In this document: positions 1-64,000 of the stretch, piece after piece | Layout of the letters: each line of letters starts with the position of its first letter | Numbering within the stretch: position 1 is the stretch's first letter | NCBI GenBank assembly: GCA_964492195.1 | Contig: CAZBJL010000004.1 | Span: 3,621-67,620, forward strand | Origin: an uncultured Candidatus Saccharibacteria bacterium | GTDB taxonomy: Bacteria; Patescibacteriota; Minisyncoccia; Phycocordibacterales; DATGWK01 | Direction: 5' to 3' | DNA length: 64,000 nucleotides | Made by a program: the position numbers and the translations under genes | Notes under the pieces: generated by a model | Seen by the model: the letters and a program-made list of their open reading frames with translations, nothing else | Databases searched by the model: none | Told to the model about the DNA's origin: nothing

Positions 1-1062
1 TGTTCCACAGTCGGCACATACGGTGAGTGGCGAAAGACCTCGGCGGCTTGCAAAGATGACGAGTTGCTCGCTTTTTTCCCGGCTTCGAAGGATGAGGTTG
101 TATAGGTCTGTTGAAATCGGTTCGAACTTTTTTGCGGTTTTAATTTTCCGCATATCAATGATTCTCTGTTCGGCACTTGTTTGTATGCGAAGGGTTGGAG
201 GAGAAATTTCTCCCAATTCGTCATTTCGATATCGTGAAACGGTTTCTGTTCGGAGCAGTGTGTCGCCGTACACGAGTCGCGCATTAATTTCTTTACTGAA
301 CATTTCTGCAAAGATGCGAATGTCTGTAAATGGGCGAGAAATACTTTTATAACTTTTTGAATTTTCACGTTCAAGAATAATTGTGCCGATGTCTGTGCGC
401 GGCACAGAAAGAAATTGTCCTGTTGCGATGATGACGATTGGATGCGATTCGTTTGCGAGGTTTGTCCATCTGTCAATCAATTCTTTTTTCTTCATTCGTC
501 CGTGGAAAATGTACGAGTATTCACTGATACCTTTTTCGAGGAGCATTTCAGCCCGTTTGATGTCGCTCATCGTAGGCAAACATAAAAACACCGAACGCCC
601 ACGAGCAAATTCTTCGCGAATCAAACTTCTATAATGAGAAAAGCGATCATCGTCGTCTGTTTGAAGAATTGCTCCGTGAAGTCGCTGTGCGGTGCGTTCC
701 ACAGTTTTGGTACCGCCAAGGTCTGCAGCATTTTCAAGAATAATTTTTGGTACAAGTGAAGAAAGGAGACTGCCGAGCGTTGCAACGTGGTACTCTGCCG
801 TTTTTTCAACAGCTTTCATAAAAGGTACCGAAAGCAGACTTTCCGAAACAAGCGACGTTGTTTTTTTGTATGCAAACGTAGAGTTTTTTAATTCAAGGCG
901 AATGTTTTCTGCAGGCTGGCTTGCGATAACAAGCGCATTTACGGTTTTGCCTCGTAGAGGAACTTTGACGATCGCACCAGGAGAGACATCGTGCGCAGTA
1001 AAATAACTCAAGGATTCTTTGTGTATGCCTCGGCTAATGGGGATCACCTCGACGATTTTCAT
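1..1062 (-). CDS. priA: Primosomal protein N' (PriA), N-terminal ~354 codons; the gene runs off the window start. Walker A and motif II look degenerate.
   Basis: Hand translation of the minus strand from ATG at 1062..1060 gives MKIVEVIPISRGIHKESLSYF... It continues without a stop to position 1, which is why it is missing from the ORF track. It aligns with PriA through ...HPIVIIATGQFLSVPRTDIGTIILERENSKSYK... and the Cys-rich ...LTVCADCGT. The frame was re-checked by explicit reverse-complement of 301..420 and 601..720. Confidence 0.7.
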   Translation of the reverse strand, partial: MKIVEVIPISRGIHKESLSYFTAHDVSPGAIVKVPLRGKTVNALVIASQPAENIRLELKNSTFAYKKTTSLVSESLLSVPFMKAVEKTAEYHVATLGSLLSSLVPKIILENAADLGGTKTVERTAQRLHGAILQTDDDDRFSHYRSLIREEFARGRSVFLCLPTMSDIKRAEMLLEKGISEYSYIFHGRMKKKELIDRWTNLANESHPIVIIATGQFLSVPRTDIGTIILERENSKSYKSISRPFTDIRIFAEMFSKEINARLVYGDTLLRTETVSRYRNDELGEISPPTLRIQTSAEQRIIDMRKIKTAKKFEPISTDLYNLILRSREKSEQLVIFASRRGLSPLTVCADCGT

Positions 1063-1074
1063 GCACCAATACTA

Positions 1075-2382
1075 CTAGAGAATTTTAATTTTCGCCCCTA
1101 GATTGTTGAGTCTTTTAATGATGTCTTCATAGCCGCGGTTAATACTATAGATATTTCGCAAAATAGATTTGCCTTCCGCGCCAAGCATGGCAATGAGAAT
1201 AATCGCGGCAGGACGGAGCGCAGGTGGGCATACAACTTCCGCAGCTGTAAGAGTGCTTGGACCAGTAATGTAAATACGATGCGGATCGGCGAGATGAGTT
1301 TCAACGCCAAGTTTGTCGAGTTCTTGTAAATGAATGGCTCTTTTTTCGTACACCCAGTCGTGGATGAATGTCGTACCGTGGGCTTGAGTTGCGATTGCGG
1401 CAAAGAAGGGAAGATTGTCGATATTGAGTCCTGGGTATGGCCGCGATTCAATTTTTTCTTCGAGAGCGGTGAGGGTTGAAGGGAATGTTTCTATGTCGAC
1501 GAGTTTTGTGTGACCATTTTTTGCAACATATTTTTTGAGAATATTGAATTTGAAACCCATTTTCTCGAGTTTTAAAAGTTCGATCTCTAGGAAATCAATC
1601 GGACAGCGTTCAATAATAATATTGGAGTTTGTTACAACCGCAGCAGTAATGAAAAACATAGACTCAATAGGGTCCTCGCTCAATTCATATGTAACATCTT
1701 CGTTGATGTTTTTCTTTCCGTGAATGGTAAGAGTTGTGGTGCCGATGCCTTCAATGTTTACTCCAAGTTTTTGGAGGAAAAAACAAACCTCCTGACCCAT
1801 ATAGTTCGCTGAAGCATATTTAATTATTGTCGTGCCGGGGATTCCTGCTGCCGCAATTATTGTGTTTTCGGTGACAGTGTCGCCAGATTCGTATAAAACG
1901 ATTTCATTCGGTTGCAATTCTCCCGTTTCAATTTCATACGTAGTGTCTGTTGTTTCTATCGAGACGCCAAGTTTTTCGAGCGCAAACAAATGCGGCTTTA
2001 CGGTGCGAGAGCCGAGTTTACATCCGCCAGCCTGGGGAAGACTAAATTTTTTAAGTGAATGGATAAGTGGCCCGATGAGTAGGATAACAACTCGAGTTTT
2101 TTCAGCCGTAACGGTGTCCAGTTTATCCATTGCAAATTCTGTCGGAGGAATGATCTCTAAATCATTGTCGATCCACTTTACTGAAACACCAATGCTTTCA
2201 AATACTTCGATCATTCTAAAAACCTCTTCTATTTTCGGCACCAGTTTAAGAGTGGTTTTTCCTCGGTTAAGCAAAGAAGCAGCCATAAGGCCTAGCGCTC
2301 CGTTTTTCGAAGTTTTTGTAACCACGGTGCCGTGGAGCGTCTGTTTGCCTTCAATTTCTATGTCTATTGCTTCAGCGTTCAT
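1075..2382 (-). CDS. murA: UDP-N-acetylglucosamine 1-carboxyvinyltransferase
   Basis: The 446-aa ORF (1075..2415) aligns along its full length with MurA (ISGAKNAAL-like ...TKTSKNGALGLMAASLL..., C-terminal ...INRGYEDIIKRLNNLGAKIKIL). The internal Met at 2382 aligns best with MurA N-termini. Confidence 0.9.
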   Translation of the reverse strand: MNAEAIDIEIEGKQTLHGTVVTKTSKNGALGLMAASLLNRGKTTLKLVPKIEEVFRMIEVFESIGVSVKWIDNDLEIIPPTEFAMDKLDTVTAEKTRVVILLIGPLIHSLKKFSLPQAGGCKLGSRTVKPHLFALEKLGVSIETTDTTYEIETGELQPNEIVLYESGDTVTENTIIAAAGIPGTTIIKYASANYMGQEVCFFLQKLGVNIEGIGTTTLTIHGKKNINEDVTYELSEDPIESMFFITAAVVTNSNIIIERCPIDFLEIELLKLEKMGFKFNILKKYVAKNGHTKLVDIETFPSTLTALEEKIESRPYPGLNIDNLPFFAAIATQAHGTTFIHDWVYEKRAIHLQELDKLGVETHLADPHRIYITGPSTLTAAEVVCPPALRPAAIILIAMLGAEGKSILRNIYSINRGYEDIIKRLNNLGAKIKIL

Positions 2383-2484
2383 ATGAATTTGAGTAAATAT
2401 ACCACAGACATTCAATCGTCGCGCGGCGTGTTTGAAACGAAAAATTTGATACTTGTAACAAAAGACTTTACTATAGCGATACCT

Positions 2485-3498
2485 ATGGCGTTTTTCTCAA
2501 AAAAACTTGGCATTGATCTTGGTACGACAAGTACGCTTGTGTATGTGCCAGGAAAAGGAATCGTGTTGAACGAACCGTCAGTCGTTGCCGTTTCAGAAGA
2601 GGGGAATCAAATTATGGCAATCGGTATTGAGGCGAAAGAAATGATTGGCAAAACTCCGGACAGCATCGTCGCATATCGACCGATGAAAGACGGCGTCATC
2701 GCTGATTACCGCATTACCGAAGCGATGCTTCGATACTATATAAAGAAGGCGCTTGGTAAATACAATATTGTAAAGCCAGATGTAATCATTTCTGTTCCTG
2801 CCGGTATTACTTCGACAGAACGTCGAGCGGTTGTAGAGGCAGCACTCAAAGCTGGAGCTAAAAATGCCTATGTTGTAAAGGAACCAATCCTTGCCGCGAT
2901 CGGTGCGGGCATTCCTATTCATGAAGCAATAGGGCATATGATCGTCGACATCGGTGGTGGTACGACTGACATCGCTGTTATTTCACTCGGAGGTATCGTT
3001 GCGGCCAAGTCCGTAAAGTGTGCCGGCAATAAAATCGACTATGCAATTGCCGACTATATAAAGAAGACGTTCAACCTCGCGATCGGTGACAAAACAGCCG
3101 AAGAAGTAAAAATTAAAATTGGTTCGGCGATCCCGCTTGAAGAAGAATTAGTGCTCATGATCAAAGGACGGGATTTTGTTACAGGTTTGCCACGTTCTAT
3201 TGAAGTGAAGACAAATGAAATCACAAAAGCAATCACTAAAGAACTTCGGGAGATGATTAAGGCTATCAAGGATGTCTTCCAAGAAACTCCTCCCGAACTC
3301 GCTTCGGACATTATTGATCGCGGCATCATCATGACTGGCGGTTCTTCACAGCTTCGCAACTTGCCCGAACTTGTTTTTAGACGAACGGGGGTCAAAGCTG
3401 TCCTTGCCAAAGACGCACTCTTTTGTGTGGTCAACGGCACCGGTGTTGCGCTCGAACATCTCGACGTCTACAAGAAAACTATTTTGACGAAAAAGTAG
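2485..3498 (+). CDS. mreB: Rod shape-determining protein MreB (copy 1)
   Basis: Translation from ATG 2485 reads MAFFSKKLGIDLGTTSTLVYV...EPSVVAV...DIGGGTTDIAVISLGGIV, the actin-like MreB signature. The upstream part of ORF 2332..3498 is not MreB-like. Confidence 0.9.
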   Translation: MAFFSKKLGIDLGTTSTLVYVPGKGIVLNEPSVVAVSEEGNQIMAIGIEAKEMIGKTPDSIVAYRPMKDGVIADYRITEAMLRYYIKKALGKYNIVKPDVIISVPAGITSTERRAVVEAALKAGAKNAYVVKEPILAAIGAGIPIHEAIGHMIVDIGGGTTDIAVISLGGIVAAKSVKCAGNKIDYAIADYIKKTFNLAIGDKTAEEVKIKIGSAIPLEEELVLMIKGRDFVTGLPRSIEVKTNEITKAITKELREMIKAIKDVFQETPPELASDIIDRGIIMTGGSSQLRNLPELVFRRTGVKAVLAKDALFCVVNGTGVALEHLDVYKKTILTKK

Positions 3499-3519
3499 GG
3501 TCGTGCGGTATTTTTGACA

Positions 3520-3934
3520 AGTAGTTAATTTTATTGCCCATATATTTTAGTAAGTTGACACGTGTGATTGTCAGTAGTATCGTATTTCTTAGATCGCTCA
3601 GAAAGGGGAAGAGCTACTCGGCTCGACCTGGTTTCCGAGTTCAGTGTTTAGGGTTCGTGACTTGAGATAGGGTGTATTTTTTTCCATGTGTTCTCAACGG
3701 ATTGAAGCGTAAGGCAACGTTTTTCTTCGGTGGTTCCCACACTGTGTGGTTGTGAACGGTTGCATTTGACCCAGCGGTAAGAGTTTCCCGCTAAGGCCAT
3801 CTGTACTCCTAGTACTACTTCCAAATAAGAGGACCATAGCCGATGTACGTGGCCACACACTCCAACATCTGGTTCAATGCGCATTCACCCTGTTTCAGGT
3901 CAAAAAGGTCTCACAGACCTCGAACTCCACGCGT
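3520..3934 (+). ncRNA. Unassigned structured non-coding region between mreB and holB-like (~415 nt); identity unknown. RNase P RNA is one weak hypothesis.
   Basis: No credible ORF (only junk 70-78 aa ORFs on the track). Several local hairpins (ctcgg...ccgag 3609..3629; ccaca-ctg-tgtgg 3727..3739; ggtct-cac-agacc 3908..3920). The segment cagcGGTAAGAGtttcccGC resembles the GGUAAGAG(CGC) element of RNase P RNA, but the P4 GAAAGUCC element was not found. The region ends in a strong terminator. Confidence 0.3.
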
Positions 3935-3967
3935 CCCCCGACTGTCAAAACAGTCGGGGGTTTTTTT
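3935..3967 (+). terminator. Rho-independent terminator
   Basis: cccccgactg / tcaaaa / cagtcggggg: 10-bp GC-rich stem, followed by ttttttt. Confidence 0.75.
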
Positions 3968-4000
3968 ATTCAATTTTTCCGGAATGCTATACTATTTTCC

Positions 4001-4702
4001 ATGTCGATGAATCCTCTCGTTGTAGATTTTTTAGGCGCACCGCGTCACCATGCGTATTTAGTTGTGGGGGATGCAGAGCAAGGCTATGAAGCGTTGCGAC
4101 TACTCATTCGAAAAAAGATTGTCGCAGGTGAAATCGATGCGTCGGATGTTTGGTCTCGGGCATATGCAAATGTAAGCATTGACGATGCTCGTGAAATAAA
4201 AGAAGTGCAAAATACCCGCCCGATCGGGAAGAGAAGAATTGTCGTTCTCTCTTTGTTTTCTATTCAGAACGAAGCGCAAAATTCTTTACTGAAGCTTTTT
4301 GAAGAACCGTCGTCGGACACCGTGTTTTTTATCTGTGCAGGGAATACGAGTATTTTCCTGCCGACGGTCTTGTCTCGTTTTTATATTGTTGAGTCGAACC
4401 TTGAAAGCAGTGGAAGCGAAGCGGGTCTGCTCACAAAATTTTTTGCAGGGTCAGTAAGCGAACGTGTGGCTCTTCTTGAACCAATTATCAAGGAAAAAGA
4501 TAAAGCAGAAGCTGAACGGTTTCTGGATTCCATTGAAGCAACTTTGTATAAGAATAAAAAAGCAATTGACTCAAACTCTCGCGTATTTGAAGATATTTTT
4601 TCAGCGCGACGATTTCTTCGAGGGCGTTCTCCGTCAGTTAAAATGATTCTCGAACATCTCTGTGGTATTGTTCCCTCAATTCAAGTAACTAAAAAAATAT
4701 GA
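4001..4702 (+). CDS. holB: DNA polymerase III delta-prime-like clamp-loader subunit
   Basis: AAA+-like N-terminus without an intact P-loop. Contains LLKLFEEP (sensor-1/LLKTLEEPP-like) and TVLSRF (SRC-like) motifs. 233 aa. Confidence 0.6.
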   Translation: MSMNPLVVDFLGAPRHHAYLVVGDAEQGYEALRLLIRKKIVAGEIDASDVWSRAYANVSIDDAREIKEVQNTRPIGKRRIVVLSLFSIQNEAQNSLLKLFEEPSSDTVFFICAGNTSIFLPTVLSRFYIVESNLESSGSEAGLLTKFFAGSVSERVALLEPIIKEKDKAEAERFLDSIEATLYKNKKAIDSNSRVFEDIFSARRFLRGRSPSVKMILEHLCGIVPSIQVTKKI

Positions 4703-5199
4703 CACTCGCAACTCATATGGTGACAGGTGCCACCGCTGCTGCAGTTTTTTCCTCTCATCCCGTAGAAGCTTTTTTTATTGGCTGGGCTTCGCATTATGTA
4801 TTTGATGCAATTCCGCACTGGGATTATTCGCTCGCATCCTTTTCTTCTGATTCCGAAAAACCTCTTGATACAAAAGTTACATTCAATCGATTTTTGTTTT
4901 TAGATATTGGTAAGGTTCTGCTCGATGTTCTGATTGGTGCACTCGTTGTGTATTTTTTGAGTGTCGGCGTAAATACATTTACGCTCACCATTTTATTTTT
5001 TGGAGCGATCGGTGGTGTTGTCCCGGATTTCCTCCAGTTTCTCTATGGATTTATAAAAATACCAATTCTTCGATCATTTCAGCAATTTCATAATTTTACG
5101 CACAGTAAAAAGAAATTGGATCACCGTCCACTGATCGGTATTACATCACAAGTCCTCATTATTGCGCTCGCGGGTACCATACTTTTGAGCACAGTATGA
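4699..5199 (+). CDS. Membrane-bound metal-dependent hydrolase family (YdjM/DUF457-like) protein
   Basis: Polytopic membrane protein with N-terminal H..G...H and ...H..D..PH motifs (MTLATHMVTGA...GWASHYVFDAIPHW). ATGA overlap with holB stop. Confidence 0.45.
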   Translation: MTLATHMVTGATAAAVFSSHPVEAFFIGWASHYVFDAIPHWDYSLASFSSDSEKPLDTKVTFNRFLFLDIGKVLLDVLIGALVVYFLSVGVNTFTLTILFFGAIGGVVPDFLQFLYGFIKIPILRSFQQFHNFTHSKKKLDHRPLIGITSQVLIIALAGTILLSTV

Positions 5200-5235
5200 T
5201 TTTTGGCAACTCTTTGTTAAAATGCTTCTACATAT

Positions 5236-5787
5236 ATGGCATACAATTTTTCTGAATTAAAAAAGGGTTTGGGTGAAGTCGAGTCATGGCTTATGAAAGA
5301 GTACGCAGGTTTGCGAACAGGCCGAGCAACACCGTCGATTTTGGATCACGTTATGGTGAGCTCATACGGCGACATGATGCCGATCAACCAAGTTGCAAGC
5401 ATTACCACAGAAGGCGCGCGAAGTCTCCGGATCGTGCCGTGGGATGTTGCTTTGCATAAGCTCATAGAAAAAGCGATCAATGATTCAAATCTCGGACTTT
5501 CTGTTTCTGTTGATGAAAAAGGTGTGCGTGTCCTTTTCCCAGAATTAACTTCGGAACGCAGAGTTGCTCTCATTAAACTTTCAAAACAAAAGCTCGAAGA
5601 TGCTCGTATTTCTGTTCGCAAAGAACGCGACAAAGTCTGGGACGATATTCAGGAAAAAGAAAAAGAGGGGATTCTTACCGAAGATGAAAAATTCCGTCTC
5701 AAAGACGAAATGCAAAAGATTGTCGACGAAGCAGGCAAAAGACTCCAGGTTTTGACTGACAAAAAGGAATTGGAAATGAACAGCTAA
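5236..5787 (+). CDS. frr: Ribosome recycling factor
   Basis: 183 aa, full-length similarity to Frr (…LRTGRATPSILDHV…VRKERDKVWDDIQ…). Confidence 0.95.
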   Translation: MAYNFSELKKGLGEVESWLMKEYAGLRTGRATPSILDHVMVSSYGDMMPINQVASITTEGARSLRIVPWDVALHKLIEKAINDSNLGLSVSVDEKGVRVLFPELTSERRVALIKLSKQKLEDARISVRKERDKVWDDIQEKEKEGILTEDEKFRLKDEMQKIVDEAGKRLQVLTDKKELEMNS

Positions 5788-5790
5788 ATT

Positions 5791-6900
5791 ATGTCAATAA
5801 TACTTTTCGTCGTAATACTCGCAGTTCTCATTGTTGTTCATGAGTTCGGGCATTTTTTAGTAGCAAAATTATTCGGCATTCGCGTCGATGAATTCGGTGT
5901 TGGGTATCCGCCCAAAGCACTTACTCTCTTTACGTGGATGGGAACGAAGTTTACTTTGAACTGGCTTCCTTTTGGTGGCTTCGTGAAGATTTTTGGCGAA
6001 AATGGTATGGAACCAGAAACAACCATTTCATCTGACTCTTCTGCATCAGGTAAAAGTTTTGTCGCTGCTCGTCGGCCCGCACAGGCGCTTGTTCTGTTGG
6101 CCGGTGTAACCTTCAATATTATTTTTGCTTGGATTTTAATTTCCCTTGGTTTTATGGTTGGTTTGCCAACGCCTGTAGATTCTGTTGCAAATCATAGCGA
6201 TGTGAAAAATGCTCATCTAGTAATTACAACTGTTTCTGCAAACTCACCAGCGCTTGAGGGCGGGCTTAAAAGCGGGGATTCCATTACTGCTGTTTCCACT
6301 GAAAAAGCGACAGTGAAAGAACTCACTCCAGAAGCAGTTTCTGCATTTATTGCAAATCACGGTGAAGAAAAAATTAGTGTTGGGTATAGCCGTGGAAAGG
6401 AAAATGGAACTGTTACTATGTCACCACAAGAGGGAATTATCCCAAATCGAAAAGCGGTTGGAATTTCTATGGATATAATCGGCACTCTCTCTTTGCCAAT
6501 TCATAAGGCACTATGGGAAGGTGCACAAACGACTGGTAACCTCGCGGTGATGACTGCGGCAGGGCTTGGTACTTTTATATATGATGCATTCCGCGGTTCT
6601 TCTGATTTTTCTCAAGTTACTGGTCCCGTTGGAATTGTTGGTCTTGTGGGGGACGCATCGAGACTTGGGTTTGTGTATCTCATTTCATTTACTGCGTTTA
6701 TCTCCATAAATCTTGCGGTAATCAATCTCGTTCCGTTTCCCGCACTCGACGGCGGAAGACTTCTCTTTGTCATTATTGAATCAATCAAACGCTCACCAAT
6801 TTCTCCAAAAATCACCAATATCGCAAACGCCGCCGGTTTCATTCTACTCATTGGACTTATGGTTCTTGTGACAGTTCACGATGTGTTTAAGTTATTCTAA
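5791..6900 (+). CDS. rseP: Site-2 protease RseP (M50 zinc metalloprotease with PDZ domain)
   Basis: HEFGH zinc motif in TM1, central PDZ-like segment, C-terminal LDGG motif (NLVPFPALDGGRL). Confidence 0.9.
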   Translation: MSIILFVVILAVLIVVHEFGHFLVAKLFGIRVDEFGVGYPPKALTLFTWMGTKFTLNWLPFGGFVKIFGENGMEPETTISSDSSASGKSFVAARRPAQALVLLAGVTFNIIFAWILISLGFMVGLPTPVDSVANHSDVKNAHLVITTVSANSPALEGGLKSGDSITAVSTEKATVKELTPEAVSAFIANHGEEKISVGYSRGKENGTVTMSPQEGIIPNRKAVGISMDIIGTLSLPIHKALWEGAQTTGNLAVMTAAGLGTFIYDAFRGSSDFSQVTGPVGIVGLVGDASRLGFVYLISFTAFISINLAVINLVPFPALDGGRLLFVIIESIKRSPISPKITNIANAAGFILLIGLMVLVTVHDVFKLF

Positions 6901-6952
6901 ATTCGTTACGTTTTGGTAGACCGTGCGGAGTTTTTCCTGTAATATGTTGTCG

Positions 6953-8206
6953 ATGCGTCAATCAACTCTCTTCACAAAAACTCGAAAAGAAGCTCCCAAA
7001 GATGAAGTGGCAAAAAATGCCGAACTTTTGATTCGAGCCGGGTTTGTTCACAAAGAATTAGCGGGCGTCTATTCTTTTTTGCCTCTTGGTCTTCGCGTTT
7101 TAAATAAAATTGTTGCAGTTATTAGAAAAGAAATGGTTGACCTTGGTGCCGAAGAAGTCTCTCTCGCTGCGATTCAAGATAAAAATACCTGGGAACAAAC
7201 AAATCGATGGAGCGATGCAGAAATGGACGTGTGGTTTAAAACTGAACTCAAAAATGGCACACAGGTTGGACTTGCTCCAACACACGAAGAGCCGCTCACA
7301 AAACTCATGAAGGATCACGTTCGTTCGTATCGTGATTTGCCTCGCTCCGTTTTTCAATTCCAAACAAAGTTTCGAAATGAAACTCGCGCAAAAAGTGGCA
7401 TCATGCGTGGCCGTGAATTTTTAATGAAAGATTTGTATTCTTTTTCTGCTGACGAAAAAAGTCATCAGGAATTCTACAATAAAGTTTCAGACGCATACCG
7501 CCGAATTTTCGATACAGTCGGAATTGGTTCAAAAACATTTTTAACGCGTGCGTCGGGCGGATCATTTTCAAAGTTCTCACACGAATTCCAAACGGTGTGC
7601 GACTCCGGCGAGGACACTATTTATACTCATGCGGATTCTGCTTTTGCGATCAATGAAGAAATTCATGGATCAGAAGAAGCCTTTGAAGGTACAAAAATTT
7701 CAAAAGAAGATTTCAAACCGCAAAAATCAATCGAAGTCGGTAACATTTTTAACCTCGGTACTCGTTTTTCTGAAGCACTCGGACTCACATTCCTCGATGA
7801 CAAGGGCAAACCTCAACCAGTAATTATGGGGAGCTACGGTATTGGTCCAGGAAGAGTAATGGGAACGATTGTAGAAGTGTTGTCCGACGAAAAGGGAATT
7901 GTGTGGCCAGAATCTGTTGCACCATTTACAGTTCATCTCATCGAAATTTCTGGAGCAGATGAAACTCACGCCGTTGCTGAAAAATTATATAAAACACTTA
8001 CACAGCTCGGACATGAAGTTTTGTACGACGATCGCGATCTTCGTCCCGGCGAAAAATTCGCTGACTCTGACCTCATCGGTATTCCGTATCGTGTCGTTGT
8101 GAGTGACAAAACAATAGCGGCTGGCGGTATCGAAGTTAAAAAAAGAATCGAAGAAAAAACAAACATTATTTCAGAAAAAGACCTCATCTCACTGCTTTCA
8201 GAATAA
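6953..8206 (+). CDS. proS: Prolyl-tRNA synthetase (short bacterial form)
   Basis: Class II aaRS motifs with the ProRS N-terminus (MRQSTLFTKTRKEAPKDEV.AELLIRAGF...FQFQTKFRNETR...GREFLMKD). The track ORF starts at GTG 6923; ATG 6953 aligns with ProRS starts. Confidence 0.9.
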   Translation: MRQSTLFTKTRKEAPKDEVAKNAELLIRAGFVHKELAGVYSFLPLGLRVLNKIVAVIRKEMVDLGAEEVSLAAIQDKNTWEQTNRWSDAEMDVWFKTELKNGTQVGLAPTHEEPLTKLMKDHVRSYRDLPRSVFQFQTKFRNETRAKSGIMRGREFLMKDLYSFSADEKSHQEFYNKVSDAYRRIFDTVGIGSKTFLTRASGGSFSKFSHEFQTVCDSGEDTIYTHADSAFAINEEIHGSEEAFEGTKISKEDFKPQKSIEVGNIFNLGTRFSEALGLTFLDDKGKPQPVIMGSYGIGPGRVMGTIVEVLSDEKGIVWPESVAPFTVHLIEISGADETHAVAEKLYKTLTQLGHEVLYDDRDLRPGEKFADSDLIGIPYRVVVSDKTIAAGGIEVKKRIEEKTNIISEKDLISLLSE

Positions 8207-8209
8207 CTC

Positions 8210-9271
8210 ATGAAAAAATTCGCTCATAAACTCTACACGATGTTCTCGAATGATATCGGGATTGACCTTGGTACTGCGAATACGCTCGTCTATGTTCGAG
8301 GAAGAGGGGTTGTGATAAATGAACCATCTGTTGTCGCGGTAAATCAAAAAACTGGTCGCGTGGTGGCAATTGGCAAAGAAGCAAAACAAATGCTTGGCCG
8401 TACACCACCGCATATTACAGCAGTGCGTCCTGTTGTTGATGGTGTCATTTCCGACTTCGAAGTAACGGAGGAAATGATTATTTATTTTATTAATTCCGCA
8501 CAACGAGAATCCAAAAAGTTTTTAGGACCGAAAGTTGTGGTGGGAGTTCCATCCGGAATCACGAACGTTGAAATCCGTGCAGTGAGAGATGCAATCAGAA
8601 ATGCCGGTGCTCGCGAAGTGTACGTTGTTGAAGAACCGGTTGCAGCTGCAATCGGTATGAAGCTTGCTGTGATGGAACCAGTCGGAAGCATGGTTGTGGA
8701 CATTGGTGGTGGCACCACAGACATTGCCGTTATTTCACTTGGTGGTATTGTCCGCTCCAAAAACGTCCGCATTGCTGGCGACAAATTCAACAGCGACATC
8801 ATGTCGTATATCCGCAGCGAATTTAAAATTATTGTTGGAGAAAAAACTGCCGAGAATGTAAAAATCGCAATTGGTTCTGCGATCCCGATGGGCCAGTCTA
8901 TGGAAGCAGTCATAAAAGGTCGTGACCTTGTCACAGGTTTACCCAAAGAGGTTATTGTTACCGACGCAGATATTCGGGAAGCGATGGCGCAGTCTGTGTA
9001 TATTTTGGTGGAATCTGTGCGAGAAGTTTTGGAAACTACTCCGCCGGAAATTCTTTCTGACGTCATGGGGCGCGGGTTGCACCTCGCGGGTGGCGGGGCA
9101 TTGTTGCGCGGCATGGGCCAGCTTCTCCACGATGTAGTAAAAATCCCTATTCATATTGCTGAAGATCCATTGACTTGTGTGGCTCGTGGTACAGGTATCA
9201 TTCTCGAAGACCTCCAGTATTTCAAAGATATTCTAATCGTAAATGAAGATGACTTACCTCCAAAAAAGTAG
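8210..9271 (+). CDS. mreB: Rod shape-determining protein MreB (copy 2), first gene of an mreBCD-mrdA cluster
   Basis: DIGIDLGTANTLVYV...EPSVVAV...DIGGGTTDIAVISLGGIV; 353 aa. Confidence 0.9.
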   Translation: MKKFAHKLYTMFSNDIGIDLGTANTLVYVRGRGVVINEPSVVAVNQKTGRVVAIGKEAKQMLGRTPPHITAVRPVVDGVISDFEVTEEMIIYFINSAQRESKKFLGPKVVVGVPSGITNVEIRAVRDAIRNAGAREVYVVEEPVAAAIGMKLAVMEPVGSMVVDIGGGTTDIAVISLGGIVRSKNVRIAGDKFNSDIMSYIRSEFKIIVGEKTAENVKIAIGSAIPMGQSMEAVIKGRDLVTGLPKEVIVTDADIREAMAQSVYILVESVREVLETTPPEILSDVMGRGLHLAGGGALLRGMGQLLHDVVKIPIHIAEDPLTCVARGTGIILEDLQYFKDILIVNEDDLPPKK

Positions 9272-10055
9272 AAAACCAAAGAAAAATGTTTTGATAATTT
9301 CCATGAGTGTTGCACTGTTTGTGATCGCTCTTATTTTTGCACTGGAAATTTTTGCTGGTAAGCCTGTTGGGAAGTTTTCACTTGCTGTTGGTGGGCCGGT
9401 CGCTTCTGTATACACGGCAGTCGAACACAAACTTTCTTTTGTTGCTGCATTCTCGAGTTCAAAAGGCTCGCTCATCCGCGAAAATGATCGTCTCACGCAG
9501 GAACTCAACAACATGCAAGCTCAACTTTTGAGTTTTGAGAGTTTATATAAAGAACATCAAGAATTACTTTCTGCATATGGAAGGATGCCCGTGTTTAACC
9601 CTACCGTGCTGGGGAATGTTATCGCTAAGCCGCCGCAGTCTCCATACGACATTCTTGTCGTTGATGTGGGAAGTAAAGACGGTGTCGGCGTGGGCGCCCG
9701 CGTATATGGTCTCGGTGGCCAGCCGATCGGTCGGGTAAGTGAGAGTGCGAATGCAACTGCAAAACTTGTACTTTTTTCAAGTAATGGGGAACAGACGCAG
9801 GCTATCGTAGAACGCACGGGAGCTACGATTGTCATTGTTGGAACTGGCGGTGGAAATATGGAAGCAGAAGTTTCTCCGGATATTGATATTGTAAAAAATG
9901 ACAGAATAATTCTTCCGGAATTCAATGGTGCGATCGTGGCGCTTGTTGCAGAGATTGATTCACGAGAGACAAGTGCGTCAAAACGAGTGTTGTTTAATGC
10001 TCCAACAAATATTTTTAATCTCCGTTTCGTTGAGATCGAAAGACTTACAAAATAA
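9243..10055 (+). CDS. mreC: Rod shape-determining protein MreC
   Basis: N-terminal TM helix, coiled-coil (LTQELNNMQAQLLSFESL), C-terminal beta-rich domain. Position is between mreB and mreD/PBP2. Confidence 0.75.
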   Translation: MKMTYLQKSRKPKKNVLIISMSVALFVIALIFALEIFAGKPVGKFSLAVGGPVASVYTAVEHKLSFVAAFSSSKGSLIRENDRLTQELNNMQAQLLSFESLYKEHQELLSAYGRMPVFNPTVLGNVIAKPPQSPYDILVVDVGSKDGVGVGARVYGLGGQPIGRVSESANATAKLVLFSSNGEQTQAIVERTGATIVIVGTGGGNMEAEVSPDIDIVKNDRIILPEFNGAIVALVAEIDSRETSASKRVLFNAPTNIFNLRFVEIERLTK

Positions 10056-10057
10056 AA

Positions 10058-10324
10058 ATGAGCATTCTTTTTCGAATTGCAGCTGACATTGTAATATTCA
10101 TCTCGATTTTCACGACACCGTGGTGGTTTTCTGTACTTCTTATATGTATTGTTATTTTTTGGTTTGAGTTTTTCTACGAATCACTTCTGTTCAGTTTCTT
10201 TTTAGATGGTTTCCACGGCATTCCTGGAATGACATTTTTTGGCATCAATACTTTTTTTACGACGGTCATTGGTGTGGTATTTCTCGTCTCTATTTTCTTG
10301 AAAACGAGGCTTAAATTCTATTAG
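10058..10324 (+). CDS. Small polytopic membrane protein, MreD-like by position
   Basis: 88 aa, 2-3 TM helices. Sits between mreC and PBP2, where mreD normally lies. Shorter than canonical MreD. Confidence 0.4.
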   Translation: MSILFRIAADIVIFISIFTTPWWFSVLLICIVIFWFEFFYESLLFSFFLDGFHGIPGMTFFGINTFFTTVIGVVFLVSIFLKTRLKFY

Positions 10325-10348
10325 TCATAAGTAAGGTAGAATCAAGGC

Positions 10349-12037
10349 ATGTTACGAAAGATTTCTCTCTATTTTAGACGGCGAAGAAAGATGGGTGAAA
10401 TAAACCCGGATGAAATTTTTATTGATTCAAGCAACCTTCCAGAATTCGATGTGCATCAGTTCGAAGGCCGACTTGAACAACCCATTACACGAAGGGCGAT
10501 TGTTCTTGTTTCGTTTTGTTTTGTGCTCGTTGCTGGAGTTTTTCTTTCTCGATTCTGGCTTTTGCAGATTCACAAAGGTGAAGCCTATGCAAAACAGAGT
10601 GAAATGAATCGACTTCGTAACACTGATATTTTTGCAAATCGGGGAGTTATTCTCGATCGAAATGGAATCGAACTCGCATCGAATGCGCTGTTTGAGGGTA
10701 CGTCTGACTTTGCACGTCGTGTCTATGCACCAATTCACGGCATTGCACACTTGATCGGCTATGTGAAATATCCAACAAAAGACAGCTCTGGTTTTTATTT
10801 TAGAACAAATTATGTGGGCGAAGACGGGCTCGAAAAAATATACGACGGTGTGTTGTCAGGAGAAAATGGCGTTCGAATTGTCGAAACTGATGCGCTGGGT
10901 AAAGTGCAGTCGCAAAGTGTTATTCGTCCTCCTGAAGATGGTAAAAGCGTGACGCTTACCATCGATTCTCGGCTCCAAGACAAAATTTACCGACTCATGG
11001 CATCAACGTCAGCGGATTACGGCTTTAGCGGTGGAACGGTAGCGATCATGAATGTTCATACAGGTGATCTTTTGTCCCTCGTAAGTTTTCCTGAATTTGA
11101 TTCAACAAAGCTTACCGAAGGTGACAGAGAGGCGATCAATGGATACCAAAATGATCCGAAAACCCCTTTTTTGAATCGTGCAGTTTCAGGACTTTTTACT
11201 CCTGGTTCGATTATAAAACCCATCGTTGCAATTGGTGCGCTGAACGAAAGAATCATTGATCCACAAAAGAAAATTTTAAGTACCGGCTCGATTTCAATTG
11301 CGAATCCATATTTTCCTGATAAGCCAAGTGTTTTTAAAGACTGGAAAGCGCACGGCTGGGTAGACATGCGACATGCAATCGCCGCGTCTTCTGACGTGTA
11401 TTTTTATGCTGTCGGCGGCGGCTTCGAAGATCAGCGCGGTCTTGGTATCGTAAATATTGAAAAATACATCAGGATGTTTGGGTTGGGAGAAAAAACGGGG
11501 ATTAATTTGTCTCACGAAAAAGAAGGAATCATTCCAAATCCAGAATGGAAAGAAGAAATGTTCGACGGTGACGTCTGGAGGCTCGGGGATACGTACAATA
11601 CCTCGATCGGTCAATATGGACTCCAGTTCACACCAATCCAGATCGTTCGCTATCTTGCTGCGATTGCCAATGAAGGAACATTACTCACACCAAGTCTCGT
11701 CCATGACGACGAAAACCCAACAAAGACAATTCCACTCAAAAAGGAGGATTTCGACATTATCCATGAAGGCATGAGGTTGGCGGTGCTCGAAGGGACGGCA
11801 AGCGGTGTGAACGTGCCGTATATCGATATTGCCGGAAAGACGGGAACTGCACAGATCGGTACCATAAAGCAGCTTGTGAATTCCTGGTCAGTTGGGTTCT
11901 TCCCATACGAAAACCCGACATATGCGTATGTTGTGCTTATGGAAAAAGGCGCCCAAAGTAACACCATTGGCGCGACATACGTCATGCGTCAGCTTCTTGA
12001 TTGGATGCATGTGAATACACCAGAATATTTGCAATAA
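10349..12037 (+). CDS. mrdA: Penicillin-binding protein 2 (elongasome transpeptidase)
   Basis: N-terminal TM helix, PBP dimerisation domain, transpeptidase motifs (SxxK in ...TPGSIIKP..., SxN, KTGT in AGKTGTAQ). Follows mreBCD. Confidence 0.85.
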   Translation: MLRKISLYFRRRRKMGEINPDEIFIDSSNLPEFDVHQFEGRLEQPITRRAIVLVSFCFVLVAGVFLSRFWLLQIHKGEAYAKQSEMNRLRNTDIFANRGVILDRNGIELASNALFEGTSDFARRVYAPIHGIAHLIGYVKYPTKDSSGFYFRTNYVGEDGLEKIYDGVLSGENGVRIVETDALGKVQSQSVIRPPEDGKSVTLTIDSRLQDKIYRLMASTSADYGFSGGTVAIMNVHTGDLLSLVSFPEFDSTKLTEGDREAINGYQNDPKTPFLNRAVSGLFTPGSIIKPIVAIGALNERIIDPQKKILSTGSISIANPYFPDKPSVFKDWKAHGWVDMRHAIAASSDVYFYAVGGGFEDQRGLGIVNIEKYIRMFGLGEKTGINLSHEKEGIIPNPEWKEEMFDGDVWRLGDTYNTSIGQYGLQFTPIQIVRYLAAIANEGTLLTPSLVHDDENPTKTIPLKKEDFDIIHEGMRLAVLEGTASGVNVPYIDIAGKTGTAQIGTIKQLVNSWSVGFFPYENPTYAYVVLMEKGAQSNTIGATYVMRQLLDWMHVNTPEYLQ

Positions 12038-12088
12038 ATGCCAGTTGATTATCCGGCTAACTAGTGTAGAATTGTATTCTCAAATCCC

Positions 12089-12553
12089 ATGAACGAATCC
12101 GAATATTTAACACAAGAAAAACATAACGAGCTTACAAAAGAGCTTGCTGTTCTTGTTCACACAAAACGCAAAGAAATCGCAGAACACCTCGAATACGCAA
12201 AGTCCTTAGGTGATCTTTCCGAAAATGCTGAATATCACGAAGCTCGCGACGCCCAGGCAAATATCGAGGATCGTATTGCAAAGATCGAAATGATCCTCAA
12301 ATCAGCTGTCATTATGCCTTCTACTCATGACACAAGCGTTATCACGATCGGTTCAGTTGTTACGGTTCAAAAGGAGGGTGGTGAATCCAAAACGTACACT
12401 CTCGTTGGTTCAGAGGAATCTGACATGAAAGCAGGTAAACTTTCTATCAAATCTCCACTTGGTCTCAAGCTTGTTGGTAAAAAGAGTAAAGATTCCTTCA
12501 CGGTGCATGCTCCGAGCGGAGTTATTAACTATAAAGTTCTCGATATCAAATAG
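12089..12553 (+). CDS. greA: Transcription elongation factor GreA
   Basis: 154 aa; N-terminal coiled-coil with acidic tip, C-terminal FKBP-like domain; full-length GreA similarity. Confidence 0.95.
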   Translation: MNESEYLTQEKHNELTKELAVLVHTKRKEIAEHLEYAKSLGDLSENAEYHEARDAQANIEDRIAKIEMILKSAVIMPSTHDTSVITIGSVVTVQKEGGESKTYTLVGSEESDMKAGKLSIKSPLGLKLVGKKSKDSFTVHAPSGVINYKVLDIK

Positions 12554-12561
12554 AGACTCAT

Positions 12562-14034
12562 ATGTCATCAATTGACGATATTCGACAGGGACGGTTGGCT
12601 AAACTCAAACTGTTGAGTGAAAAGGGTATTGAAGCATTTCCTGTTGTTTCAAATCAGGATTTTACGAATGCAGAAGCGGCTGAAAATTTCGCTACCCTTG
12701 TAACAGCCCAAAAGCCCGCAACGCTCGTTGGTCGGGTGCTTTCTCTTCGTCCGCAGGGTGCGATTGTCTTTTTTACGTTTGATGACGGTACAGGAAGCTT
12801 TCAAGGTTTTATAAAAAAGGATGAAGGAATGGCTGCAGCGGATTTTGATTTGTGGAGCGATGTTGTCGACGTGGGTGATTTTGTAGAAGTAACGGGTACG
12901 TTTTTTGAAACAAAAAGAGGGGAGAAGACTCTCAATGTTTCTACCTGGAAAATGCTTTCAAAAAGCTTGCGCCCCTTGCCAGAAAAGTGGCACGGTCTCC
13001 AGGATGTTGAAGAACGATTCCGTAAACGCTATTTGGACGTTATTTCTTCTTCTGAAGTTAAAAATCGTTTTATTGTTCGATCAAAATTAATTTCTGAAAT
13101 CAGAAAGTTTTTGGATAAAGAAAATTTCCTCGAAGTTGAAACGCCTGTCCTTCAAGCAATCGCCGGCGGTGCAAGTGCGCTACCTTTCGTAACACATCAC
13201 AATGCACTCGACATCGATATGTATCTGCGCATTGCGCCAGAATTATATTTGAAGGAACTCCTCGTTGCTGGTTTTCCAAAGGTCTACGAAATCGGAAGAC
13301 AGTTTAGAAATGAAGGAATTGATGTGACCCATAATCCAGAATTCACAACGGTTGAGTTTTACGAAAGTTATGCAGAAGCAAAAAAGCATCGCGTTTTTGT
13401 AGAAAAATTATTGCGCTCTGTTGTTAAAAAAGTTATGGGTGCAGAAGTTGTTACGTTCGACGGCAATCAGATCGATTTCTCTAAAAAATTCCAAGTCATT
13501 ACGTTTTACGAATTGCTTACACGCTTTGCTCTTATTCCAAATCCAGAAAATATTTCTTTTGAAGAATTGAAACTTAAAGCCGAACAACTTGGAGTAAGAG
13601 TTGAGAAAGGGGATTTGACTCACAAAATTTTAGACAACATTTACAAAAAAACCTGTCGTCCAAAATTAATTCAGCCAACATTTATTATTGATTACCCGAC
13701 AATCTTTTCTCCACTCGCAAAACACAAACAGGGTACGAAAGAATATATTGACCGCTTCCAACTTATTATCGGTGGCTATGAACTCCTTAGTGCATTTTCA
13801 GAGTTGAATGACCCTCTCGAACAACGCGGACGTTTTGAGCTTCAGGAAAAAAACCGCACCGAAGGTGACGCAGAAGCTCAACTTCTCGACGAAGAATATG
13901 TTGAAGCGATGGAATATGGCATGCCTCCAGCAGGTGGCGTTGGTATGAGTATTGATCGACTTTGCATGGTGTTAACTGACACAAAAAATATTCGCGAAGT
14001 TATTTTATTTCCAACACTTCGTCCACGAAAATAA
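12562..14034 (+). CDS. lysS: Lysyl-tRNA synthetase (class II)
   Basis: OB-fold N-terminus, class II motifs (FRNEGIDVTHNPEFTTVEFY; GGVGMSIDRL). Confidence 0.95.
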   Translation: MSSIDDIRQGRLAKLKLLSEKGIEAFPVVSNQDFTNAEAAENFATLVTAQKPATLVGRVLSLRPQGAIVFFTFDDGTGSFQGFIKKDEGMAAADFDLWSDVVDVGDFVEVTGTFFETKRGEKTLNVSTWKMLSKSLRPLPEKWHGLQDVEERFRKRYLDVISSSEVKNRFIVRSKLISEIRKFLDKENFLEVETPVLQAIAGGASALPFVTHHNALDIDMYLRIAPELYLKELLVAGFPKVYEIGRQFRNEGIDVTHNPEFTTVEFYESYAEAKKHRVFVEKLLRSVVKKVMGAEVVTFDGNQIDFSKKFQVITFYELLTRFALIPNPENISFEELKLKAEQLGVRVEKGDLTHKILDNIYKKTCRPKLIQPTFIIDYPTIFSPLAKHKQGTKEYIDRFQLIIGGYELLSAFSELNDPLEQRGRFELQEKNRTEGDAEAQLLDEEYVEAMEYGMPPAGGVGMSIDRLCMVLTDTKNIREVILFPTLRPRK

Positions 14035-14082
14035 TATAAGAGCCTGAAACGTTTTATTTTAAAAACGTTTGATGCTTTCGCA

Positions 14083-14115
14083 AAAAGAGCCTTATTGTTG
14101 GCTCTTTTTTTGTTG
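14083..14115 (+). terminator. Rho-independent terminator after lysS
   Basis: aaagagcc / ttattgtt / ggctcttt followed by a T-run (tttttttgttgttttt). Confidence 0.6.
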
Positions 14116-14152
14116 TTTTTATTTTTAAAATATGGGGATAAGAATGTATGAT

Positions 14153-14199
14153 AGTGGTAATGGGTGTTATATACTGTTATCTAAGTGGGAACAAGTGGT
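14153..14199 (+). promoter_or_regulatory. Candidate MraZ operator repeats (GTGG(G) direct repeats, about 10-bp phased) in the mraZ promoter region
   Basis: taGTGGtaaTGGGTGtt...ctaaGTGGGaacaaGTGGtaa. The repeats at 14185 and 14195 are exactly 10 bp apart and lie 20-30 nt upstream of the mraZ ATG. Confidence 0.3.
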
Positions 14200-14216
14200 A
14201 ATTCTAAATTGAACTA

Positions 14217-14651
14217 ATGTTAATCGGAGAGTACACGCATACTATTGATGAAAAGAATCGTGTCTCTCTTCCAGTTAAGTTTCGTAAGGAAGTTGGTAAA
14301 AAAGTTGTCATCACACACGGTCTCGACAACTGTATCTTTCTTTACGCGATGAATGAATGGATGCAGGTCGCAGATAAATTAGGAGGTTTGGGAATTGGCC
14401 AATCTGATACGCGAGGCTTTAATCGTTTTATGCTCGCAGGTGCAGTTGAAGTTGAAGTTGATTCTATCGGTCGAATTTTGATCCCAGATTTTCTCAAGAA
14501 GTTTGCGGACCTTGCGGAAAAAGTAATTTTCACGGGCGTCCATAACAGAGTAGAAATTTGGAACAGCGATCGTTGGAATGAATACAAGAAGAAGATTGAG
14601 AAGCAGGCCGACAAGCTTGCAGAAAAGTTGGGAGAAATTGGTGCTCTGTAA
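14217..14651 (+). CDS. mraZ: Transcriptional regulator MraZ
   Basis: 144 aa, duplicated MraZ/SpoVT-AbrB-like halves (…DEKNRVSLPVKFR… and …DSIGRILIPDFL…). Confidence 0.9.
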   Translation: MLIGEYTHTIDEKNRVSLPVKFRKEVGKKVVITHGLDNCIFLYAMNEWMQVADKLGGLGIGQSDTRGFNRFMLAGAVEVEVDSIGRILIPDFLKKFADLAEKVIFTGVHNRVEIWNSDRWNEYKKKIEKQADKLAEKLGEIGAL

Positions 14652-14661
14652 TATCTAGGTC

Positions 14662-15552
14662 ATGTCTCACACAAGCGTCCTTTTACATGAATCAATTGAC
14701 GGTCTCGACATCCATGATGGTGATGTGTTTGTTGATGGAACGTTGGGTGACGGTGGACACACTGCCGAAGCACTTGCACGTTTCAAAAATAAAATCACAG
14801 TCGTTGGAATTGATCGAGATCAGGAATCAATTGATCGAGTCAGTAAAAAACTTGAGAACGAGTCAGATAAAATTTTCTTGAAACAGGGAAATTTTCGAAA
14901 CGTTGATTCGATCCTTGCGTCTCTCGGTTTTCAAAACGCTCACAGATTTCTTTTTGATATCGGCATGAGCTCACGACAAATCGAAGAGTCGGGTAGGGGA
15001 TTCAGTTTTAAAAAAGATGAACCGCTCGTGATGACTTTTGAAAAAGACCAAACTGGTTTGATCACTGCTCGCGATGTCGTCAATGAATGGGAAGAAGAAA
15101 ATCTAACCCAAATCATTCGAGGCTTCGGTGAAGAACGGTTTGCTTCGCGAATTGCGCGAGGAATCGTTGAAGCGAGAAAAAGCAAACCAATCGACACAAC
15201 GGGGGATTTGGTGGAGATCATCATGAAGTTCACACCGTTTTATTACCACCACGGAAAGATCCACCCCGCCACTCGAACGTTCCAGGCGATACGAATCGCA
15301 GTGAACGACGAGCTCGAAGCGATCAGAGACGGACTTAAGGCAGCATGGAAGGTTCTCTCGCCCAAGGGTCGGATCGCGGTGATCTCCTTCCATAGTCTCG
15401 AGGATCGCATCGTCAAACACTATTTTAATGAATTAAAAAACGCAGAACTTGCAACGGCCATCACAAAGAAACCTCTTACCGCAAGCGAAGCCGAAATTGA
15501 ATCGAATCCAAGGTCACGAAGTGCAAAATTAAGAATTATTGAAAAAAAATAA
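14662..15552 (+). CDS. rsmH: 16S rRNA (cytosine1402-N4)-methyltransferase RsmH/MraW
   Basis: SAM-binding motifs (VDGTLGDGGH; FDIGMSS). Second gene of the cell-division/cell-wall cluster. Confidence 0.9.
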   Translation: MSHTSVLLHESIDGLDIHDGDVFVDGTLGDGGHTAEALARFKNKITVVGIDRDQESIDRVSKKLENESDKIFLKQGNFRNVDSILASLGFQNAHRFLFDIGMSSRQIEESGRGFSFKKDEPLVMTFEKDQTGLITARDVVNEWEEENLTQIIRGFGEERFASRIARGIVEARKSKPIDTTGDLVEIIMKFTPFYYHHGKIHPATRTFQAIRIAVNDELEAIRDGLKAAWKVLSPKGRIAVISFHSLEDRIVKHYFNELKNAELATAITKKPLTASEAEIESNPRSRSAKLRIIEKK

Positions 15553-15877
15553 CATGTCTATCAGATCAAAAGTAAGTGCTCACATAACTGGAAGCGGCGT
15601 ATTTTGGCCTCTCGTTGGTCTTATCGTCTTTGTTGCAGTGTTCTACATCTATTCCGTCAACAAAACGGTTATTTTGGTGGCGCAGCGAAATCACATCGAA
15701 TCAAACATCTCTGACGTTCGGGCACAGATCACAAATCTTGAATCTTCTCGTATCGGTGCAATGGATGACATTACCCTTGAACTCGCACAGTCTATGGGCT
15801 ACGAAGAGGCAACACACGTTGTGTACATTCCTCAAAAAGCAGTGAGCGTTTTGAGCAAAGCTGATACAATTCAATAG
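15539..15877 (+). CDS. ftsL: FtsL-like cell-division protein (small bitopic membrane protein with coiled-coil)
   Basis: 112 aa, single TM (VFWPLVGLIVFVAVFYIY), coiled-coil after it. Position is between rsmH and ftsI. Confidence 0.5.
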   Translation: MKKNNMSIRSKVSAHITGSGVFWPLVGLIVFVAVFYIYSVNKTVILVAQRNHIESNISDVRAQITNLESSRIGAMDDITLELAQSMGYEEATHVVYIPQKAVSVLSKADTIQ

Positions 15878-15880
15878 ATA

Positions 15881-17593
15881 ATGTCTCGGTCGCAGGTTAT
15901 GAGAGGAAGAGTCAGATTGGCTTTCATTTTGATTGCGTGTATTGCACTTGTGATTATCTATCGTTTGTACAATATTCAGATAGTCTCTGGTGAAAAATTC
16001 ACAATCAAGGCAGATCGACAATATTTAACTCCAAATTCGTCGCTTCTCAATAGAGGTACGATTTATTTTACGTCTAAAGACGGTGACAGGGTGACCGGTG
16101 CGTATCAGCAAACAGGCAACATTGTCGTTATTAATCCGCGTATCATTACTGATCCCAACGCTATTTACGAAAGGATCAATGCATCAGTGCCTATCAATAA
16201 AGATGATTTTTTAAAAAAAGCAGAAAAGAAAACTGATTCTTACGAAGAGATTACTAAAAAGGTGGATTTAGATATTGGTACGAAAATCTCTACTCCCGCA
16301 ATCGAGGGTTTGCAGGTGTTTAAACAAAAGTGGCGATCGTATCCGTCGGGCAAACTTGCGTCAAGCGTTCTTGGACTTATGGCATACAAAGGCGACGTAC
16401 TCGAAGGTCAGTATGGGCTTGAGTATCAATATGAAAAAACCCTTCGTCGGGAAAATGAATCCTCGTACGCGAACTTTTTTGTAGAAATGTTTTCTAATCT
16501 TAAAAGTACATTTTCTGATAGTGAAAAATCAGAAGGCGACATTGTGACAACGATTGAGCCAAGCGTCGAAGCCTACCTTGAGCGTGTACTCGAAAAAGTG
16601 AATGAAAAATGGAGTTCGGATTATACTGGCGGCATCATTATGAATCCAGCAACGGGGGAAATTCTAGCAATGGGTTTGGCGCCATCTTTTGATCCAAACA
16701 ATTTTAGTGCAGAAAATGATCCAAAGATTTTTTCCAATAGACTTGTGGAAGATGTATACGAAATGGGTTCGATCATAAAGCCGCTTACAATGGCTTCGGG
16801 TATTGATACGGGAATTATTACTGCAAAAACAACATACAACGATGCAGGATTTCTTGTTTTGAACAATAAAAAGATTTCAAATTATGACGGTAAGGGTCGC
16901 GGAGTTGTCGATATGCAGCAAGTGTTAAGTCAGTCGCTCAATACAGGTGTCGCATTCATCGTCCAAAAAATTGGCAAGGATGTGTCGTCAAAGTATTTAC
17001 GAAGCTTTGGGATTGATAAAAAAACAGGAATTGATTTGCCTTTCGAAGCGGCACCGCTCGTATCTAATTTGAATAGTCCGCGCGACATTGAACACGCTAC
17101 TGCGTCGTATGGTCAGGGAATTGCCATGACACCGATTAATACCGTTCGAGCGCTTTCTGTGCTCGCAAATGGCGGCAAGCTCATCTGGCCGCATGTTGTT
17201 TCGAGAATTGATTACACGTCTGGATTTTCAAAGAAAACGGAACTGCCTGCGCCCGAACAAGTCCTTAAACCCGAAACGGCAACAGAAGTCACGCGAATGC
17301 TTGTGAGAGTTGTCGATGAGGCACTTCTCGGTGGTACGGTCAAAATGGATCGCTACAGCATTGCGGCGAAAACTGGTACTGCCCAGATTTCTGACACAAA
17401 AAAAGGCTACTATGAAGATCGCTACCTCCATTCTTTCTTTGGCTATTTCCCTGCATACAATCCAAAATTTATCATTTTCCTTTACACGTATTATCCAAAA
17501 GAGGTTAAGTACGCGTCAGAAACGCTCACACTTTCATTTATGGATATGACCAAATATCTGATAAATTATTATGATATCCCACCGGACAGATAG
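15881..17593 (+). CDS. ftsI: Penicillin-binding protein (FtsI/PBP3-like division transpeptidase)
   Basis: N-terminal TM helix, PBP dimerisation domain, transpeptidase SxxK (GSIIKP), SxN, KTGT (AAKTGTAQ). Position is after ftsL. Confidence 0.8.
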   Translation: MSRSQVMRGRVRLAFILIACIALVIIYRLYNIQIVSGEKFTIKADRQYLTPNSSLLNRGTIYFTSKDGDRVTGAYQQTGNIVVINPRIITDPNAIYERINASVPINKDDFLKKAEKKTDSYEEITKKVDLDIGTKISTPAIEGLQVFKQKWRSYPSGKLASSVLGLMAYKGDVLEGQYGLEYQYEKTLRRENESSYANFFVEMFSNLKSTFSDSEKSEGDIVTTIEPSVEAYLERVLEKVNEKWSSDYTGGIIMNPATGEILAMGLAPSFDPNNFSAENDPKIFSNRLVEDVYEMGSIIKPLTMASGIDTGIITAKTTYNDAGFLVLNNKKISNYDGKGRGVVDMQQVLSQSLNTGVAFIVQKIGKDVSSKYLRSFGIDKKTGIDLPFEAAPLVSNLNSPRDIEHATASYGQGIAMTPINTVRALSVLANGGKLIWPHVVSRIDYTSGFSKKTELPAPEQVLKPETATEVTRMLVRVVDEALLGGTVKMDRYSIAAKTGTAQISDTKKGYYEDRYLHSFFGYFPAYNPKFIIFLYTYYPKEVKYASETLTLSFMDMTKYLINYYDIPPDR

Positions 17594-17621
17594 TGAGGTA
17601 TTATTGTGACAGCAGACCTGT

Positions 17622-18917
17622 ATGAAACAGATTTTTAAAAAAGTAATCGTTACACTTTTACTCGTTGAGGCAAAGTTGGTGCTCAAAAAATATAAGCCAA
17701 AAATTGTCGCTATTACTGGTAGTGTCGGTAAGACAACGACTAAAGACGCTATCTATAGTGTTCTTTCAACGTCGTTTTTCGTACGAAAGAGCAGTAAGAG
17801 TTTTAATAGTGAAATTGGTGTACCCCTCACGATTCTCGGCCAGCCAAATGCCTGGAATGACCCATATTTATGGTTTAAGAACTTTATTGATGGAATTAAT
17901 CTCATTATTTTTCCTCACAAGTATCCAGAATGGCTTGTGCTTGAAGTTGGTGCGGATAGGCCAGGGGATATTCGTTCTGTCGCACGATGGCTCAATGCTG
18001 ACGTAGCGGTGATAACTCGGTTGAGTGATGTGCCGGTGCATATTGAATTTTTTGATTCTGCAGAGCAAGTGCGGCATGAAAAATCTCAACTAGTCATTGC
18101 GTCCCATAAAGCAAGTACTGTCGTTTTGAACGCGGACGATGTCCTCGTGTCTTCGATGCGACCGCTCGCAAAAGGCAAAGTTCTTACGTACGGCACAGCG
18201 AAACATACCGATGTGTCAGGTTCTGATTTTGATTTTGTGTATGACCATGTAACGTCTTTCCCGACCGGCATTCATTTCAACGTGCATGTCTCTGGAGATG
18301 TTTTTCCTGTAGTAATTGAAGGAGCGATTGGCCGACAGCAAATGTATACCGCACTTGCAGCACTCGCGGTTGCCAAGTCTTTAAAAATCGATATGCAAAA
18401 AGCTGTGCAGTCTTTGCACACACATGTTGCGCCTCCTGGCCGCATGAAAATTATTGCAGGTATGAATTCCACCTGCATTATCGACGATACGTACAATTCT
18501 TCTCCAGTTGCGGTTTCAGAGGCTCTCGATACGTTAAAAGAAATTAAGGCTTCAGGAAGAAAAATTGTGGTACTTGGAGACATGCTCGAACTTGGCTCTC
18601 ATTCAAAAAAAGAACACGAAAAGGTGGGGGTAAAATCGGCACAGATTGCAGATGTGATCTATACCGTCGGCACCCGTTCGAGAAATACATTTGATGCTGC
18701 GATCGCAGCAGGTTTTCCAAAAGAGAATATTTTTGAATTCGATGATTCAGTTGAAGCAGGGACAAGATTGCGTGAAGACAGTAAACCAGGTGACATTGTC
18801 TTGATTAAGGGTTCGCAAGGCAAACGAATGGAAAAGGCGACTGCAATGCTTCTTGCGGAACCTGAAAGAGCAAAAGAGCTTTTGGTTCGACAGGAAAAAG
18901 AGTGGGAGGAAAGGTAG
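17622..18917 (+). CDS. murF: UDP-N-acetylmuramoyl-tripeptide--D-alanyl-D-alanine ligase (Mur ligase family)
   Basis: P-loop ITGSVGKTTTKD and ...NSEIGVPLT..., typical of MurF. Mur ligase middle and C-terminal domains present. Confidence 0.75.
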   Translation: MKQIFKKVIVTLLLVEAKLVLKKYKPKIVAITGSVGKTTTKDAIYSVLSTSFFVRKSSKSFNSEIGVPLTILGQPNAWNDPYLWFKNFIDGINLIIFPHKYPEWLVLEVGADRPGDIRSVARWLNADVAVITRLSDVPVHIEFFDSAEQVRHEKSQLVIASHKASTVVLNADDVLVSSMRPLAKGKVLTYGTAKHTDVSGSDFDFVYDHVTSFPTGIHFNVHVSGDVFPVVIEGAIGRQQMYTALAALAVAKSLKIDMQKAVQSLHTHVAPPGRMKIIAGMNSTCIIDDTYNSSPVAVSEALDTLKEIKASGRKIVVLGDMLELGSHSKKEHEKVGVKSAQIADVIYTVGTRSRNTFDAAIAAGFPKENIFEFDDSVEAGTRLREDSKPGDIVLIKGSQGKRMEKATAMLLAEPERAKELLVRQEKEWEER

Positions 18918-18986
18918 AAACGTGAGCCCCTTGAAGATTTGTAAATGAGTGAATTTCGTTGTAAGTTACGTGGGATAGTTTGTAAT

Positions 18987-19058
18987 GGCCCTATCGTCTA
19001 ATGGTTAGGACGGAAGCTTCTCAAGCTTCAAATCCGGGTTCGATTCCCGGTAGGGTCA
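18987..19058 (+). tRNA. tRNA-Glu (anticodon CUC)
   Basis: Cloverleaf by hand: acceptor GGCCCTA/TAGGGTC, D-arm GTCT..GGAC, anticodon stem GAAGC/GCTTC with loop TTCTCAA (anticodon CTC), T-arm CCGGG-TTCGATT-CCCGG, discriminator A. No encoded CCA. Confidence 0.85.
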
Positions 19059-19065
19059 TAAATAA

Positions 19066-19095
19066 TAAAAAAGAAGCGGACGTATCCGCTTCTTG
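19066..19095. terminator. Hairpin terminator between tRNA-Glu (+) and a convergent minus-strand gene
   Basis: aagaagcgg / acgtat / ccgcttctt: 9-bp stem. On the minus strand it is followed by a T-run (tttttattattta), so it probably terminates the 19101..19412 gene. The + side T-tract is weak. Confidence 0.5.
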
Positions 19096-19100
19096 ATTGG

Positions 19101-19412
19101 TTAAAGTTTCCACTTCGGGAAAAGGAATTCGCAAAAAGGTGCTGGAGGCGTTGGGGAGCGTGGGAAGATGGACCCTGCTCGGCGTAGAGCGGCAGTTTTC
19201 TTCCCACCAAATGAGCCGAGAATTTTGCCCATTGCCTGGAGGCGTTCCCGAGTTACTTCGAGACCTGCAGTTTTGAGTGCACGAGCAAAGTAGTCTTTCA
19301 TTGGCTTCGACTTCTGACTTCTGTTTAGATCTGTTCGTCGAAGTTGTGCGGCACGAAAGGCAAGTTCACGGATTTCTGGACTGACCCAGTTCTGATCGTT
19401 TGTAACAACCAT
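19101..19412 (-). CDS. Hypothetical protein (103 aa)
   Basis: Strong SD (aaaggag) 7 nt upstream of ATG 19412. No recognisable family. Lies immediately downstream of the 917-aa surface protein gene. Confidence 0.45.
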   Translation of the reverse strand: MVVTNDQNWVSPEIRELAFRAAQLRRTDLNRSQKSKPMKDYFARALKTAGLEVTRERLQAMGKILGSFGGKKTAALRRAGSIFPRSPTPPAPFCEFLFPKWKL

Positions 19413-19517
19413 CCCTAATCTCCTTTCGATTTTGGGTTACGTTTTTTGGACCAAGTTCTTCCTCTTTTATACTACATATTTTACAAAGTGCAAAGTGCAG
19501 AGCACAAACCCGTCAAT

Positions 19518-22271
19518 TTATACAAACCAACCTATGATTGAATAGAAAAACTCACGGATTGATTCACCGACAAATGAGAGAAACGAAGAAATGTCATTCG
19601 TAAGAGTACTCATTACAACTGCAAGATTTGATGATCGTCCATCCGGTAATGCAGACAATTCAACTTCGCACAGACCTGTAAACACTGTATGGATGCATGC
19701 TTGGCCGGGAAGAGTAAATGTTTTTCTGTATGTTGCTGTTGCACCTTCGGCATCGGTAACTTTTATTCCAACAGTATGTGTGCCTCCCGTTGTGAAGAAA
19801 TTACTTACCCATGCTTGATCTTGGAGACTTGAAACAGCGAGTTGGTATGTCGAGACACCGTCTGTTGTATATGTGGAAGGGTCACCATACACTCCGTCTC
19901 CGTTGAAGTCGTATTCGATCGTGATCGTTGTTCCGTCAGGGTCATATGAACCGTACGAAATAAAGAGAACGTTATTGACGCGGTCGAGTTGATGGACGGT
20001 AAACGAGGCAACAGGAGAAGAGTTGATTGAAGAATCAGAAAATGCGGGAGCCCCTGCATCTTCTGGTTGAACGATCCAGAATCCAAGAGAGGATTCACTG
20101 TCACCTGATGGGTGATAAATCACGCCCTCAGGAAATGTGATCCTGACTTGTGGGGTGAGGAAGGTAACAGGACTTTCAGAAACAAGGGTGCCTTGGACGT
20201 CCATTTGTGTGCCGTCTGGGGTAAAGCGCCAGATTTTTCTACCAGCCGACGTCATGCCGGTAAGAATGTAGTCGTCATTCCATGCTGACTTGTCGGTGAC
20301 GCGGAGGCGGCTGTTTAAATGAGAGTCTTGAGAAGCGAGGCTGTGTTTGTCTTCAAATCCAGCAACAGTGTCGAATTCATCCAACGCATAACTTAAATCC
20401 TGCTTTTCTTGCGTCGTGGTTTCACTTCCAGTCCACAACTGCAGATATTCTGCCCCTGCAAGTGCCATATGGAATACGGTTTCTGCGTATGTTCCTGCTG
20501 GTGGAGCGAGATTCACGTCGCGTTCGATGTGACTTGAGCCGGCAAAGAGGGGTGCAAGAGGTGCGTCAGGTTTTGAAAGGGCAGAAACTTTTGCCCAGTT
20601 CACTTCCTGTTTAATTTTGTTGAAATAGGTTTGATTGTAGAGATGAATCCCGTCGATTGGCACGGTGCCACCACTGAACACTTCCATGGTGTAGAGTGTG
20701 CCTCTATTTTGGTGGGTACCAAAAATTGAGCCGTCGCTGTTGTAACCGCCAGAAATGTGGGTCGTTACCGCAGTATCAAGTGGCGCATAAAACGTATCGT
20801 AATTGTAATAGTAGTCGTTAAAGTTTGTAATATCGACGTTGGGGAAATAAGAAAGGAGAGGTTCGGCCATTGCCTTATTCGTGTAACTCCTAAACCAATC
20901 CGCCAAAAGCAAACCAACATATGTCTGACAATTCACCGCTGCACACGCCGTCGGGTTACGAATAAGTGTGTCGAGAGTACCCATTTTTTGTTGCATTGGG
21001 CCGTACGCTAATTCAGTTGATCTAAAATTCGTATTCGCTTGGCTGTATTTTGGATTTGAAAGGATTAAATCAAATTTTGTTTGGTCGATTCCGCTCACGT
21101 CATTCATGAACTCATTGTCCATGGTAAGGAAATCAATCTTACCGCCTATTGCTGCGTATTCTCTGAAAAAGTTATCCCATCGGACTCGAATCGTTGAAAG
21201 CCATGTATCCATCCATGGGCATCGGTAGGGTTTTGTTACCCCGTACTGGTCAACGTATGTTGGTGTGCCACCGTTTGTGTCTGTACAGTTGTCTGCATCA
21301 CTAAAAAATCCGGTCTCGCTACCTGTCATGCCTCCAAATGACCAAGAAAACATCGCACGTGCACCTGGTTCAAATCGATCGAGGTATGCTTTTGCAAGTG
21401 CAGGGTTTGCAGAAGTTGGTTCACCGGCGCTCAAAATCCACGGAGAAATAATGTTGTGATAATCTCTTTGGTATACAGGTTCTCCTCCCGCAACGTAAAT
21501 ATGCCGAAAGGCGTACAGTGTTTTTCTTGGAACAGAAGAGCCGTTTTCCTGCGAACCATCTATACATTCTGGATCAACAGGGTAGTCAGTAAGTCCATCA
21601 CTATCGTTATCAAGGCCGTCTTGGCATTCTGCTGATGTTGTTGAGTTTGTTGTAGTTCTTGATCGCGTTGGGCCTCCACCTCCGCCGCTTGGTCTGTTTG
21701 TGATAATGCTTCCAATACCTCCAACCCCTCCTGCTGAAGGGTCGCACGGTGCGCCCGTTGTTCTACTATAGAGAGAACCTGGTACACAGCCCGGAGGTAA
21801 GATTCCCGTACTGCCTGTTGAAGCGAACACAGTGGTGGAAATCTGTGAATTAACTCGTGATCGCGTTGTTGGACCAAAAAAACCAGCAACAGGGGTAATG
21901 CGCTGTGACCTTTGATATGCAGCAAGTGCGGCTTGAGTAACGGCACCAAAGTGGCCATATTTAGAAATTGGCCGTAAAAAGCCTTTTGCAATGAGAAATT
22001 TTTGGAGTGCGGTCACATCAGCACCATTGCTTCCAACATTCAAATTTCTTGTAAATCGAAAACTACTCAAGTTTCCACTACTTCCACCACCTTGTGCGGC
22101 GATCTGGCTCTGGAGTTCGGCAATTCGAACGAGGAGGGAATTCAAGAGTGCCTGCAGTTGTTCAGTTGTTTGTGAATGAGTAGCTGAAGGAGAAAAAAGG
22201 AGGGTGGATATGATAATGAAAGACACAAGTGGCCCGGCGAGTTTCTTTATTCTGGACGTATATTTTTCCAC
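19518..22271 (-). CDS. Large secreted multi-domain protein: signal peptide, peptidoglycan-binding domain, Gly/Thr-rich linker, Cys-flanked DxDxDG module, ~550-aa uncharacterised central domain, C-terminal PKD-like domain
   Basis: GTG start at 22271. N-terminal signal (LVSFIIISTLLFSPSATHS). PG_binding_1-like segment (GSNGADVTALQKFLIAKGF...GHFGAVTQAALAAYQ...GFFGPTT). CQDGLDNDSDGLTDYPVDPEC. PKD-like YDPDGTTITIEYDFNGDG...THTVGIKVTDAEGATATY. By eye, GC is higher than in neighbouring genes. Confidence 0.8.
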   Translation of the reverse strand: MEKYTSRIKKLAGPLVSFIIISTLLFSPSATHSQTTEQLQALLNSLLVRIAELQSQIAAQGGGSSGNLSSFRFTRNLNVGSNGADVTALQKFLIAKGFLRPISKYGHFGAVTQAALAAYQRSQRITPVAGFFGPTTRSRVNSQISTTVFASTGSTGILPPGCVPGSLYSRTTGAPCDPSAGGVGGIGSIITNRPSGGGGGPTRSRTTTNSTTSAECQDGLDNDSDGLTDYPVDPECIDGSQENGSSVPRKTLYAFRHIYVAGGEPVYQRDYHNIISPWILSAGEPTSANPALAKAYLDRFEPGARAMFSWSFGGMTGSETGFFSDADNCTDTNGGTPTYVDQYGVTKPYRCPWMDTWLSTIRVRWDNFFREYAAIGGKIDFLTMDNEFMNDVSGIDQTKFDLILSNPKYSQANTNFRSTELAYGPMQQKMGTLDTLIRNPTACAAVNCQTYVGLLLADWFRSYTNKAMAEPLLSYFPNVDITNFNDYYYNYDTFYAPLDTAVTTHISGGYNSDGSIFGTHQNRGTLYTMEVFSGGTVPIDGIHLYNQTYFNKIKQEVNWAKVSALSKPDAPLAPLFAGSSHIERDVNLAPPAGTYAETVFHMALAGAEYLQLWTGSETTTQEKQDLSYALDEFDTVAGFEDKHSLASQDSHLNSRLRVTDKSAWNDDYILTGMTSAGRKIWRFTPDGTQMDVQGTLVSESPVTFLTPQVRITFPEGVIYHPSGDSESSLGFWIVQPEDAGAPAFSDSSINSSPVASFTVHQLDRVNNVLFISYGSYDPDGTTITIEYDFNGDGVYGDPSTYTTDGVSTYQLAVSSLQDQAWVSNFFTTGGTHTVGIKVTDAEGATATYRKTFTLPGQACIHTVFTGLCEVELSALPDGRSSNLAVVMSTLTNDISSFLSFVGESIREFFYSIIGWFV

Positions 22272-22318
22272 GTTTATTTTAAAAAAAGATTATTGCCCAA
22301 TAATAACACATCAAAACG

Positions 22319-22335
22319 AATCAAATATTTTGATT
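22319..22335. promoter_or_regulatory. Perfect 7-3-7 inverted repeat AATCAAA-tat-TTTGATT upstream of the surface-protein gene (operator candidate)
   Basis: Palindrome 48-64 nt upstream of the GTG start at 22271, just after the yqeY stop. Confidence 0.2.
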
Positions 22336-22357
22336 ATTTCAATGCCAAAGCAAATAA

Positions 22358-22813
22358 TTATGAAAACAAAGATTCGACAACCGCTTTTACATCCGCACCA
22401 TCTGCCTTGCCTTTCAATTCTTTCATGAGTGAACCCATAAAAGCACCCATTTTTGTTTTATCTGTAATGCCCATTTCTTCTTTTTTCTTTTTAGCAATTT
22501 CAGTGATTTCTGGAATAGACATAAACTTCGGACTGTATTCTTCGATCATTTTGAGTTCGTTCTCCTCGGAAGTAACAAGGTCGGTACGACCACCAGTTTT
22601 AAACTGTTCGATCGAATCTTTTCTTTGTTTGATTGCGCGTAAAATAACCGCTAGTGCTTCATCGTCGGTGAGTGTTTCGTCAGGTTTTTTCTTTTTGGAT
22701 ACAAGTTCGTTTGTAAAACTTGCCATAAGTCCGCGCATAACATTGACGCGAATAGAATTTTTGTCGCGCATTGCCTGAACCATATCCACTTTGATTTTTT
22801 CTTGGAAAGTCAT
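22358..22813 (-). CDS. yqeY: GatB/YqeY domain protein
   Basis: MTFQEKIKVDMVQAMRDK...: full-length YqeY-like. Start taken at the internal Met 22813 that aligns with YqeY N-termini. Confidence 0.85.
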   Translation of the reverse strand: MTFQEKIKVDMVQAMRDKNSIRVNVMRGLMASFTNELVSKKKKPDETLTDDEALAVILRAIKQRKDSIEQFKTGGRTDLVTSEENELKMIEEYSPKFMSIPEITEIAKKKKEEMGITDKTKMGAFMGSLMKELKGKADGADVKAVVESLFS

Positions 22814-22862
22814 AGTAAAATAGATGATATCACAATCCGAGTTAGTATATAATGCACAATAT

Positions 22863-23927
22863 ATGTCAGTTTCATTCGTCATACTTATCGTGGTCGCCTT
22901 GTTCTTGCTTAACGCGGGATTTATTTGGTTTATCTCTCGAAGAAAAACTGAAACTCCAAGGGAAGATGGTCAGGGCATGTCTCTGTTACTTCAACATATC
23001 AATGACTTGAGCCGGACAATTGATGCCAAAATGGGTGAAACGACAAAGCAGGTGCATGAATCCATGAAGACCCAGTTTGGTGAATCGGCAAAACTGATTC
23101 GTGACGTTACGCAAGGTCTCACAAAACTCGACGAAACCAACAAACAAGTTGTTTCTTTTGCTGACCAGCTTCAGTCTCTCCAGGATATTTTGAAAAATCC
23201 AAAACAGCGCGGAATTTTGGGCGAATATTACCTCGAAACACTTCTTAAAAACGTGTTGGCACCGAGTCAATACCAAATGCAGTATGGATTTAAAAATGGG
23301 GAAATTGTCGATGCTGCAGTTTTTGTAAAAGATAAAATTATTCCCGTTGATTCTAAATTTTCTCTAGAAAATTACAACAGAATGATTGAAACAAGTGATC
23401 CGACAGAGAAAGCTCGTCTCGAAAAGTTATTTGTGAACGATCTTAAACAGCGCATCGTGGAAACGTCAAAATACATTCGTCCGGAAGAAGGAACGATGGA
23501 TTTTGCTTTTATGTTCATCCCACACGAAGCAATTTATTACGATCTTTTGATTAACAAAATCGGGGCAATTACCGAGGATACAGAAAATTTGATCCAACGC
23601 GCGGCCGGAAAGTACAAGGTTATTATCGTCTCGCCGACGTCTTTCCTTGCGTATCTCCAAACAGTCTTACAGGGCCTTAAAGCAATGCAGATTGAGGAGA
23701 AGACTAAAGAAATCCAAAAGAATGTTTCAAACCTCATTAATCATCTCAAAAGCTATGAGGAGTACCACAATAAGCTTGGAACATCCCTTAGCACCGTTGT
23801 AAATCACTTTAATAATGGTAGTAAAGAGTTTAAAAAGATCGATAAAGACGTATTGCGCATTACTGGTACAGGCGGAGGACTTGAAACTATGGCTATAAAT
23901 AGGCCTGATACGCCAGAAAACGAGTAG
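22863..23927 (+). CDS. rmuC: DNA recombination protein RmuC
   Basis: N-terminal TM, long coiled-coil, C-terminal RmuC nuclease-like domain (…FAFMFIPHEAIYYDLL…VIIVSPTSFLAYLQTV…). Start at ATG 22863, which gives the TM N-terminus. Confidence 0.85.
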   Translation: MSVSFVILIVVALFLLNAGFIWFISRRKTETPREDGQGMSLLLQHINDLSRTIDAKMGETTKQVHESMKTQFGESAKLIRDVTQGLTKLDETNKQVVSFADQLQSLQDILKNPKQRGILGEYYLETLLKNVLAPSQYQMQYGFKNGEIVDAAVFVKDKIIPVDSKFSLENYNRMIETSDPTEKARLEKLFVNDLKQRIVETSKYIRPEEGTMDFAFMFIPHEAIYYDLLINKIGAITEDTENLIQRAAGKYKVIIVSPTSFLAYLQTVLQGLKAMQIEEKTKEIQKNVSNLINHLKSYEEYHNKLGTSLSTVVNHFNNGSKEFKKIDKDVLRITGTGGGLETMAINRPDTPENE

Positions 23928-23995
23928 ATTAGGGTCTTTTGCTAAAACCCTTTGTTTGCTTGCACTTTTTGGCAATATAGGTAAAATAGCCTGAT

Positions 23996-24316
23996 ATGAC
24001 CGAATTTGCAGTCATCGAAACAGGAGGTAAGCAGTACCAGGTGAAATCTGGTGATGTTATTACTATTGAAAAGCTTGACGGCGACCTTAAGGCAGGGGAC
24101 AAGGTTACTTTTGACAAAGTCCTTCTTGTTGATGACGGCAAAAACACTACTATTGGTACACCATATATTTCTGGTGCAAAAGTTGAAGCTACTTTCAAAG
24201 AATTCGGCCGAGCGCAGAAAATTGACGTTATTAAATACAAACAAAAGAGTCGCTACTTCAAGAAAAATGGTCACAGACAGCCTTTCTCTAAAGTGACTAT
24301 TGAAAAGATTAAGTAA
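23996..24316 (+). CDS. rplU: 50S ribosomal protein L21
   Basis: MTEFAVIETGGKQYQVKSGDVI...; 106 aa. Confidence 0.95.
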   Translation: MTEFAVIETGGKQYQVKSGDVITIEKLDGDLKAGDKVTFDKVLLVDDGKNTTIGTPYISGAKVEATFKEFGRAQKIDVIKYKQKSRYFKKNGHRQPFSKVTIEKIK

Positions 24317-24323
24317 TTAAAAA

Positions 24324-24347
24324 TCCGCTGAAAAGCGGGTTTTTTTG
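24324..24347 (+). terminator. Rho-independent terminator after rplU
   Basis: ccgct-gaaa-agcgg followed by ttttttt. Confidence 0.75.
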
Positions 24348-24422
24348 ACGAAAGGCTATCCTGGCTGCGGAAACTCTCCTGTCGGGTTGGGTTGGAGTAT
24401 AAATACAATTCGTTACTTTGAA

Positions 24423-25037
24423 TCACCTCCTGTTTCCTAACGCATTCCTCAACGTTTCTGCATCAGAATATTCGAGTTCGGTGCCCGTTGAAAGGCCACG
24501 GCCGAGGAGGGAGATTTTGAGACCTTGTGTTTTAAAGGGAGAAAGTAATTCCTGAATATAGTTCGCAGTGTTTTCGCCGTCGGCATTTGCGCTCATTGCG
24601 AGAATAATTTCTTCGAGACCATTTGCAATCCTTTTCTCTACTTCTTGGACGAGTTCACGACTACGGACCTTTCTTTCAGGTTCGGCTTCGAGGATTGGCA
24701 CAATGCCGCCGAGAACAAAATAAAATCCATCGAAAGAGCCGCTTTTTTCAAGACTTTCAAGATCACTGTCGCGAGAAACAACAGCGAGGAGGGAACTGTC
24801 TCTATTTTTATCCAAACAGATTGAGCATGTGGGCGAACTGCTCGCATTTTTACTGAAAATTCTAAAACAAGAGGTACAAGTGAGGGTGTTGGCTTTTAAA
24901 TTTTCCAGTGCGCGCACAAATTCACCTGTAAGGCTCGGTGGCTGCGTAAGAAGAAAATACACAAAGCGTTTCGCTTGGCGTGGGCCGATTCCTGGAAATT
25001 CTGAAAATATTTCTACGAGGCGATTAAAAGAATTCAT
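24423..25037 (-). CDS. recR: Recombination protein RecR
   Basis: HhH N-terminus (FPGIGPRQAKRF), C4 zinc finger (CTSC...CSIC), Toprim domain. Confidence 0.95.
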   Translation of the reverse strand: MNSFNRLVEIFSEFPGIGPRQAKRFVYFLLTQPPSLTGEFVRALENLKANTLTCTSCFRIFSKNASSSPTCSICLDKNRDSSLLAVVSRDSDLESLEKSGSFDGFYFVLGGIVPILEAEPERKVRSRELVQEVEKRIANGLEEIILAMSANADGENTANYIQELLSPFKTQGLKISLLGRGLSTGTELEYSDAETLRNALGNRR

Positions 25038-25087
25038 AGAATGTAATAAAAATTGAGCAAAATTGTAACGGAAATATGCGGTGAATT

Positions 25088-26515
25088 TTAGAGATCAGCA
25101 AATTCTTTTTCTGCACCGCCGTACTCGCTCTTTGTCAGGCTCTGAAAGGTAACTTTTTTGTCATTAAAGAAGAGTTCAACTTTTCCCGTTTCGCCGTTTC
25201 GGTGTTTTTCAATAAGAATTTCAGCGATGTTGTTTTTGTCGGCTTGTTCTTTGTACTTGTCTTCGCGATGAATAAACATGACAACGTCGGCGTCCTGTTC
25301 GATCGAACCGGAGTCGCGAAGGTCGGAGAGACGAGGTCGGCCTCCGCGTTGTTCGACGGCACGGGAAAGCTGGGAAAGGGCAAGAACAGGCACGTCGAGT
25401 TCGCGGGCAAGATTTTTGAGCGAACGGGAAATTTCCGTGACTTGCTGAACGACGTTGTCATTGCCGCGCGAGTTTGTGGGTACCATGAGCTGGAGGTAGT
25501 CGACAATGAGGAGCTTCAAGCCCTTTTCGCTTTTGAGACGGCGGGCAACAGAGCGCATTTTGAGAATGTTATTTCCTGGCTGGTCGTCAATGTAGATTGG
25601 TGCTTTGGAAAGTTCATCAAGTGAACGGCGAATTGATTCGAATTCGTCTTCACGACTCAACTTTCCTGTTCGGAGTTTCCACGCGTCGACGTCGGATTGT
25701 GACGCAAGCATTCTGTCGACAAGCTGCTGTGAGCTCATTTCCAAAGAAAAAATACCAACAGGTGTATTGTGTTTAATTGCAGACATGCGAGCAATGTCGA
25801 GTGCGAGCGATGTTTTTCCCATTGAAGGTCGAGCAGCCAAAATAATGAGATCGGATTTTTGAAAGCCCGAAAGTTTATTGTCGAGTTCGATAAAACCCGT
25901 TGAAACTCCACGGAGGCCTTCTTTGGAATTGTGAAGTTTGTCGAGACGCTCCCAGGCTTCGGTTAATTCATCTTTGAGTTCGATGAATTTGTGAACGGAA
26001 GAGAAGTTTGTAACATCAAACACGTGTTTTTCTGCGCGATCGAGAACTTCTTCGAGCTCGGTGGATTCTTCGTAGCCTAGATTTGAAATATGTTCGGCGG
26101 CTTCGATGAGGCGACGCATCATAAACTTTCGTTGAACAATTTCAGCGTAGTATTTTGCATTCGTTGCAGTTGGAACACCTTGCACGAGTTCGGCAAGAAA
26201 TGTTGAACCGCCAATCTGGTCGAGTTGCCCTCGCTCTTTAAGGTGAGCTGACACTGAAAGCAAATCAATCGGATTGCTTCGTTTGAAAAGATCAAACATT
26301 GCACCGATCACAATTCGATGTTTTTCAGAATAAAAAGATTCTTTGGTGATGATGTCGGTAATTTCAAACATCGAGTCTGGACGCTGCATGACAGACCCAA
26401 GGAGCGCTGCTTCTGCATCGAGATTTTGTGGAGGAATTCGAAGACTGTTTCTTGTATTCGCCATGCTCACCATACTAGCAGAGCGGGCAGGGTAATTTGA
26501 GTTCGTTTTTGGCAT
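25088..26515 (-). CDS. dnaB: Replicative DNA helicase DnaB
   Basis: Walker A ARPSMGKTSLAL, DnaB N-terminal domain, RecA-like C-terminal domain; 475 aa, no intein. Confidence 0.95.
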   Translation of the reverse strand: MPKTNSNYPARSASMVSMANTRNSLRIPPQNLDAEAALLGSVMQRPDSMFEITDIITKESFYSEKHRIVIGAMFDLFKRSNPIDLLSVSAHLKERGQLDQIGGSTFLAELVQGVPTATNAKYYAEIVQRKFMMRRLIEAAEHISNLGYEESTELEEVLDRAEKHVFDVTNFSSVHKFIELKDELTEAWERLDKLHNSKEGLRGVSTGFIELDNKLSGFQKSDLIILAARPSMGKTSLALDIARMSAIKHNTPVGIFSLEMSSQQLVDRMLASQSDVDAWKLRTGKLSREDEFESIRRSLDELSKAPIYIDDQPGNNILKMRSVARRLKSEKGLKLLIVDYLQLMVPTNSRGNDNVVQQVTEISRSLKNLARELDVPVLALSQLSRAVEQRGGRPRLSDLRDSGSIEQDADVVMFIHREDKYKEQADKNNIAEILIEKHRNGETGKVELFFNDKKVTFQSLTKSEYGGAEKEFADL

Positions 26516-26533
26516 AGTACGTTTACAAGATGT

Positions 26534-27967
26534 TTATAGCTTTGTATCAAAAGACACTAAGCTGCGATGAATTCGTGATCCGTCAACACTGTCGTCGACA
26601 AAGTAGCCCATATTCTCTAGATTTTTTCGGAGTTCGTCTGCCTTATTCCAATTTTTTGCTGTACGAAATGTTTCTCGCTCAATTGATATTTTCTTAATAC
26701 TTTCTGGAATATCTTTTATGTAGACGGCCATGTCTTTGAGACGAAGTCCAAGCACTTTGTCGAATTCTTCGATTATCTTTACATCGCATGAACCAGAAAC
26801 AATTTCATCAACTGTTTTGTGGAGAAGGGCAATACAACTTGGAGTGTCCAAATCATTTTCGATTAATTTCAAAAGTTCTTTTTTAGTTTTCGCTAGAGAA
26901 GTATGTGGAGTAAAAAAAGATACAATTCTTCCACGTTTTTTCTTGAAAGAACTGTCAGCAATTTTTCTCACAATTGACTCAAGTGCATTTTGAGCAGCAC
27001 GAACGGCTTCCAGACTAAATAAAACCGGCGTTCGGTAGTGTGCCGTGAGGAGCCAATATCGATAGGCAAGGGGATTGATCCCGTTTTCTTCAAGAGTTTG
27101 TAAACGAAGAAAATTACCCTCGGATTTTGCCATTTTTCCGCTCTCAACATTCACAAATGCACTATGCATCCAAAATCGAGAAAAAAGTTTACCCGTTGCG
27201 GATTCCGACTGGGCAATTTCATTGTTGTGATGCACAGGAATGTGATCAATTCCCCCGGTATGAATGTCGAGAGTCTCGCCCAAATATTTCATAGACATTG
27301 CAGAACATTCAATGTGCCAGCCAGGGAAGCCAACGCCCCATGGTGACGGCCATTCTTGTTCGCGTTTATCCTCTGGGTGAGAAAATTTCCACAAAGCAAA
27401 GTCAGTTGGATTTTTCTTTTCAGGATTTTTGGCAATGCGAGCACCTTCTTCCATATGTGCAAGATCAATATGTCCGAGATCGCCATATTTTTTAAAAAGG
27501 GACGTATTAAAGTAAAGTCCGTCAGAGGTTTTATACACAAAACCTTTTTTCTCAAGTGTTGTAATGAGTTCTATTTGTTCACTGATGTGATCGGTCGCTT
27601 TTGGGAATAGAGTTCCAAATGTATTGATATTTAATTTTTTAATATCAGCAAAAAAAGCCTGGGTATAAAAATCTGCAATTTCAGTTGCCTTTTTGTGTTC
27701 GCGTTTTGCCTCTTCTTCAACCTTGTCTAACCCAGAATCACTGTCATTTGTAAGATGTCCAACGTCGGTAATGTTTATGACTTGCGTAACATGTAAACCA
27801 ACGTATTCAAGAGCACGTCGAAGCGTATCTGCGAACACATACGCACGAAGATTTCCAATGTGGGCGTAGTTGTACACAGTCGGCCCGCAGTGATACATTC
27901 GAATTTTTTTTCCATCAGCTGGCTCGAGGAGCTCAATTTTTTCTGAAGAAGTATTAAAGAGTTGCAT
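26534..27967 (-). CDS. cysS: Cysteinyl-tRNA synthetase
   Basis: Class I motifs: HIGN ([13 protein letters not shown]) and KMAKS; zinc-binding Cys residues; 477 aa. Confidence 0.95.
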
Positions 27968-28019
27968 CCGAATATTTTAGCATGACTCCCGTTTGACTCT
28001 ACTCCCGCGCTTTGAGACA

Positions 28020-29264
28020 ATGAAAATATACATGTCAGATAGTAGAAAGCGACTCGTCTATTCAGTGCTCACTCTCCTTATTATAGGAGGTTCTTTTTTA
28101 ATCGGTTACCGAACAGGCTTTGCAGGGAAGTCCCAAGTTTCTTCTCAGCTTTCTGTTCAGAATTCTTTGCCGACGGAAAATATTGGTGCGGATTTTTATC
28201 CGTTTTGGAAAGCATGGCAGCTTCTCGATGAAAAATTTGCACCAACGTCGACATCCACAAATGCAAAAGGCACAAGCCAGGAACGAATTTGGGGGGCAAT
28301 CAGCGGTATGGTTGATTCTTTAGGTGATCCATATACTGTCTTTTTACCCCCTGAAGAAGCCAAAATCTTTGAAAGTGATATTTCCGGAAACTTTGAAGGT
28401 GTTGGAATGGAAATAGGCGTTCGTGATGGAGTTCTTACAGTTATTGCACCACTTAAAGGTACACCGGCCTTCCGCGCAGGTATCAAGCCAGCCGATATTA
28501 TTCTCAAAATTGATGGTGTAACAACAGAAAAACTCAATGCTGACCAAGCCGTGAAGTTGATTCGCGGAAAAGTAGGAACAAAAGTCATGCTCACCATTCT
28601 TCACGAAAAATCAGAAACTCCTGTTGAGGTCGCAGTTACTCGAGCAGTTATAGATATTCCAACAATTGAATCAGAACTTCGTGCAGACGGAATCTTCGTC
28701 ATCCGACTCTACAGCTTCTCTTCAAATTCTCCTGATCTTTTCCGAAGCGCTCTTCGTGAATTCGTCCGAACTGGTTCAGACAAGCTTATTATCGATCTTC
28801 GTGGCAACCCTGGAGGTTTCCTCGAAGCTGCGGTGGATATGGCAAGTTGGTTCTTGCCCACAGGTAAGGTCGTGGTAAGTGAATCCTACAAAGACGGTCG
28901 TGATCCAATCATCCATCGAAGCCGCGGGTACGACATTTTTGACAGCAAGCTTAAAACAGCGATACTTATTGACCGAGGCTCGGCTTCCGCAGCAGAAATT
29001 TTGGCCGGAGCGCTTTCTGAAAATGGGGTGGCGACACTTGTCGGAACAACGTCATTTGGAAAGGGATCAGTTCAGGAACTTATCAAAATCACCCCAGATT
29101 CATCGCTTAAGGTTACAGTGGCTCAATGGCTCACACCAAACGGTCATTCGATCTCTGCCGCTGGCCTCAAGCCTGATATTGAAGTAAGCGCAACTGAAGA
29201 CGATGTTAAGAAGGGCCGAGATCCACAACTTGTGTCAGCCGTACAATTTTTACTGAAAAAATAA
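28020..29264 (+). CDS. ctpA: Carboxy-terminal processing protease (S41 family, PDZ-containing)
   Basis: N-terminal TM, PDZ domain (GVGMEIG...GTPAFRAGIKPADIILKIDG), S41 catalytic region (IIDLRGNPGG...). The start is uncertain (27993, 28020 or 28032). Confidence 0.85.
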   Translation: MKIYMSDSRKRLVYSVLTLLIIGGSFLIGYRTGFAGKSQVSSQLSVQNSLPTENIGADFYPFWKAWQLLDEKFAPTSTSTNAKGTSQERIWGAISGMVDSLGDPYTVFLPPEEAKIFESDISGNFEGVGMEIGVRDGVLTVIAPLKGTPAFRAGIKPADIILKIDGVTTEKLNADQAVKLIRGKVGTKVMLTILHEKSETPVEVAVTRAVIDIPTIESELRADGIFVIRLYSFSSNSPDLFRSALREFVRTGSDKLIIDLRGNPGGFLEAAVDMASWFLPTGKVVVSESYKDGRDPIIHRSRGYDIFDSKLKTAILIDRGSASAAEILAGALSENGVATLVGTTSFGKGSVQELIKITPDSSLKVTVAQWLTPNGHSISAAGLKPDIEVSATEDDVKKGRDPQLVSAVQFLLKK

Positions 29265-29274
29265 TATATTCACC

Positions 29275-29718
29275 ATGAAAGTAATATTCAAACGCGATCT
29301 CGCAAAAATTGGCAAAAAGTACCAAGTCAAAAATGTTTCAAACGGATATGCAATAAATTTCCTTATCCCAAACGGATACGCGGTTGCAGCAACACCACAG
29401 GCGGAAAAAGAGCTTGAAACCCTCAAAATGACCATGGGTGCTGAAAAGAATATCCAGGACAGCTTGCTCCAAAAGAACCTTAAAACAATATCTGAAACGA
29501 AGCTCACCATTGCAAGCAAGGCAAATGAAAAAGGCCATTTGTTTTCTGGAATTCACAAAGAGCAAATCATTACTGAATTACAAAGCCAAATGCATATTGG
29601 CGTTCCTACAGATTTTGTTCATCTCGAAAAACCTCTCAAAGAAATAGGGGAGCATAAGGTAAAAATTGGCAGTGAAGATAAGAACGTAACACTCATGGTT
29701 CACATCGTTGCGGCGTAG
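29275..29718 (+). CDS. rplI: 50S ribosomal protein L9
   Basis: MKVIFKRDLAKIGKKYQVKNVSNGYAINFLIP...; 147 aa. Confidence 0.9.
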   Translation: MKVIFKRDLAKIGKKYQVKNVSNGYAINFLIPNGYAVAATPQAEKELETLKMTMGAEKNIQDSLLQKNLKTISETKLTIASKANEKGHLFSGIHKEQIITELQSQMHIGVPTDFVHLEKPLKEIGEHKVKIGSEDKNVTLMVHIVAA

Positions 29719-29735
29719 TTCTAAAATAGAGACAA

Positions 29736-29767
29736 GAAAAAACCACCCGAGCAACGGGTGGTTTTTA
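29736..29767. terminator. Bidirectional rho-independent terminator between convergent rplI and rpmA
   Basis: aaaaaa-ACCACCCG-agcaa-CGGGTGGT-ttttt: 8-bp GC-rich stem flanked by an A-run and a T-run. Confidence 0.75.
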
Positions 29768-29768
29768 A

Positions 29769-30041
29769 TTATGCGATGTGGAGAATCTTTTTGATTTTTG
29801 ACTTGCCATCGAAGTGAGTTCGACGAGTTTGGGCAATGACAACAGTGCCTTCTTTAAGGGCGTAGAGAGTGTGGTCTGAACCAGTACCAACATTTCGGCC
29901 AGGAAGGACGTCTGTACCTCTTTGGCGCACGATAACAGCGCCAGCTTGCGCATGTTCGCCTGCATTTACCTTAATACCTAAGTATTTTGGATTTGAATCT
30001 CTCCCGTTTTTTGTTGAGCCACCGGCCTTTTTTGTTGCCAT
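29769..30041 (-). CDS. rpmA: 50S ribosomal protein L27
   Basis: [24 protein letters not shown]...; 90 aa. Confidence 0.95.
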
Positions 30042-30061
30042 ATGTTTGGTATAATTACCCC

Positions 30062-30427
30062 ATGAGTATACTCAATGGCAGTAAAAAAATCAATATCTTG
30101 GTCCTTATCAGCATAATCGTCGTTCTCGGCTTCACGTTTGCCTTCGGAGGCCTTAAATTGAAGGCTTTGTGGGATAAAAAAGAGCCTTTGCAAATTATTC
30201 AGCCAAATCCTACCACACCAAAGACCACCGAAAATCAAAAACCGTTTGTAAAGATTCGGCCGGTTGTGGCTTCGAAAAATGGTACCACATACCACCTTCT
30301 CGATTGTCCTGGTGCCAAAACAATAGAAGAGAAGAATAAGATTTATTTTAAAGACGAGGCATCTGCCCAAAGTGCAGGCTATGAACCAGCTCAAAACTGT
30401 ATTGGTTTAATCCCTCCCCACGAATAA
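30062..30427 (+). CDS. Small membrane-anchored protein with a C-terminal Ada-metal-binding-like motif
   Basis: Start taken at the Met after rpmA, which avoids an antisense overlap. TM helix ([17 protein letters not shown]). C-terminal [39 protein letters not shown] resembles the Ada N-terminal zinc domain pattern (YH..C....N..F.S..EA..AGY.PC..C), but only two of the four Cys residues are present. Confidence 0.45.
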
Positions 30428-30428
30428 T

Positions 30429-31016
30429 ATGATTGTTGTCGACGTAGAAACGACGGGTACAGACCCTCAAAAGCACTCTTTGGTAAGTATTGGCGCTATT
30501 GATTTCGACAACCCTACAGAGCAGTTTTATGAAGAATGCCGGATCTGGGAAGGGGCTCATATTGACCCCGCAGCTATGGTTGTAAACGGCTTTAGTGAAG
30601 AAGATGTTCGTACTCAAAACAAGCCCGAAGAAGGGGAAATCGTAAAGCATTTCTTCACCTGGTTTGAGGGAAGGGGAAACCAGCTTGTGGCGGCCCAAAA
30701 CCCGATGTTCGATCTCGGTTTCCTCCAGGCAGCGGCAATTCGTCACCACATAGACATAAAACTGGCTCATAGGTCGCTCGACCTTCATACAGTGACGTAT
30801 TTCCATATGATTAAGGCGAATGTCCTTCCACCGGTTAAAAATAAGAAAAGTGATATAAATTCCGACGGAATAATGGCGTACGTGGGTATTCCAGCAGAAC
30901 CAAAGCCACACATTGCGCTCAATGGGGCAGTGTGGGAGGCAGAAGCGCTCTCAAGACTCCTTTTTGGACGCTCTCTTCTACCCCAATTCTCCCAATTTCC
31001 TATTCCTTGGCTGTAA
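30429..31016 (+). CDS. DnaQ-like 3'-5' exonuclease (DEDDh family)
   Basis: Exo I motif VVDVETTG; later HIALNGAVWEAE (Exo III-like H..D/E); 195 aa. Confidence 0.75.
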   Translation: MIVVDVETTGTDPQKHSLVSIGAIDFDNPTEQFYEECRIWEGAHIDPAAMVVNGFSEEDVRTQNKPEEGEIVKHFFTWFEGRGNQLVAAQNPMFDLGFLQAAAIRHHIDIKLAHRSLDLHTVTYFHMIKANVLPPVKNKKSDINSDGIMAYVGIPAEPKPHIALNGAVWEAEALSRLLFGRSLLPQFSQFPIPWL

Positions 31017-31153
31017 GTGTTCAGTGGTTGCCAACGTCTCACACCAAAAAATCACTTTTTTGAATAAAAATTAAGAGCGATTTTAGTGAAAATATGGCTA
31101 TACATAGGCCTTTTTTAGCCATAGTTTATACAATGAAATTCGCATTTTGTCAT

Positions 31154-31182
31154 TGACAAGGGTAGGAGAATATGCTAATATA
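31154..31182 (+). promoter_or_regulatory. Sigma-70-type promoter (TTGACA-17-TAATAT)
   Basis: ttgaca 31154..31159, 17-nt spacer, taatat 31177..31182. Lies upstream of the secreted lysozyme-like gene. Confidence 0.5.
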
Positions 31183-31190
31183 TTTATGTT

Positions 31191-31220
31191 GCTCAGTTGT
31201 AATGACTGAGCTTTTGTTTT
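31191..31220 (+). promoter_or_regulatory. Terminator-like hairpin directly downstream of the promoter (leader attenuator, or terminator of the upstream operon)
   Basis: GCTCAGT-tgtaatg-ACTGAGC followed by ttttgtttt. It begins about 2-10 nt after the predicted TSS. A second hairpin, ggatta-tcaa-taatcc, lies at 31225..31240. Confidence 0.4.
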
Positions 31221-31260
31221 GAAGGGATTATCAATAATCCGTCAAAAGAACTAAAAATAT

Positions 31261-31719
31261 ATGATAAATATAACAGCACTTGGACTCTATATGTTGCTTA
31301 CCGGAATCACTGGTAACCCTGGCGCAGTTCAACCTCCAAAAATGACTGATACGACTGTCCTTGTTGAAAGAACTAAGGAAGAGTCGACAAACGAAATTGA
31401 TAAGAGCGTTGAAGCCCATGTTCGTGATTACTTCTCCGATATTCCAATTATGGTTGAGGTTGCACGATGTGAGTCGCACTTTCGACAGGTTGGTTCAAAC
31501 GGTAAAATTATTCGTGGTATTGAAAACCCGAACGACGTCGGAGTTATGCAAATTAACGAAGACTACCATCTTGAACAGGCGAAGAAGCTCGGTATGGACG
31601 TGTACACCCTTGATGGTAACCTCGAATATGCTCGTTACCTTTATGAGAAGCAAGGTGCTCGCCCATGGTTAGCTTCATCTCCATGTTGGGCAAAAACAAA
31701 AGAATTAGCGATGAGATAA
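31261..31719 (+). CDS. Secreted lytic transglycosylase/lysozyme-like domain protein
   Basis: Signal peptide (MINITALGLYMLLTGITG). ...EVARCESHFRQV...NDVGVMQINEDYH... resembles the SLT/lysozyme-like catalytic Glu-Ser and GLMQ-type motifs. Confidence 0.55.
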   Translation: MINITALGLYMLLTGITGNPGAVQPPKMTDTTVLVERTKEESTNEIDKSVEAHVRDYFSDIPIMVEVARCESHFRQVGSNGKIIRGIENPNDVGVMQINEDYHLEQAKKLGMDVYTLDGNLEYARYLYEKQGARPWLASSPCWAKTKELAMR

Positions 31720-31734
31720 TCGCATTCACGAAAG

Positions 31735-31758
31735 AGTCGGCCTTGGCCGGCTTTTTTG
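31735..31758 (+). terminator. Rho-independent terminator
   Basis: agtcggc-cttg-gccggct followed by tttttt. Confidence 0.65.
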
Positions 31759-31987
31759 TTGTCTGAAAAATGACACAAAATAAATCTCGAGAAAATTTAA
31801 ATATTAAAACAGGAACGGTAGGGAGAAGTGGTTTTTAAATGTTTGAATCCATAGAACCTTCTTATAGGTAAGAGTCGCACAATATATGTTTTGCGACACT
31901 AAGCCTAGAGTAAAGGGGCCTTTTATTTCAAACCACTTCCCTACAGATTAAATGTAAAAAAAAGACTGATTGGTCGAACGCACACAA

Positions 31988-32980
31988 TTAATTATTTTGT
32001 TCAGAAAATATTTCTTTCGCTCTCTTCCAAAATTCTGGATGATTATTTTCCTTCATGTAATACCACCATTCAGCGCCCCATAAATATTGTTTTTCAAAAC
32101 CTGATTTTTTAGCAAATTCAATCGCATGATTAAATTTATCAATGTTCATCTGACTTAACGCAGTATCCATCGATACATCTACAATTGGCTGCAAAAGCCA
32201 TGGTTCGGCTGAGAGTTCGATCAATAGTACCTCTTTTTTGCCATTCACGAGCTCAATTATGTTTCTTTTGATTCTAAAAAACGCTGGGGTAATCGGATAG
32301 CGAATTTGGCCGAGTTTGTGATTCCAGATATAGAGATACATGCTTGTGCCAAATAAATCTCCAGAATTGTACGCTTTGTACCACAAACCAAGTTCGCCGC
32401 TGTCTGTGACAAGAATTTTGTGAGTTGAATCAAGTGAACGAACAAGAGCAACTTCGGTATTTAAAAATTCTCGATCAAAGAAATCTCCGCAATTATTTTT
32501 GGCAAAGAATGAAAGGAACGGTTCGTTTTCGATCTGCCATTCAGAAATTGCCGGTGAATTTTTGTATCGAGTAACAACTGCGGTTATGTACGTGAGAACT
32601 TCTGCACGCTTTTCTTCTTTTGAAAGGTTTTTTGCCCAGTCTGGTTCGTGACATTCTGGCCAGCCAGGCAAACGTCGTCCAACCGCAAGAATTACCCTCG
32701 CGTCGTGCTTTTCTGCCTCTTTGATCTGATAATCAAGCTCTGACCAATTGAAAGAATCTTTTTTGGGTTCGGTGAGCGGCCAATGAGCTGAAAGGCGAAA
32801 TTTCGTGACCCCAAGGTCGTTTAAAAGTGAATCGTAGACCTTTTTCCAGTCCAACTTGAGCTCTTGGGAATGGAATACGCTAAATGAGACGCCATAGGTA
32901 ACTGTGTCTGGAATTTTTCTGATTGAAAGGAGATAGAGACATCCGGCAATAATAATGACGACAATTAAAAGTTTTTTCAT
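31988..32980 (-). CDS. Lipoprotein glycoside hydrolase, clan GH-A TIM-barrel (GH5/GH113-like)
   Basis: Lipobox (IIIAGC). Catalytic acid-type NEP motif (WQIENEPF). Aromatic-rich (beta/alpha)8-like pattern. The family assignment is tentative. Confidence 0.5.
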   Translation of the reverse strand: MKKLLIVVIIIAGCLYLLSIRKIPDTVTYGVSFSVFHSQELKLDWKKVYDSLLNDLGVTKFRLSAHWPLTEPKKDSFNWSELDYQIKEAEKHDARVILAVGRRLPGWPECHEPDWAKNLSKEEKRAEVLTYITAVVTRYKNSPAISEWQIENEPFLSFFAKNNCGDFFDREFLNTEVALVRSLDSTHKILVTDSGELGLWYKAYNSGDLFGTSMYLYIWNHKLGQIRYPITPAFFRIKRNIIELVNGKKEVLLIELSAEPWLLQPIVDVSMDTALSQMNIDKFNHAIEFAKKSGFEKQYLWGAEWWYYMKENNHPEFWKRAKEIFSEQNN

Positions 32981-33876
32981 AAAAAGAGGACAAAGAATCC
33001 AATAACTATTAAACCTGTTGCAAGGGATTTATGTAGAAACTCATGACGGTGAACTGTTTCCTCAAAATATTCTGGCATGAGGCGACTAAAGAATATTGCA
33101 AAAATAAGGAGGAACATATACTGCGTTGCGCTCAAGGCGTTTACGAGCGTGGCGTTCCCAGACTTAAGCGCAATTAAAATACATAAGAAACCTAGACCTG
33201 CCAACACCTTGTTCCCTATTATCAAAACAGTTTTGTTTGCTTTGCTTTTATGTTGATTTGGTTTCCTTAAATCTTTTTTAATTTCTTTATAAAAGGTAGG
33301 GACCAGTAAAAAAGAAAGTGCGACTACTACGTTTGCCATTCGGGACCAGAAAAAGCCGTTGATGAACGTTTCATTTTGAAGGAGGAGCTTCATGATGACT
33401 GTTGAAAAACCGAAAAAGATTCCGGACCCAGAAAGGAAGAATAATGATTGCTTTGTAAATTTGAAGTGAGAGATGAGAAGCATTCCAATGACAAGAATTG
33501 TGAAACCAATGAGAAAATTATTTGGTAGATTTTCATTTAAAATAAATGCGCTGCTGATGAATGCAGAAATTGCGGCTACCCCACCGACAACTGGTACGAC
33601 CTCCGAAGCGTTTGATTTGATGAGGGATTTGTAGAGCAAGAAAATCGAAATGGCATAACTTATTGCTGCAATAAATGAAATACCAATGGTTGCTGGAGTT
33701 GGAATTGTGACACCAAAAGGCAATGCGCCAATAGCAAATATAGACAGAACTCCTACATAAAAGGTGTAGACAACGGGCTTTGAAACAACACCTTCATTCA
33801 CTATGAATCGATCAACAAGCACGGCAACTGCGTAGAGAAACTGTCCGATGATTACAAATAAAAGCCAGGTAGTCAT
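32977..33876 (-). CDS. EamA/DMT-family transporter (10 TM)
   Basis: 299 aa with two EamA-like halves of about 5 TM each. 4-nt overlap with the downstream gene. Confidence 0.75.
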   Translation of the reverse strand: MTTWLLFVIIGQFLYAVAVLVDRFIVNEGVVSKPVVYTFYVGVLSIFAIGALPFGVTIPTPATIGISFIAAISYAISIFLLYKSLIKSNASEVVPVVGGVAAISAFISSAFILNENLPNNFLIGFTILVIGMLLISHFKFTKQSLFFLSGSGIFFGFSTVIMKLLLQNETFINGFFWSRMANVVVALSFLLVPTFYKEIKKDLRKPNQHKSKANKTVLIIGNKVLAGLGFLCILIALKSGNATLVNALSATQYMFLLIFAIFFSRLMPEYFEETVHRHEFLHKSLATGLIVIGFFVLFL

Positions 33877-33879
33877 GAT

Positions 33880-35046
33880 TTAATTTTCTATTTCAATAAC
33901 ATTTGTTTCACAGATATTTTTATACACATACGCTGATGGGCGGATATGTCTCTGTTGAGTTACAAAATCAACTTCAATAAGACCGAAACGTTTTTCAAAC
34001 CCAAATGTCCATTCGTAATTATCCATGATTGACCAATGAAGATATCCACGGACATCAACACCATCTTGAATTGCGCGATGGATTTGGGCTAAATGGTCGA
34101 TGATGAACTTCCCTCTCTGTGCGTCAGTTGCATCGGCTAAACCATTTTCCATTATATACACAGGTTTTTGATATCGAGTGAGTTCTTTTAACACCCCGTA
34201 TATTCCTTCGGGATAAATACTCCAGCCCATATCAGTTTTGGGCAAATCGAGTGTTCCGCCAAGAAGCATGTAGAAATAATAATTTAAACCAATAAAGTCT
34301 AAATGTTTTTGAGTTTTGTTAAGAAAACGATGATTTATCCAGTGATATAAAAACTTTGCAGCAATAAAATTTATTGGATTCAATCCTCTGCTTTCAAAAA
34401 GAACATTGTCTTTCGCGACTCCAATGCTTATATCTGGTCGGATTTTTTTTACTGCCGCACTGGCAGCATTGTGAGCTTTGATTAAGTTATTACAGACCTT
34501 TAGGTACGCAATTGTATCTTTTCGAAATGGTGGCCAATATTTGCGAATGTAGCCGTTATGACTGTAGCCAGAGGGTTCGTTTATGAGTACGAGAAACTGC
34601 ACGTCAGGTAAGATTTCTTTAGTAACAAATTCAGCGTATTTTTTGAATCGCTCAATTGATTTTTTATTTTCAAAACCGCCGTCTTTTGAAAACCATAACG
34701 GCAGCGTAAAGTGCCAGAGCGTAATGAAAGGTTCCAATCCTCGAACTTTGAGTGCGTTGATTACATTTCGGTAATGAGCAACTTCTTTGTGGTCAAACTT
34801 CCCTTCTTCGGGTTCGATTCGAGCCCATTCAATAGATATTCGATGGCTGTTGTGACCGAGCTTCTGGGCATTGTTAAAATCTTCTTCGTATCGGTTGTAC
34901 TGATCGCATGCAGCACCACACACAGGGACTTTTCCCTGCTTCGCTGCTTCAGCCCAATCGCAATTTTCGATGCCGCCTTCAACTTGATATGAAGCTGATG
35001 CCGCGCCCCATAAAAATTTTTCTGGAAATCGGAGAATGTGTTTCAT
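33880..35046 (-). CDS. Glycoside hydrolase family 1 beta-glucosidase
   Basis: N-terminal FLWGAASASYQVEG; acid/base LINEPS; nucleophile YIMENG; 388 aa. Confidence 0.85.
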   Translation of the reverse strand: MKHILRFPEKFLWGAASASYQVEGGIENCDWAEAAKQGKVPVCGAACDQYNRYEEDFNNAQKLGHNSHRISIEWARIEPEEGKFDHKEVAHYRNVINALKVRGLEPFITLWHFTLPLWFSKDGGFENKKSIERFKKYAEFVTKEILPDVQFLVLINEPSGYSHNGYIRKYWPPFRKDTIAYLKVCNNLIKAHNAASAAVKKIRPDISIGVAKDNVLFESRGLNPINFIAAKFLYHWINHRFLNKTQKHLDFIGLNYYFYMLLGGTLDLPKTDMGWSIYPEGIYGVLKELTRYQKPVYIMENGLADATDAQRGKFIIDHLAQIHRAIQDGVDVRGYLHWSIMDNYEWTFGFEKRFGLIEVDFVTQQRHIRPSAYVYKNICETNVIEIEN

Positions 35047-35172
35047 TGGGATTATTCAAGAAGACCTTCCCACCATTCAAACGTGAAATGCATAAAAAGG
35101 TAGAGCGGGCCGTAAATCGGTAGTAACAAGAAAAACAGGATTGTGTTGATGACTTTCATACGTAATTGTATA

Positions 35173-35379
35173 TCAGAAATTCTTACTAATAAAATTTCTA
35201 ATGAATTGCACGAGTGCTTGCAGTGGCTCTTTCAAATGATCATTCCAGAGTGTGAGAAAGAAATTTTGAACTTCTGGTTTTCTAAACCAGGCTAATACGT
35301 CAATATGAAGCCAAAACTTTAAAAGCAAAATGGCAGCAATGACAAGAAGTATTGTTGATATGAATCCTCGATTTTTCAT
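35173..35379 (-). CDS. Small membrane protein (68 aa), hypothetical
   Basis: ATG 35379 lies 2 nt after the M23 peptidase stop. MKNRGFISTILLVIAAILLL has a single TM. The upstream part of track ORF 35173..35565 overlaps the peptidase and is not used. Confidence 0.35.
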   Translation of the reverse strand: MKNRGFISTILLVIAAILLLKFWLHIDVLAWFRKPEVQNFFLTLWNDHLKEPLQALVQFIRNFISKNF

Positions 35380-35380
35380 T

Positions 35381-36688
35381 TTAAAAATAGAGCAATGGGT
35401 TGAGGTATGCGCGAATGTCAGCAACGGGAATGATTGCGTTTTTGCAATTAATACTGTTTTCGTATTTAACAATCTTAACACCTTGCGATGCATATACGCC
35501 AAAGTGAAGATGTGCGCCAGCTGGCCCTGCTGGAACAACGTAGCCTGTGTAGCCGCTGTATCCAACGATGTCGCCAGTTGCTACGCGTTGACCCGGAGTA
35601 ACTTTGATCAAACTTAAATGAGCGTAGAGGCTTGAAAGCCCGTTGTCGTGTCGCACAAGGACCCATCTGCCGTATGAAAAACATCCTGGTACAACGTCTG
35701 TATCGCCAACACCTTCCACGGTGCCGGTAAGTACCGCCATGACTTTTGTACCTGTTGTGGCTCTAAAATCAACACCGTTGTGACCTTTGCCGTTATAGGC
35801 ATTTGTTGTTTTGGAAAATTCAGTATCACCGAAATACTGCGTAATATAAATATTTTCAAGCGGCCAGGTAAGAATTCCCTCACCCGCGCTTGGGTAGCTG
35901 CTTGGATTGATAATAAATTTGAGTTGGCTTTCGTATTGATTCAATTCCTGTCGAAAGGCTTCACCAAGACGCTTTTTTTCTTCGAGTTGAAGTTTATATG
36001 TTGCTTCTTTGCTTTGAGTAACAGAAAGGAGTTTGGTTTTTTCGGATTTGTTTATATCAGCAATTTTTTTCTGATCTTCAAGCGTTCCCTTAAGTCCGAG
36101 CAAGCTTACTTTTTTTGTTTCAGTTGCTTCTTTCTTTTGAGCGAGCTGCTTTTTTAATTCCCGTACCGCTTCAATGTTGCCCTTAAGTGCGGTTTGAAAT
36201 CTACTTAATGATTCAATTTCATTCCATACATCGGCAGCAGTGTCGTGTGCAAGAAGAATCTCAACCATAGAAAAATTTTCTGCTTGGTTCGAAGCGCGGA
36301 TCGCCCCTCCAAGTGCGGACTGACTCGTTTGAATTTTCTTCTCACCGTCAATAATTTCTGATTCAAGTTCTGAAATGCTTAGGCTTGTCGCGCTCACCTG
36401 GTTTTGGGTAATTTCGAGCTCTTTTGCAAGTTTGCTTCGCTGAGTGTCGAGTACGCTGATGGTGCTTTTGAGTGTCTGACCTTCTTTTGCTGTTTCCTGG
36501 ATTTGCCCATCAAGCTGTTTGATTTCTTTATTCAACTGCTCGATTTTGGCATTTCGATCAGCAATATTTTTCTTAATTGTTTCTATTGCAGCATCGTCAG
36601 CTCCTTGTGCATTTTTAAACTGGGGACCACCAAGTACGAGGAGGAGTAAAAGAAAGAGAAGACTGATTTTAAACAGTGCTCTATTCAT
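35381..36688 (-). CDS. M23-family peptidoglycan DD-metalloendopeptidase with N-terminal coiled-coil (EnvC-like)
   Basis: Signal peptide, about 230-aa coiled-coil, C-terminal LytM domain (HNGVDF...YAHLS...GYTGY...HLHFGVY). Confidence 0.85.
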   Translation of the reverse strand: MNRALFKISLLFLLLLLVLGGPQFKNAQGADDAAIETIKKNIADRNAKIEQLNKEIKQLDGQIQETAKEGQTLKSTISVLDTQRSKLAKELEITQNQVSATSLSISELESEIIDGEKKIQTSQSALGGAIRASNQAENFSMVEILLAHDTAADVWNEIESLSRFQTALKGNIEAVRELKKQLAQKKEATETKKVSLLGLKGTLEDQKKIADINKSEKTKLLSVTQSKEATYKLQLEEKKRLGEAFRQELNQYESQLKFIINPSSYPSAGEGILTWPLENIYITQYFGDTEFSKTTNAYNGKGHNGVDFRATTGTKVMAVLTGTVEGVGDTDVVPGCFSYGRWVLVRHDNGLSSLYAHLSLIKVTPGQRVATGDIVGYSGYTGYVVPAGPAGAHLHFGVYASQGVKIVKYENSINCKNAIIPVADIRAYLNPLLYF

Positions 36689-38075
36689 TATTTTTTAATT
36701 TGCTTTCGGCCAAGGCAAGACGTGTGAGACTTTCTTTTCTTCCAAGAAGTGCAATGAGAGTGAACGGATCAGGAGATTTATTTTTGCCAGTAAGCGCAAA
36801 ACGGATTGGCCAGAGAACTGCGCCGCGGCCGTGTTCGGTGGCGTAGTTCCACACAAGTCCTTTTACACTTTCGCTCTCTGTTAACGCTGCATCCGGAGCA
36901 TTTTCAATAATCGCAATGATCTCTCGCAAAAATTCTTGAGTTCTTTCGGAATCTTTTTCGTCTCTCCAAAGTAAGTCTTTGATATCGTACTCTGGGCTTT
37001 CAAATAAATAATCAAAATCTCCCGCGTCAAACAAAGCGACGATGTCTGAATATACATCAATTCTGTCAATTAAAGCCGGCACAAGTTTTACCAAAAGTTC
37101 ATCAGAAAGTTTCCATTTCTTTTCTTTGTATACCGCTGAACTTTCGATAAATGGTCGGATTTCAAGAGCGATTTCCTGATGCGTTTTCCTTTTCAAATAT
37201 TCTCTGTTGACCCAGCGAAGTTTTTCTTCGTTATATACCGCGCCTGCTTTTTGGACTTGGGCAATATTAAATCGCTTTATGAGTTCCGCTGGTGTAAAAA
37301 ATTCCTCCTCTGTTCCAGGATTCCATCCAAGCATCGCCATATAATTAATAATTGCTTCAGGGAAGTATCCTTGGTCTTTGAAATATTTAAGAGAAATTTT
37401 TTCGCCGTGTTTGCGTTTTGAAAGTTTCGTTCGATCGCTTGAAAGAATAAGCGGTAAATGCGCATATATTGGCCGTGGAGCGCCGATTGCTTCTTGGATG
37501 AGGATTTGTCGCGGAGTGTTTGAAATATGATCTTCGCCGCGAATAATGTGGGTTACGCCTGCTTCGAAATCATCAATAACAACAGCCAAATGATATACCG
37601 GCTCGGTAAGGCTTCGTGCAATGACAAAATCACCGAGTTCCTTTGTGTCAAAAGAAATTTCACCGCGAATAAGATCGGTAAAGGTAATATTTTTATTTGG
37701 GTTTTTAAAACGGATTACTTCTGGCCGTTTTGTTGGGTCGCCGCCGGTGTCTTCTTTTGAAACATACGCAAAACCGTCTTTGATTATTTTTTCTAGATAC
37801 AGACGGTACACCTCCCCTCTTTCTGACTGTCGAAGGATTTTTTTATTATCCCAGTGCAAACCAAGCCACGTGAGGTTCGCAATAAGTTCAGTTTCGTATT
37901 CTTTTGTGGACCGTTCTTTGTCCGTATCTTCAACCCGAAAAATAAATTCTCCGTCATGCTGTTTTGCGTACAGAAAATTATAAATTGCAGTACGAACATT
38001 TCCCATTTGCAAAAGACCTGTCGGACTTGGTGGAAATCGAGTAATTATTTTTTTGTAATTTTCGGAGTTTTTCAT
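36681..38075 (-). CDS. gltX: Glutamyl-tRNA synthetase
   Basis: TRFPPSPTGLLQMGNVRTAIYNFLYAKQHDGEFIFRVEDTD and KLSKR; 464 aa. Confidence 0.9.
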   Translation of the reverse strand: MKNSENYKKIITRFPPSPTGLLQMGNVRTAIYNFLYAKQHDGEFIFRVEDTDKERSTKEYETELIANLTWLGLHWDNKKILRQSERGEVYRLYLEKIIKDGFAYVSKEDTGGDPTKRPEVIRFKNPNKNITFTDLIRGEISFDTKELGDFVIARSLTEPVYHLAVVIDDFEAGVTHIIRGEDHISNTPRQILIQEAIGAPRPIYAHLPLILSSDRTKLSKRKHGEKISLKYFKDQGYFPEAIINYMAMLGWNPGTEEEFFTPAELIKRFNIAQVQKAGAVYNEEKLRWVNREYLKRKTHQEIALEIRPFIESSAVYKEKKWKLSDELLVKLVPALIDRIDVYSDIVALFDAGDFDYLFESPEYDIKDLLWRDEKDSERTQEFLREIIAIIENAPDAALTESESVKGLVWNYATEHGRGAVLWPIRFALTGKNKSPDPFTLIALLGRKESLTRLALAESKLKNNE

Positions 38076-38078
38076 ATA

Positions 38079-39206
38079 TTAGATTTCGTGTTTCATAGCA
38101 ATTGAAAGGATTTCTTTCGCGATCGCTCGTGCTGCGTCTGGTTTAAAGAAATTTTTTGCTGCAGTTCCCATATTCGCACGTTCGTTTGTATTATCCATAA
38201 TGCGGTCAATTTCGGATGTGAGGATGTGAGACGTCACGTTTGACTCCTCAAGCACCACGCAGGCTTTATTTCTCGCGTACGCATACGCATTTTTTCTTTG
38301 ATGGTCTCCGTGGGATTCGGTGATCGGAATAAGTATCGACGGAAGGCCCCATGACGCGATTTCAAAAATTGCCGAGCCTGCACGCGAAATAACGAGGCTT
38401 GATGCCCCTGCCGCCATTCGGAGACTTAATTCGTTGAGGTAATCAAACGCTTTGTATCGTGAAGCATGTCTGTTGTTGAAAAGAATTGCATCAGCTCGTG
38501 AAGTAATGTCTTCAAAATTATTTTTGCCGGTTTGATGAATAATCTGATATTTCTCTACGAGCTGTGGAAGTGTATCTACAATAATGTTGTTTATCATCTG
38601 GGCACCAAGTGAGCCGCCGAGAACTAAAAGAGTTGGAACATCACGATCAAGTTTCAAAAATTCATGCGCACCTTCAGTGAGAGGCTCGGTAATTTCTTTT
38701 CGAACAGGGTTGCCGGTAACCTGAACTTTTTCTTGCGGAAAGAATTTCCCCGCTTCATCAAAAGAAACTGCAATTCGTTGTGCAAACTTCCCCGCGAATT
38801 TATTTACTCGGCCAGGTACAGTGTCGGACTCATGGATAACGACGGGAATTCTAAAAAAACGTGCAGCAATGAGTACGGGAAAGCTCGCATATCCTCCTTT
38901 GCTGAACACAACATCAGGATAAATTGAAAATACTGTCCAAAGCGCTGTTAAAACTCCCCACCCTGTTTTAAAGAAATCAAAAAAGTTTTTGGAAGAACGG
39001 TAAAGCCGTTTTTTCCCCGCAGAATTTTTTTTGTAAAGGATGTTATTGTCAAACAAAAGCGCCGCATTGTACGGTGTGTCGGAAATATAATAAAGCTGTG
39101 GTGCGAGAAGTCGATATTCTTTTGAAAGTTTTTGGATTTCCTCGGCAACAGAGAGTATTGGATAAAAATGCCCACCCGAACCTCCACCAGTAAAAAGAAT
39201 CTTCAT
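38079..39206 (-). CDS. murG: Undecaprenyldiphospho-muramoylpentapeptide beta-N-acetylglucosaminyltransferase MurG
   Basis: MKILFTGGGSGGHFYP...; GT28 N- and C-terminal domains. Confidence 0.9.
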   Translation of the reverse strand: MKILFTGGGSGGHFYPILSVAEEIQKLSKEYRLLAPQLYYISDTPYNAALLFDNNILYKKNSAGKKRLYRSSKNFFDFFKTGWGVLTALWTVFSIYPDVVFSKGGYASFPVLIAARFFRIPVVIHESDTVPGRVNKFAGKFAQRIAVSFDEAGKFFPQEKVQVTGNPVRKEITEPLTEGAHEFLKLDRDVPTLLVLGGSLGAQMINNIIVDTLPQLVEKYQIIHQTGKNNFEDITSRADAILFNNRHASRYKAFDYLNELSLRMAAGASSLVISRAGSAIFEIASWGLPSILIPITESHGDHQRKNAYAYARNKACVVLEESNVTSHILTSEIDRIMDNTNERANMGTAAKNFFKPDAARAIAKEILSIAMKHEI

Positions 39207-39223
39207 GTCTTTGATTATTTAAA

Positions 39224-40330
39224 TTACGTCGTTGTTTTTTGAAAACGGGAAATATTGAGAACGATTCCGGCTTCGGCGAGGGTCATAAAGAGGGCGGTGC
39301 CACCATGACTTACAAAGAGGAGTGGAATCCCCGAAATCGGCAAAAGCCCAACCATTGCGCCAATATTGAAGAATGATTGAGTAACAATCAGTATAACAAT
39401 TCCAAATGCCAGGAGTCCACCAAAGGTGTCGGGCGAATTCATGGCGATTCTCATGCCACGAAACGTAAAAAATAAGTATAAAAATATAAGGGAAACGCCG
39501 CCCACAAAACCGAATTCTTCCGCCATTACGGCAAAGATCGAGTCGCCAATCGGTTCGGGTAAGAAGTTGAACTTCTGGACGCTTTGCCCAAATCCCCGCC
39601 CAAACATTCGTCCTGACCCGATCGCAATTAATGATTGATTGAGTTGGTAACTTGATCCTTGAATGTCGCGAGCGGGATTTATAAATGTTGCAAGACGATC
39701 CCGAATATACGGCCTCGTAAACGCAACAACGGAGAGGCCGATTGCCGCAAGGAGAATAATAAGAAGCAAATGTTTCCATTTTCCCCCGCTTACGACATAC
39801 ATCGAAATAGCCGTACCGCTCAGAATAACGAATGTGTCAGTGTCCGGCTGGCTCAAAAGGATTAAGCCAACAAGGCCGCACAGTAAAATCAAAGGTAAAA
39901 TTCCAAATTTAAAAATCTCCACGTTCTTTTTTACTCCAGAAAGCCAGGCGGCAATGTAGATTAAAAAACCAATTTTCAAAAACTCGGATGTTTGGACCGA
40001 AAACGAACCAATAATGATCCATCGTGATGCGCCACCGTGAGTAAAGCCGATTCCGGGCACAAACACGAGGAGGGTGAGAAGGATTGATAGAAGAAAAATA
40101 TAGAATGCGTACTTTCTCCAGAATAGGTAGTTAATTCGTGAGGTAATGACACATGCAACAGTTCCTAAAAACAAACCAAGAAAAATTTGGGAAAAAGCGA
40201 CGCTCGTAAAGTTGGCTCCCGCGCGAGCAAACAAACCAAGTGATGCGGAAGAGAAAATGAGAAAACCAGTAACAGTCATTACAATGACCGAAGTTAAAAA
40301 CCATCGGTCGAATCGATTTTCTCGTTTCAT
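39224..40330 (-). CDS. ftsW: SEDS-family peptidoglycan glycosyltransferase (FtsW, by neighbourhood murG/mraY)
   Basis: 10-TM SEDS protein with the conserved periplasmic loop. Internal Met 40330 chosen, which avoids overlap with mraY. Confidence 0.8.
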   Translation of the reverse strand: MKRENRFDRWFLTSVIVMTVTGFLIFSSASLGLFARAGANFTSVAFSQIFLGLFLGTVACVITSRINYLFWRKYAFYIFLLSILLTLLVFVPGIGFTHGGASRWIIIGSFSVQTSEFLKIGFLIYIAAWLSGVKKNVEIFKFGILPLILLCGLVGLILLSQPDTDTFVILSGTAISMYVVSGGKWKHLLLIILLAAIGLSVVAFTRPYIRDRLATFINPARDIQGSSYQLNQSLIAIGSGRMFGRGFGQSVQKFNFLPEPIGDSIFAVMAEEFGFVGGVSLIFLYLFFTFRGMRIAMNSPDTFGGLLAFGIVILIVTQSFFNIGAMVGLLPISGIPLLFVSHGGTALFMTLAEAGIVLNISRFQKTTT

Positions 40331-40352
40331 TGTTTTTATTATTGCACACGAA

Positions 40353-41417
40353 TTACCCAATGAGCCCTAAAATCATGCCGGCAACTGCACAGACAACTCC
40401 CAAAATCCAGAATCGCATCGTTACTTTGTAGGCGGGCCAGCCAAGTGCTTCAAAATGATGATGAAGTGGGGCAATAAGAAACACCTTCTTTCCATTACGA
40501 AACTTTTTTGAAGTAATTTGAATAATATTCGAAACCGAAGTCGCAAAAAGCGGCAACGCGATAATCGGAAGTACAAGTAGACCATATCCATCACCGAGTC
40601 TGTCTGTCATAAAGGCAATCACGGCAAGAGTCATCGTAAGACCCATAGTTCCCGTTTCAGACATATAGTAGCGGGCGGGCGGGATATTGAACCACAGAAA
40701 AGCCAGTATTGCCCCCACTATAAGCGCACAGAAGGCCGCTAGATCGATCTGTTGCTGATAGAAGGCAATTCCCCCATAAGCGGCAAAAATGCTCGCAAAA
40801 ATGCCTCCTGCGAGCCCATCAATACCGTCGATAACCCCTCCAGAATAAATAGCCAAACTGACCAACATAAAGAGCGGAATAAAGAAGTATCCGAGCTCGA
40901 TTCCAAATCCATGTGGTAAACCAATCGAAGAAATATCAAGCTTGAAGAAAAACCAGAGACCGCAGAGAAGTCCGACCGTTGCAACAACCATGAGCCGCTT
41001 TTTTAATGAAAGACCGCCTTTTTTAACTGGGTTTTCTCTTACTTCCAAAAAGTCATCGATAAGTCCAATGAATCCACCGATAAAAAGTGCAGAGAGTGGA
41101 ATCCATGTCTGATTTCTACTCAAAAAATCGATCTTTTGTGCATCCGGAAAAATCTGACCAATAAGCCAGAAAAGAATAATCGTTGCTCCTGCTGAAAGCC
41201 AAATAACCGAGCCACCCATTCGAGGCACCTTCACTTCCCTTTCTTTGTGGAGTTCATTAAAAAGCGGAGTAGCTTTTCCGGAAAGATCTATCTTCCCCGC
41301 CTGCTTTTTCCACATTCTGTATTTGTAGAGTTGCGCGGTAAGAATTGGGGTGATGAGAATACCACTTGCAAATGCGAGCACCGACGGCAGAGAAACTTTT
41401 ACGATATCGATAATCAT
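40353..41417 (-). CDS. mraY: Phospho-N-acetylmuramoyl-pentapeptide-transferase MraY
   Basis: 354 aa polytopic; conserved DD...D and HHH-loop regions (APLHHHFE). Confidence 0.9.
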   Translation of the reverse strand: MIIDIVKVSLPSVLAFASGILITPILTAQLYKYRMWKKQAGKIDLSGKATPLFNELHKEREVKVPRMGGSVIWLSAGATIILFWLIGQIFPDAQKIDFLSRNQTWIPLSALFIGGFIGLIDDFLEVRENPVKKGGLSLKKRLMVVATVGLLCGLWFFFKLDISSIGLPHGFGIELGYFFIPLFMLVSLAIYSGGVIDGIDGLAGGIFASIFAAYGGIAFYQQQIDLAAFCALIVGAILAFLWFNIPPARYYMSETGTMGLTMTLAVIAFMTDRLGDGYGLLVLPIIALPLFATSVSNIIQITSKKFRNGKKVFLIAPLHHHFEALGWPAYKVTMRFWILGVVCAVAGMILGLIG

Positions 41418-41434
41418 GTAGGTATTATAGTGTC

Positions 41435-42397
41435 TTATTTACCAATCATTGCAATTGTTGCATCGATAAGTTTTTGAATGTCGGTGAAGCGTCCGTCGTA
41501 CGTAGAACCAATCACGACCGCGACGTATGGGCCTTCGAGTCCCGGTGAAAACGCGACAATTAAATTGCCTCCAGCCAAATCGGTAAAGCCGGTTTTCGAA
41601 CCAATGATACCAGGCACTGTTTCAACAGACGTATTTGTATTTTTAATATTATGAACACCGCTCTTTTCAGAAACAATTTCAAGTTTTGAATGAGTAGTTG
41701 GTTCGAGAAGATCAGGATGGTTTTGTAAAATGTAATCCATGAGAACTGCCATGTCTTTGGCGTCACCGTACGCACCGCTCTTTTCGGTATTCAAATCAAG
41801 ACCGCTGTCATTATAGAAATTAACCGATGCAAGACCGATCTTTTGAGCGCGATCGTTCATGTACTGGACGAAGAGTTCTTTTGGATCAGCAGCCTTGTTT
41901 CTCATGAGGAATGAACCTGCGGCGGAAGCGATTACGTTTGCTCCAGCATTTGATGAAGTAATGAGCGTATGAGAAATGAGGTCTTTTGTCGTCCAGTTGT
42001 CATTGACTTGGAGTTGTGAGTCATTTGCGTCCAAAAGATATTCTTTTGCGATGCGGATAGTCGAATGTTGTGGAAGGAGCTCTGTTGCGGCAAGTGCGGT
42101 CATAAGTTTTGTAAGAGATGCAAGAGGCAGAATCTCATTTCCATTTCTTTGATATATAAAATTTCTATTTCGAACATCCCACACCACAGCTGCCCGCGCA
42201 GAAAGTGTAAGTGTGTCAAACGGTGTACTTGTGGCTGCGGGGTGGTTTATAACGACAGGACGAGTAATGTCGTCAGTTTTTTTATATGGATTTTGTGAAA
42301 AAGAAAAGAGATAGAAAATTACGACAATAACAACACCGACTACGCCGATGGCAATAAAAACTTTATCATTCTTGTTTTGTATTTCAGAGTTGTCCAT
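41435..42397 (-). CDS. dacA: D-alanyl-D-alanine carboxypeptidase (S11, PBP5/6-like)
   Basis: SxxK (ASLTKLMT), SxN (TSSNAGAN), KTG (SKTGFTD); N-terminal TM. Confidence 0.85.
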   Translation of the reverse strand: MDNSEIQNKNDKVFIAIGVVGVVIVVIFYLFSFSQNPYKKTDDITRPVVINHPAATSTPFDTLTLSARAAVVWDVRNRNFIYQRNGNEILPLASLTKLMTALAATELLPQHSTIRIAKEYLLDANDSQLQVNDNWTTKDLISHTLITSSNAGANVIASAAGSFLMRNKAADPKELFVQYMNDRAQKIGLASVNFYNDSGLDLNTEKSGAYGDAKDMAVLMDYILQNHPDLLEPTTHSKLEIVSEKSGVHNIKNTNTSVETVPGIIGSKTGFTDLAGGNLIVAFSPGLEGPYVAVVIGSTYDGRFTDIQKLIDATIAMIGK

Positions 42398-42938
42398 GTT
42401 CTTCTTTTGAAACTGTCTCGCCCATCATGAAGTTTTTTAGATCATTTTGAATGTTCCCAAATTCTGGCAATTCTTCGATCTTTGTAATTCCAACATGAGC
42501 TAAAAGTTCAAACGTCGGTTTATACATAAAACTTCGAGCGTCTTTACTCTCTACTCGTTCAATGAGTCCGCGAACCATGAGGTTCCTTACAATATAACTC
42601 GAATTCACTCCTCTGATGTAATCGATATCGCGTTTAGAAATTGGTCCTTTGTAAATAACAAGAGACAAAACTTCTGTAGCCGATTTGGTCAAATCCTGTG
42701 CGAGCTCTTCTTTCGTCAGTTTTTTGATGATGTCGTTTGCGTTTGGAGACGTGTACAGCATGAACTCATCTCCGTTTCGTACGACCACAAGTCCTCTTCC
42801 TTCAAGATTTTTTTCAAGTGCAGAGATTGAGGTTTCGATAGTTACAGCATCTGTTTCAAAAAAATGAGTGAGTTCTTTCATGCTCACCGGTTCACCTTTC
42901 CAAAAAAGCAATGCTTCGATTTTTGATTCAAGAGACAT
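42384..42938 (-). CDS. scpB: Segregation and condensation protein B
   Basis: Tandem winged-helix pattern; IEALLFWKGEPVS... typical ScpB N-terminus. Confidence 0.85.
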   Translation of the reverse strand: MSLESKIEALLFWKGEPVSMKELTHFFETDAVTIETSISALEKNLEGRGLVVVRNGDEFMLYTSPNANDIIKKLTKEELAQDLTKSATEVLSLVIYKGPISKRDIDYIRGVNSSYIVRNLMVRGLIERVESKDARSFMYKPTFELLAHVGITKIEELPEFGNIQNDLKNFMMGETVSKEEHGQL

Positions 42939-42949
42939 CTTTTTACGCG

Positions 42950-43672
42950 TTAACTATATTTAGGAACACCAACATTTTCTGTTTCGATGTCGATTTCACC
43001 AAATGACCCTCTTTGTTCAACTCGAACAACTCCGCGTCTCACAAGTTCGAGAAGCGCCAGAAACCCAACTATAACATTAATTTTTTCAGCTTTCCCGCCG
43101 TTCGCAAAATCTTTAAAGTTCATTTTTAAATTCTGTTCAACTCTTTTTGTGAGACGTTCAATCATTTCTTCAAGACTTACGACTTTCTGCACAATTACTT
43201 TCGGGAGATTTTCTGTTTTAGGAATTTGTGCAATGATTTTCTGCATTGCGGCAACGATGCTCATCTGTGAAATTTTTCCAGGAGAAAAAACTGTTTCCAT
43301 AAAATCTCTTTTTTGTGGAGCGTGGAGTATGGTTTCACCGAATCTTTTTTGAAGTTCTACACCTGCATCCCGAATTTTTTTATACACAGCTAGTCTCATT
43401 TCAAGAGATTTAATGTCACCTTGTTCTTCTTGTGTGAGTTCAAGGGTCGGTAAAAGTGATTTTGATTTTATAAGAAGGAGCGTTGCAGCAACTAAAATAA
43501 AATGAGCACTTTCACCCATTGGAAATTTTTCCTGTGATTCAATATAGCCAATAAAATCATCGGTAACTTTTGCAAGGGAGATTTCGTTTACGAGAAGTTT
43601 CCGCTGCTCAATAAGGTCGAGCAACAGGTTAAACGGCCCTTCAAAATGTTCAGTCTTAACTTCAAAGCCCAT
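42950..43672 (-). CDS. scpA: Segregation and condensation protein A
   Basis: FEGPFNLLLDLIEQRKL...; kleisin ScpA family; 240 aa. Confidence 0.85.
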   Translation of the reverse strand: MGFEVKTEHFEGPFNLLLDLIEQRKLLVNEISLAKVTDDFIGYIESQEKFPMGESAHFILVAATLLLIKSKSLLPTLELTQEEQGDIKSLEMRLAVYKKIRDAGVELQKRFGETILHAPQKRDFMETVFSPGKISQMSIVAAMQKIIAQIPKTENLPKVIVQKVVSLEEMIERLTKRVEQNLKMNFKDFANGGKAEKINVIVGFLALLELVRRGVVRVEQRGSFGEIDIETENVGVPKYS

Positions 43673-43683
43673 GTGTTTTCGAT

Positions 43684-44661
43684 TTATATAGAAATACCAA
43701 TCGCCTCTTTTACCGCAGCCATTTTCTTTTCAGAAACAGTTTGAGCGTGTTCTGCTCCAGCCTTAAGAAACTCCACGATTGATTCAGGATCAGATTCAAC
43801 TTCTGCCTTTCTTTTTCGGAATGGAGTAACAAAACGAGAAATATGTTCTGCTAAAAGCTCTTTCGATTCTTTATAGCCAATTTTTCCACCAATATATTTT
43901 TCTCGAAGATCAGCGAGTTCGTCTTTGTCTGCAAACAGTGTGTGAAGTGCAAAAACTTTGCAGGTGTCTGGGTCTTTTGGTTCGGTAACACCTTTCGAGT
44001 CTGTTGGAATTTTCATTACTGCTGTTTTGATTTCAGCATCAGTATCAAAAATACCAATCGTATTGTTGTAGCTTTTACTCATTTTTTGGCCGTCTGTACC
44101 GGGAACTACGCCGACTTCTTCAAGAATAAGCGGTTCGGGAAGTTTAAAAACATCACTAAACGTATGATTAAATTTTTGCGCTGTGTCACGAGTAATTTCA
44201 ACGTGCTGTTTTTGGTCATGCCCCACTGGGACAACATCCGCGTCGTATAACAAAATATCTGCAGCCATAAGAAGTGGGTATCCAAAAACTCCCGCATTGA
44301 TTTCTTTGTTTTTCGCTTCAGCATCTTTGAAAGCATGTGCGCGCATAAGGTATGGCATCGTTGTGATGCAATTGAAAATCCATGCGAGTTCCGTATGAGC
44401 CGGCACTGCAGACTGCACAAAAATAGTCGTTTTTTTAGGATCCAGACCAAGGGCCACGTATGAAGCCGCAATATCAAGAATGTTCTTCCTCATTTCCTCT
44501 GCATTATAGAGAGAGGTAAGCGCATGAAGATCAGCGATAAATACAAAAGATTCATGAGAATTACTCAGATCTATAAATTGCTTGATCGCGCCAAAATAAT
44601 TACCAATATGAAGCCGGCCAGTCGGTTTAATTCCAGAAACGAGGGTTTTTGTGTGTGACAT
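43684..44661 (-). CDS. trpS: Tryptophanyl-tRNA synthetase
   Basis: Start at ATG 44661 (MSHTKTLVSGIKPTGRLHIGNY...), KMSKS present. The upstream part of the track ORF is not TrpRS-like. Confidence 0.9.
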   Translation of the reverse strand: MSHTKTLVSGIKPTGRLHIGNYFGAIKQFIDLSNSHESFVFIADLHALTSLYNAEEMRKNILDIAASYVALGLDPKKTTIFVQSAVPAHTELAWIFNCITTMPYLMRAHAFKDAEAKNKEINAGVFGYPLLMAADILLYDADVVPVGHDQKQHVEITRDTAQKFNHTFSDVFKLPEPLILEEVGVVPGTDGQKMSKSYNNTIGIFDTDAEIKTAVMKIPTDSKGVTEPKDPDTCKVFALHTLFADKDELADLREKYIGGKIGYKESKELLAEHISRFVTPFRKRKAEVESDPESIVEFLKAGAEHAQTVSEKKMAAVKEAIGISI

Positions 44662-44816
44662 GTTGGAATAATACCAGGAAAATTGGCTTGGGCGAAGGGT
44701 AAAAGAAAACCCCGAAGCCAATGAACGGAACATCATTGACCTTTTTAAATTATTCAGCATAATTATCGGGGATTATTCAAGACGCTCTTTTGTAACAACA
44801 CTGAAAAGGAAACACA

Positions 44817-45218
44817 ATGTCGCCCAAGGAAATCGTCGCTCGGCTTGCTTTCGGTACCTGCCTGCTCGACGGAATGGCTATCGAAATCCATGAAAGCGTT
44901 GAACTTGTGAGGAGTTTGAGTGGAATAAGAAACTTGGTTGAAAGCCCACTCGAATTCCAAAATGGCTTGTACAAGTGGCGGGTGTCTTCTAATTCAGCTA
45001 CATGCTTGATACAGGAAGGTGACACCTGGGTGGTGATATTCACTGACGGCAACAGTTCACCACTTAATCAAGGTTCCGTACTTGAAAGGGAGAACATCAT
45101 CAAGGTTCACGAAGCTCTTGATTGTTTCGTAGAAGGAATGCTCCAGAAATTTCCAGACCTTGAAAAGAAATGGGCACACATTCTCGAGGCTTCTACTTAC
45201 CAGGCATGTGTATTCTAG
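44817..45218 (+). CDS. Hypothetical protein (133 aa), opposite-strand islet gene 1
   Basis: Protein-like composition. Own promoter-like sequence upstream (TTGACC...ATAATT about 44733..44768) and a downstream hairpin terminator. No family recognised. Confidence 0.5.
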   Translation: MSPKEIVARLAFGTCLLDGMAIEIHESVELVRSLSGIRNLVESPLEFQNGLYKWRVSSNSATCLIQEGDTWVVIFTDGNSSPLNQGSVLERENIIKVHEALDCFVEGMLQKFPDLEKKWAHILEASTYQACVF

Positions 45219-45240
45219 GGACAATAGTAGAAATTTATTT

Positions 45241-45272
45241 AAAAACCGCGGCCAGATTGGCAGCGGTTTTCT
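45241..45272. terminator. Hairpin terminator after islet gene 1
   Basis: aaaaACCGC-ggccagattggca-GCGGTtttt. Confidence 0.4.
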
Positions 45273-45273
45273 A

Positions 45274-45302
45274 TTGACATTTTAAGTATTAGGGTGTATA
45301 AT
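45274..45302 (+). promoter_or_regulatory. Consensus sigma-70 promoter TTGACA-17-TATAAT
   Basis: ttgaca 45274..45279, 17-nt spacer, tataat 45297..45302. A leader hairpin cctat-tcgtatgg-atagg follows at 45319..45336, then SD gggagaagaagg before ATG 45358. Confidence 0.6.
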
Positions 45303-45357
45303 TTTATATAGGAAATTCCTATTCGTATGGATAGGTCGCCCGCAAGGGAGAAGAAGG

Positions 45358-45687
45358 TTGATTCCCTACCTTAGCCAATGGGATGGACTTAGTTTGGAGA
45401 TTCAAATGCGTCTAAACATTAAGCTCGGCCCGCCCACCTTCGGAATGTCAGTTTCCTTGTTTCATGGAGACAGTTCGAAACGCATTCCTGTGAAGTTTAC
45501 GCTTGAGAATGGTCTTGAGATCGATGTCATAATTGATGGTGTGGATCGGGAAAGCGGAAATGGTGAGTCCTGGTTATTTAGAGGGTGGTGTGAGATGAGC
45601 GACACACACATCGGAAAGGTAAGCGGGTATTTCAATACCCGCACAAGAACTGGCTGTATCGAAGAACCGATTCCGGTGCTCAGGTAG
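45358..45687 (+). CDS. Hypothetical protein (109 aa), opposite-strand islet gene 2
   Basis: Good SD. Bracketed by a consensus promoter and a strong terminator. No family recognised. Confidence 0.5.
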   Translation: MIPYLSQWDGLSLEIQMRLNIKLGPPTFGMSVSLFHGDSSKRIPVKFTLENGLEIDVIIDGVDRESGNGESWLFRGWCEMSDTHIGKVSGYFNTRTRTGCIEEPIPVLR

Positions 45688-45701
45688 ATAGAGATTTCGG
45701 G

Positions 45702-45728
45702 GCCCCCACCAAGACGTGGGGGCTTTTG
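45702..45728 (+). terminator. Rho-independent terminator
   Basis: gcccccac-caagac-gtgggggc followed by tttt. Confidence 0.7.
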
Positions 45729-45745
45729 TATTATTTATACAAAAA

Positions 45746-46822
45746 CTAAATCCCCTCTTTTTTTAATTCCTCAACTTTCTTTTTTGCTTCACGGGAAAGA
45801 GATTTTGGTAGTTCGATGATAATGCGAACCATAATGTCGCCTCGTTTTTTATTTTCATCTGGCACACCCTTGCCTTTGATGCGGAGTACTTCACCAAAAG
45901 AAATATTTGCTGGAATTTTTACCGCTATGTCCCCATCAAGTGTTTTGAGAGTATATTCCCCGCCCAATAGAGCGTCGGAAAGTTTAATCTTGAGATCGGT
46001 AATGAGGTTGAGTCCCTCTTTTCGGAAAAGTGGATGTTTTTTAACATGGACTTTTATGTACAAATCTCCTGACGTTCCGCCGGAAACACTTTCACCTGCT
46101 CCGGTAAGGCGGATCATTTCTCCATCTTCGATTCCAGAAGGAATTTTGACATTGATCTCACTTTCGCGGCGATTTACACCAGCACCATTACAAGTTTTAC
46201 ATTTTTCATCAGGTACTTTGCCTTGGCCGTGACAGGTTGCACAGGTTCGTTCTGTAGCAAATGAACCGAGAATTGTGCCCCGAACTTCACGAATCTTTCC
46301 TTTACCGTTACATGTTTTGCAGGTAGAAAGTTTGGTACCAGGCGCACCTCCAGAACCTGCACAGGTTTGGCACGTAGACGTTTTGTTGAGAAGAATTTTT
46401 CGACTAATTCCGAAAACCGCTTCCTCAAACGTTAACTCAATATCAATCGAAATGTCTCGCCCACGTTTTGTTTGGCTCGATCTGCCTCCACCAAAAAAAT
46501 CTGAAAAAATATCTCCGAAATTAAAGTCACCATTTCCACCCTGTGTGAACTGAGAAAAATCAAAACCTTCAAAGCCCCCAGCACCTGGTCTTTCACCGTC
46601 GTTAAACACACGTCCATACGCATCGTATTCTGAACGTTTTTTGTCATCAAAAAGGACCGTGTATGCTTCGTTTACTTCTTTAAACTTAGCTTCGTCACCG
46701 CCTTTTTTGTCCGGGTGATATTTGTGCGCTAACGTTCTGAAGGCCTTTTTTACCTCATCTTTAGTAGCACTTTTTTCAACACCGAGGATTTTGTAATAAT
46801 CTTTCGCCATAAGTAGGTGCAC
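45746..46822 (-). CDS. dnaJ: Chaperone DnaJ
   Basis: J-domain with HPD (KYHPDKK), G/F region, four CxxCxGxG zinc repeats, C-terminal domains. Confidence 0.95.
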   Translation of the reverse strand: MHLLMAKDYYKILGVEKSATKDEVKKAFRTLAHKYHPDKKGGDEAKFKEVNEAYTVLFDDKKRSEYDAYGRVFNDGERPGAGGFEGFDFSQFTQGGNGDFNFGDIFSDFFGGGRSSQTKRGRDISIDIELTFEEAVFGISRKILLNKTSTCQTCAGSGGAPGTKLSTCKTCNGKGKIREVRGTILGSFATERTCATCHGQGKVPDEKCKTCNGAGVNRRESEINVKIPSGIEDGEMIRLTGAGESVSGGTSGDLYIKVHVKKHPLFRKEGLNLITDLKIKLSDALLGGEYTLKTLDGDIAVKIPANISFGEVLRIKGKGVPDENKKRGDIMVRIIIELPKSLSREAKKKVEELKKEGI

Positions 46823-48723
46823 TACATCTTCGGTTCTGTGCCTTCTGGTCCTTCTTTGAATTCTGCGTCACGAGCGGTGTCTTTTCCATCACCATTTCCA
46901 GGATTTGTTTGTCCTCCTTGCGCACCTTGATTCATGTGCTGACCAATTTTCTGAATTTCGTTAGAAAGTTCAGTAGTTGCACTTTTAATAGCATCCATGT
47001 TGTCGCTATTCTTCTCTTTCTTAAGGGTTTCAATCTTGTCTGTAATTGATTTCTTTACATCGTCAGGTACTTTTGAACCTGCATCAGCAAGTGCCTTTTC
47101 TGTCGTATAGACGAGTTGTTCGGCGAGGTTTTTTGCTTCCACAAGATCTTTCTTTTTTCTGTCGTCTTCGGCATGTGCTTCAGCGTCTTTTTGCATTTTC
47201 AAGATGTCTTCTTTTGAAAGACCGGAACTTGCCTCAATTCGAATCGATTGCTCGCGATTACTTGCTTTGTCTTTTGCTTTCACGCTCAAAATACCGTTCG
47301 CGTCGATGTCAAAGGTGACTTCAATCTGCGGCATACCGCGCTGAGATGGTGGAATACCGTCGAGAATAAATCTGCCAAGGCTTTTATTATCTGATGCCAT
47401 TGGTCGTTCTCCTTGAAGGACGTGGATTTCAACAGAAGTTTGGTTGTCAGCAGCAGTCGAGAACACTTGAGATTTTGATGCAGGAACCGTTGTGTTCTTG
47501 TCGATCAATTTTGTTCCAACACCTCCCATTGTTTCGATTCCAAGAGAAAGCGGAATAACGTCGAGAAGTAAAATATCTTTTACATCTCCTGAAATAATTC
47601 CACCTTGAATTGCTGCACCAAGCGCCACAACTTCGTCAGGATTAATTGATTTGTTTGGTTCTTTGCCAAAGAATTTCTTTACTTCTTCAACAATTTTTGG
47701 CATTCGAGTCTGTCCTCCAACGAGAATAACTTCATTAAGGTCTCCTACTTTAAACGGAGATGCTTCCATCGCTCGCTTCGTGATCATGATTGCGCGATCA
47801 ATGAACTCTTGAACCAAATCTTCAAGTTTTGCTCGGCTCATTTTTAATACAAAGTGTTTTGGACCAGAGGCGTCTGAAGTAATGAATGGAATGTTGATTT
47901 CAGTATCAAGCGCAGTTGAGAGCTCGATTTTGGCTTTTTCAGCAGCTTCATCGAGGCGTTGGAGGGCGAATGCGTCAGTTCGAAGGTCGATACCGTGTTC
48001 TTTTTTAAATTCTTCTGCAAGCCAGCCGATTATTTTCTGGTCAATGTCGCGACCGCCCAAATGACTGTCTCCGTCAGTAGATTTTACTTCAACGATTTCG
48101 TCGCCAACTTCGAGAATGGAAATATCAAAAGTTCCACCTCCAAAATCGAAGACGGCAATTTTCTCTTCTTTCTTTTTATTAAAACCATACGCAAGGGCAG
48201 CAGCTGTTGGTTCGTTAATGATTCGTTTTACATCAAGACCAGCAATTTGTCCTGCGTCTTTCGTTGCCTTTCTTTGTGCATCGTTAAAGTATGCCGGAAC
48301 GGTAATGATTGCTTCTGTAACCTTTTCACCAAGTTTTGCTTCGGCATCGCTTTTTAGTTTCTGCAAAATCATCGCTGAAATTTCTTCTGGGCGATAGTCT
48401 TTTCCAGACATTTTAACCATGACGCCGCCGTCTGTTCCTTTTGAAATGTCGTACGGAACATTTGCTTTGTCGCGCTGAACAGCCGGATCCTCAAAATTGT
48501 GACCAATGAAGCGTTTAATACCAACAATTGTTCCCTTCGGATTTGTTACAGACTGGCGTTTTGCCAAAAGTCCAACGAGTCGTTCGCCGGTTTTTGAAGT
48601 AGCAATAATAGACGGAGTAGTTCTTCCACCTTCAGAATTTTCAAGAATTTTTGGACCACCGATGTCCATGACTGCAACGGCTGAATTTGTTGTTCCAAGA
48701 TCGATTCCAATTATTTTTGCCAT
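46822..48723 (-). CDS. dnaK: Chaperone DnaK (Hsp70)
   Basis: [14 protein letters not shown]..., DLGGGTFD, full Hsp70 length of 633 aa. Confidence 0.97.
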
Positions 48724-48792
48724 GGTTTTATGTAATTAAATCGTGTAATAATTTGCCTCAAGTATATTCGTCTCACCTCTCAATTTCAAGTT

Positions 48793-49428
48793 CTAGCCTG
48801 TATGTGTACCAACTCGAACTTTTGCGGGACTAATAACTCTTTCATGCAGTTTGTAGCCTTTTTGCAACACAGAAAGCACCACATGATCTTCTTCGGGATT
48901 TTGCGTGCTAATCATTCCAACGGCTTCTGCGAGGGTGGGATCAAATTGCTTTCCAAGCGGATTGATTACTTCCACATTGTGCTCCGCAAGAATTGCGAGA
49001 AGTTTGCTATAAATTTGCTCAATTCCTTTTCGCCAATCCGCTGGTACATTCTCGAGTGTTTCAGAATTCGCAAACGCAATATCAAAACTTACAAGTACAG
49101 GAATAATTTCTGACACGAGATTCGCTTCTGCAAATTTAACCAAAAGTTTGTTTGCTTCTTGGTCTTGCTTCCGAGCGTTTATAAAATCTGCTTTGGCTCG
49201 CTGCCAGCCGGTAAGGTATTCCCCTTTCTCTTCTTCGCTCTTTTTGAGTTTTGTTCTTAAATCAGCAACAACATCTTTATTTCCTTTTGCAGTAAATTCT
49301 GAAAATTCAGCATCTTTTTCAAGTGTGCGGTCGTCGGTTTCAGATTCAGGAGTTATTGGGTCAGTTTCTTTTGTTTCAAAATCTTTTTCGTTACGTGATG
49401 TATCCATAGTTATAATTTCTGATTGCAA
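48793..49428 (-). CDS. grpE: Nucleotide exchange factor GrpE
   Basis: Acidic N-terminus, coiled-coil, C-terminal ...LQKGYKLHERVISPAKVRV. Confidence 0.9.
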   Translation of the reverse strand: MQSEIITMDTSRNEKDFETKETDPITPESETDDRTLEKDAEFSEFTAKGNKDVVADLRTKLKKSEEEKGEYLTGWQRAKADFINARKQDQEANKLLVKFAEANLVSEIIPVLVSFDIAFANSETLENVPADWRKGIEQIYSKLLAILAEHNVEVINPLGKQFDPTLAEAVGMISTQNPEEDHVVLSVLQKGYKLHERVISPAKVRVGTHTG

Positions 49429-49473
49429 CTACTGCTAATCATGTGCAAAAAACATTTCGCCGCACTGTACAAA

Positions 49474-49896
49474 CTATCGCTTAGACCACTGTGGAGATTT
49501 TCGAGCTTTCTTGAGACCGAACTTGCGGCGTTCTTTTGCTCGTGGATCACGTTTCAAAAAGCCGAGTTGTTTGATTTCTTTTCTCAAACTTTGGTCGTAT
49601 GTCAAAAGTGCTCGAGAAATACCGTGTCGGAGTGCTTCAGCTTGTGCACTGATACCACCACCTTGGATGTGAGCTTGGACTTTAAATTTGACTGGGAGTT
49701 TCGTCTGTGTAAAAGGACTTTTTGCGGTTACCTGGAGTTGTTCTGTTGGGAAATATACGGGAAGATCGAGATCGTTTATGCTAAAAGATGACTTTGCGGC
49801 TTCGAAAATTCGAACGCGGGCAATTGCAGTCTTACGACGGCCAATGGCTTCGATGTATCTTCCTTCTGTATTCTTTTTTGTGCTTACTGGTTCCAC
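49474..49896 (-). CDS. rpsI: 30S ribosomal protein S9
   Basis: ...GGGISAQAEALRHGISRAL...RDPRAKERRKFGLKKARK... Confidence 0.95.
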   Translation of the reverse strand: MEPVSTKKNTEGRYIEAIGRRKTAIARVRIFEAAKSSFSINDLDLPVYFPTEQLQVTAKSPFTQTKLPVKFKVQAHIQGGGISAQAEALRHGISRALLTYDQSLRKEIKQLGFLKRDPRAKERRKFGLKKARKSPQWSKR

Positions 49897-49901
49897 TTTG
49901 T

Positions 49902-50255
49902 TTATTCGGTAACGTGAAGATTTTTAATCATTTGTGCACGAAGCTTGTTTGTTGGCAACATACCATACACTGTTTTTCTGAAAAGTTCCTTGTATCCTTT
50001 TTCTTTAATAAAACGTTCGATTGATACCTCTTTGAGGTTACCTCGATATCCGGTGTGATGACGGAAAACTGTATCGTTTAGTTTCTTTGAACTGATTTTA
50101 ACTTGAGAAGCGTTCGAAATATGAACTTCAACCGGGGCAACTGCATTTCTCTTGTAGCCAGTCATTTTTTTGCCCATAAGCATAGTCGCTGCCTCGCTTG
50201 CAACGCGACCAAGACTCTTATTCGCAGTGTCGATTGTGTATTTCATATTAAACAA
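49902..50255 (-). CDS. rplM: 50S ribosomal protein L13
   Basis: 117 aa; L13 family along the full length. Confidence 0.95.
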   Translation of the reverse strand: MFNMKYTIDTANKSLGRVASEAATMLMGKKMTGYKRNAVAPVEVHISNASQVKISSKKLNDTVFRHHTGYRGNLKEVSIERFIKEKGYKELFRKTVYGMLPTNKLRAQMIKNLHVTE

Positions 50256-50595
50256 ATTCGATTATGGCCTGTCGTGCGCCATCGCTCTCTCGTCGAACGA
50301 GCTTGGTTATCCTAACATATCCACCTTTTCGGTCAGCATATTTTGGACTGATGGTCATAGCAATCTTTTTTGCACTTGCGTCACCGATGAGATTAGCAAT
50401 GCCACGTCGTGATGCAAGAGTTTGCTTTTTGCCGTTTGTAACAAGTCTTTCAATGTATGGACGAAGCGCCTTGGCTTTTTCTTCTGTAGTTTTGATTTTT
50501 TCGTCACGAACAAGAGAGACGGCTAAAGAACGCATGAGGGCAATACGCTGTCCTCGTTCTCTTCCGAATTTTTTGATTTTGCTGTGATGTCTCAT
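50248..50595 (-). CDS. rplQ: 50S ribosomal protein L17
   Basis: MRHHSKIKKFGRERGQRIALMRSLAVSLV... Confidence 0.95.
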   Translation of the reverse strand: MRHHSKIKKFGRERGQRIALMRSLAVSLVRDEKIKTTEEKAKALRPYIERLVTNGKKQTLASRRGIANLIGDASAKKIAMTISPKYADRKGGYVRITKLVRRESDGARQAIIEFV

Positions 50596-50638
50596 GGTAT
50601 TGGTCTGACACTATAACACGGGTATCGCTTGGATTCAA

Positions 50639-51592
50639 TTATTCGAGAGTCATTCCGAAATCGGCCAAAACTTTCTTGATTTCGCCAATTCCCTTTGCTC
50701 CTAAACCTTCAATTTCCAAAATATCTTTCTTCTTCTTTCTTACTAAACCGCCAACTGTTCGAATGTTTGCAAGAGTAAGAGCGTTAATAGTTCGCTGTGA
50801 AAGATTGATAGTTTCGATACGAGTTTTCAAAAGTTCCTGATCAAGTTCTTTGCTGTCGCCGTCATTTTCTGTAGGCATGTCATTTTGCACAATTTCTTCT
50901 TCTTTAAAACCAATGATTGCTTTCAATTGGTTAATCATGATTTCAATAGATTTTTCGATCGCTTCACGAGGAGTGATAGTACCGTCAGTTTCGATATTGA
51001 TTCGAAGTCGGTTGAAATCTGTTCGATCGCCAACTCGCATATTTTCAACTTCGTAGCTCACTTTTCGGATTGGAGTGAAAACCGCATCAACTGCAATGGT
51101 ACCGATATCAACTCGATTTTTCTGGAGAGATTCTTTTGAAACAAAACCAAGACCTTTCTCAACAGTAATTTCCATAGAAAGTTCTGCGTTTTTGTCTGTT
51201 GTGTGGGCAATAACGAGATCAGGATTAAGAACGGTAACTTGGCCAGGAACTTTGATATCGCTCGCTTTGATTTCTTGAGCGCCTTTGATTTTAAGAGTGA
51301 GTGTTTGAGGTTCGTCAGTAAGCATCTTAATGCGAACTCGTTTGAGGTTCAAAAGAAGTGTGATTGCATCTTCCTTGACGCCATTCATTGATGAAAACTC
51401 ATGACTTACGCCAGCAATTTTCACAGATGTAATAGCTGCACCAGGAAGAGATGACAAAATCATTCGTCGGAGTGAATTTCCGAGTGTGTGGCCGTAGCCA
51501 GGATAAAAACCATCGATTTCGTATACCCCAGCGAACTCTGTTTCGCTTACTACCTTAGGTTTTGATGGTAAAACAATTGAATGATGAATCAT
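50639..51592 (-). CDS. rpoA: DNA-directed RNA polymerase subunit alpha
   Basis: N-terminal dimerisation domain and C-terminal alphaCTD (…INALTLANIRTVGGL…); 317 aa. Confidence 0.95.
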   Translation of the reverse strand: MIHHSIVLPSKPKVVSETEFAGVYEIDGFYPGYGHTLGNSLRRMILSSLPGAAITSVKIAGVSHEFSSMNGVKEDAITLLLNLKRVRIKMLTDEPQTLTLKIKGAQEIKASDIKVPGQVTVLNPDLVIAHTTDKNAELSMEITVEKGLGFVSKESLQKNRVDIGTIAVDAVFTPIRKVSYEVENMRVGDRTDFNRLRINIETDGTITPREAIEKSIEIMINQLKAIIGFKEEEIVQNDMPTENDGDSKELDQELLKTRIETINLSQRTINALTLANIRTVGGLVRKKKKDILEIEGLGAKGIGEIKKVLADFGMTLE

Positions 51593-51612
51593 ATAAATAT
51601 AAAAATAATGAA

Positions 51613-52236
51613 TTAACGACTATAAAATTCGATCACCGCGTTGAGATCAAAGATGGTATCGACTTTTGCTGCCATCGACGGTGTTCCGGAAATTGTGGCC
51701 ATGATTTTGTCTGGGTTCGCTTGAATCCAGGTTGGCGCTGTAAAATTTTTCATTCGATTCTCTGCTTCTGCAAACAAAGGCTTTTTCGCACTACCTTCTC
51801 TCACCCCGATCACATCACCTTCAGAAACTTGGTATGAAGGAATGTTGAGTCTTCGGCCATTGACGGTGATGTGACCGTGAGAAACCATCTGGCGAGCACC
51901 AGAACGAGTTGTTGCGAGGCCCATTTTGTAGACAACGTTATCGAGTCTTGTTTCGAGTAAGGCAAAAAGAGTTGGAACAGTACTGTTTTTTGAAGCGATT
52001 GCTTTACGAACGTAGTTAGAAAACTGTCGTTCTGTCAAAAGGTATGTAAATCGAGCTTTTTGCTTTTCGATCAATTGTTCTCCGAATGCAGACTTTTGTC
52101 TTGGACCACGACGACCTCCTGTTGAAGATTTTTTAGATTTTCGAGCAAGAGAAAGTGCATACTTTGGGCTCTGAGTTTTTTCAAACACAGGAGCGTTCAA
52201 ACGACGAGCAATTTTGTATTTTGGTCCAATTATCAT
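51613..52236 (-). CDS. rpsD: 30S ribosomal protein S4
   Basis: 207 aa; S4 N-terminal and S4 RNA-binding domains. Confidence 0.95.
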   Translation of the reverse strand: MIIGPKYKIARRLNAPVFEKTQSPKYALSLARKSKKSSTGGRRGPRQKSAFGEQLIEKQKARFTYLLTERQFSNYVRKAIASKNSTVPTLFALLETRLDNVVYKMGLATTRSGARQMVSHGHITVNGRRLNIPSYQVSEGDVIGVREGSAKKPLFAEAENRMKNFTAPTWIQANPDKIMATISGTPSMAAKVDTIFDLNAVIEFYSR

Positions 52237-52251
52237 AAAAATATTTAAAGT

Positions 52252-52692
52252 TTATACTCGTCGTGGGCGAGGTGGTCGCGGACCGTTATGTGGAACAGGT
52301 GTGATGTCTGAAATCGATTTGATTGCAGCACCTCGTGAGACAAATCCACGAATCGCTGCTTCTCGACCAGAACCAACACCTCGAACAAAGACAGAGATTT
52401 CTTTTACTCCGATAGCTTGTGCCTTAAGAGCGAGAGTTTCCCCAACCTTTGCCGCTGCGAAAGGAGTTCCCTTTTTTGCACCAGAGAAACCAAGTGCGCC
52501 GCTTGAAGATGTGGCGATAGTGTTACCGTTCATGTCGGTCAATACGAGCTTTGTATTGTTGTATGTTGATTCAACGCAAAGTCGGGCGCTTTCTACTTTG
52601 CGTTTAGAAGAAACTGCAGGGGCTTGCGCCACTTTCTTCTCTTCTGTTCCCGCTGGAGCGGTTTCTTCTTTTTTTATAGCTCGTTTTCCCAT
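52252..52692 (-). CDS. rpsK: 30S ribosomal protein S11 (with N-terminal extension)
   Basis: ...VESTYNNTKLVLTDMNGNTIATSSSGALGFSGAKKGTPFAA... Confidence 0.95.
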   Translation of the reverse strand: MGKRAIKKEETAPAGTEEKKVAQAPAVSSKRKVESARLCVESTYNNTKLVLTDMNGNTIATSSSGALGFSGAKKGTPFAAAKVGETLALKAQAIGVKEISVFVRGVGSGREAAIRGFVSRGAAIKSISDITPVPHNGPRPPRPRRV

Positions 52693-52703
52693 GGTTGTAT
52701 GAA

Positions 52704-53084
52704 TTACTTCTTATCTACGGTCTTTTTACCGCTACCCATGGTCTTTCGGACGTTTCCACGGCGAGTTCGGGAATTTGTCTTTGTTCGCTGGCCACGTGAT
52801 GGTAACCCACGAGCATGACGCATACCTCGGTAATTTTTAATATCTTTAAGGCGTTTAATGTTTGCTTCAACTTCGCGTTTGAGGTCACCTTCAATTTTAA
52901 AATCTCCGATGATCTTTCGGATAGCATTTTCCTGATCAGCAGAGAGCTCTGCTGGTTTGAGACCAACGTCAACATTTGCTTGAGACAAAATAGAGAGAGC
53001 TCGTGAACGACCAACACCAAAAAGAGTGGTGAGACCAATTTCAAGCCGTTTATTATCCGGAATGGTAATACCTAGAATTCTCAT
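52704..53084 (-). CDS. rpsM: 30S ribosomal protein S13
   Basis: MRILGITIPDNKRLEIGLTTLFGVGRSRA... Confidence 0.95.
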   Translation of the reverse strand: MRILGITIPDNKRLEIGLTTLFGVGRSRALSILSQANVDVGLKPAELSADQENAIRKIIGDFKIEGDLKREVEANIKRLKDIKNYRGMRHARGLPSRGQRTKTNSRTRRGNVRKTMGSGKKTVDKK

Positions 53085-53087
53085 AAA

Positions 53088-53204
53088 TTATCCTTGTCTT
53101 TGCTTATGTCGTGGATTGCTTTTGCACACAACGTATAAAAAGCCTTTTCGTCTGACAATCTGGCATTTGGCACAAATTTTTTTTACAGATGATTTTACCC
53201 TCAT
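53088..53204 (-). CDS. rpmJ: 50S ribosomal protein L36
   Basis: Hand translation of minus strand: [38 protein letters not shown]. 38 aa, so below the track's length cut-off. Sits between infA and rpsM as expected. Confidence 0.85.
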
Positions 53205-53205
53205 T

Positions 53206-53430
53206 TTACAGACGTTTGACTATTCTACCTTTACCACCATATGGATCAATTTCGATTGAAACTTTATCTCCGATGAGAACACGAATTCTGTGGAGCCTCA
53301 TTTTGCCCGCTAAGTACGTCAGTATTTCGTTTTCCTCACCTTCAATTTTTACTTTGAAAAGCGTATTTGGAAGTGATTCCGTAACTACACCAGACACAGT
53401 TTTAACCGGTTTTTTATTGTCTTGCATCAC
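53206..53430 (-). CDS. infA: Translation initiation factor IF-1
   Basis: 74 aa; S1-like OB fold (...[22 protein letters not shown]...). Confidence 0.95.
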
Positions 53431-53500
53431 TTAAAATCGCAATGAACCATAGTCTAACAGACATACCCCTTGGCAGTCAACAATATACGCTATAGCGCGG

Positions 53501-54847
53501 CTATAAAGCCGGCTCAACGATAACTTTTATCTTGTCAGAGTTCTTTGGAAGTGTGAAGAACCAGACGGGGGTTATTGTGACATTTGCCTTCTCTATTGAG
53601 TCGAAATCTGCCAAACGAGCGCTTACATTAGACCTTTTTTGGCCAACCAAGCTGTCGGAAATTTGAACCTGGTCGATCTGCCAGACGAACTTTGCATTAC
53701 CAGCAAGCTTGAATGAGAGCGTTTTACTTGTTGCAGGATTAAAGGTGGCAATATTGTCTATTGAGAACGTAAGTGAATCGAGATTTGCTACATCAACATT
53801 TTTATTTTCACCACTGATTTGAAGATTGGTTAAGAATTTCGAAAGATCTTCTTTTGCAAAAATGATTCCGTAAATATCCCCTTTTTCTGTAATGAGCGCA
53901 GTTGAGGTACTTGTGTTGGCACCTTGAGGTAATTCTGCAAAGCTAAACGTTGAAGCGTTCTTGAATAAAATATGAGTGTCAGGAATCTGTGAAGCCAAAG
54001 TGTCCTGAAGGTCGTTCTTGAGCTTTGTTTCTATTGCGGCTTTTGCTGAAGCGGCGTCTGTAGGGGTAACTTTTTTAACTACCCCAGAAAAACCACCGGC
54101 AATAGGAGATGCGGGGTCAGATTTTGCTGAAAACTTTTCGAATCGAGGGTCACCTTTGAATCCAGGAATGGTGAAATCAGCAAGACCAATGTTGTACGAA
54201 GTTCCAGGCTGGTCAGCGTATACCGTTACCGCAATAGTTCCCGGAGTAGCGACACCGTTGGTTATTTTCTGTCCTGGCACGGTAACCTGGTCAGCAATTC
54301 TAAAAATGAGGCCTTCCGATGTTTCAAAACGGGTCTTTGCAATGAGAACTTGGGGTGAAGCGCTGTAGTTGTTGTAAATAACAACCTTGCCGGATGCTTT
54401 TTTATCTACTTTCTCTTCTCCACTGGCTCGGACCTCTTTGTTTGACTGGCGGCTCAAGGTGACGATTGTGTACGCAAGCTGGCCGTCTGTAGGTTCGAGA
54501 GCTGCAGTGCCAGAGATGTTTATAGGAAGGTTCGACTCTTTAGGGGTAACGGTAACGGTCGCTGATACAAAAAGGAATGAACCTGCGTAGAGAAAGACAA
54601 AAAGAATGGCGACAGCTCCTGCCCAAACCCAGATCTTCCTTGAACCCTTGCTTGTTTTAGAAGACTTCGGTGGAGTTTTTTTGATTGGTTTTTCTTGTAC
54701 TGCTTCTTCTGGAATCTTTTTTGTAATCACTTCCTTTGGAGCATCTTCGACAGGTGCAGCAAAATCTGATTTAGCATCAGGTAAAGGAATATTCCTGATT
54801 GAACGTCGGCTGCCTGGAACTATATCTTGTACAAATTTTTTAGGCAT
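53501..54847 (-). CDS. Bitopic membrane protein with Lys/Pro-rich cytoplasmic N-terminus and ~350-aa extracytoplasmic beta-rich domain, hypothetical
   Basis: TM helix VWAGAVAILFVFLYAGSFLFV after a ~70-aa basic N-terminus. Immediately downstream of the actin-like ATPase gene, with a 7-nt gap. Confidence 0.6.
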   Translation of the reverse strand: MPKKFVQDIVPGSRRSIRNIPLPDAKSDFAAPVEDAPKEVITKKIPEEAVQEKPIKKTPPKSSKTSKGSRKIWVWAGAVAILFVFLYAGSFLFVSATVTVTPKESNLPINISGTAALEPTDGQLAYTIVTLSRQSNKEVRASGEEKVDKKASGKVVIYNNYSASPQVLIAKTRFETSEGLIFRIADQVTVPGQKITNGVATPGTIAVTVYADQPGTSYNIGLADFTIPGFKGDPRFEKFSAKSDPASPIAGGFSGVVKKVTPTDAASAKAAIETKLKNDLQDTLASQIPDTHILFKNASTFSFAELPQGANTSTSTALITEKGDIYGIIFAKEDLSKFLTNLQISGENKNVDVANLDSLTFSIDNIATFNPATSKTLSFKLAGNAKFVWQIDQVQISDSLVGQKRSNVSARLADFDSIEKANVTITPVWFFTLPKNSDKIKVIVEPAL

Positions 54848-54854
54848 TATGATT

Positions 54855-56018
54855 TCATTTTACAAGAGTCGGATGTTGTTTGTAAACAATTTCACTGTGT
54901 GGAAGTCGGTTGTGAATGTAGATTGAAGAAAGCGCCACAAAAATATTTGGCATTTCGTCAGTACCGAACTCCGCAAACTGAGAAAGATTTGATCGAGAAA
55001 GAGAAATTGTGTTCGGAGTTTGTTTTTCGAGTATGTCTTTAAACACCGCGGAAATATTTTGATCTGAAATAAAGAAAGATCGCTGTGGCAAAAAATGTTC
55101 GTGGTCACTTCCCTTCTCCTGAACTGCCGTTTGGAGACATAATCGCCATTCTTCGCCAAAAGCTGCCACAAGTGCCTTCATTTTTTCCTTCATTTCAGCA
55201 TCGGCGGTGTCACTCGCATAGAGGTTGATGAGCGTACCAGCGAGTTCGGGGTGTGTGTCGAAATGCACCGCAACATTCCGTACAAGGTGGTTTTTGCCAA
55301 GCGGAAGTGAAATAACCGACGAGATTGAACCATGTCGAACAACAAGAACATCACTTACTTCACTCCCAATATCTATAAAAATAAAGTCTTCTTTGGGAGC
55401 AAAGAGCGGCACAATAACGTTCCAGGCAACAAAGGGAAGGCTGTGGAAGGTTACAGCCGTCGGATGGATCAACGTATGAATTTCAGAGTCGATTTTCTTG
55501 CACAAATCCTCGGAAGTGATTCCGGCATAGACCGAAAGATCAATTGATTTTGCTGATTTTCCATATGGATTAATGGTTTCGTAGCCATTTAACTTTATAT
55601 GAGATGGGATCTTTTCAATAAGAACGTCAGTGTCTCCGATATTGTTCTTAGAAATTGATTTGATCTGTTCATCGACAAGTTTTTCGATCATTTTTTGAGA
55701 CACAACAAAGGCAGACTCGCTTTTGAGACTTACCTGTTTAGAAAAAGAAGAAAACCACGGAGAAGCGAGCACAATGCTCACTGTGTGGATTCTTTTTCTG
55801 TGTTTTTCGTGAAGAGTTTTTACAACTGTCTGCAACGCGGCAAACATATGTGTAGACAAACTTTCTGCAGTGATTTTTTCTTTTACAGGAAACTGCGATT
55901 CATGAGTAAGCTCAATTTTTGGTAGTAAGCCCTTGGTGAATTGCACAACAGAGCCCGACACTCCGCCGCTTCCAATAAAAATAACGAGATCGTGTTCTTT
56001 TGAGCTTAGAAAGGACAT
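54855..56018 (-). CDS. Divergent actin-like (ASKHA) ATPase-fold protein (FtsA/PilM/Ppx-GppA-like)
   Basis: N-terminal LVIFIGSGGVSGSVV (phosphate-1-like, but the usual Asp is replaced by Phe). Later FIFIDIGSEVSDVLVVRHGSISSVISLPLGKNHL matches the DIGGGTTD / ...PLGG... region of FtsA/PilM/Ppx. Confidence 0.55.
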   Translation of the reverse strand: MSFLSSKEHDLVIFIGSGGVSGSVVQFTKGLLPKIELTHESQFPVKEKITAESLSTHMFAALQTVVKTLHEKHRKRIHTVSIVLASPWFSSFSKQVSLKSESAFVVSQKMIEKLVDEQIKSISKNNIGDTDVLIEKIPSHIKLNGYETINPYGKSAKSIDLSVYAGITSEDLCKKIDSEIHTLIHPTAVTFHSLPFVAWNVIVPLFAPKEDFIFIDIGSEVSDVLVVRHGSISSVISLPLGKNHLVRNVAVHFDTHPELAGTLINLYASDTADAEMKEKMKALVAAFGEEWRLCLQTAVQEKGSDHEHFLPQRSFFISDQNISAVFKDILEKQTPNTISLSRSNLSQFAEFGTDEMPNIFVALSSIYIHNRLPHSEIVYKQHPTLVK

Positions 56019-56042
56019 TGAATCCTTATAGTATAACAGAAC

Positions 56043-57830
56043 CTACGATAGAGTAGCTTTGATTCTCCTCACACCTGCAGACACGGCTTCTTCTTTTGCG
56101 ATTGTGAAAGTACCAAGTTCACTCGTACGTGTCACATGCGGGCCACCACAGATTTCTCTGCTGAAAATTCCCGTTTCTTCATTGCCAATTGTATAGACAC
56201 GAACAATATCTGCGTATTTTGCACCAAACACACCTTCGGCATTGAGTTCGCGTGCTTCCTGAAGCGGCATTTCTTTGAACGTAACTTCGAGGTCCTTCGC
56301 GATCACTGAATTAATAAGACCCTCAACTTCTTTCTTCTCAATATCAGTTAGTTTGGCGGTGTGGGCAAAATCAAATCGAAGCCGTTCAGGTGTAATGTTG
56401 CTTCCCTTTTGTTCAACATGACTTCCCAATACTTTTTTTAGAGCAGCGTTTAAAAGATGGGTTGCGGTGTGGTACTGAACAGATTTTTCACTTGTATCAG
56501 CAAGACCGCCTTTGAATTTTTGTTCGGAACTAGAGCGAGAAAGATCCTGGTGTTTCTTAAATTCATCATCGATTGCCGCAACATCAACAGTAATTCCCTG
56601 TTCTTTGGCCAATTCAATCGTAAGATCAACCGGAAAACCGAAACTTGAGAACAACGTGAAAACTTCTTTAGTAGAAATTGCGCCATTTCGAGACAATTTC
56701 GAAAATTCTTTAAGACCACCTGCGAGAGTTTTTCTGAATTTTATTTCTTCTTCAGAAATAACAGAAATAATTAGGTCAAAAACAGCAGAAATATTTTCGT
56801 AGACCTGTGCGTATGTTTTTGGAATAGTTTCAGCGATTTTTAAGATTCCACCTTCTTCTATTCCAAGGCTATCAGCAAATCGAACTGCTCTTCGGAGAAG
56901 ACGGCGAAGAATATAGCCCCGATCAGTGTTAGAAGGAGTAACTCCATCGGCAATCATAAAAACACTCGTACGAATATGGTCGGCGACGATTCTTTCAACA
57001 CGAATATCACTTTTTTGTGCCAATGCGCGAACTGCTTCAATAGTAGGAGCGAGCAAATCTGTTTCAAAAATACTGTCGACGTTTTGCATAATAATTGCGA
57101 GACGTTCGAGACCAGCTCCGGTGTCGACATTTTTCTGCTTCAATTTTCCAACGAGTACACCGTCCCGTTTCTCGTATTCCATAAAGACGTCGTTCCAAAT
57201 CTCTACAATTTTTTGTTCAGAATCAGCTTTGTTAAAAGCGTCAACATTTTCTAATTCACCAACGGTTCCGGTAATGTCGTAAAACATTTCGGTGCTTGGT
57301 CCGGTAGGGCCGGTCCACGTATCTTTTCCTTTTACAGACGGCCACCAGTTTGAATCCACACCTTTATAGAAAATTCGACTTTGTGGCAAACCAGCTTTCA
57401 TCCAAAGAGCAACAGACTCATCATCTCGTGGAATTTTTTCATCTCCTTCAAAAACAGTCACATACAGACGCGCAGGATCGAGTCCAAGACCTTCGGTTTT
57501 TGATGTTAAAAATTCATAACTCCACGCAATTGCTTCTTCTTTGAAATAACTGCCAAGAGACCAGTTTCCAAGCATTTCAAAAAAGGTGGCGTGAGTTTTG
57601 TCACCAATGTCTTCGATATCCGTCGTTCGAACGCATTTCTGAACATCGACAATTTTGTCGCCGTTTGGGTGTTTTTCACCCATAAGGTATGGCACGAGCG
57701 GCTGCATGCCGGCAGTATTAAAAAGGACGCTTGGGTCATTAACCGGGACAAGCGATGCGGATGGAATAATCGTATGCCCACGATTCTCAAAAAAAGTAAG
57801 GAATCGTTTTCTGATTTCGGACGATGTCAT
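56043..57830 (-). CDS. alaS: Alanyl-tRNA synthetase lacking the C-terminal C-Ala domain
   Basis: Start at MTSSEIRKRFLTFFENRGH... (the upstream track extension overlaps the udg gene). Catalytic and tRNA-recognition domains are present. Editing-domain motifs HTATHLL and CGGPHV are present. The protein ends about 600 aa in (...GVRRIKATLS). Confidence 0.9.
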   Translation of the reverse strand: MTSSEIRKRFLTFFENRGHTIIPSASLVPVNDPSVLFNTAGMQPLVPYLMGEKHPNGDKIVDVQKCVRTTDIEDIGDKTHATFFEMLGNWSLGSYFKEEAIAWSYEFLTSKTEGLGLDPARLYVTVFEGDEKIPRDDESVALWMKAGLPQSRIFYKGVDSNWWPSVKGKDTWTGPTGPSTEMFYDITGTVGELENVDAFNKADSEQKIVEIWNDVFMEYEKRDGVLVGKLKQKNVDTGAGLERLAIIMQNVDSIFETDLLAPTIEAVRALAQKSDIRVERIVADHIRTSVFMIADGVTPSNTDRGYILRRLLRRAVRFADSLGIEEGGILKIAETIPKTYAQVYENISAVFDLIISVISEEEIKFRKTLAGGLKEFSKLSRNGAISTKEVFTLFSSFGFPVDLTIELAKEQGITVDVAAIDDEFKKHQDLSRSSSEQKFKGGLADTSEKSVQYHTATHLLNAALKKVLGSHVEQKGSNITPERLRFDFAHTAKLTDIEKKEVEGLINSVIAKDLEVTFKEMPLQEARELNAEGVFGAKYADIVRVYTIGNEETGIFSREICGGPHVTRTSELGTFTIAKEEAVSAGVRRIKATLS

Positions 57831-57852
57831 GGAAGCATTATACGTGGCCTCG

Positions 57853-58479
57853 CTATACAAGAGAAGCGATGACTGCAAAATCTTTTTTAAGCCCCCCTTT
57901 TGTACCACCGTTATACAGAGCCACCGCTGGATGGTAGAGTGGAACAATTTTTACTTTTCCGTATGAAACAGTGGCTTCATAAATCTTGCCATGAGCCTGG
58001 GAAATCGGCAGGATTTCAGATTCAAGACCGAATTTTTTCATAATATATACCATCGAAAAACGCCCAAGCGTTGCAATTACTCTTGGCTTAATAATGTCGA
58101 TCTGACGGTCCAAAAATGGTCCGTAGAGTGCAATTTCATCTGGAAGTGGATCACGATTATTTGTCGGTCGATCCTTCACAATATTTGTTACATACACTGA
58201 TCCGCGCGGCATATTGATAGAAGCAAGAAGTTCATCCAAAATTCTACCCGACGCGCCGCAAAATGGCCGGCCGGTTTCAGCTTCATTTTTACCAGGAGCT
58301 TCGCCTATAAACATTATTTTTGCGAAATGGTCGCCTTCCCCAATTACAGGATGTGCCTTGTTTGCAATTCTCTCCTTATACAGTGGCGATACAGAAAAAT
58401 TTAATACGTCATCTTTCACTTGCTTCATACGCTCGTGACGATTTTCTACGTCTTTAGTTTGTTCGAGTTCGGACGTCAT
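57853..58479 (-). CDS. udg: Uracil-DNA glycosylase, family 4
   Basis: GEGDHFAKIMFIGEAPGKNEAETGRPFCGASGRIL: the family 4 UDG signature (GEAPG..E...G.PF.G.AG). Confidence 0.85.
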   Translation of the reverse strand: MTSELEQTKDVENRHERMKQVKDDVLNFSVSPLYKERIANKAHPVIGEGDHFAKIMFIGEAPGKNEAETGRPFCGASGRILDELLASINMPRGSVYVTNIVKDRPTNNRDPLPDEIALYGPFLDRQIDIIKPRVIATLGRFSMVYIMKKFGLESEILPISQAHGKIYEATVSYGKVKIVPLYHPAVALYNGGTKGGLKKDFAVIASLV

Positions 58480-58482
58480 ACA

Positions 58483-58758
58483 TTACTTTTTTCCAGAATT
58501 GGCTTTTTCTTTTCTTAAAATTTCTCTTTTGACTTCCATTCCGCCACGATTGTACCCGCCCATGCCGCCATCAGACCGAACAACACGATGGCATGGAATG
58601 TGTGGATCGTAGTTTGTTTTAAGAATACTTCCGACTGCACGATATGCTTTTGGCCGACCAGCCTTTTCTGCCACCAGTTTATATGTAAGCGTCTTACCTT
58701 CAGGAATTTTTCTTACGATTGCAAAAACTTTTTCTACAAATGGTGAAGTTGATTTCAT
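58483..58758 (-). CDS. ogt: Methylated-DNA--protein-cysteine methyltransferase, DNA-binding/active-site domain only (Ogt/MGMT family)
   Basis: 91 aa; HTH plus the active-site PCHRVV motif with the Cys retained. Confidence 0.8.
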   Translation of the reverse strand: MKSTSPFVEKVFAIVRKIPEGKTLTYKLVAEKAGRPKAYRAVGSILKTNYDPHIPCHRVVRSDGGMGGYNRGGMEVKREILRKEKANSGKK

Positions 58759-58762
58759 GAAC

Positions 58763-59614
58763 TTAGAAAAGTGGTTGATTTGAATCCTTAATTTTTTTCA
58801 CATTTTTGGGAACTGATTTTGTTTTCGGCTTTTTAGTTTCAGAGTGAGGAGTTATTTCTGGTAATCCAGCTTCGCTCTCAACAAGAATAATATATGAACA
58901 ATATTCGCAATCACTATTGCCTGTGGGAATTTTTTCAGACATCAAACACTCTTTAATATCGTGCAGCGTTTGATCAATCCACCCATCATTGCCTTCGTAG
59001 GGAATAACAGCAACATCAAATTCTAGTTTGCCATCGAACGCTTCCTTGTCCGTTTTGCCGTTTACATATACAAAATACCCAACATTAGAAACCTTGAAAT
59101 CATTCTGCCTAAAAAGCCATTGGTATATTTCCATTTGGCGTTTATATTGAATTTTCCACTCATCATCAAGCGTAATTTTGCCTTCTTTACTTGTTGCTTT
59201 GTAGTCAACGATAATTAATTCGCCGGAAGGAGTAACCCAGACATCATCAATACCTCCGCGGATAAAAAGATTGGTTGGTTTGTGGAGGGTCGCAATACCG
59301 CGTTTGAGAGCATCGCGCCACTCCTCCATTCTTTCATGCTTAAAAGGTACTGCATCAATCTTGTACGCTTTCATTAATGGATGAGCAGCTTGCTTTGTTC
59401 GATACACGTCGAATTCCTTTTTGAGAAGTAAATCGACAGCGCTGTTGAGAGCGAACGGTGGACCTTTCGGACGCGAAACACCTCTACAGCTATCGAGATA
59501 AAAACATCGCTGACACTGCGTAAAAAGCTCGATTTTTGTGCGGCTTAATTTGAATGGATCTTTTGATTTTCTGTCAAAAAGGTACCATTGTCTCTTTTTT
59601 GCAGGAAACGGCAT
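58763..59614 (-). CDS. Cas4/RecB-like PD-(D/E)xK nuclease with Fe-S cluster cysteines (standalone)
   Basis: N-terminal Cys cluster (CQRCFYLDSC). GGIDDVW...IIVDYKAT (D...D.K core). QYKRQMEIYQWL (QxxxY). C-terminal Cys (C...CEYC). No CRISPR array or other cas genes in the window. Confidence 0.65.
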   Translation of the reverse strand: MPFPAKKRQWYLFDRKSKDPFKLSRTKIELFTQCQRCFYLDSCRGVSRPKGPPFALNSAVDLLLKKEFDVYRTKQAAHPLMKAYKIDAVPFKHERMEEWRDALKRGIATLHKPTNLFIRGGIDDVWVTPSGELIIVDYKATSKEGKITLDDEWKIQYKRQMEIYQWLFRQNDFKVSNVGYFVYVNGKTDKEAFDGKLEFDVAVIPYEGNDGWIDQTLHDIKECLMSEKIPTGNSDCEYCSYIILVESEAGLPEITPHSETKKPKTKSVPKNVKKIKDSNQPLF

Positions 59615-59620
59615 GTAAAA

Positions 59621-60451
59621 TTAAATATTGTTTACTTCCTCAACTATTTTTTCTGCACGATCTTTTGGTAAACCAGCATCTATGAGGATTGAGGTGTTAT
59701 TGCGAATTTGTTTGCAGAGCACAATTCCTTGTTGAAGGAGCGATTTCAATTCCCCACTATGGATTTCAGTAAGACACGTAATGGGCATGAGGTCACCGTC
59801 TTCGATCATAGATTGCAAACTTACGTCACCCGGATAATTCCAGCCGATCATTGTCATGTTTTTGCAGAGTCCGTATTCGATCGCAGTGGAAGTAAAACCA
59901 GTGTTGGTGATTAGCCACGCTTCGTTCAGTGTTCGGCGTTTATTGCCGTAAAAATGCGTCACTTCAAGCAAATCATCGAATCTTGCCTTTACGTAAAGCG
60001 CAACCTTCAAATCGCATTTCATTCCACGCTGATTGTGAAATTTTGCTTCACACATAATAAGTTTTTTATCGTTCCAGGCAACAACGTCAACTTCATGCTC
60101 AACACAACCACCTTTCACAATTTGATTTGTTTCCGCAGAATAGCCTTGGCTTCTAAAAATTTCAGCGACATACTTTTCAAATGGAAATCCGGAAGGACCA
60201 AGAGCAGAAACGGCTTGTCGCATTCCGTATCGATATGAAGCAGGAGTTTGAAATTTATGCAAAAGGAAAAAGGCGTGTTTGTAGATTTGGGCGGTCGTCG
60301 TACCATCCACTAATTCCTTTTGAACGTGGTCGATGATTTTACTAACAATTTCAGGACTTGCTTTCGCCGCTGTAAGCGATTTCTCGAGCTTACTTGGGTC
60401 AAACTGTTCCAATTGGCCATTGGCCTTCAAAACATTCGGTATATTGGTCAT
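59621..60451 (-). CDS. ATP-cone domain fused to a restriction-endonuclease-like (Mrr_cat-type PD-(D/E)xK) domain
   Basis: Residues ~5-90: VLKANGQLEQFDPSKLEKSLTAA...IVSKIIDHVQKEL...TTAQIYKHAFFLL (ATP-cone pattern). Then GYSAETNQIVKGGCVEHEVDVVAWNDKKLIMCEAKFHN (D/E...ExK endonuclease core). Confidence 0.6.
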   Translation of the reverse strand: MTNIPNVLKANGQLEQFDPSKLEKSLTAAKASPEIVSKIIDHVQKELVDGTTTAQIYKHAFFLLHKFQTPASYRYGMRQAVSALGPSGFPFEKYVAEIFRSQGYSAETNQIVKGGCVEHEVDVVAWNDKKLIMCEAKFHNQRGMKCDLKVALYVKARFDDLLEVTHFYGNKRRTLNEAWLITNTGFTSTAIEYGLCKNMTMIGWNYPGDVSLQSMIEDGDLMPITCLTEIHSGELKSLLQQGIVLCKQIRNNTSILIDAGLPKDRAEKIVEEVNNI

Positions 60452-60460
60452 GTTTTTATT

Positions 60461-61456
60461 TTACCTTAAATAGAGTTGTTTGTTTTTCACATGTTCAGAA
60501 AATGTCGAAGCATAATGCATCTTCCCCGCACCATCTGACAAGAAATAGTAATACGTGGTTTTCTCTGGGGTAATTGTCGCAAGGATAGAATCAAGTCCTG
60601 GATTCGCAATCGGTGTTGGCGGAAGCCCAGGATTTTTGTAGACGTTATACGGAGAATCATCAGCAAGGTCAGCTCGGGTAAGTTCCGCGGTTGTTTTGCC
60701 GTTAATGTATTTAAACGCAACATCAACTTGAAGAGGCATTCCTTCATCAATTCGTTTCCAGAGAATACCAGCAATAATTCGTCGAGTTTCGAAATCTCGC
60801 GCTTCAGTTTCGACAATCGACGCCATCGTAATAATGTCATCCACACTTTTTCCAAATTCTATAATTTCTTTTTCGTGAAGTTTTATATGAACGTCAAAAT
60901 TAACTTTCATGGTTTCGATCGCTTTTTTCGATGTCACGTTTGGAGCAAAAAAGTATGTGTCTGGAAATAAATACCCTTCCGGAGCGGTCAGAAGAAACGT
61001 TTCAATATCAAAATGAGGCAAACGACGGACAAGCAACTGCCCAATTTCAAATTTATTAAGACCTTCCGGGATCGTAATTTTTACGGGCTGTATGTTGAAT
61101 TTGCCGTGCACAACTCTCTCGGCAATAGAATACGCGGACAGCGGCTTCTCAAACATATAATCCCCTGCAATAACTCCAGAACCTTCAAGAAAAATACCAC
61201 CGACAATGGCCTCAAAAGCTAATTCGGAGCGAATATATCCTTTTGATCTCAAGGATTTTGCAATTTCTGAAAGAGTCTGGCCACTTTCTATTGTAAAAAT
61301 TTCATCGGATGTAAACGCATCGGACGGAGCGATCAGAAAATAAAGCACGATACATACGAGAAACAGAGCAAAAACCACGCCAACAAATATCTGAAAGCGA
61401 GAAGATACTCTGAAATCCCGGTACGACTGAAATTGATTCATGAGTCGATCCATCAC
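60461..61456 (-). CDS. mltG: Endolytic murein transglycosylase MltG (YceG-like)
   Basis: N-terminal TM, YceG domain with ...DSPYNVYKNPGLPPTPIANPG... signature. Confidence 0.85.
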   Translation of the reverse strand: MMDRLMNQFQSYRDFRVSSRFQIFVGVVFALFLVCIVLYFLIAPSDAFTSDEIFTIESGQTLSEIAKSLRSKGYIRSELAFEAIVGGIFLEGSGVIAGDYMFEKPLSAYSIAERVVHGKFNIQPVKITIPEGLNKFEIGQLLVRRLPHFDIETFLLTAPEGYLFPDTYFFAPNVTSKKAIETMKVNFDVHIKLHEKEIIEFGKSVDDIITMASIVETEARDFETRRIIAGILWKRIDEGMPLQVDVAFKYINGKTTAELTRADLADDSPYNVYKNPGLPPTPIANPGLDSILATITPEKTTYYYFLSDGAGKMHYASTFSEHVKNKQLYLR

Positions 61457-61458
61457 AT

Positions 61459-62688
61459 TTAAATCGGCAAATTAGCTGGAGCTTCGCTTTTCTTAGAACC
61501 AATTTTAGTAAGAGTTGGAGTACCAACAACCTTGCCTGGCAAATGGAAGATAGTCGCGATTTCTTCTGTCGTAAGGATGAACGGTTTAGCCATGATGTAT
61601 TTGTATGGAATCTGGAAGAAAGATCGGAGTTTGTAGGCATTGAGAAGGCTTATTTCGCGCGCACGCTGGCGATGCTGACGGAAATCCTGCCACGGGTAAT
61701 CGAAACCAGTTCCGCCTCCTATCCTGATTTCATTCAAAGACTGGGATCCGTATTGCCTAAAACTACCAATAAGCCCGGTAATACCGATAGGGTCAAATGC
61801 ATCCTTTCTCGCAATATAAAAACCCCTGATTCCAACTTCAAAAGGTAGCTTCGATAAGCTTCGTTCCAATGCAGCGATAACATCTTTCTCACCAGAAGTT
61901 GGGGCGCGTTTTCCAGCTCCTTCATCATCCCCACCACTAATGTCTTCTATCTTCTTTTTGATTTCTTTTTTGGCCTTGTCCGTCCAATCAGGCCTTGCAA
62001 ACACAGCGTCGTCTTTCACACTCATTTTTCGATGAGCCTGAATCAAAATTTGAATCCAAACCTGCTCTCCGGCTTTAATGCTGCCTAAAAATTCCAACAC
62101 AGACGACATTGGATCAATTTTTGACTCTTCTTCTTGCTCCTTATCCAAACCATAGTCGATATATGTTTTTATTGGATAAATATCAGGCTTTTTTAATTTA
62201 AACGTTAGACCAACAAGAGACATCTCGCTTGGATCAACAAAAACTTTTTTGGTGTAGTCTTCAGTTTCGTAGATTTCAACACCCGGATATTGAGCGTAAA
62301 ATTGGGATTCAATTAATTGTCTGAATCTTGGCTGGGTCCAGATAAAAAAACGAACATTTCCTTCAATGGAAACTATTTCGAGAGAAAACCACGGTCTATA
62401 TTTCCCCTTCACAAATGTAGAAAGATAATCACTCGCACCTCCTTGAAACAGGGAGGTAATAATCATTTCCATTGCCGCAGGAGATTTAAACACGTCGCGG
62501 GGCAGTTTTATTTCAAGCAAAATACCACCGGCTTTCACTATTGCATTTGTCCGAACATATTTAAGCCAGATGGATATAAACATTCCAAGAAGCAATATCG
62601 GGAGCCACACTGGTGACGTTTGAAACAAAAGATGTATAACGACACCTAAAAAATTGGGTCTAAATGCAGGGAGAAGATCATTGAGCAT
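61459..62688 (-). CDS. Hypothetical membrane protein (409 aa: two N-terminal TM helices plus ~340-aa cytoplasmic domain)
   Basis: No Walker A or other recognisable catalytic motif. Tightly packed (2-nt gap) upstream of mltG. Confidence 0.6.
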   Translation of the reverse strand: MLNDLLPAFRPNFLGVVIHLLFQTSPVWLPILLLGMFISIWLKYVRTNAIVKAGGILLEIKLPRDVFKSPAAMEMIITSLFQGGASDYLSTFVKGKYRPWFSLEIVSIEGNVRFFIWTQPRFRQLIESQFYAQYPGVEIYETEDYTKKVFVDPSEMSLVGLTFKLKKPDIYPIKTYIDYGLDKEQEEESKIDPMSSVLEFLGSIKAGEQVWIQILIQAHRKMSVKDDAVFARPDWTDKAKKEIKKKIEDISGGDDEGAGKRAPTSGEKDVIAALERSLSKLPFEVGIRGFYIARKDAFDPIGITGLIGSFRQYGSQSLNEIRIGGGTGFDYPWQDFRQHRQRAREISLLNAYKLRSFFQIPYKYIMAKPFILTTEEIATIFHLPGKVVGTPTLTKIGSKKSEAPANLPI

Positions 62689-62780
62689 GATTTATTATAA
62701 CAAATTACGGTATATGCCTATACAAAACAATCCCCTGATTTCTCAAGGGATTGTTAAATCTATTCACAAAGAGGCTGTAT

Positions 62781-63830
62781 TTAAGCTAACGAGTACCGAT
62801 TCTGTTTGTCTTTTTTGAAGAATTTTGAATTCTGGAGGTTCACAAGAATGGTGTTTGGTTTCACGTATCGTTCCGTAAGTACCTTCTCAATGATTTTTTC
62901 CTTTGTAAGCGGACCATCCTTTTCGAGAATCTTTTTGATGACGTCTTTTACAACACCGCTCATATATCCCCACTCTGCGAGCGCATAGAGACCACGACCA
63001 ACAAGAACAAAACGAGGATCTTTAATGAGTTCGTTGTGTGTTGTTGCAACGTGCGCTTTTTTATTGAACACTTCTGTGATCAAACGAGCAACTTCACGGA
63101 AATGAATTGGAGAACCATGCTTTCGAATAACGAGAAACGCGTAATCTCGAACACCACGAGCATTGATGTTTGAAGATCCTGATTTACCCCATTCACCGAG
63201 CGGGTTTTTATTCAAAGACTTTGACATCCAGAGCCAACGCTTGATGACTTCTTCATTTTTGTACTCTTCGGAAACGTCTTTAATGTAAGAAAGGAATGAT
63301 TCGATGATTGTTGATTCTGGAACGATCGCATCGTCGTCGAGATCACTGTAAATCTTTCGGAGTGTTTCGTGAATTTTTTCGGCAAGCTTGTTGTCGATAT
63401 GCCAATGAGTTTTGAACTCTTCGTCTTCTTTATATTTTTTGAAATCTTCACCAACAACAAGGAGGAAATGAGTATGGTTTTGAGTAGATTTATCAGAAGA
63501 AAATTTATTTAAGAGGTCGTGCTCGGAAAGTACGCCACCAAGTCCAGAAAGATGCTGTTTCAATTCCTGAAACGCCTTCGTTTCTTTTTCGTACTCTTTT
63601 GATTTTCGAATATTGGTAATCGAGTGGTTTTCAATCTGACGAACTCGCTCACGAGTGATGCCGTATTTTTTACCAATTGATTCGAGTGTCATTTTCTTTG
63701 TTTCGGTACCGAGACCGTAACGGCTTGAAACAACATCGCGTCCGCGCTCAGAGAGAACTCCGAGTAAACGTTTCGTTACCTGCTTTGGATTAAATGACGG
63801 TGTTATTTGTTTTGTTTTCTTTTCACTCAT
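62781..63830 (-). CDS. Sigma-70 region 4 domain fused to a C-terminal HARE-HTH domain (putative transcription regulator)
   Basis: Start at ATG (MSEKKTKQ...); the track's TTG-start extension runs through the promoter. Region-4-like VLSERGRDVVSSRYGLGTETKKMTLESIGKKYGITRERVRQIENHSITNIRK. C-terminal HARE-HTH-like ...AFLVIRKHGSPIHFREVARLITE...RFVLVGRGLYALAEWGY. Confidence 0.65.
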   Translation of the reverse strand: MSEKKTKQITPSFNPKQVTKRLLGVLSERGRDVVSSRYGLGTETKKMTLESIGKKYGITRERVRQIENHSITNIRKSKEYEKETKAFQELKQHLSGLGGVLSEHDLLNKFSSDKSTQNHTHFLLVVGEDFKKYKEDEEFKTHWHIDNKLAEKIHETLRKIYSDLDDDAIVPESTIIESFLSYIKDVSEEYKNEEVIKRWLWMSKSLNKNPLGEWGKSGSSNINARGVRDYAFLVIRKHGSPIHFREVARLITEVFNKKAHVATTHNELIKDPRFVLVGRGLYALAEWGYMSGVVKDVIKKILEKDGPLTKEKIIEKVLTERYVKPNTILVNLQNSKFFKKDKQNRYSLA

Positions 63831-63865
63831 GATTTTTAATCGGCCTTTAATATAATTACGACAAA

Positions 63866-63894
63866 TTTTACTATCATTGCTGAAATTAGTCAAT
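63866..63894 (-). promoter_or_regulatory. Sigma-70-type promoter (TTGACT-17-TAAAAT) for the sigma-r4/HARE-HTH gene
   Basis: On the minus strand: ttgact (63894..63889), 17-nt spacer, taaaat (63871..63866), about 35 nt upstream of the ATG. Confidence 0.4.
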
Positions 63895-64000
63895 ACGTCT
63901 TGACATAAAGGCAAAATTTAGCCAATTACGAAGTTAATCAACTTATTTTTAACAAAAATCACCTTCTTGATTGTGGCTCCATTAAGCCATTTTTTTACAT

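Follow-up and report, generated by a model that had tools for sequence, protein, structure and literature searches.

Why should a sensor domain that is known as a switch on dNTP synthesis, in RNR enzymes and in the NrdR repressor, be joined to an endonuclease, and what would such a protein do in an ultra-small bacterium? The question is raised by a gene in the window analysed here, a stretch of 64,000 nucleotides from an uncultured Candidatus Saccharibacteria bacterium (Patescibacteria). A sequence-only reading of this DNA had described the product as an ATP-cone fused to an Mrr-type PD-(D/E)xK nuclease, and had suggested either an anti-phage or abortive-infection effector or a repair enzyme coupled to the dNTP pool. 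The fusion itself is upheld by sequence, profile and structure model, and the genomic contexts of the gene and of its homologs in other phyla lead us to weigh these suggestions against a third, in which the enzyme controls the breakdown of nucleic acid.

Domain architecture and family membership

The ORF at 59621-60451 (Table 1) encodes three domains, an ATP-cone, a PD-(D/E)xK nuclease and an (HhH)2-like domain, all of which exceed their Pfam gathering thresholds, and a confident structure model (pLDDT 90.6) agrees with this assignment. An identical copy of the protein is present in a public protein collection (P0001). Both motifs quoted in the sequence-only reading, VLKANGQLEQFDPSKLEKSL and CVEHEVDVVAWNDKKLIMCEAKFH, are found in the ORF, and its two-domain picture was correct for the cone and the nuclease; it missed the third domain, at aa ~210-276, and what it took for the C-terminal half is in fact the middle domain. 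More than 3,700 close relatives of the window protein were found, and the family comprises 1,089 clusters at 50% identity. The gene is real and highly conserved, and the fusion lies far beyond what chance would produce.

Table 1. Coordinates in the window of the nuclease gene, its domains and its neighbours
Feature	Position	Strand	Remarks
AF1548-family ORF	59621..60451	(-)	ATG start, 276 aa, TAA stop at 59621-59623; complete
ATP-cone domain, aa 6-83	60203..60436	(-)	Pfam PF03477, model secondary structure, NrdR/RNR cone matches
Mrr-type PD-(D/E)xK nuclease core, aa 88-205	59837..60190	(-)	
Fourth predicted catalytic residue, E92	60176-60178	(-)	
Active-site segment CVEHEVDVVAWNDKKLIMCEAKFH, aa 116-139	60035..60106	(-)	holds D122, E135 and K137
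(HhH)2/SAM-like C-terminal helical domain, aa 210-276	59624..59824	(-)	
yceG/mltG, conserved upstream neighbour	60461..61456	(-)	Pfam YceG, E 2e-68; 9-nt gap
Variable downstream gene set	57853..59614	(-)	Pfam, NCBIfam, PADLOC; 3-6 nt gaps
Cas4-like PD-(D/E)xK nuclease	58763-59614	(-)	downstream of the nuclease gene
MGMT-type alkyltransferase domain	58483-58758	(-)	91 aa, intact PCHRV motif
Family-4-type UDG	57853-58479	(-)	

The nuclease core adopts the αβββαβ fold of Mrr_cat-type PD-(D/E)xK enzymes and matches PF04471 over aa 88-194 (E 3.9e-7; 30.6 bits against a cutoff of 21). Its predicted catalytic residues E92, D122, E135 and K137 are invariant in all 139 representatives compared (33-45% identical to the window protein) and correspond to the D/E/K triad that PMC1821046 predicts for AF1548. 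Judged from its sequence, the window protein is a predicted endonuclease whose PD-(D/E)xK active site belongs to the Mrr/Hjc type. The C-terminal domain matches AF1548-like_C (PF22357; aa 223-276, E 5e-6, 27 bits against a cutoff of 23.9) and is presumed to be a non-specific nucleic-acid-binding or dimerisation module.

At the N-terminus, PF03477 matches aa 6-56 significantly (E 7.7e-7; 30.0 bits against a gathering score of 25.8), bearing out the ATP-cone pattern recognised earlier, and the same model is matched by homologs. The structure model presents the cone fold, with a β-hairpin (lid) and four helices, and the domain matches the cones of NrdR and RNR. Among the 139 diverse representatives, K9, G12, F17, K21, T53 and Y75 reach a conservation of 90% or more, with I56 at 81% (otherwise L or V), E15 at 75% and L22 at 70%. 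Profile alignment with E. coli NrdR pairs K9, A10, E15, F17, K21, L22, T53 and I56 of the window protein with K53, S54, E59, F61, K65, L66, S105 and I108, respectively, and of the latter K53, E59, F61, K65, L66, S105 and I108 are nucleotide-contact residues (bioRxiv 10.1101/2025.03.28.645925); most of the contact positions are conserved in this alignment. Position 10 is always small (A, S, G or T) and not Arg in the 139 representatives. Archaeal cones are of the canonical K-R-D-G type, whereas the window protein has K-A-N-G. The idea that the cone is degenerate through an Arg10 to Ala change was nevertheless rejected, since E. coli NrdR also carries a small residue (Ser54) there and the remaining contact positions are conserved. 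Given the conservation of the NrdR contact positions across the 139 representatives, the cone is probably functional. The likeness to NrdR and RNR lies in the sensor fold and in most nucleotide-contact positions, and by analogy the ATP/dATP-dependent oligomerisation of those proteins would be expected here too; their outputs differ, being a Zn-ribbon DNA binder in NrdR, a catalytic barrel in RNR and a nuclease with an (HhH)2 module in the window protein.

By homology over both its nuclease and its C-terminal helical domain, the window protein belongs to the family of AF1548 from Archaeoglobus fulgidus (PDB 1Y88, Pfam PF22357), whose three-domain architecture is constant in homologs from Archaea, Patescibacteria, Bacteroidota and Chlamydiota. 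Among the matches listed, nearly every homolog, archaeal or bacterial, is 260-290 aa long and bears the cone, which is an obligatory part of the family. The deposited 1Y88 chain is without the ATP-cone that full-length archaeal homologs possess, and the construct appears to derive from a truncated gene model; the notion of the cone as an optional add-on absent from AF1548 was rejected on this ground. Because the 1Y88 chain lacks the cone, the interplay of cone and nuclease is shown in no structure. Searches of the literature for the ATP-cone/nuclease fusion, for AF1548 and for COG1787, which we take to be the same family, returned no paper on the fusion and no characterisation of a family member. 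The family is absent from the main text of a PD-(D/E)xK survey (PMC3424549), a Prochlorococcus preprint names COG1787 only generically and a paper on the P. aeruginosa metalloproteome proved a false lead. Homologs carry generic names ('restriction endonuclease', 'ATPase', 'ATP cone domain-containing protein', 'Holliday junction resolvase') and no NCBIfam model matches the window protein. The family is already catalogued in databases and biochemically uncharacterised, much as the sequence-only reading had supposed, although it overlooked 1Y88, in which the structure of the nuclease together with the C-terminal part had been solved. Proteins of the family are small and soluble-looking, part of one has been crystallised, and the gene occurs in cultured Bacteroidota.

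The structural neighbours of the window protein include Can2, Card1-like VC1899, NucC, Cap4, MspJI and AspBHI. Can2, Card1/VC1899, Cdn1, NucC and Cap4 are ligand-gated Mrr-like defence nucleases whose CARF or SAVED sensors read cyclic oligonucleotides, whereas the window protein has an ATP-cone sensor for housekeeping nucleotides and no CRISPR or CBASS context. The type IV enzymes Mrr, MspJI and AspBHI possess a modified-DNA reader (winged-helix or SRA-like) that the window protein lacks; it carries instead the additional (HhH)2 domain and an N-terminal ATP-cone, its context is one of housekeeping and not of restriction, and its PADLOC matches are weak, all of which sets it apart from Mrr-like type IV restriction enzymes. 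The arrangement of nuclease and (HhH)2 domain recalls XPF, Mus81 and Hef, but the window protein shows no significant sequence match to these structure-specific nucleases or to Hjc, whose Pfam model fails to hit it. It is not classed as an Hjc Holliday junction resolvase.

A fixed position in Patescibacteria

At least 592 species genomes of Patescibacteria contain the gene. Its place within a block of housekeeping genes is constant in the 80 Patescibacteria loci examined, and the nuclease protein is 42-57% identical across them. In this lineage the gene has mltG on one side and the alaS block on the other. In 56 related loci mltG lies directly upstream on the same strand (median gap 18 nt), and in 57 alaS follows a few genes downstream. 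The GC content of the nuclease gene is native and uniform. Recent horizontal transfer was rejected on the grounds of this uniformity and of the synteny across related genomes, and the gene is native to Patescibacteria.

The genes that follow it are variable. Classified by ORF clusters, the neighbours in the 80 loci include a UDG (45/80), a Cas4-like protein (17/80), MgtC (13/80), an HD_3/YfbR-like 5'-deoxynucleotidase (11/80) and an MGMT-like protein (7/80), and peptidases, PCMT and DUF7282 proteins are encoded downstream in other Patescibacteria loci. Searches with tblastn for β-CASP nucleases, TP-family or AMP phosphorylases, Prs, Usp and PPK2 found none in the window or in the 80 loci (~1 Mb).

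Neighbourhoods in other phyla

On plasmids of Pontibacter and Criblamydia the nuclease gene is followed, in this order, by genes for a β-CASP nuclease, a TP-family phosphorylase and PRPP synthase (Prs), and an identical string is found in Cyclobacterium; that of Criblamydia additionally contains phosphoketolase, glycogen phosphorylase and acetate kinase. The TP-family gene scores above the cutoff of TIGR02645, and the AMP-phosphorylase model gives 480-506 bits, below its cutoff of 535. Of 68 non-CPR loci whose downstream sequence was long enough, 20 have the β-CASP gene directly downstream, mostly at gaps of -34 to +21 nt, and in another 12 a single small ORF intervenes; in total 37 of these loci contain a β-CASP gene, 19 the TP-family gene and 17 Prs. 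A different arrangement is seen in Bathyarchaeia, where ribose-1,5-bisphosphate (R15P) isomerase (TIGR00511, 419 bits; cutoff 314) precedes AMP phosphorylase (TIGR03327, 617 bits; cutoff 535), which is followed by the nuclease gene with an 11-nt overlap. Tight co-directional linkage to enzymes of salvage or catabolism is present for homologs in Bacteroidota, Chlamydiota and Bathyarchaeia, which are independent lineages, but neither in the window nor in the 80 Patescibacteria loci. The NMP-degradation (pentose bisphosphate) pathway of archaea and CPR is described in PMC5113843 (citing Aono 2012, 2015) as consisting of AMP phosphorylase, R15P isomerase and RuBisCO; its first two enzymes are thus co-operonic with the Bathyarchaeia homologs, and none of its genes lies near the window gene.

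The islands surrounding the homologs encode Usp, Hsp20, PFK, a DeoC/LacD aldolase, 2-hydroxyacid dehydrogenase, PPK2 and P-type ATPases. The MBL, Prs and TP genes of Bradyrhizobium (bll3115-3117) are induced by microoxia (PMC6515984), and the paper on the lxa locus describes an analogous low-oxygen island without mention of an AF1548-family protein. Some Bacteroidota copies reside on conjugative-transposon-like or plasmid DNA, and mobile copies occur in metal-resistance or energy-stress islands and not in defence islands. A plasmid search yielded only two full-length copies of the nuclease; since the nuclease occurs on just 2 of the 238 plasmid records bearing the β-CASP/TP/Prs module, it is dispensable for that module. 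For Bacteroidota and Chlamydiota we propose that the gene is accessory to stress islands of energy limitation. In Korarchaeota one copy has a purine DNA glycosylase (Pur_DNA_glyco) gene nearby, while the contexts in Sporocytophaga, Aenigmarchaeota, Ferroglobus and Geoglobus are uninformative.

A proposed control of nucleic-acid breakdown and its alternatives

Taken with the architecture of the protein, these neighbourhoods lead us to suggest, tentatively and with somewhat less than even confidence, that the gene product is a cytoplasmic AF1548-family endonuclease, gated by adenine nucleotides and feeding nucleotide salvage or catabolism. The genes of the surrounding islands, the microoxic induction in Bradyrhizobium and the 5'-deoxynucleotidase genes of some Patescibacteria loci give this supporting context. 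The (HhH)2-like domain would hold the enzyme on the nucleic-acid backbone irrespective of sequence, and binding of ATP or dATP to the cone might shift its oligomeric state, as in RNR and NrdR, so that cleavage would be switched on or off. To judge from the homolog neighbourhoods in other phyla, the enzyme could then make the regulated endonucleolytic cut with which nucleic-acid turnover begins, with the (d)NMPs from cleavage passing to nucleotide salvage and to the AMP-phosphorylase/ribose-1,5-bisphosphate route. Breakdown would in this way be matched to adenylate or dNTP status, mirroring the control that ATP-cones exert on dNTP synthesis. Since the partner genes are absent from the window and from the related loci, this role is transferred to Patescibacteria from homologs 34-40% identical.

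A role in DNA repair, which the sequence-only reading had contemplated, or in recombination, with the dNTP pool licensing the endonuclease, is possible, if unlikely. Such an enzyme would be structure- or lesion-specific and held on DNA by its (HhH)2 domain, would cut only when the cone reports enough dATP or ATP for resynthesis, and would have the neighbouring glycosylase, alkyltransferase and Cas4-like protein as partners. The resemblance to the XPF/Mus81/Hef layout, the glycosylase gene near the Korarchaeota copy, the closely spaced genes downstream in the window and the frequency of their counterparts, UDG above all, in the 80 loci are congruent with it. Those downstream genes are variable, however, with no constant repair partner, and because the whole region is conserved backbone, adjacency may reflect inheritance and not function. 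In Geoglobus a separate Hjc gene lies 2 kb from the family member, and the operon partners in other phyla are catabolic and salvage enzymes instead of repair proteins, so that the neighbourhoods in three other lineages favour turnover with salvage or catabolism more strongly. The genomic position itself invites another explanation. In Firmicutes and Actinobacteria, alaS, ruvX and mltG form a cluster, and the nuclease might occupy the ruvX slot in Paceibacteria as a housekeeping replacement for RuvX/YqgF, in pre-16S rRNA processing or junction resolution. The frequent presence of mltG and alaS on either side agrees with this, as does the partial retention of yqgF in CPR (10-90% of genomes; PMC12641178), but the order of transcription is reversed (mltG, nuclease, alaS), variable genes intervene, and both the ATP-cone and the contexts in other phyla would be left unexplained. 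We consider such a replacement very improbable.

Defence fares no better. An effector whose cone senses a dNTP or ATP pool disturbed by phage and unleashes a non-specific nuclease would resemble in architecture the ligand-gated Mrr-like effectors among its structural neighbours; PADLOC returns matches to the nuclease domains of ZorD and Csx1 (E 7e-4 to 8e-3), and the mobile Bacteroidota copies could be read in the same sense. These matches are weak and domain-level, the best (E 7e-4) being to the Mrr-like domain of ZorD, and no defence island was found, nor any methyltransferase, immunity or other defence gene adjacent in the window. Searches of 50,697 phage records and 2.9 million viral contigs found no relative, and in PHROGs the matches are confined to RNR cones and nuclease domains, with no equivalent family. 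The syntenic housekeeping position of a conserved protein, its native GC content, the scarcity of full-length plasmid copies and the nature of the islands that hold the mobile ones argue in the same direction, and the anti-phage or abortive-infection reading, very improbable in our estimate, was rejected. Given that the operons of relatives in other phyla hold nucleotide-recycling enzymes, control of nucleic-acid breakdown is a more likely role than phage defence.

To our knowledge, no nuclease has been described as a member of the pentose bisphosphate pathway. A bolder form of the proposal, which we regard as doubtful, is that the AF1548 family provides the missing regulated entry enzyme to NMP/pentose-bisphosphate metabolism (AMP phosphorylase, R15P isomerase, RuBisCO) and to salvage in Archaea and CPR, sensing ATP and dATP and degrading the cell's own or imported nucleic acid in step with adenylate or dNTP status. 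Patescibacteria have limited metabolic capacities and are described (PMC5113843) as unable to synthesise nucleotides.

A widespread and ancient family, found in Archaea, many Patescibacteria and the stress islands of Bacteroidota, thus places the switch of RNR and NrdR on a nuclease, and the record for PDB 1Y88 can be corrected in that its construct appears to be without the regulatory domain. On the bolder form of the proposal, ATP-cone allostery would for the first time be found to govern nucleic-acid breakdown instead of dNTP synthesis, and the function would be a core one in ultra-small bacteria to which nucleotide synthesis is denied in published descriptions. Were the breakdown role to hold, the two processes would be regulated by the same signal, and the enzyme would be a candidate supplier of nucleotides for the AMP-phosphorylase/RuBisCO pathway and for salvage in these symbiotic ultra-small bacteria.

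Domain architecture and conservation

The protein encoded by the minus-strand ORF, a member of the AF1548 family, yields Pfam matches above the curated thresholds to an ATP-cone, to Mrr_cat and to AF1548-like_C, with no match among the NCBIfam models. An AlphaFold2 model with an input of 24 homologs is confident (pLDDT 90.6, pTM 0.78) and presents a complete cone (β-hairpin 6-8 and 14-16; helices 19-28, 33-46, 53-67 and 71-82), a classical αβββαβ PD-(D/E)xK core and a helical C-terminal domain. Structure searches with this model back all three domain assignments, and the C-terminal domain is considered (HhH)2/SAM-like because of the matches they returned. The ATP-cone and the Mrr-type core put forward in the sequence-only reading are hence both confirmed, but its two-domain layout stands only in part, since it lacked AF1548-like_C.

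Features of the ATP-cone nuclease gene and of its neighbors in the window
Feature	Position	Strand	Remarks
Target ORF	59621-60451	minus	ATG start, 276 aa, TAA stop
ATP-cone	aa 6-56		Pfam, E 7.7e-7
Mrr_cat	aa 88-194		Pfam, E 3.9e-7
AF1548-like_C	aa 223-276		Pfam, E 5e-6
Cas4-like PDDEXK_1 nuclease	58763-59614	minus	283 aa; starts 6 nt past target stop
MGMT-type protein	58483-58758	minus	91 aa; 'DNA_binding_1' domain only, PCHRV active-site motif intact
Family-4-type UDG	57853-58479	minus	after the MGMT-type gene
DUF8128 protein	61459-62688	minus	409 aa
Sigma70_r4 + HARE-HTH protein	62781-63914	minus	

Among 139 representatives sharing just 33-45% identity with the target, no substitution occurs at the catalytic positions E92, D122, E135 and K137, nor at G85, G88, F91, G114, E120, R157, D160 and P223, while K9, G12, F17, K21, S25, T53 and Y75 of the cone are conserved in at least 90%. 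The active site, of the Mrr/Hjc type, is intact, and catalysis is predicted. In an alignment of the family profile to E. coli NrdR, the cone residues K9, A10, E15, F17, K21, L22, T53 and I56 correspond, respectively, to K53, S54, E59, F61, K65, L66, S105 and I108, the residues that, according to a preprint (bioRxiv 10.1101/2025.03.28.645925), hold the nucleotide of the inner site. Archaeal members keep K-R-D-G where the target has K-A-x-G, a change that was ruled out as a sign of cone decay because the contact positions align with those of NrdR, which in E. coli has Ser at the equivalent of A10; this position is invariably occupied by a small residue (A/S/G/T) in family representatives. As judged from this alignment, the cone is intact and retains its nucleotide-contact positions, and binding is predicted.

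Around the active site, C116, H119, H139 and C196 (nt 60035-60106 and 59864-59866) are near-invariant and could bind a metal or act as a redox switch; AF1548 also has equivalents of C116, H139 and C196. In four homologs (P0152, P0168, P0195 and P0254), some 30-120 low-complexity residues are inserted after target residue ~163. The loop that tolerates these insertions joins the second core helix of the nuclease to its fourth strand and forms a variable surface region.

The family is very large and of constant length. The target has 3,785 close matches, and 1,089 clusters at 50% identity match it with E ≤ 1e-3 (428 of them with E ≤ 1e-30), the best 150 being nearly all 265-300 aa long and spanning all three domains. 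At least 592 species-representative genomes encode the family, the best 80 of them all Patescibacteria, and the window copy is one ordinary member. The idea that PDB 1Y88 (199 residues, matching target residues 94-274) represents a cone-less relative was disproved by a search with its core: the best match, the Archaeoglobus protein P0415, is 99% identical over the core, 265 aa long and starts with a canonical ATP-cone, beginning MLRVRKRDGRLEEF. Since, in addition, the target aligns from residue 6 to 276 with the full-length Archaeoglobus protein (34% identity), the gene model behind the crystallised AF1548 construct seems to have been truncated at its N terminus. Essentially all archaeal homologs among the matches listed (Archaeoglobus, Geoglobus, Ferroglobus, Korarchaeota, Bathyarchaeia, Aenigmarchaeota and Altiarchaeales) are 260-290 aa long and have the cone. 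The three-domain architecture is ancient and obligatory, and fixed across two domains of life.

Genomic context in Patescibacteria

As a core region, the window includes the dcw genes and those for aminoacyl-tRNA synthetases, DnaK/DnaJ, DnaB, RecR and ribosomal proteins, and its GC content is uniform (0.414 in the target vs. 0.419 in the window). Unbiased ORF clustering of 80 related Patescibacteria loci reveals the backbone order LeuRS, Sigma70_r4/HARE-HTH protein, DUF8128, YceG/MltG, target, a variable set, AlaRS, FtsA-like, IF-1, S13 and S11, with mltG directly upstream of the target on the same strand in 56 loci (median gap 18 nt). The variable set includes UDG (45 loci), the Cas4-like nuclease (17, in 12 of them directly downstream of the target), MgtC (13), an HD_3/YfbR-like 5'-deoxynucleotidase (11), PCMT (7) and MGMT-like proteins (7), besides M3 peptidases and DUF7282. 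Such synteny is what one expects of a conserved housekeeping gene rather than of a defence island. The sequence-only reading had also suggested an anti-phage or abortive-infection effector; against it stand this synteny, PADLOC matches that are weak and confined to the nuclease domain, the absence of relatives from the phage genomes and viral contigs searched, and domain-level similarity only in PHROGs, which together render such a role highly improbable.

Several neighbors deserve mention in their own right. Six Cys of the Cas4-like protein (34, 37, 43, 223, 236 and 239) are candidate ligands of an Fe-S cluster such as that of Cas4/AddB; no CRISPR context was seen. The MGMT-type protein is, by its sequence, a putative minimal single-domain O6-alkylguanine alkyltransferase. 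The genes for the DUF8128 protein, which has no match in the Pfam copy searched, and for the Sigma70_r4/HARE-HTH protein stand upstream of mltG as a conserved block in 55-58 of the 80 loci. Many of the loci (L002, L003, L005 and others) present two consecutive YceG/MltG-cluster ORFs upstream of the target, instead of the single one in the window; these may be a tandem paralog or a split gene.

Genomic context in other lineages

In three other lineages, the nuclease gene is operon-linked to nucleotide-catabolic and salvage enzymes, which is the chief evidence on its role. The Bathyarchaeia provide an independent case: there, an AMP phosphorylase gene (TIGR03327 equivalog, 617 bits vs. a cutoff of 535), itself preceded by ribose-1,5-bisphosphate isomerase (TIGR00511, 419 vs. 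314), runs at its end 11 nt into the nuclease gene. Both are signature enzymes of the archaeal NMP-degradation pathway, which is also found in CPR bacteria and joins PRPP synthase through the PRPP → AMP → R15P route (PMC5113843). Elsewhere in the Archaea, the neighbors are CorA directly upstream, with a 1-nt overlap with the nuclease start (Ferroglobus, locus L176), an upstream permease-Usp fusion and a separate Hjc nearby (Geoglobus), and a Bmp-family binding protein and a purine DNA glycosylase (Korarchaeota); the Aenigmarchaeota context is uninformative.

The two full-length plasmid copies, from Pontibacter and Criblamydia, head the same tight gene string, in which the nuclease is followed by a β-CASP nuclease (Lactamase_B, Beta-Casp and RMMBL domains), a TP-family phosphorylase (above the TIGR02645 cutoff and just under that of the AMP-phosphorylase model) and an NF005537-subfamily PRPP synthase; the Criblamydia string has phosphoketolase, glycogen phosphorylase and acetate kinase genes on its flanks. 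The Bacteroidota harbor a second large branch of the family, with at least 7,522 matches. Of 92 loci examined from this branch, 68 extend at least 1.5 kb downstream of the nuclease; in these, the β-CASP gene directly follows it in 20 (most gaps -34 to +21 nt) and lies one 84-aa ORF away in 12 more. Over all the loci, 37 have a β-CASP gene, 19 a TP-family gene and 17 Prs. The surrounding islands, encoding tandem Usp, Hsp20, PFK, DeoC/LacD aldolase, a GAPDH-like protein, 2-hydroxyacid dehydrogenase and PPK2, are of the energy-limitation or low-oxygen type, comparable to the Burkholderia lxa locus (PMC3721108); the Bradyrhizobium MBL, Prs and TP-family genes bll3115-3117 are microoxia-induced at the protein and RNA level (PMC6515984).

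Mg2+-related genes adjoin family members in three branches: besides the archaeal CorA, MgtC lies directly downstream of the target in 11 Patescibacteria loci (e.g. L070, 8829-9308), and MgtC/DUF4010 occurs with P-type ATPases in the Bacteroidota islands (e.g. L118, 3860-5128). The β-CASP nuclease is also common on proteobacterial plasmids without the ATP-cone nuclease (Agrobacterium pAtCFBP6623a, L175; a Legionella plasmid, L174), often beside TP-family phosphorylase, PRPP synthase, a phosphoketolase-like gene and P-type ATPases; bll3115-3117 are its Bradyrhizobium counterpart. Finally, several Bacteroidota species (Sphingobacterium, Myroides and related contigs, L082-L086) share an identical copy, with a DeoC-family aldolase on one side and a Cu P-type ATPase on the other, in a conjugative-transposon-like copper-resistance island encoding RteC; this indicates recent horizontal spread in that phylum.

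Possible function

We tentatively favor a nucleotide-gated nuclease that feeds salvage and the AMP-phosphorylase route, although its case falls somewhat short of an even one: the partner genes are not present near the Patescibacteria copies, and only 2 of the 238 plasmid records with the β-CASP/TP/Prs module carry the nuclease. DNA-repair genes, moreover, adjoin the family gene in two branches, which speaks instead for a dNTP-licensed repair or recombination nuclease, a possible but rather less probable role. The flanking mltG and alaS evoke a RuvX-like housekeeping replacement, with which the partial retention of yqgF in CPR (PMC12641178) is compatible; this we deem very unlikely. As for the substrate, the (HhH)2-like domain suggests duplex DNA, in contrast to the RNA-type RMMBL domain of the β-CASP partner.

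The family and its architecture are already catalogued in Pfam, under NCBI names such as 'ATP cone domain-containing protein' and in a 2004 structural-genomics entry, and the protein is kin to known kinds, namely ATP-cone allostery and ligand-gated PD-(D/E)xK nucleases. The earlier remark that annotation is only generic holds, and our literature search found no functional study: the sole functional statement encountered on AF1548 is its prediction as a restriction endonuclease with a D/E/K triad (PMC1821046), and no description of ATP-cone control of a nuclease was found in the literature searched. For the favored nucleotide-gated nuclease, ATP or dATP on the cone would toggle the oligomeric state, as in RNR and NrdR, and thereby cleavage; the enzyme would start nucleic-acid breakdown, yielding (d)NMPs for salvage and the AMP-phosphorylase route. 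With breakdown feeding salvage under an ATP/dATP switch, we therefore propose that it would be tied to adenylate or dNTP status, and the tie to the NMP/pentose-bisphosphate pathway makes this proposal concrete and testable.

Follow-up and report, generated by a model that had tools for sequence, protein, structure and literature searches.

A stand-alone sigma-70 region 4 followed by four winged helices defines a Patescibacteria protein family predicted to bind -35-type hexamers

Patescibacteria (CPR) account for a large share of bacterial diversity and have tiny genomes with few recognisable regulators. To our knowledge, almost nothing is known about transcription control in these bacteria, and we know of only one CPR organism, the genetically tractable Southlakia epibionticum, with genome-wide fitness data. 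Split sigma factors exist, and other described systems also bear on the protein analyzed here. The delta subunit of RNA polymerase carries a polyanionic C-terminal tail with a net charge of -47, and its HARE-HTH domain binds polymerase, not DNA (PMC7749165). In S. epibionticum ML1, a member of the Saccharibacteria, the gene SEML1_0294 was Tn-seq-essential at all three time points (PMC10633639 Tables S1/S2). Wang et al. 2023 list this gene, annotated as 'RpoS' by PROKKA, as essential but do not discuss it, and they flag it as a member of a core, Patescibacteria-enriched family from Meheust et al.; the organism also has a complete, essential RpoD (PMC10633639).

The window, the 64-kb stretch of DNA that was analyzed, contains an apparent counterpart of this gene, which encodes a sigma-70 region 4 joined to winged helices and is referred to below as sigma4-WH. 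Full-text literature searches found no paper discussing a sigma-4 plus winged-helix architecture.

Reading frame, domain architecture, and conserved residues

The mechanical open reading frame at this locus (62781-63914, minus strand) begins with TTG and encodes 377 aa, and an internal ATG at 63830 yields a product of 349 aa (Table 1). The database protein P0001 is identical to the 349-aa product, nearly all of the best 120 relatives are 341-355 aa long, and a relative with 90% identity begins MSEKNSKQITPSF, with an ATG position shared with the window gene. These observations back the preference of an earlier note on this DNA for the ATG over the TTG extension, and the peptide cited there (...SRYGLG...TLESIGKKYGITRERVRQIENHSI...) is found in the translation. 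Only 14 residues of the 349-aa protein lie N-terminal of region 4.

Table 1. Coordinates of the features in and around the sigma4-WH gene (window positions)
Feature	Position	Strand	Basis and remarks
mltG (YceG-like), third in the order leuS / sigma4-WH / DUF8128 / mltG	60461..61456	minus	Pfam E 2.1e-68, synteny
DUF8128 membrane protein, 409 aa, VirB4 N-terminal-domain-like	61459..62688	minus	AF2, Foldseek, synteny
Extended -10 promoter-like site TGTTATAAT	62694..62702	minus	read from sequence; ends 5 nt before DUF8128 ATG
Terminator-like hairpin (62754-62727), then UUUGUAUAG	62718..62754	minus	folding
sigma4-WH coding sequence, 349 aa, ATG start	62781..63830	minus	ORF listing, Pfam, relatives, AF2; stop codon included
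Winged helix 4, aa 294-348	62787..62951	minus	AF2; basic, weakly HARE-like
Winged helix 3 = HARE-HTH, aa 227-287	62970..63152	minus	Pfam, AF2
Winged helix 2, aa 147-216	63183..63392	minus	AF2
Winged helix 1, aa 84-145	63396..63581	minus	AF2 (H-E-H-H-E-E); near-neutral or acidic
Sigma-70 region 4 domain, aa 15-77	63600..63788	minus	Pfam, Foldseek
Recognition helix TRERVRQIE, aa 59-67	63630..63656	minus	alignment of 138 sequences
Predicted -10 element TAAAAT, 17 nt past -35	63865..63870	minus	consensus scan; predicted 5' UTR ~28 nt
Predicted -35 element TTGACT	63888..63893	minus	consensus scan
Second -35-like core, inverted, GTCAA on coding strand	63900..63904	minus	pair scan of the 64-kb window
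leuS 3' end (leucyl-tRNA synthetase), runs off window	63918..64000	minus	alignment; stop TAA at 63920-63918

Profile searches placed Sigma70_r4 (PF04545) at aa 22-76 (E 2.6e-13, 49.7 bits, Pfam cut-off 24.1) and HARE-HTH (PF05066) at aa 229-287 (E 2.7e-7, 31.3 bits, Pfam cut-off 25.9), so both domain calls of the earlier note exceed their cut-offs and the HARE-HTH assignment withstood the profile search. Matches to NCBIfam models and to PDB sequences were confined to region 4 of RpoD-type sigma factors (aa ~16-81), and neither Pfam nor NCBIfam gave a match to regions 1.2, 2, or 3 in the window protein. When 138 diverse family members were searched with Pfam, Sigma70_r4 was matched in 138/138 and HARE-HTH in 135/138 at E<=1e-3 (best E 1.6e-17), and sigma region 2 or 3 was matched in 0/138, in agreement with the earlier statement that regions 2 and 3 are absent.

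The AF2 model of the 349-aa protein (pLDDT 97.2, pTM 0.89) contains four H-E-H-H-E-E units after sigma-4. Both parts of the previously proposed layout, region 4 and HARE-HTH, are therefore present, but the protein consists of sigma-4 and four winged helices and not of two domains. Scanned alone with Pfam, winged helices 1 and 2 gave no match and winged helix 4 matched HARE-HTH with an E of 0.042. By Foldseek, region 4 superposes at an rmsd of ~1 Å on the same domain of primary sigma factors and of the stationary-phase factor RpoS (e.g. 3n97, 1ku3, and 6ido), and at 2.4 Å over 53 columns on 1ku7, the isolated region 4 of Thermus aquaticus sigma-A on -35 DNA. The product of this gene is a stand-alone, basic protein of 349 aa with five helix-turn-helix-type modules, in which the third winged helix is HARE-HTH.

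The alignment of 138 sequences (33-59% identity) has eight invariant residues, R37, L49, G53, R60, E61, R62, R64, and Q65, and its two strongest conservation peaks are the HTH recognition helices (that of region 4, and the HARE helix plus wing). The HARE recognition helix T-T/V-HNELIKD and the wing RFVLVGRGxYAL are almost invariant. The region 4 helix TRERVRQIE corresponds to T583-E591 of Escherichia coli sigma70, the -35-reading helix, and the -35-contacting residues R584, E585, R586, R588, and Q589 of that protein match the R-E-R-x-R-Q positions of the window protein. A CPR RpoD carries TRERIRQIE, the same helix with a conservative I-for-V change, and is 44% identical to the window protein's region 4 over 62 residues.

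Family members have on average a net charge of +13 and a pI of 9.3, and the net charge of the query is +16. In the family mean this charge is concentrated in sigma-4 (+4.9), HARE (+4.6), and winged helix 4 (+5.1). The C-terminal extension past the fourth winged helix has a median of 1 aa in the family and comprises 1 residue in the query, and charge calculations found no acidic tail in the family.

Family distribution, gene order, and predicted promoter

The same layout is found in ~595 clusters (50% identity; representatives at E<=1e-30), most of whose representatives among the matches listed are 325-390 aa long. It is shared by 120/120 of the best relatives (~340-390 aa, Sigma70_r4 N-terminal, HARE-HTH near residue 230), and these evolve slowly, with at least 68% identity among the best 120 relatives in each of two clades. 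When genomes were scanned with the full-length alignment, true sigma factors swamped the result via TRERVRQIE, and at least 13 family loci were obtained; these full-length matches in GTDB species genomes all come from CPR or unclassified MAGs among the matches listed. The scan was repeated on metagenomes with an alignment of the C-terminal part only.

Several relatives are named 'sigma factor-like helix-turn-helix DNA-binding protein' by NCBI/PGAP, and some family members are named 'delta subunit' by JGI. The source names of members include Paceibacterota, Kaiser-, Campbell-, Doudna-, Peregrini-, and Gracilibacteria, and stray labels such as 'Nanoarchaeia' or 'Gammaproteobacteria' are probably mis-binned. 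As to the earlier question of a restriction to Patescibacteria, the matches listed fall in several Patescibacteria lineages apart from the few stray labels; judged by sequence, the family appears to be large, to evolve slowly, and, among those matches, to be confined to Patescibacteria (CPR). A 659-aa 'fusion' (P0177) joins SecF to the family protein and is most likely a read-through of neighbouring genes. No viral analogue was found in BFVD.

In ~95 loci the neighbours of the gene are leuS (or secF) and DUF8128. In the window, positions 63918-64000 align with the 3' part of the LeuRS gene (962-989 aa) in the relative with 90% identity, and leuS stops 88 nt before the sigma4-WH start codon. 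Among related loci, 45/62 have LeuRS upstream in the same orientation. The gene had been placed at the head of a co-directional run of >17 kb. The downstream run is real (~18 kb), but sigma4-WH is not its head because the leuS 3' end precedes it on the same strand, as do further genes.

Downstream of the coding sequence, the folding energy is -17.6 kcal/mol for the hairpin alone and -23.3 kcal/mol (z -3.55) for the 86 nt at 62700-62785; a hairpin and U-run follow the stop codon in 50/84 loci. The only Rfam match in the 60-64 kb region, on the hairpin, was below threshold (26.5 bits, gathering score 114) and was dismissed. In 19/63 loci a TGnTAnnnT motif terminates 5-8 nt ahead of the DUF8128 ATG, a spacing that predicts a leaderless DUF8128 mRNA. 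From its own predicted promoter to its own hairpin, sigma4-WH looks like a transcription unit of its own.

The promoter TTGACT-17-TAAAAT reported in the earlier note is present in the sequence and matches the consensus at 10/12 positions. A promoter scan alone is not above chance (4 promoter-like sites in 3 kb compared with 6.9 expected from shuffles), and it is the comparison of related loci that supports this predicted site as the gene's own promoter. A forward TTGAC is present within the 150 nt upstream of the start in 77/84 related loci, mostly at 40-130 nt, and 66/78 family promoters have a 17-nt spacer, most often together with an extended -10 (TGn). Apart from this extended -10 TG, no conserved motif was found beside the -35 and -10 elements in 78 aligned family promoters.

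The sequence GTCAA-N6-TTGAC at the -35 element is the only TTGAC/GTCAA pair <30 bp apart in the window. A second TTGAC/GTCAA within 30 bp occurs in 28/79 family promoters; the figure is 7/149 for other promoter-like sites (odds ratio 11, p 3e-9) and 3/32 for intergenic controls, and the offsets cluster at 9-13 bp and 26-29 bp in the family promoters. No further paired hexamers that might mark a regulon were found in the 64-kb window.

Candidate modes of action

We propose, tentatively, that direct binding of TTGAC-type hexamers, modulating sigma-A promoters including its own, is the most likely mechanism of the sigma4-WH protein. The protein would bind double-stranded DNA directly, and its region-4 HTH would be expected to read TTGAC(A/T) hexamers, the -35 element, because it has the same R-E-R-x-R-Q residues and no masking N-terminal sigma regions. 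The basic HARE-HTH and the fourth winged helix could provide a second DNA contact, and winged helices 1 and 2 could serve as a rigid spacer or a protein-contact module. Occupied -35-type hexamers would then alter initiation by the sigma-A holoenzyme, with feedback on the gene's own strong promoter, which often carries two copies of the hexamer.

The invariance of the -35-contacting residues, together with the basic charge, favours direct DNA binding over the RNA polymerase-associated or anti-sigma-like reading, and CPR RpoD has the same helix. The location of the charge on sigma-4, HARE, and winged helix 4, the TTGAC upstream in 77/84 loci, the enrichment of the paired hexamer at family promoters, and the essentiality of the apparent counterpart SEML1_0294 alongside an essential RpoD point in the same direction. 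Against direct DNA binding, only about one locus in three has the duplicated hexamer, the loci are phylogenetically related, the two copies occur in both direct and inverted arrangements, and the duplication could reflect tandem or divergent promoters. With no other paired site in the 64-kb window, no regulon is visible, and a protein binding to all -35 elements should be toxic if it were not tightly controlled. In addition, the beta-flap tip of RNA polymerase is another possible docking site for an isolated region 4, the HARE-HTH of delta binds polymerase and not DNA (PMC7749165), and essentiality and strong conservation fit a polymerase subunit at least equally well.

The main rival explanation, possible although we consider it doubtful, is an accessory factor docked on RNA polymerase, with region 4 on the beta-flap tip helix of core or holoenzyme. 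Region 4 would then compete with or replace that of sigma-A, the winged helices would touch polymerase or upstream DNA, and the protein would be a CPR-specific essential subunit or an anti-sigma-like competitor, the latter being the proposal of the earlier note. By Foldseek, region 4 superposes at ~1 Å on sigma-A region 4 complexed with a beta-flap-tip chimera, and some chimera chains align over 104-112 columns with a TM of up to 0.72. The essential apparent Saccharibacteria counterpart in a core CPR family, the slow evolution noted above (at least 68% identity among the best 120 relatives in each of two clades), and a strong consensus promoter with an extended -10 are also consistent with docking.

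However, the invariant -35-reading residues would be superfluous for a pure flap competitor, and docking would leave specificity unchanged because CPR RpoD retains a region 4 of its own, in which the recognition helix is the same. The lack of an acidic tail, the positive overall charge, and a score below cut-off for the delta model TIGR04567 also argue against a docked factor. The flap tip and the delta site (beta' jaw) are on opposite faces of the enzyme, and the model is one compact body (pTM 0.89), which, if predicted correctly, would be unable to bridge the two sites. Given the longer chimera alignments, helices 78-96 may already fill the flap-binding groove.

A broader reading, which we think unlikely, is that the sigma4-WH protein is an essential, lineage-specific basal transcription component of Patescibacteria, acting as a 'region 4 in trans' at the -35 elements of most promoters. 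It would sit on DNA or on the beta-flap, and the winged-helix array would recruit or organise RNA polymerase. If true, this would add a general transcription factor to the bacterial sigma-core scheme and might link promoters to the DUF8128/coupling-protein-like membrane protein.

This neighbour is also the basis of a reading that we regard as improbable, in which the sigma4-WH protein is the DNA-recognition or adaptor partner of the DUF8128/type-IV-coupling-protein-like membrane protein, tethering or passing specific DNA to the membrane machine, or is its dedicated regulator. DUF8128 is the next gene downstream in 66/70 loci from metagenomes and 13/15 from genomes, even where protein identity falls to 35%, and its AF2 model (pLDDT 86.6) has TrwK/VirB4 as top Foldseek matches, a likeness in fold that suits such a role. 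Other CPR classes have DUF8128 as a fusion with a T4SS-type ATPase, and in Peregrinibacteria/Gracilibacteria this fusion, located ~5.7 kb downstream on the same strand, likewise speaks for a partnership. In Peregrinibacteria loci, however, dnaE and aspS lie between the two genes, or the neighbour was not detected in the stretch examined. Paceibacteria-type lineages have lost the ATPase part, yet the sigma4-WH protein is still highly conserved there. Furthermore, in S. epibionticum the sigma4-WH gene is essential but the neighbour is non-essential at all time points, and the hairpin and separate promoter-like site between the two genes make them look separately transcribed.

The conserved pairing with a VirB4/T4CP-like membrane protein provides a second lead, one toward the role of 'orphan' coupling-protein homologues; the question of what the many such homologues in CPR genomes do has been raised previously (PMC12102498).

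It is very unlikely that the protein is the region-4 half of a two-subunit sigma factor (Bacillus SigO-RsoA type) that pairs with a separate region-2 protein, as might be suggested by a region 4 that is complete and keeps its DNA-reading residues in a protein lacking region 2. No region-2-like sequence was found beside the gene in the loci examined or within the 64-kb window, where tblastn with CPR RpoD matched only the region-4 stretch. Nothing in split sigma factors matches the 270 residues of winged helices, and the recognition helix, being the one found in the housekeeping sigma, does not point to a new promoter class. The idea of a gene-calling artefact or of a sigma factor that is truncated or frameshifted, indicated by nothing beyond an isolated region 4 and the PROKKA 'RpoS' label on the Saccharibacteria gene, is refuted by the layout shared by ~595 clusters, the conserved N-terminus, the AF2 pLDDT of 97, the Tn-seq-essential apparent counterpart, and a leuS that ends 88 nt upstream of the start codon, in the place where the earlier note had considered that a full sigma factor might be recovered.

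Relation to described systems

Comparison of these sequences suggests that the -35-reading module of the housekeeping sigma has been reused outside a sigma factor in a CPR family. As this family is slowly evolving and apparently CPR-restricted and its apparent counterpart is essential, it offers a concrete entry point into CPR transcription.

Region 4 of group-1 sigma-70 (1ku7; E. coli sigma70 residues 540-613) has the same fold and the helix TRER(V/I)RQIE, whereas in the window protein region 4 is N-terminal, without regions 1.2, 2, and 3, and is followed by four winged helices. In the absence of these three regions, the window protein can by itself neither engage the core clamp nor melt the -10 element.

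The delta subunit (RpoE) of Firmicutes shares with the window protein a HARE-HTH with the motif D-x-RF...G...W/Y-x-L...W. In delta this domain is N-terminal, whereas in the window protein it is the fourth of five domains, and the HNELIKD recognition helix is specific to the sigma4-WH family. The window protein scores 22 bits against TIGR04567 (delta), with a cut-off of 42, and the family profile matches Staphylococcus aureus delta with an E of 0.05. The kinship of the C-terminal part with the HARE-HTH of delta, as put forward in the earlier note, is upheld, although it is weak by sequence. A delta subunit itself is ruled out by the sub-cut-off score and by a protein that is basic and has no acidic tail.

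The two-subunit sigma factor SigO-RsoA of Bacillus subtilis and the phage sigma-4 surrogates or appropriators T4 gp33 and AsiA/MotA resemble the window protein in that promoter recognition or flap binding takes place in trans, through a protein other than a complete sigma factor. Unlike them, the window protein has no partner gene and implies no new promoter specificity, and there is no sequence or fold similarity beyond region 4. The body that follows region 4 matches tandem winged-helix scaffolds (the SelB C-terminus, Dcc1, Rpc5/RPC62, and UFL1-DDRGK1) with Foldseek E values of 2.6e-5 to 3e-2, but with a TM of only 0.15-0.25 and identities of 9-13%, so that this likeness is architectural and cannot be claimed as homology.

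A further described protein is encoded by SEML1_0294, the apparent counterpart of the window gene as matched by length and domain coordinates. That gene is 1050 bp long (349 aa), with Sigma70_r4 at aa 27-72, HARE-HTH at 225-283, and three 'winged' domains in the authors' domain parse (PMC10633639). It has a type-IV-coupling-protein-like gene immediately downstream on the same strand, and it differs from the window gene in belonging to another CPR class, where this neighbour keeps its ATPase.

A complete gene of a Patescibacteria family

The gene studied here encodes a 349-aa protein, termed sigma4-WH, in which sigma-70 region 4 is followed by four winged helices (WH1-WH4; WH3 is the HARE-HTH domain). 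The earlier note had read it as a region 4 joined to a HARE-HTH domain, devoid of regions 2 and 3 and starting at an internal ATG. Each of these calls held, as both domains score above their Pfam cut-offs (see table), and among 138 family members (33-59% identity) Sigma70_r4 was found in all 138, HARE-HTH in 135, and region 1.2, 2 or 3 in none. The ATG is used by relatives, and the TTG extension would start 4 nt past the leuS stop codon and then translate through the promoter, which is counted in the upper bound of 63894 previously given.

Analysis of related sequences showed that the gene is complete. A public collection holds an identical 349-aa protein, and the best 120 relatives, nearly all of 341-355 aa, keep both domains. 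When 1.84 billion cluster representatives were searched exhaustively with HMMER, 595 matched at E<=1e-30; among the matches listed, nearly all align end-to-end and have 325-390 aa. In addition, the 3' end of leuS lies upstream on the same strand (stop codon at 63920-63918, shown via 90% and 72% relatives). The identical protein, the conserved length, the family size and the position of leuS rule out a broken sigma factor. Neither recovery of a full sigma factor nor rejection of the HARE-HTH domain by profile searches, both raised in the earlier note, was observed.

Among the matches listed, every full-length relative in GTDB species genomes belongs to Patescibacteria (CPR) or to an unclassified MAG. 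Paceibacterota, Kaiserbacteria, Doudnabacteria and Peregrinibacteria are represented, and Campbellbacteria, Parcubacteria and Gracilibacteria also appear in source names. Everything sampled is consistent with the Patescibacteria-restricted distribution asked about earlier. A search from a Peregrinibacteria member identified a second tight clade (338-385 aa, at least 69% identity), and two tight clades from different CPR lineages indicate that the family spans deep CPR lineages and evolves slowly inside each. Some members are labelled "Candidatus Nanoarchaeia archaeon," "Gammaproteobacteria bacterium" or "Candidatus Saccharibacteria," yet are 57-89% identical to Paceibacteria-type proteins; these labels are probably mis-binned or default taxonomy, and taxon names in the family therefore need care. 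One Gracilibacteria contig (L167) carries two sigma4-HARE paralogues 4.7 kb apart, at 123-1250 (375 aa) and 6001-7101 (366 aa), the first adjoining a Trans_reg_C response-regulator-like gene.

The protein is a member of an existing, uncharacterised database family, which PGAP names "sigma factor-like helix-turn-helix DNA-binding protein" and which is flagged as a Patescibacteria-enriched core family. Its apparent counterpart in Southlakia epibionticum, matched by length and domain positions, is SEML1_0294 (PROKKA "RpoS," 1050 bp), with PF04545 at aa 27-72, PF05066 at aa 225-283 and three "winged" domains by the authors' parse (Wang et al. 2023, PMC10633639 supplementary tables). This gene is tagged as a core, Patescibacteria-enriched family and was essential at 3/3 Tn-seq time points, with 24 insertions in input DNA versus 1, 1 and 2 after selection (PMC10633639). 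The genome with SEML1_0294 also encodes a complete, essential RpoD (PMC10633639).

Features of the sigma4-WH locus and protein (window coordinates unless a contig is named; aa, residues of the sigma4-WH protein)
Feature	Position	Strand	Details
Mechanical ORF with sigma4-WH	62781-63914	minus	TTG start, 377 aa
sigma4-WH CDS	62781-63830	minus	internal ATG at 63830, 349 aa
Promoter TTGACT-17-TAAAAT	63893-63865	minus	best promoter-like site of the region
Hairpin	62754-62727	minus	13-bp stem, then UUUGUAUAG; downstream of sigma4-WH stop codon
Extended -10 TGTTATAAT	62694-62702	minus	ends 5 nt before DUF8128 ATG
DUF8128	61459-62688	minus	conserved downstream neighbour; AlphaFold2 pLDDT 86.6, N-terminal membrane helices
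DUF8128, contig L166	12764-13077		side observation
DUF8128, contig L167	12523-13101		side observation
Sigma70_r4	aa 22-76		Pfam E 2.6e-13, 49.7 bits, cut-off 24.1
HARE-HTH	aa 229-287		Pfam E 2.7e-7, 31.3 bits, cut-off 25.9
Region 4	aa 15-77		AlphaFold2, four helices
WH1	aa 84-145		AlphaFold2, H-E-H-H-E-E
WH2	aa 147-216		AlphaFold2, H-E-H-H-E-E
WH3 (HARE-HTH)	aa 227-287		AlphaFold2, H-E-H-H-E-E
WH4	aa 294-348		AlphaFold2, H-E-H-H-E-E

Transcription signals and a doubled hexamer

Taken alone, the promoter that the earlier note assigned to the gene is within shuffled expectation. It is credible by comparison, because its elements recur across related loci: a forward TTGAC lies within 150 nt upstream of the start in 77/84 (mostly at 40-130 nt), 66 of 78 family promoters have a 17-nt spacer, and the -10 is mostly of the extended TGnTAnAAT type. 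Past the stop codon, the 86-nt stretch around the terminator-like hairpin has a folding energy of -23.3 kcal/mol (z -3.55), and 50/84 loci have a hairpin with U-run at this place, often with energies between -24 and -32 kcal/mol. The hairpin complement also gave a sub-threshold Rfam hit to the Brucella sRNA BSnc120 (62694-62773, plus strand), 26.5 bits where the gathering score is 114, which we regard as chance. The membrane-protein gene directly downstream, DUF8128, has a promoter-like site of its own; TGnTAnnnT ending 5-8 nt before its ATG in 19/63 loci suggests a leaderless mRNA. With its own promoter and hairpin, leuS upstream on the same strand and this downstream site, the sigma4-WH gene appears to be transcribed as a unit by itself; it lies within a long co-directional run and is not, as had been claimed, its head.

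The core of the -35 hexamer is part of GTCAA-N6-TTGAC (63904-63889), the sole TTGAC/GTCAA pair less than 30 bp apart in the 64-kb window and a feature absent from the earlier note. A second copy lies within 30 bp of the -35 in 28/79 family loci. The remaining promoter-like sites of these sequences have one in 7/149 cases (odds ratio 11 and p 3e-9 by Fisher's test, for mutually related loci with varying arrangements) and the intergenic controls in 3/32, of which two are the same inverted repeat on the opposite strand. Offsets of direct copies cluster at 9-12 bp, those of inverted ones at 11-13 and 26-29 bp. The doubled hexamer is possibly an autoregulatory site for the region-4 domain; tandem promoters are the alternative. 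In three promoters (L017, L166, L167), (A)AATTTCTTGC directly abuts TTGACA, 10-25 nt upstream of the -35, and is conserved across Peregrinibacteria/Gracilibacteria promoters though their sigma4-WH proteins are only ~70% identical; this stretch may act in regulation or as an UP-like element.

Neighbouring genes

DUF8128 is the next gene 3' of sigma4-WH in 66/70 metagenomic loci and in 13/15 genome loci, where identity falls as low as 35%; mltG usually comes after DUF8128, and leuS is upstream in 45/62. In the PDB, the DUF8128 model is matched best by TrwK/VirB4 from the type IV secretion system of R388 (TM 0.30-0.37, E 3.5e-5 to 4e-4), and the predicted fold resembles a membrane-anchored, VirB4 N-terminal-domain-like protein. 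Paceibacteria-type genomes encode a short form (400-530 aa) that lacks the Walker A motif. In Peregrinibacteria/Gracilibacteria an ~825-aa DUF8128 + T4SS-DNA_transf/TrwB_AAD_bind protein is encoded ~5.7 kb downstream on the same strand. Such a fusion of DUF8128 to a T4SS coupling-protein-type ATPase probably occurs in Saccharibacteria as well. A 2025 survey reports thousands of coupling-protein homologues far from virB4 in CPR genomes, possibly exapted, and an abundant VirB4 N-terminal-like protein, TrsD (PMC12102498). In distant lineages (L012, L013, L015) the upstream neighbour is secF, not leuS, and a database SecF-sigma4-HARE fusion (P0177, 659 aa) is probably a read-through or gene-call artefact.

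Elsewhere, the window is typical CPR chromosome, with genes for PBPs, aminoacyl-tRNA synthetases, DnaB, DnaK, MurA and ribosomal proteins. An unusual fusion at 59621-60451 (minus, 276 aa) joins an ATP-cone, an Mrr_cat restriction-endonuclease-like core and an AF1548-like C-terminal domain; a PD-(D/E)XK nuclease (58763-59614) and a UDG-superfamily glycosylase (57853-58479) follow, and the trio is kept in the 90% relative. The alaS ORF (56043-57947, minus, 634 aa from a TTG start) shares 95 nt with the UDG gene; its true start is probably ~40 codons downstream, because relatives are 592-594 aa long and Pfam similarity begins at aa 44. At 50248-53084 (minus), Pfam confirmed ribosomal S13 and S11, and the ORFs that follow have S4-, RpoA- and L17-like sizes. 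The gene for RNA polymerase alpha therefore probably belongs to this co-directional run too.

Architecture and proposed DNA binding

The AlphaFold2 model, built from a 138-sequence alignment, has a mean pLDDT of 97.2 and a pTM of 0.89. WH1 and WH2 have no Pfam match, and WH4 scanned alone is weakly HARE-like (E 0.042). The region-4 columns R37, L49, G53, R60, E61, R62, R64 and Q65 are invariant, as are G215, N266, L268, G278, G280, Y282 and T327 in the C-terminal half. The two conservation peaks are recognition helices, TRERVRQIE and T(V/T)HNELIKD, the latter with the wing RFVLVGRGxYAL; the corresponding helix of a CPR RpoD encoded beside dnaG (L022) is TRERIRQIE. R60/E61/R62/R64/Q65 align with Escherichia coli sigma70 R584/E585/R586/R588/Q589, the established readers of the -35 hexamer. 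The family has a mean net charge of +13 (pI 9.3), borne by region 4, HARE and WH4.

In full-length sigma factors, the N-terminal regions mask DNA binding, and isolated region 4 binds -35 DNA (1ku7). Since the masking regions are absent, we tentatively propose, as the likeliest reading, that sigma4-WH would bind TTGAC-type hexamers directly through region 4, with HARE and WH4 adding a second contact to the DNA. By sitting on these hexamers, those of its own promoter included, it would modulate sigma-A-dependent initiation. Alternatively, sigma4-WH may dock on the beta-flap and serve there as competitor or accessory subunit; this reading fits the essentiality data well and is only a little less likely. 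That the protein is a partner of DUF8128 is improbable. The linkage across three classes is striking. The gene directly 3' of SEML1_0294, a 921-aa coupling-protein-like ATPase whose N-terminal 360 aa are unannotated, is non-essential (PMC10633639). Its dispensability, set against the essential sigma4-WH counterpart, and the separate transcription signals speak against an essential role of sigma4-WH that depends on this neighbour. A split sigma factor is very improbable. The chance that the gene is an artefact is negligible.

Both domain types are already known; in the literature searched we found no description of the five-module combination, its phyletic pattern or its apparent essentiality. 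The protein is not a sigma factor, region 2 being missing, nor a delta subunit, as the delta model TIGR04567 (NCBIfam) reaches 22 bits where 42 are required, the family has no C-terminal tail, acidic or other, and HARE is not N-terminal. Its matches in NCBIfam and PDB sequences are confined to the region-4 end, to RpoD/RpoS-type sigma factors, and in Foldseek searches of the PDB the first domain superposes at ~1 A on region 4 from primary and RpoS-type sigma factors and at 2.4 A on 1ku7, isolated region 4 on -35 DNA. Judged by sequence, sigma4-WH works as region 4 does in primary sigma factors; the body that follows region 4 matches, at low TM, the tandem winged-helix proteins SelB (C terminus), Dcc1, Rpc5, RPC62 and UFL1-DDRGK1, and also delta.
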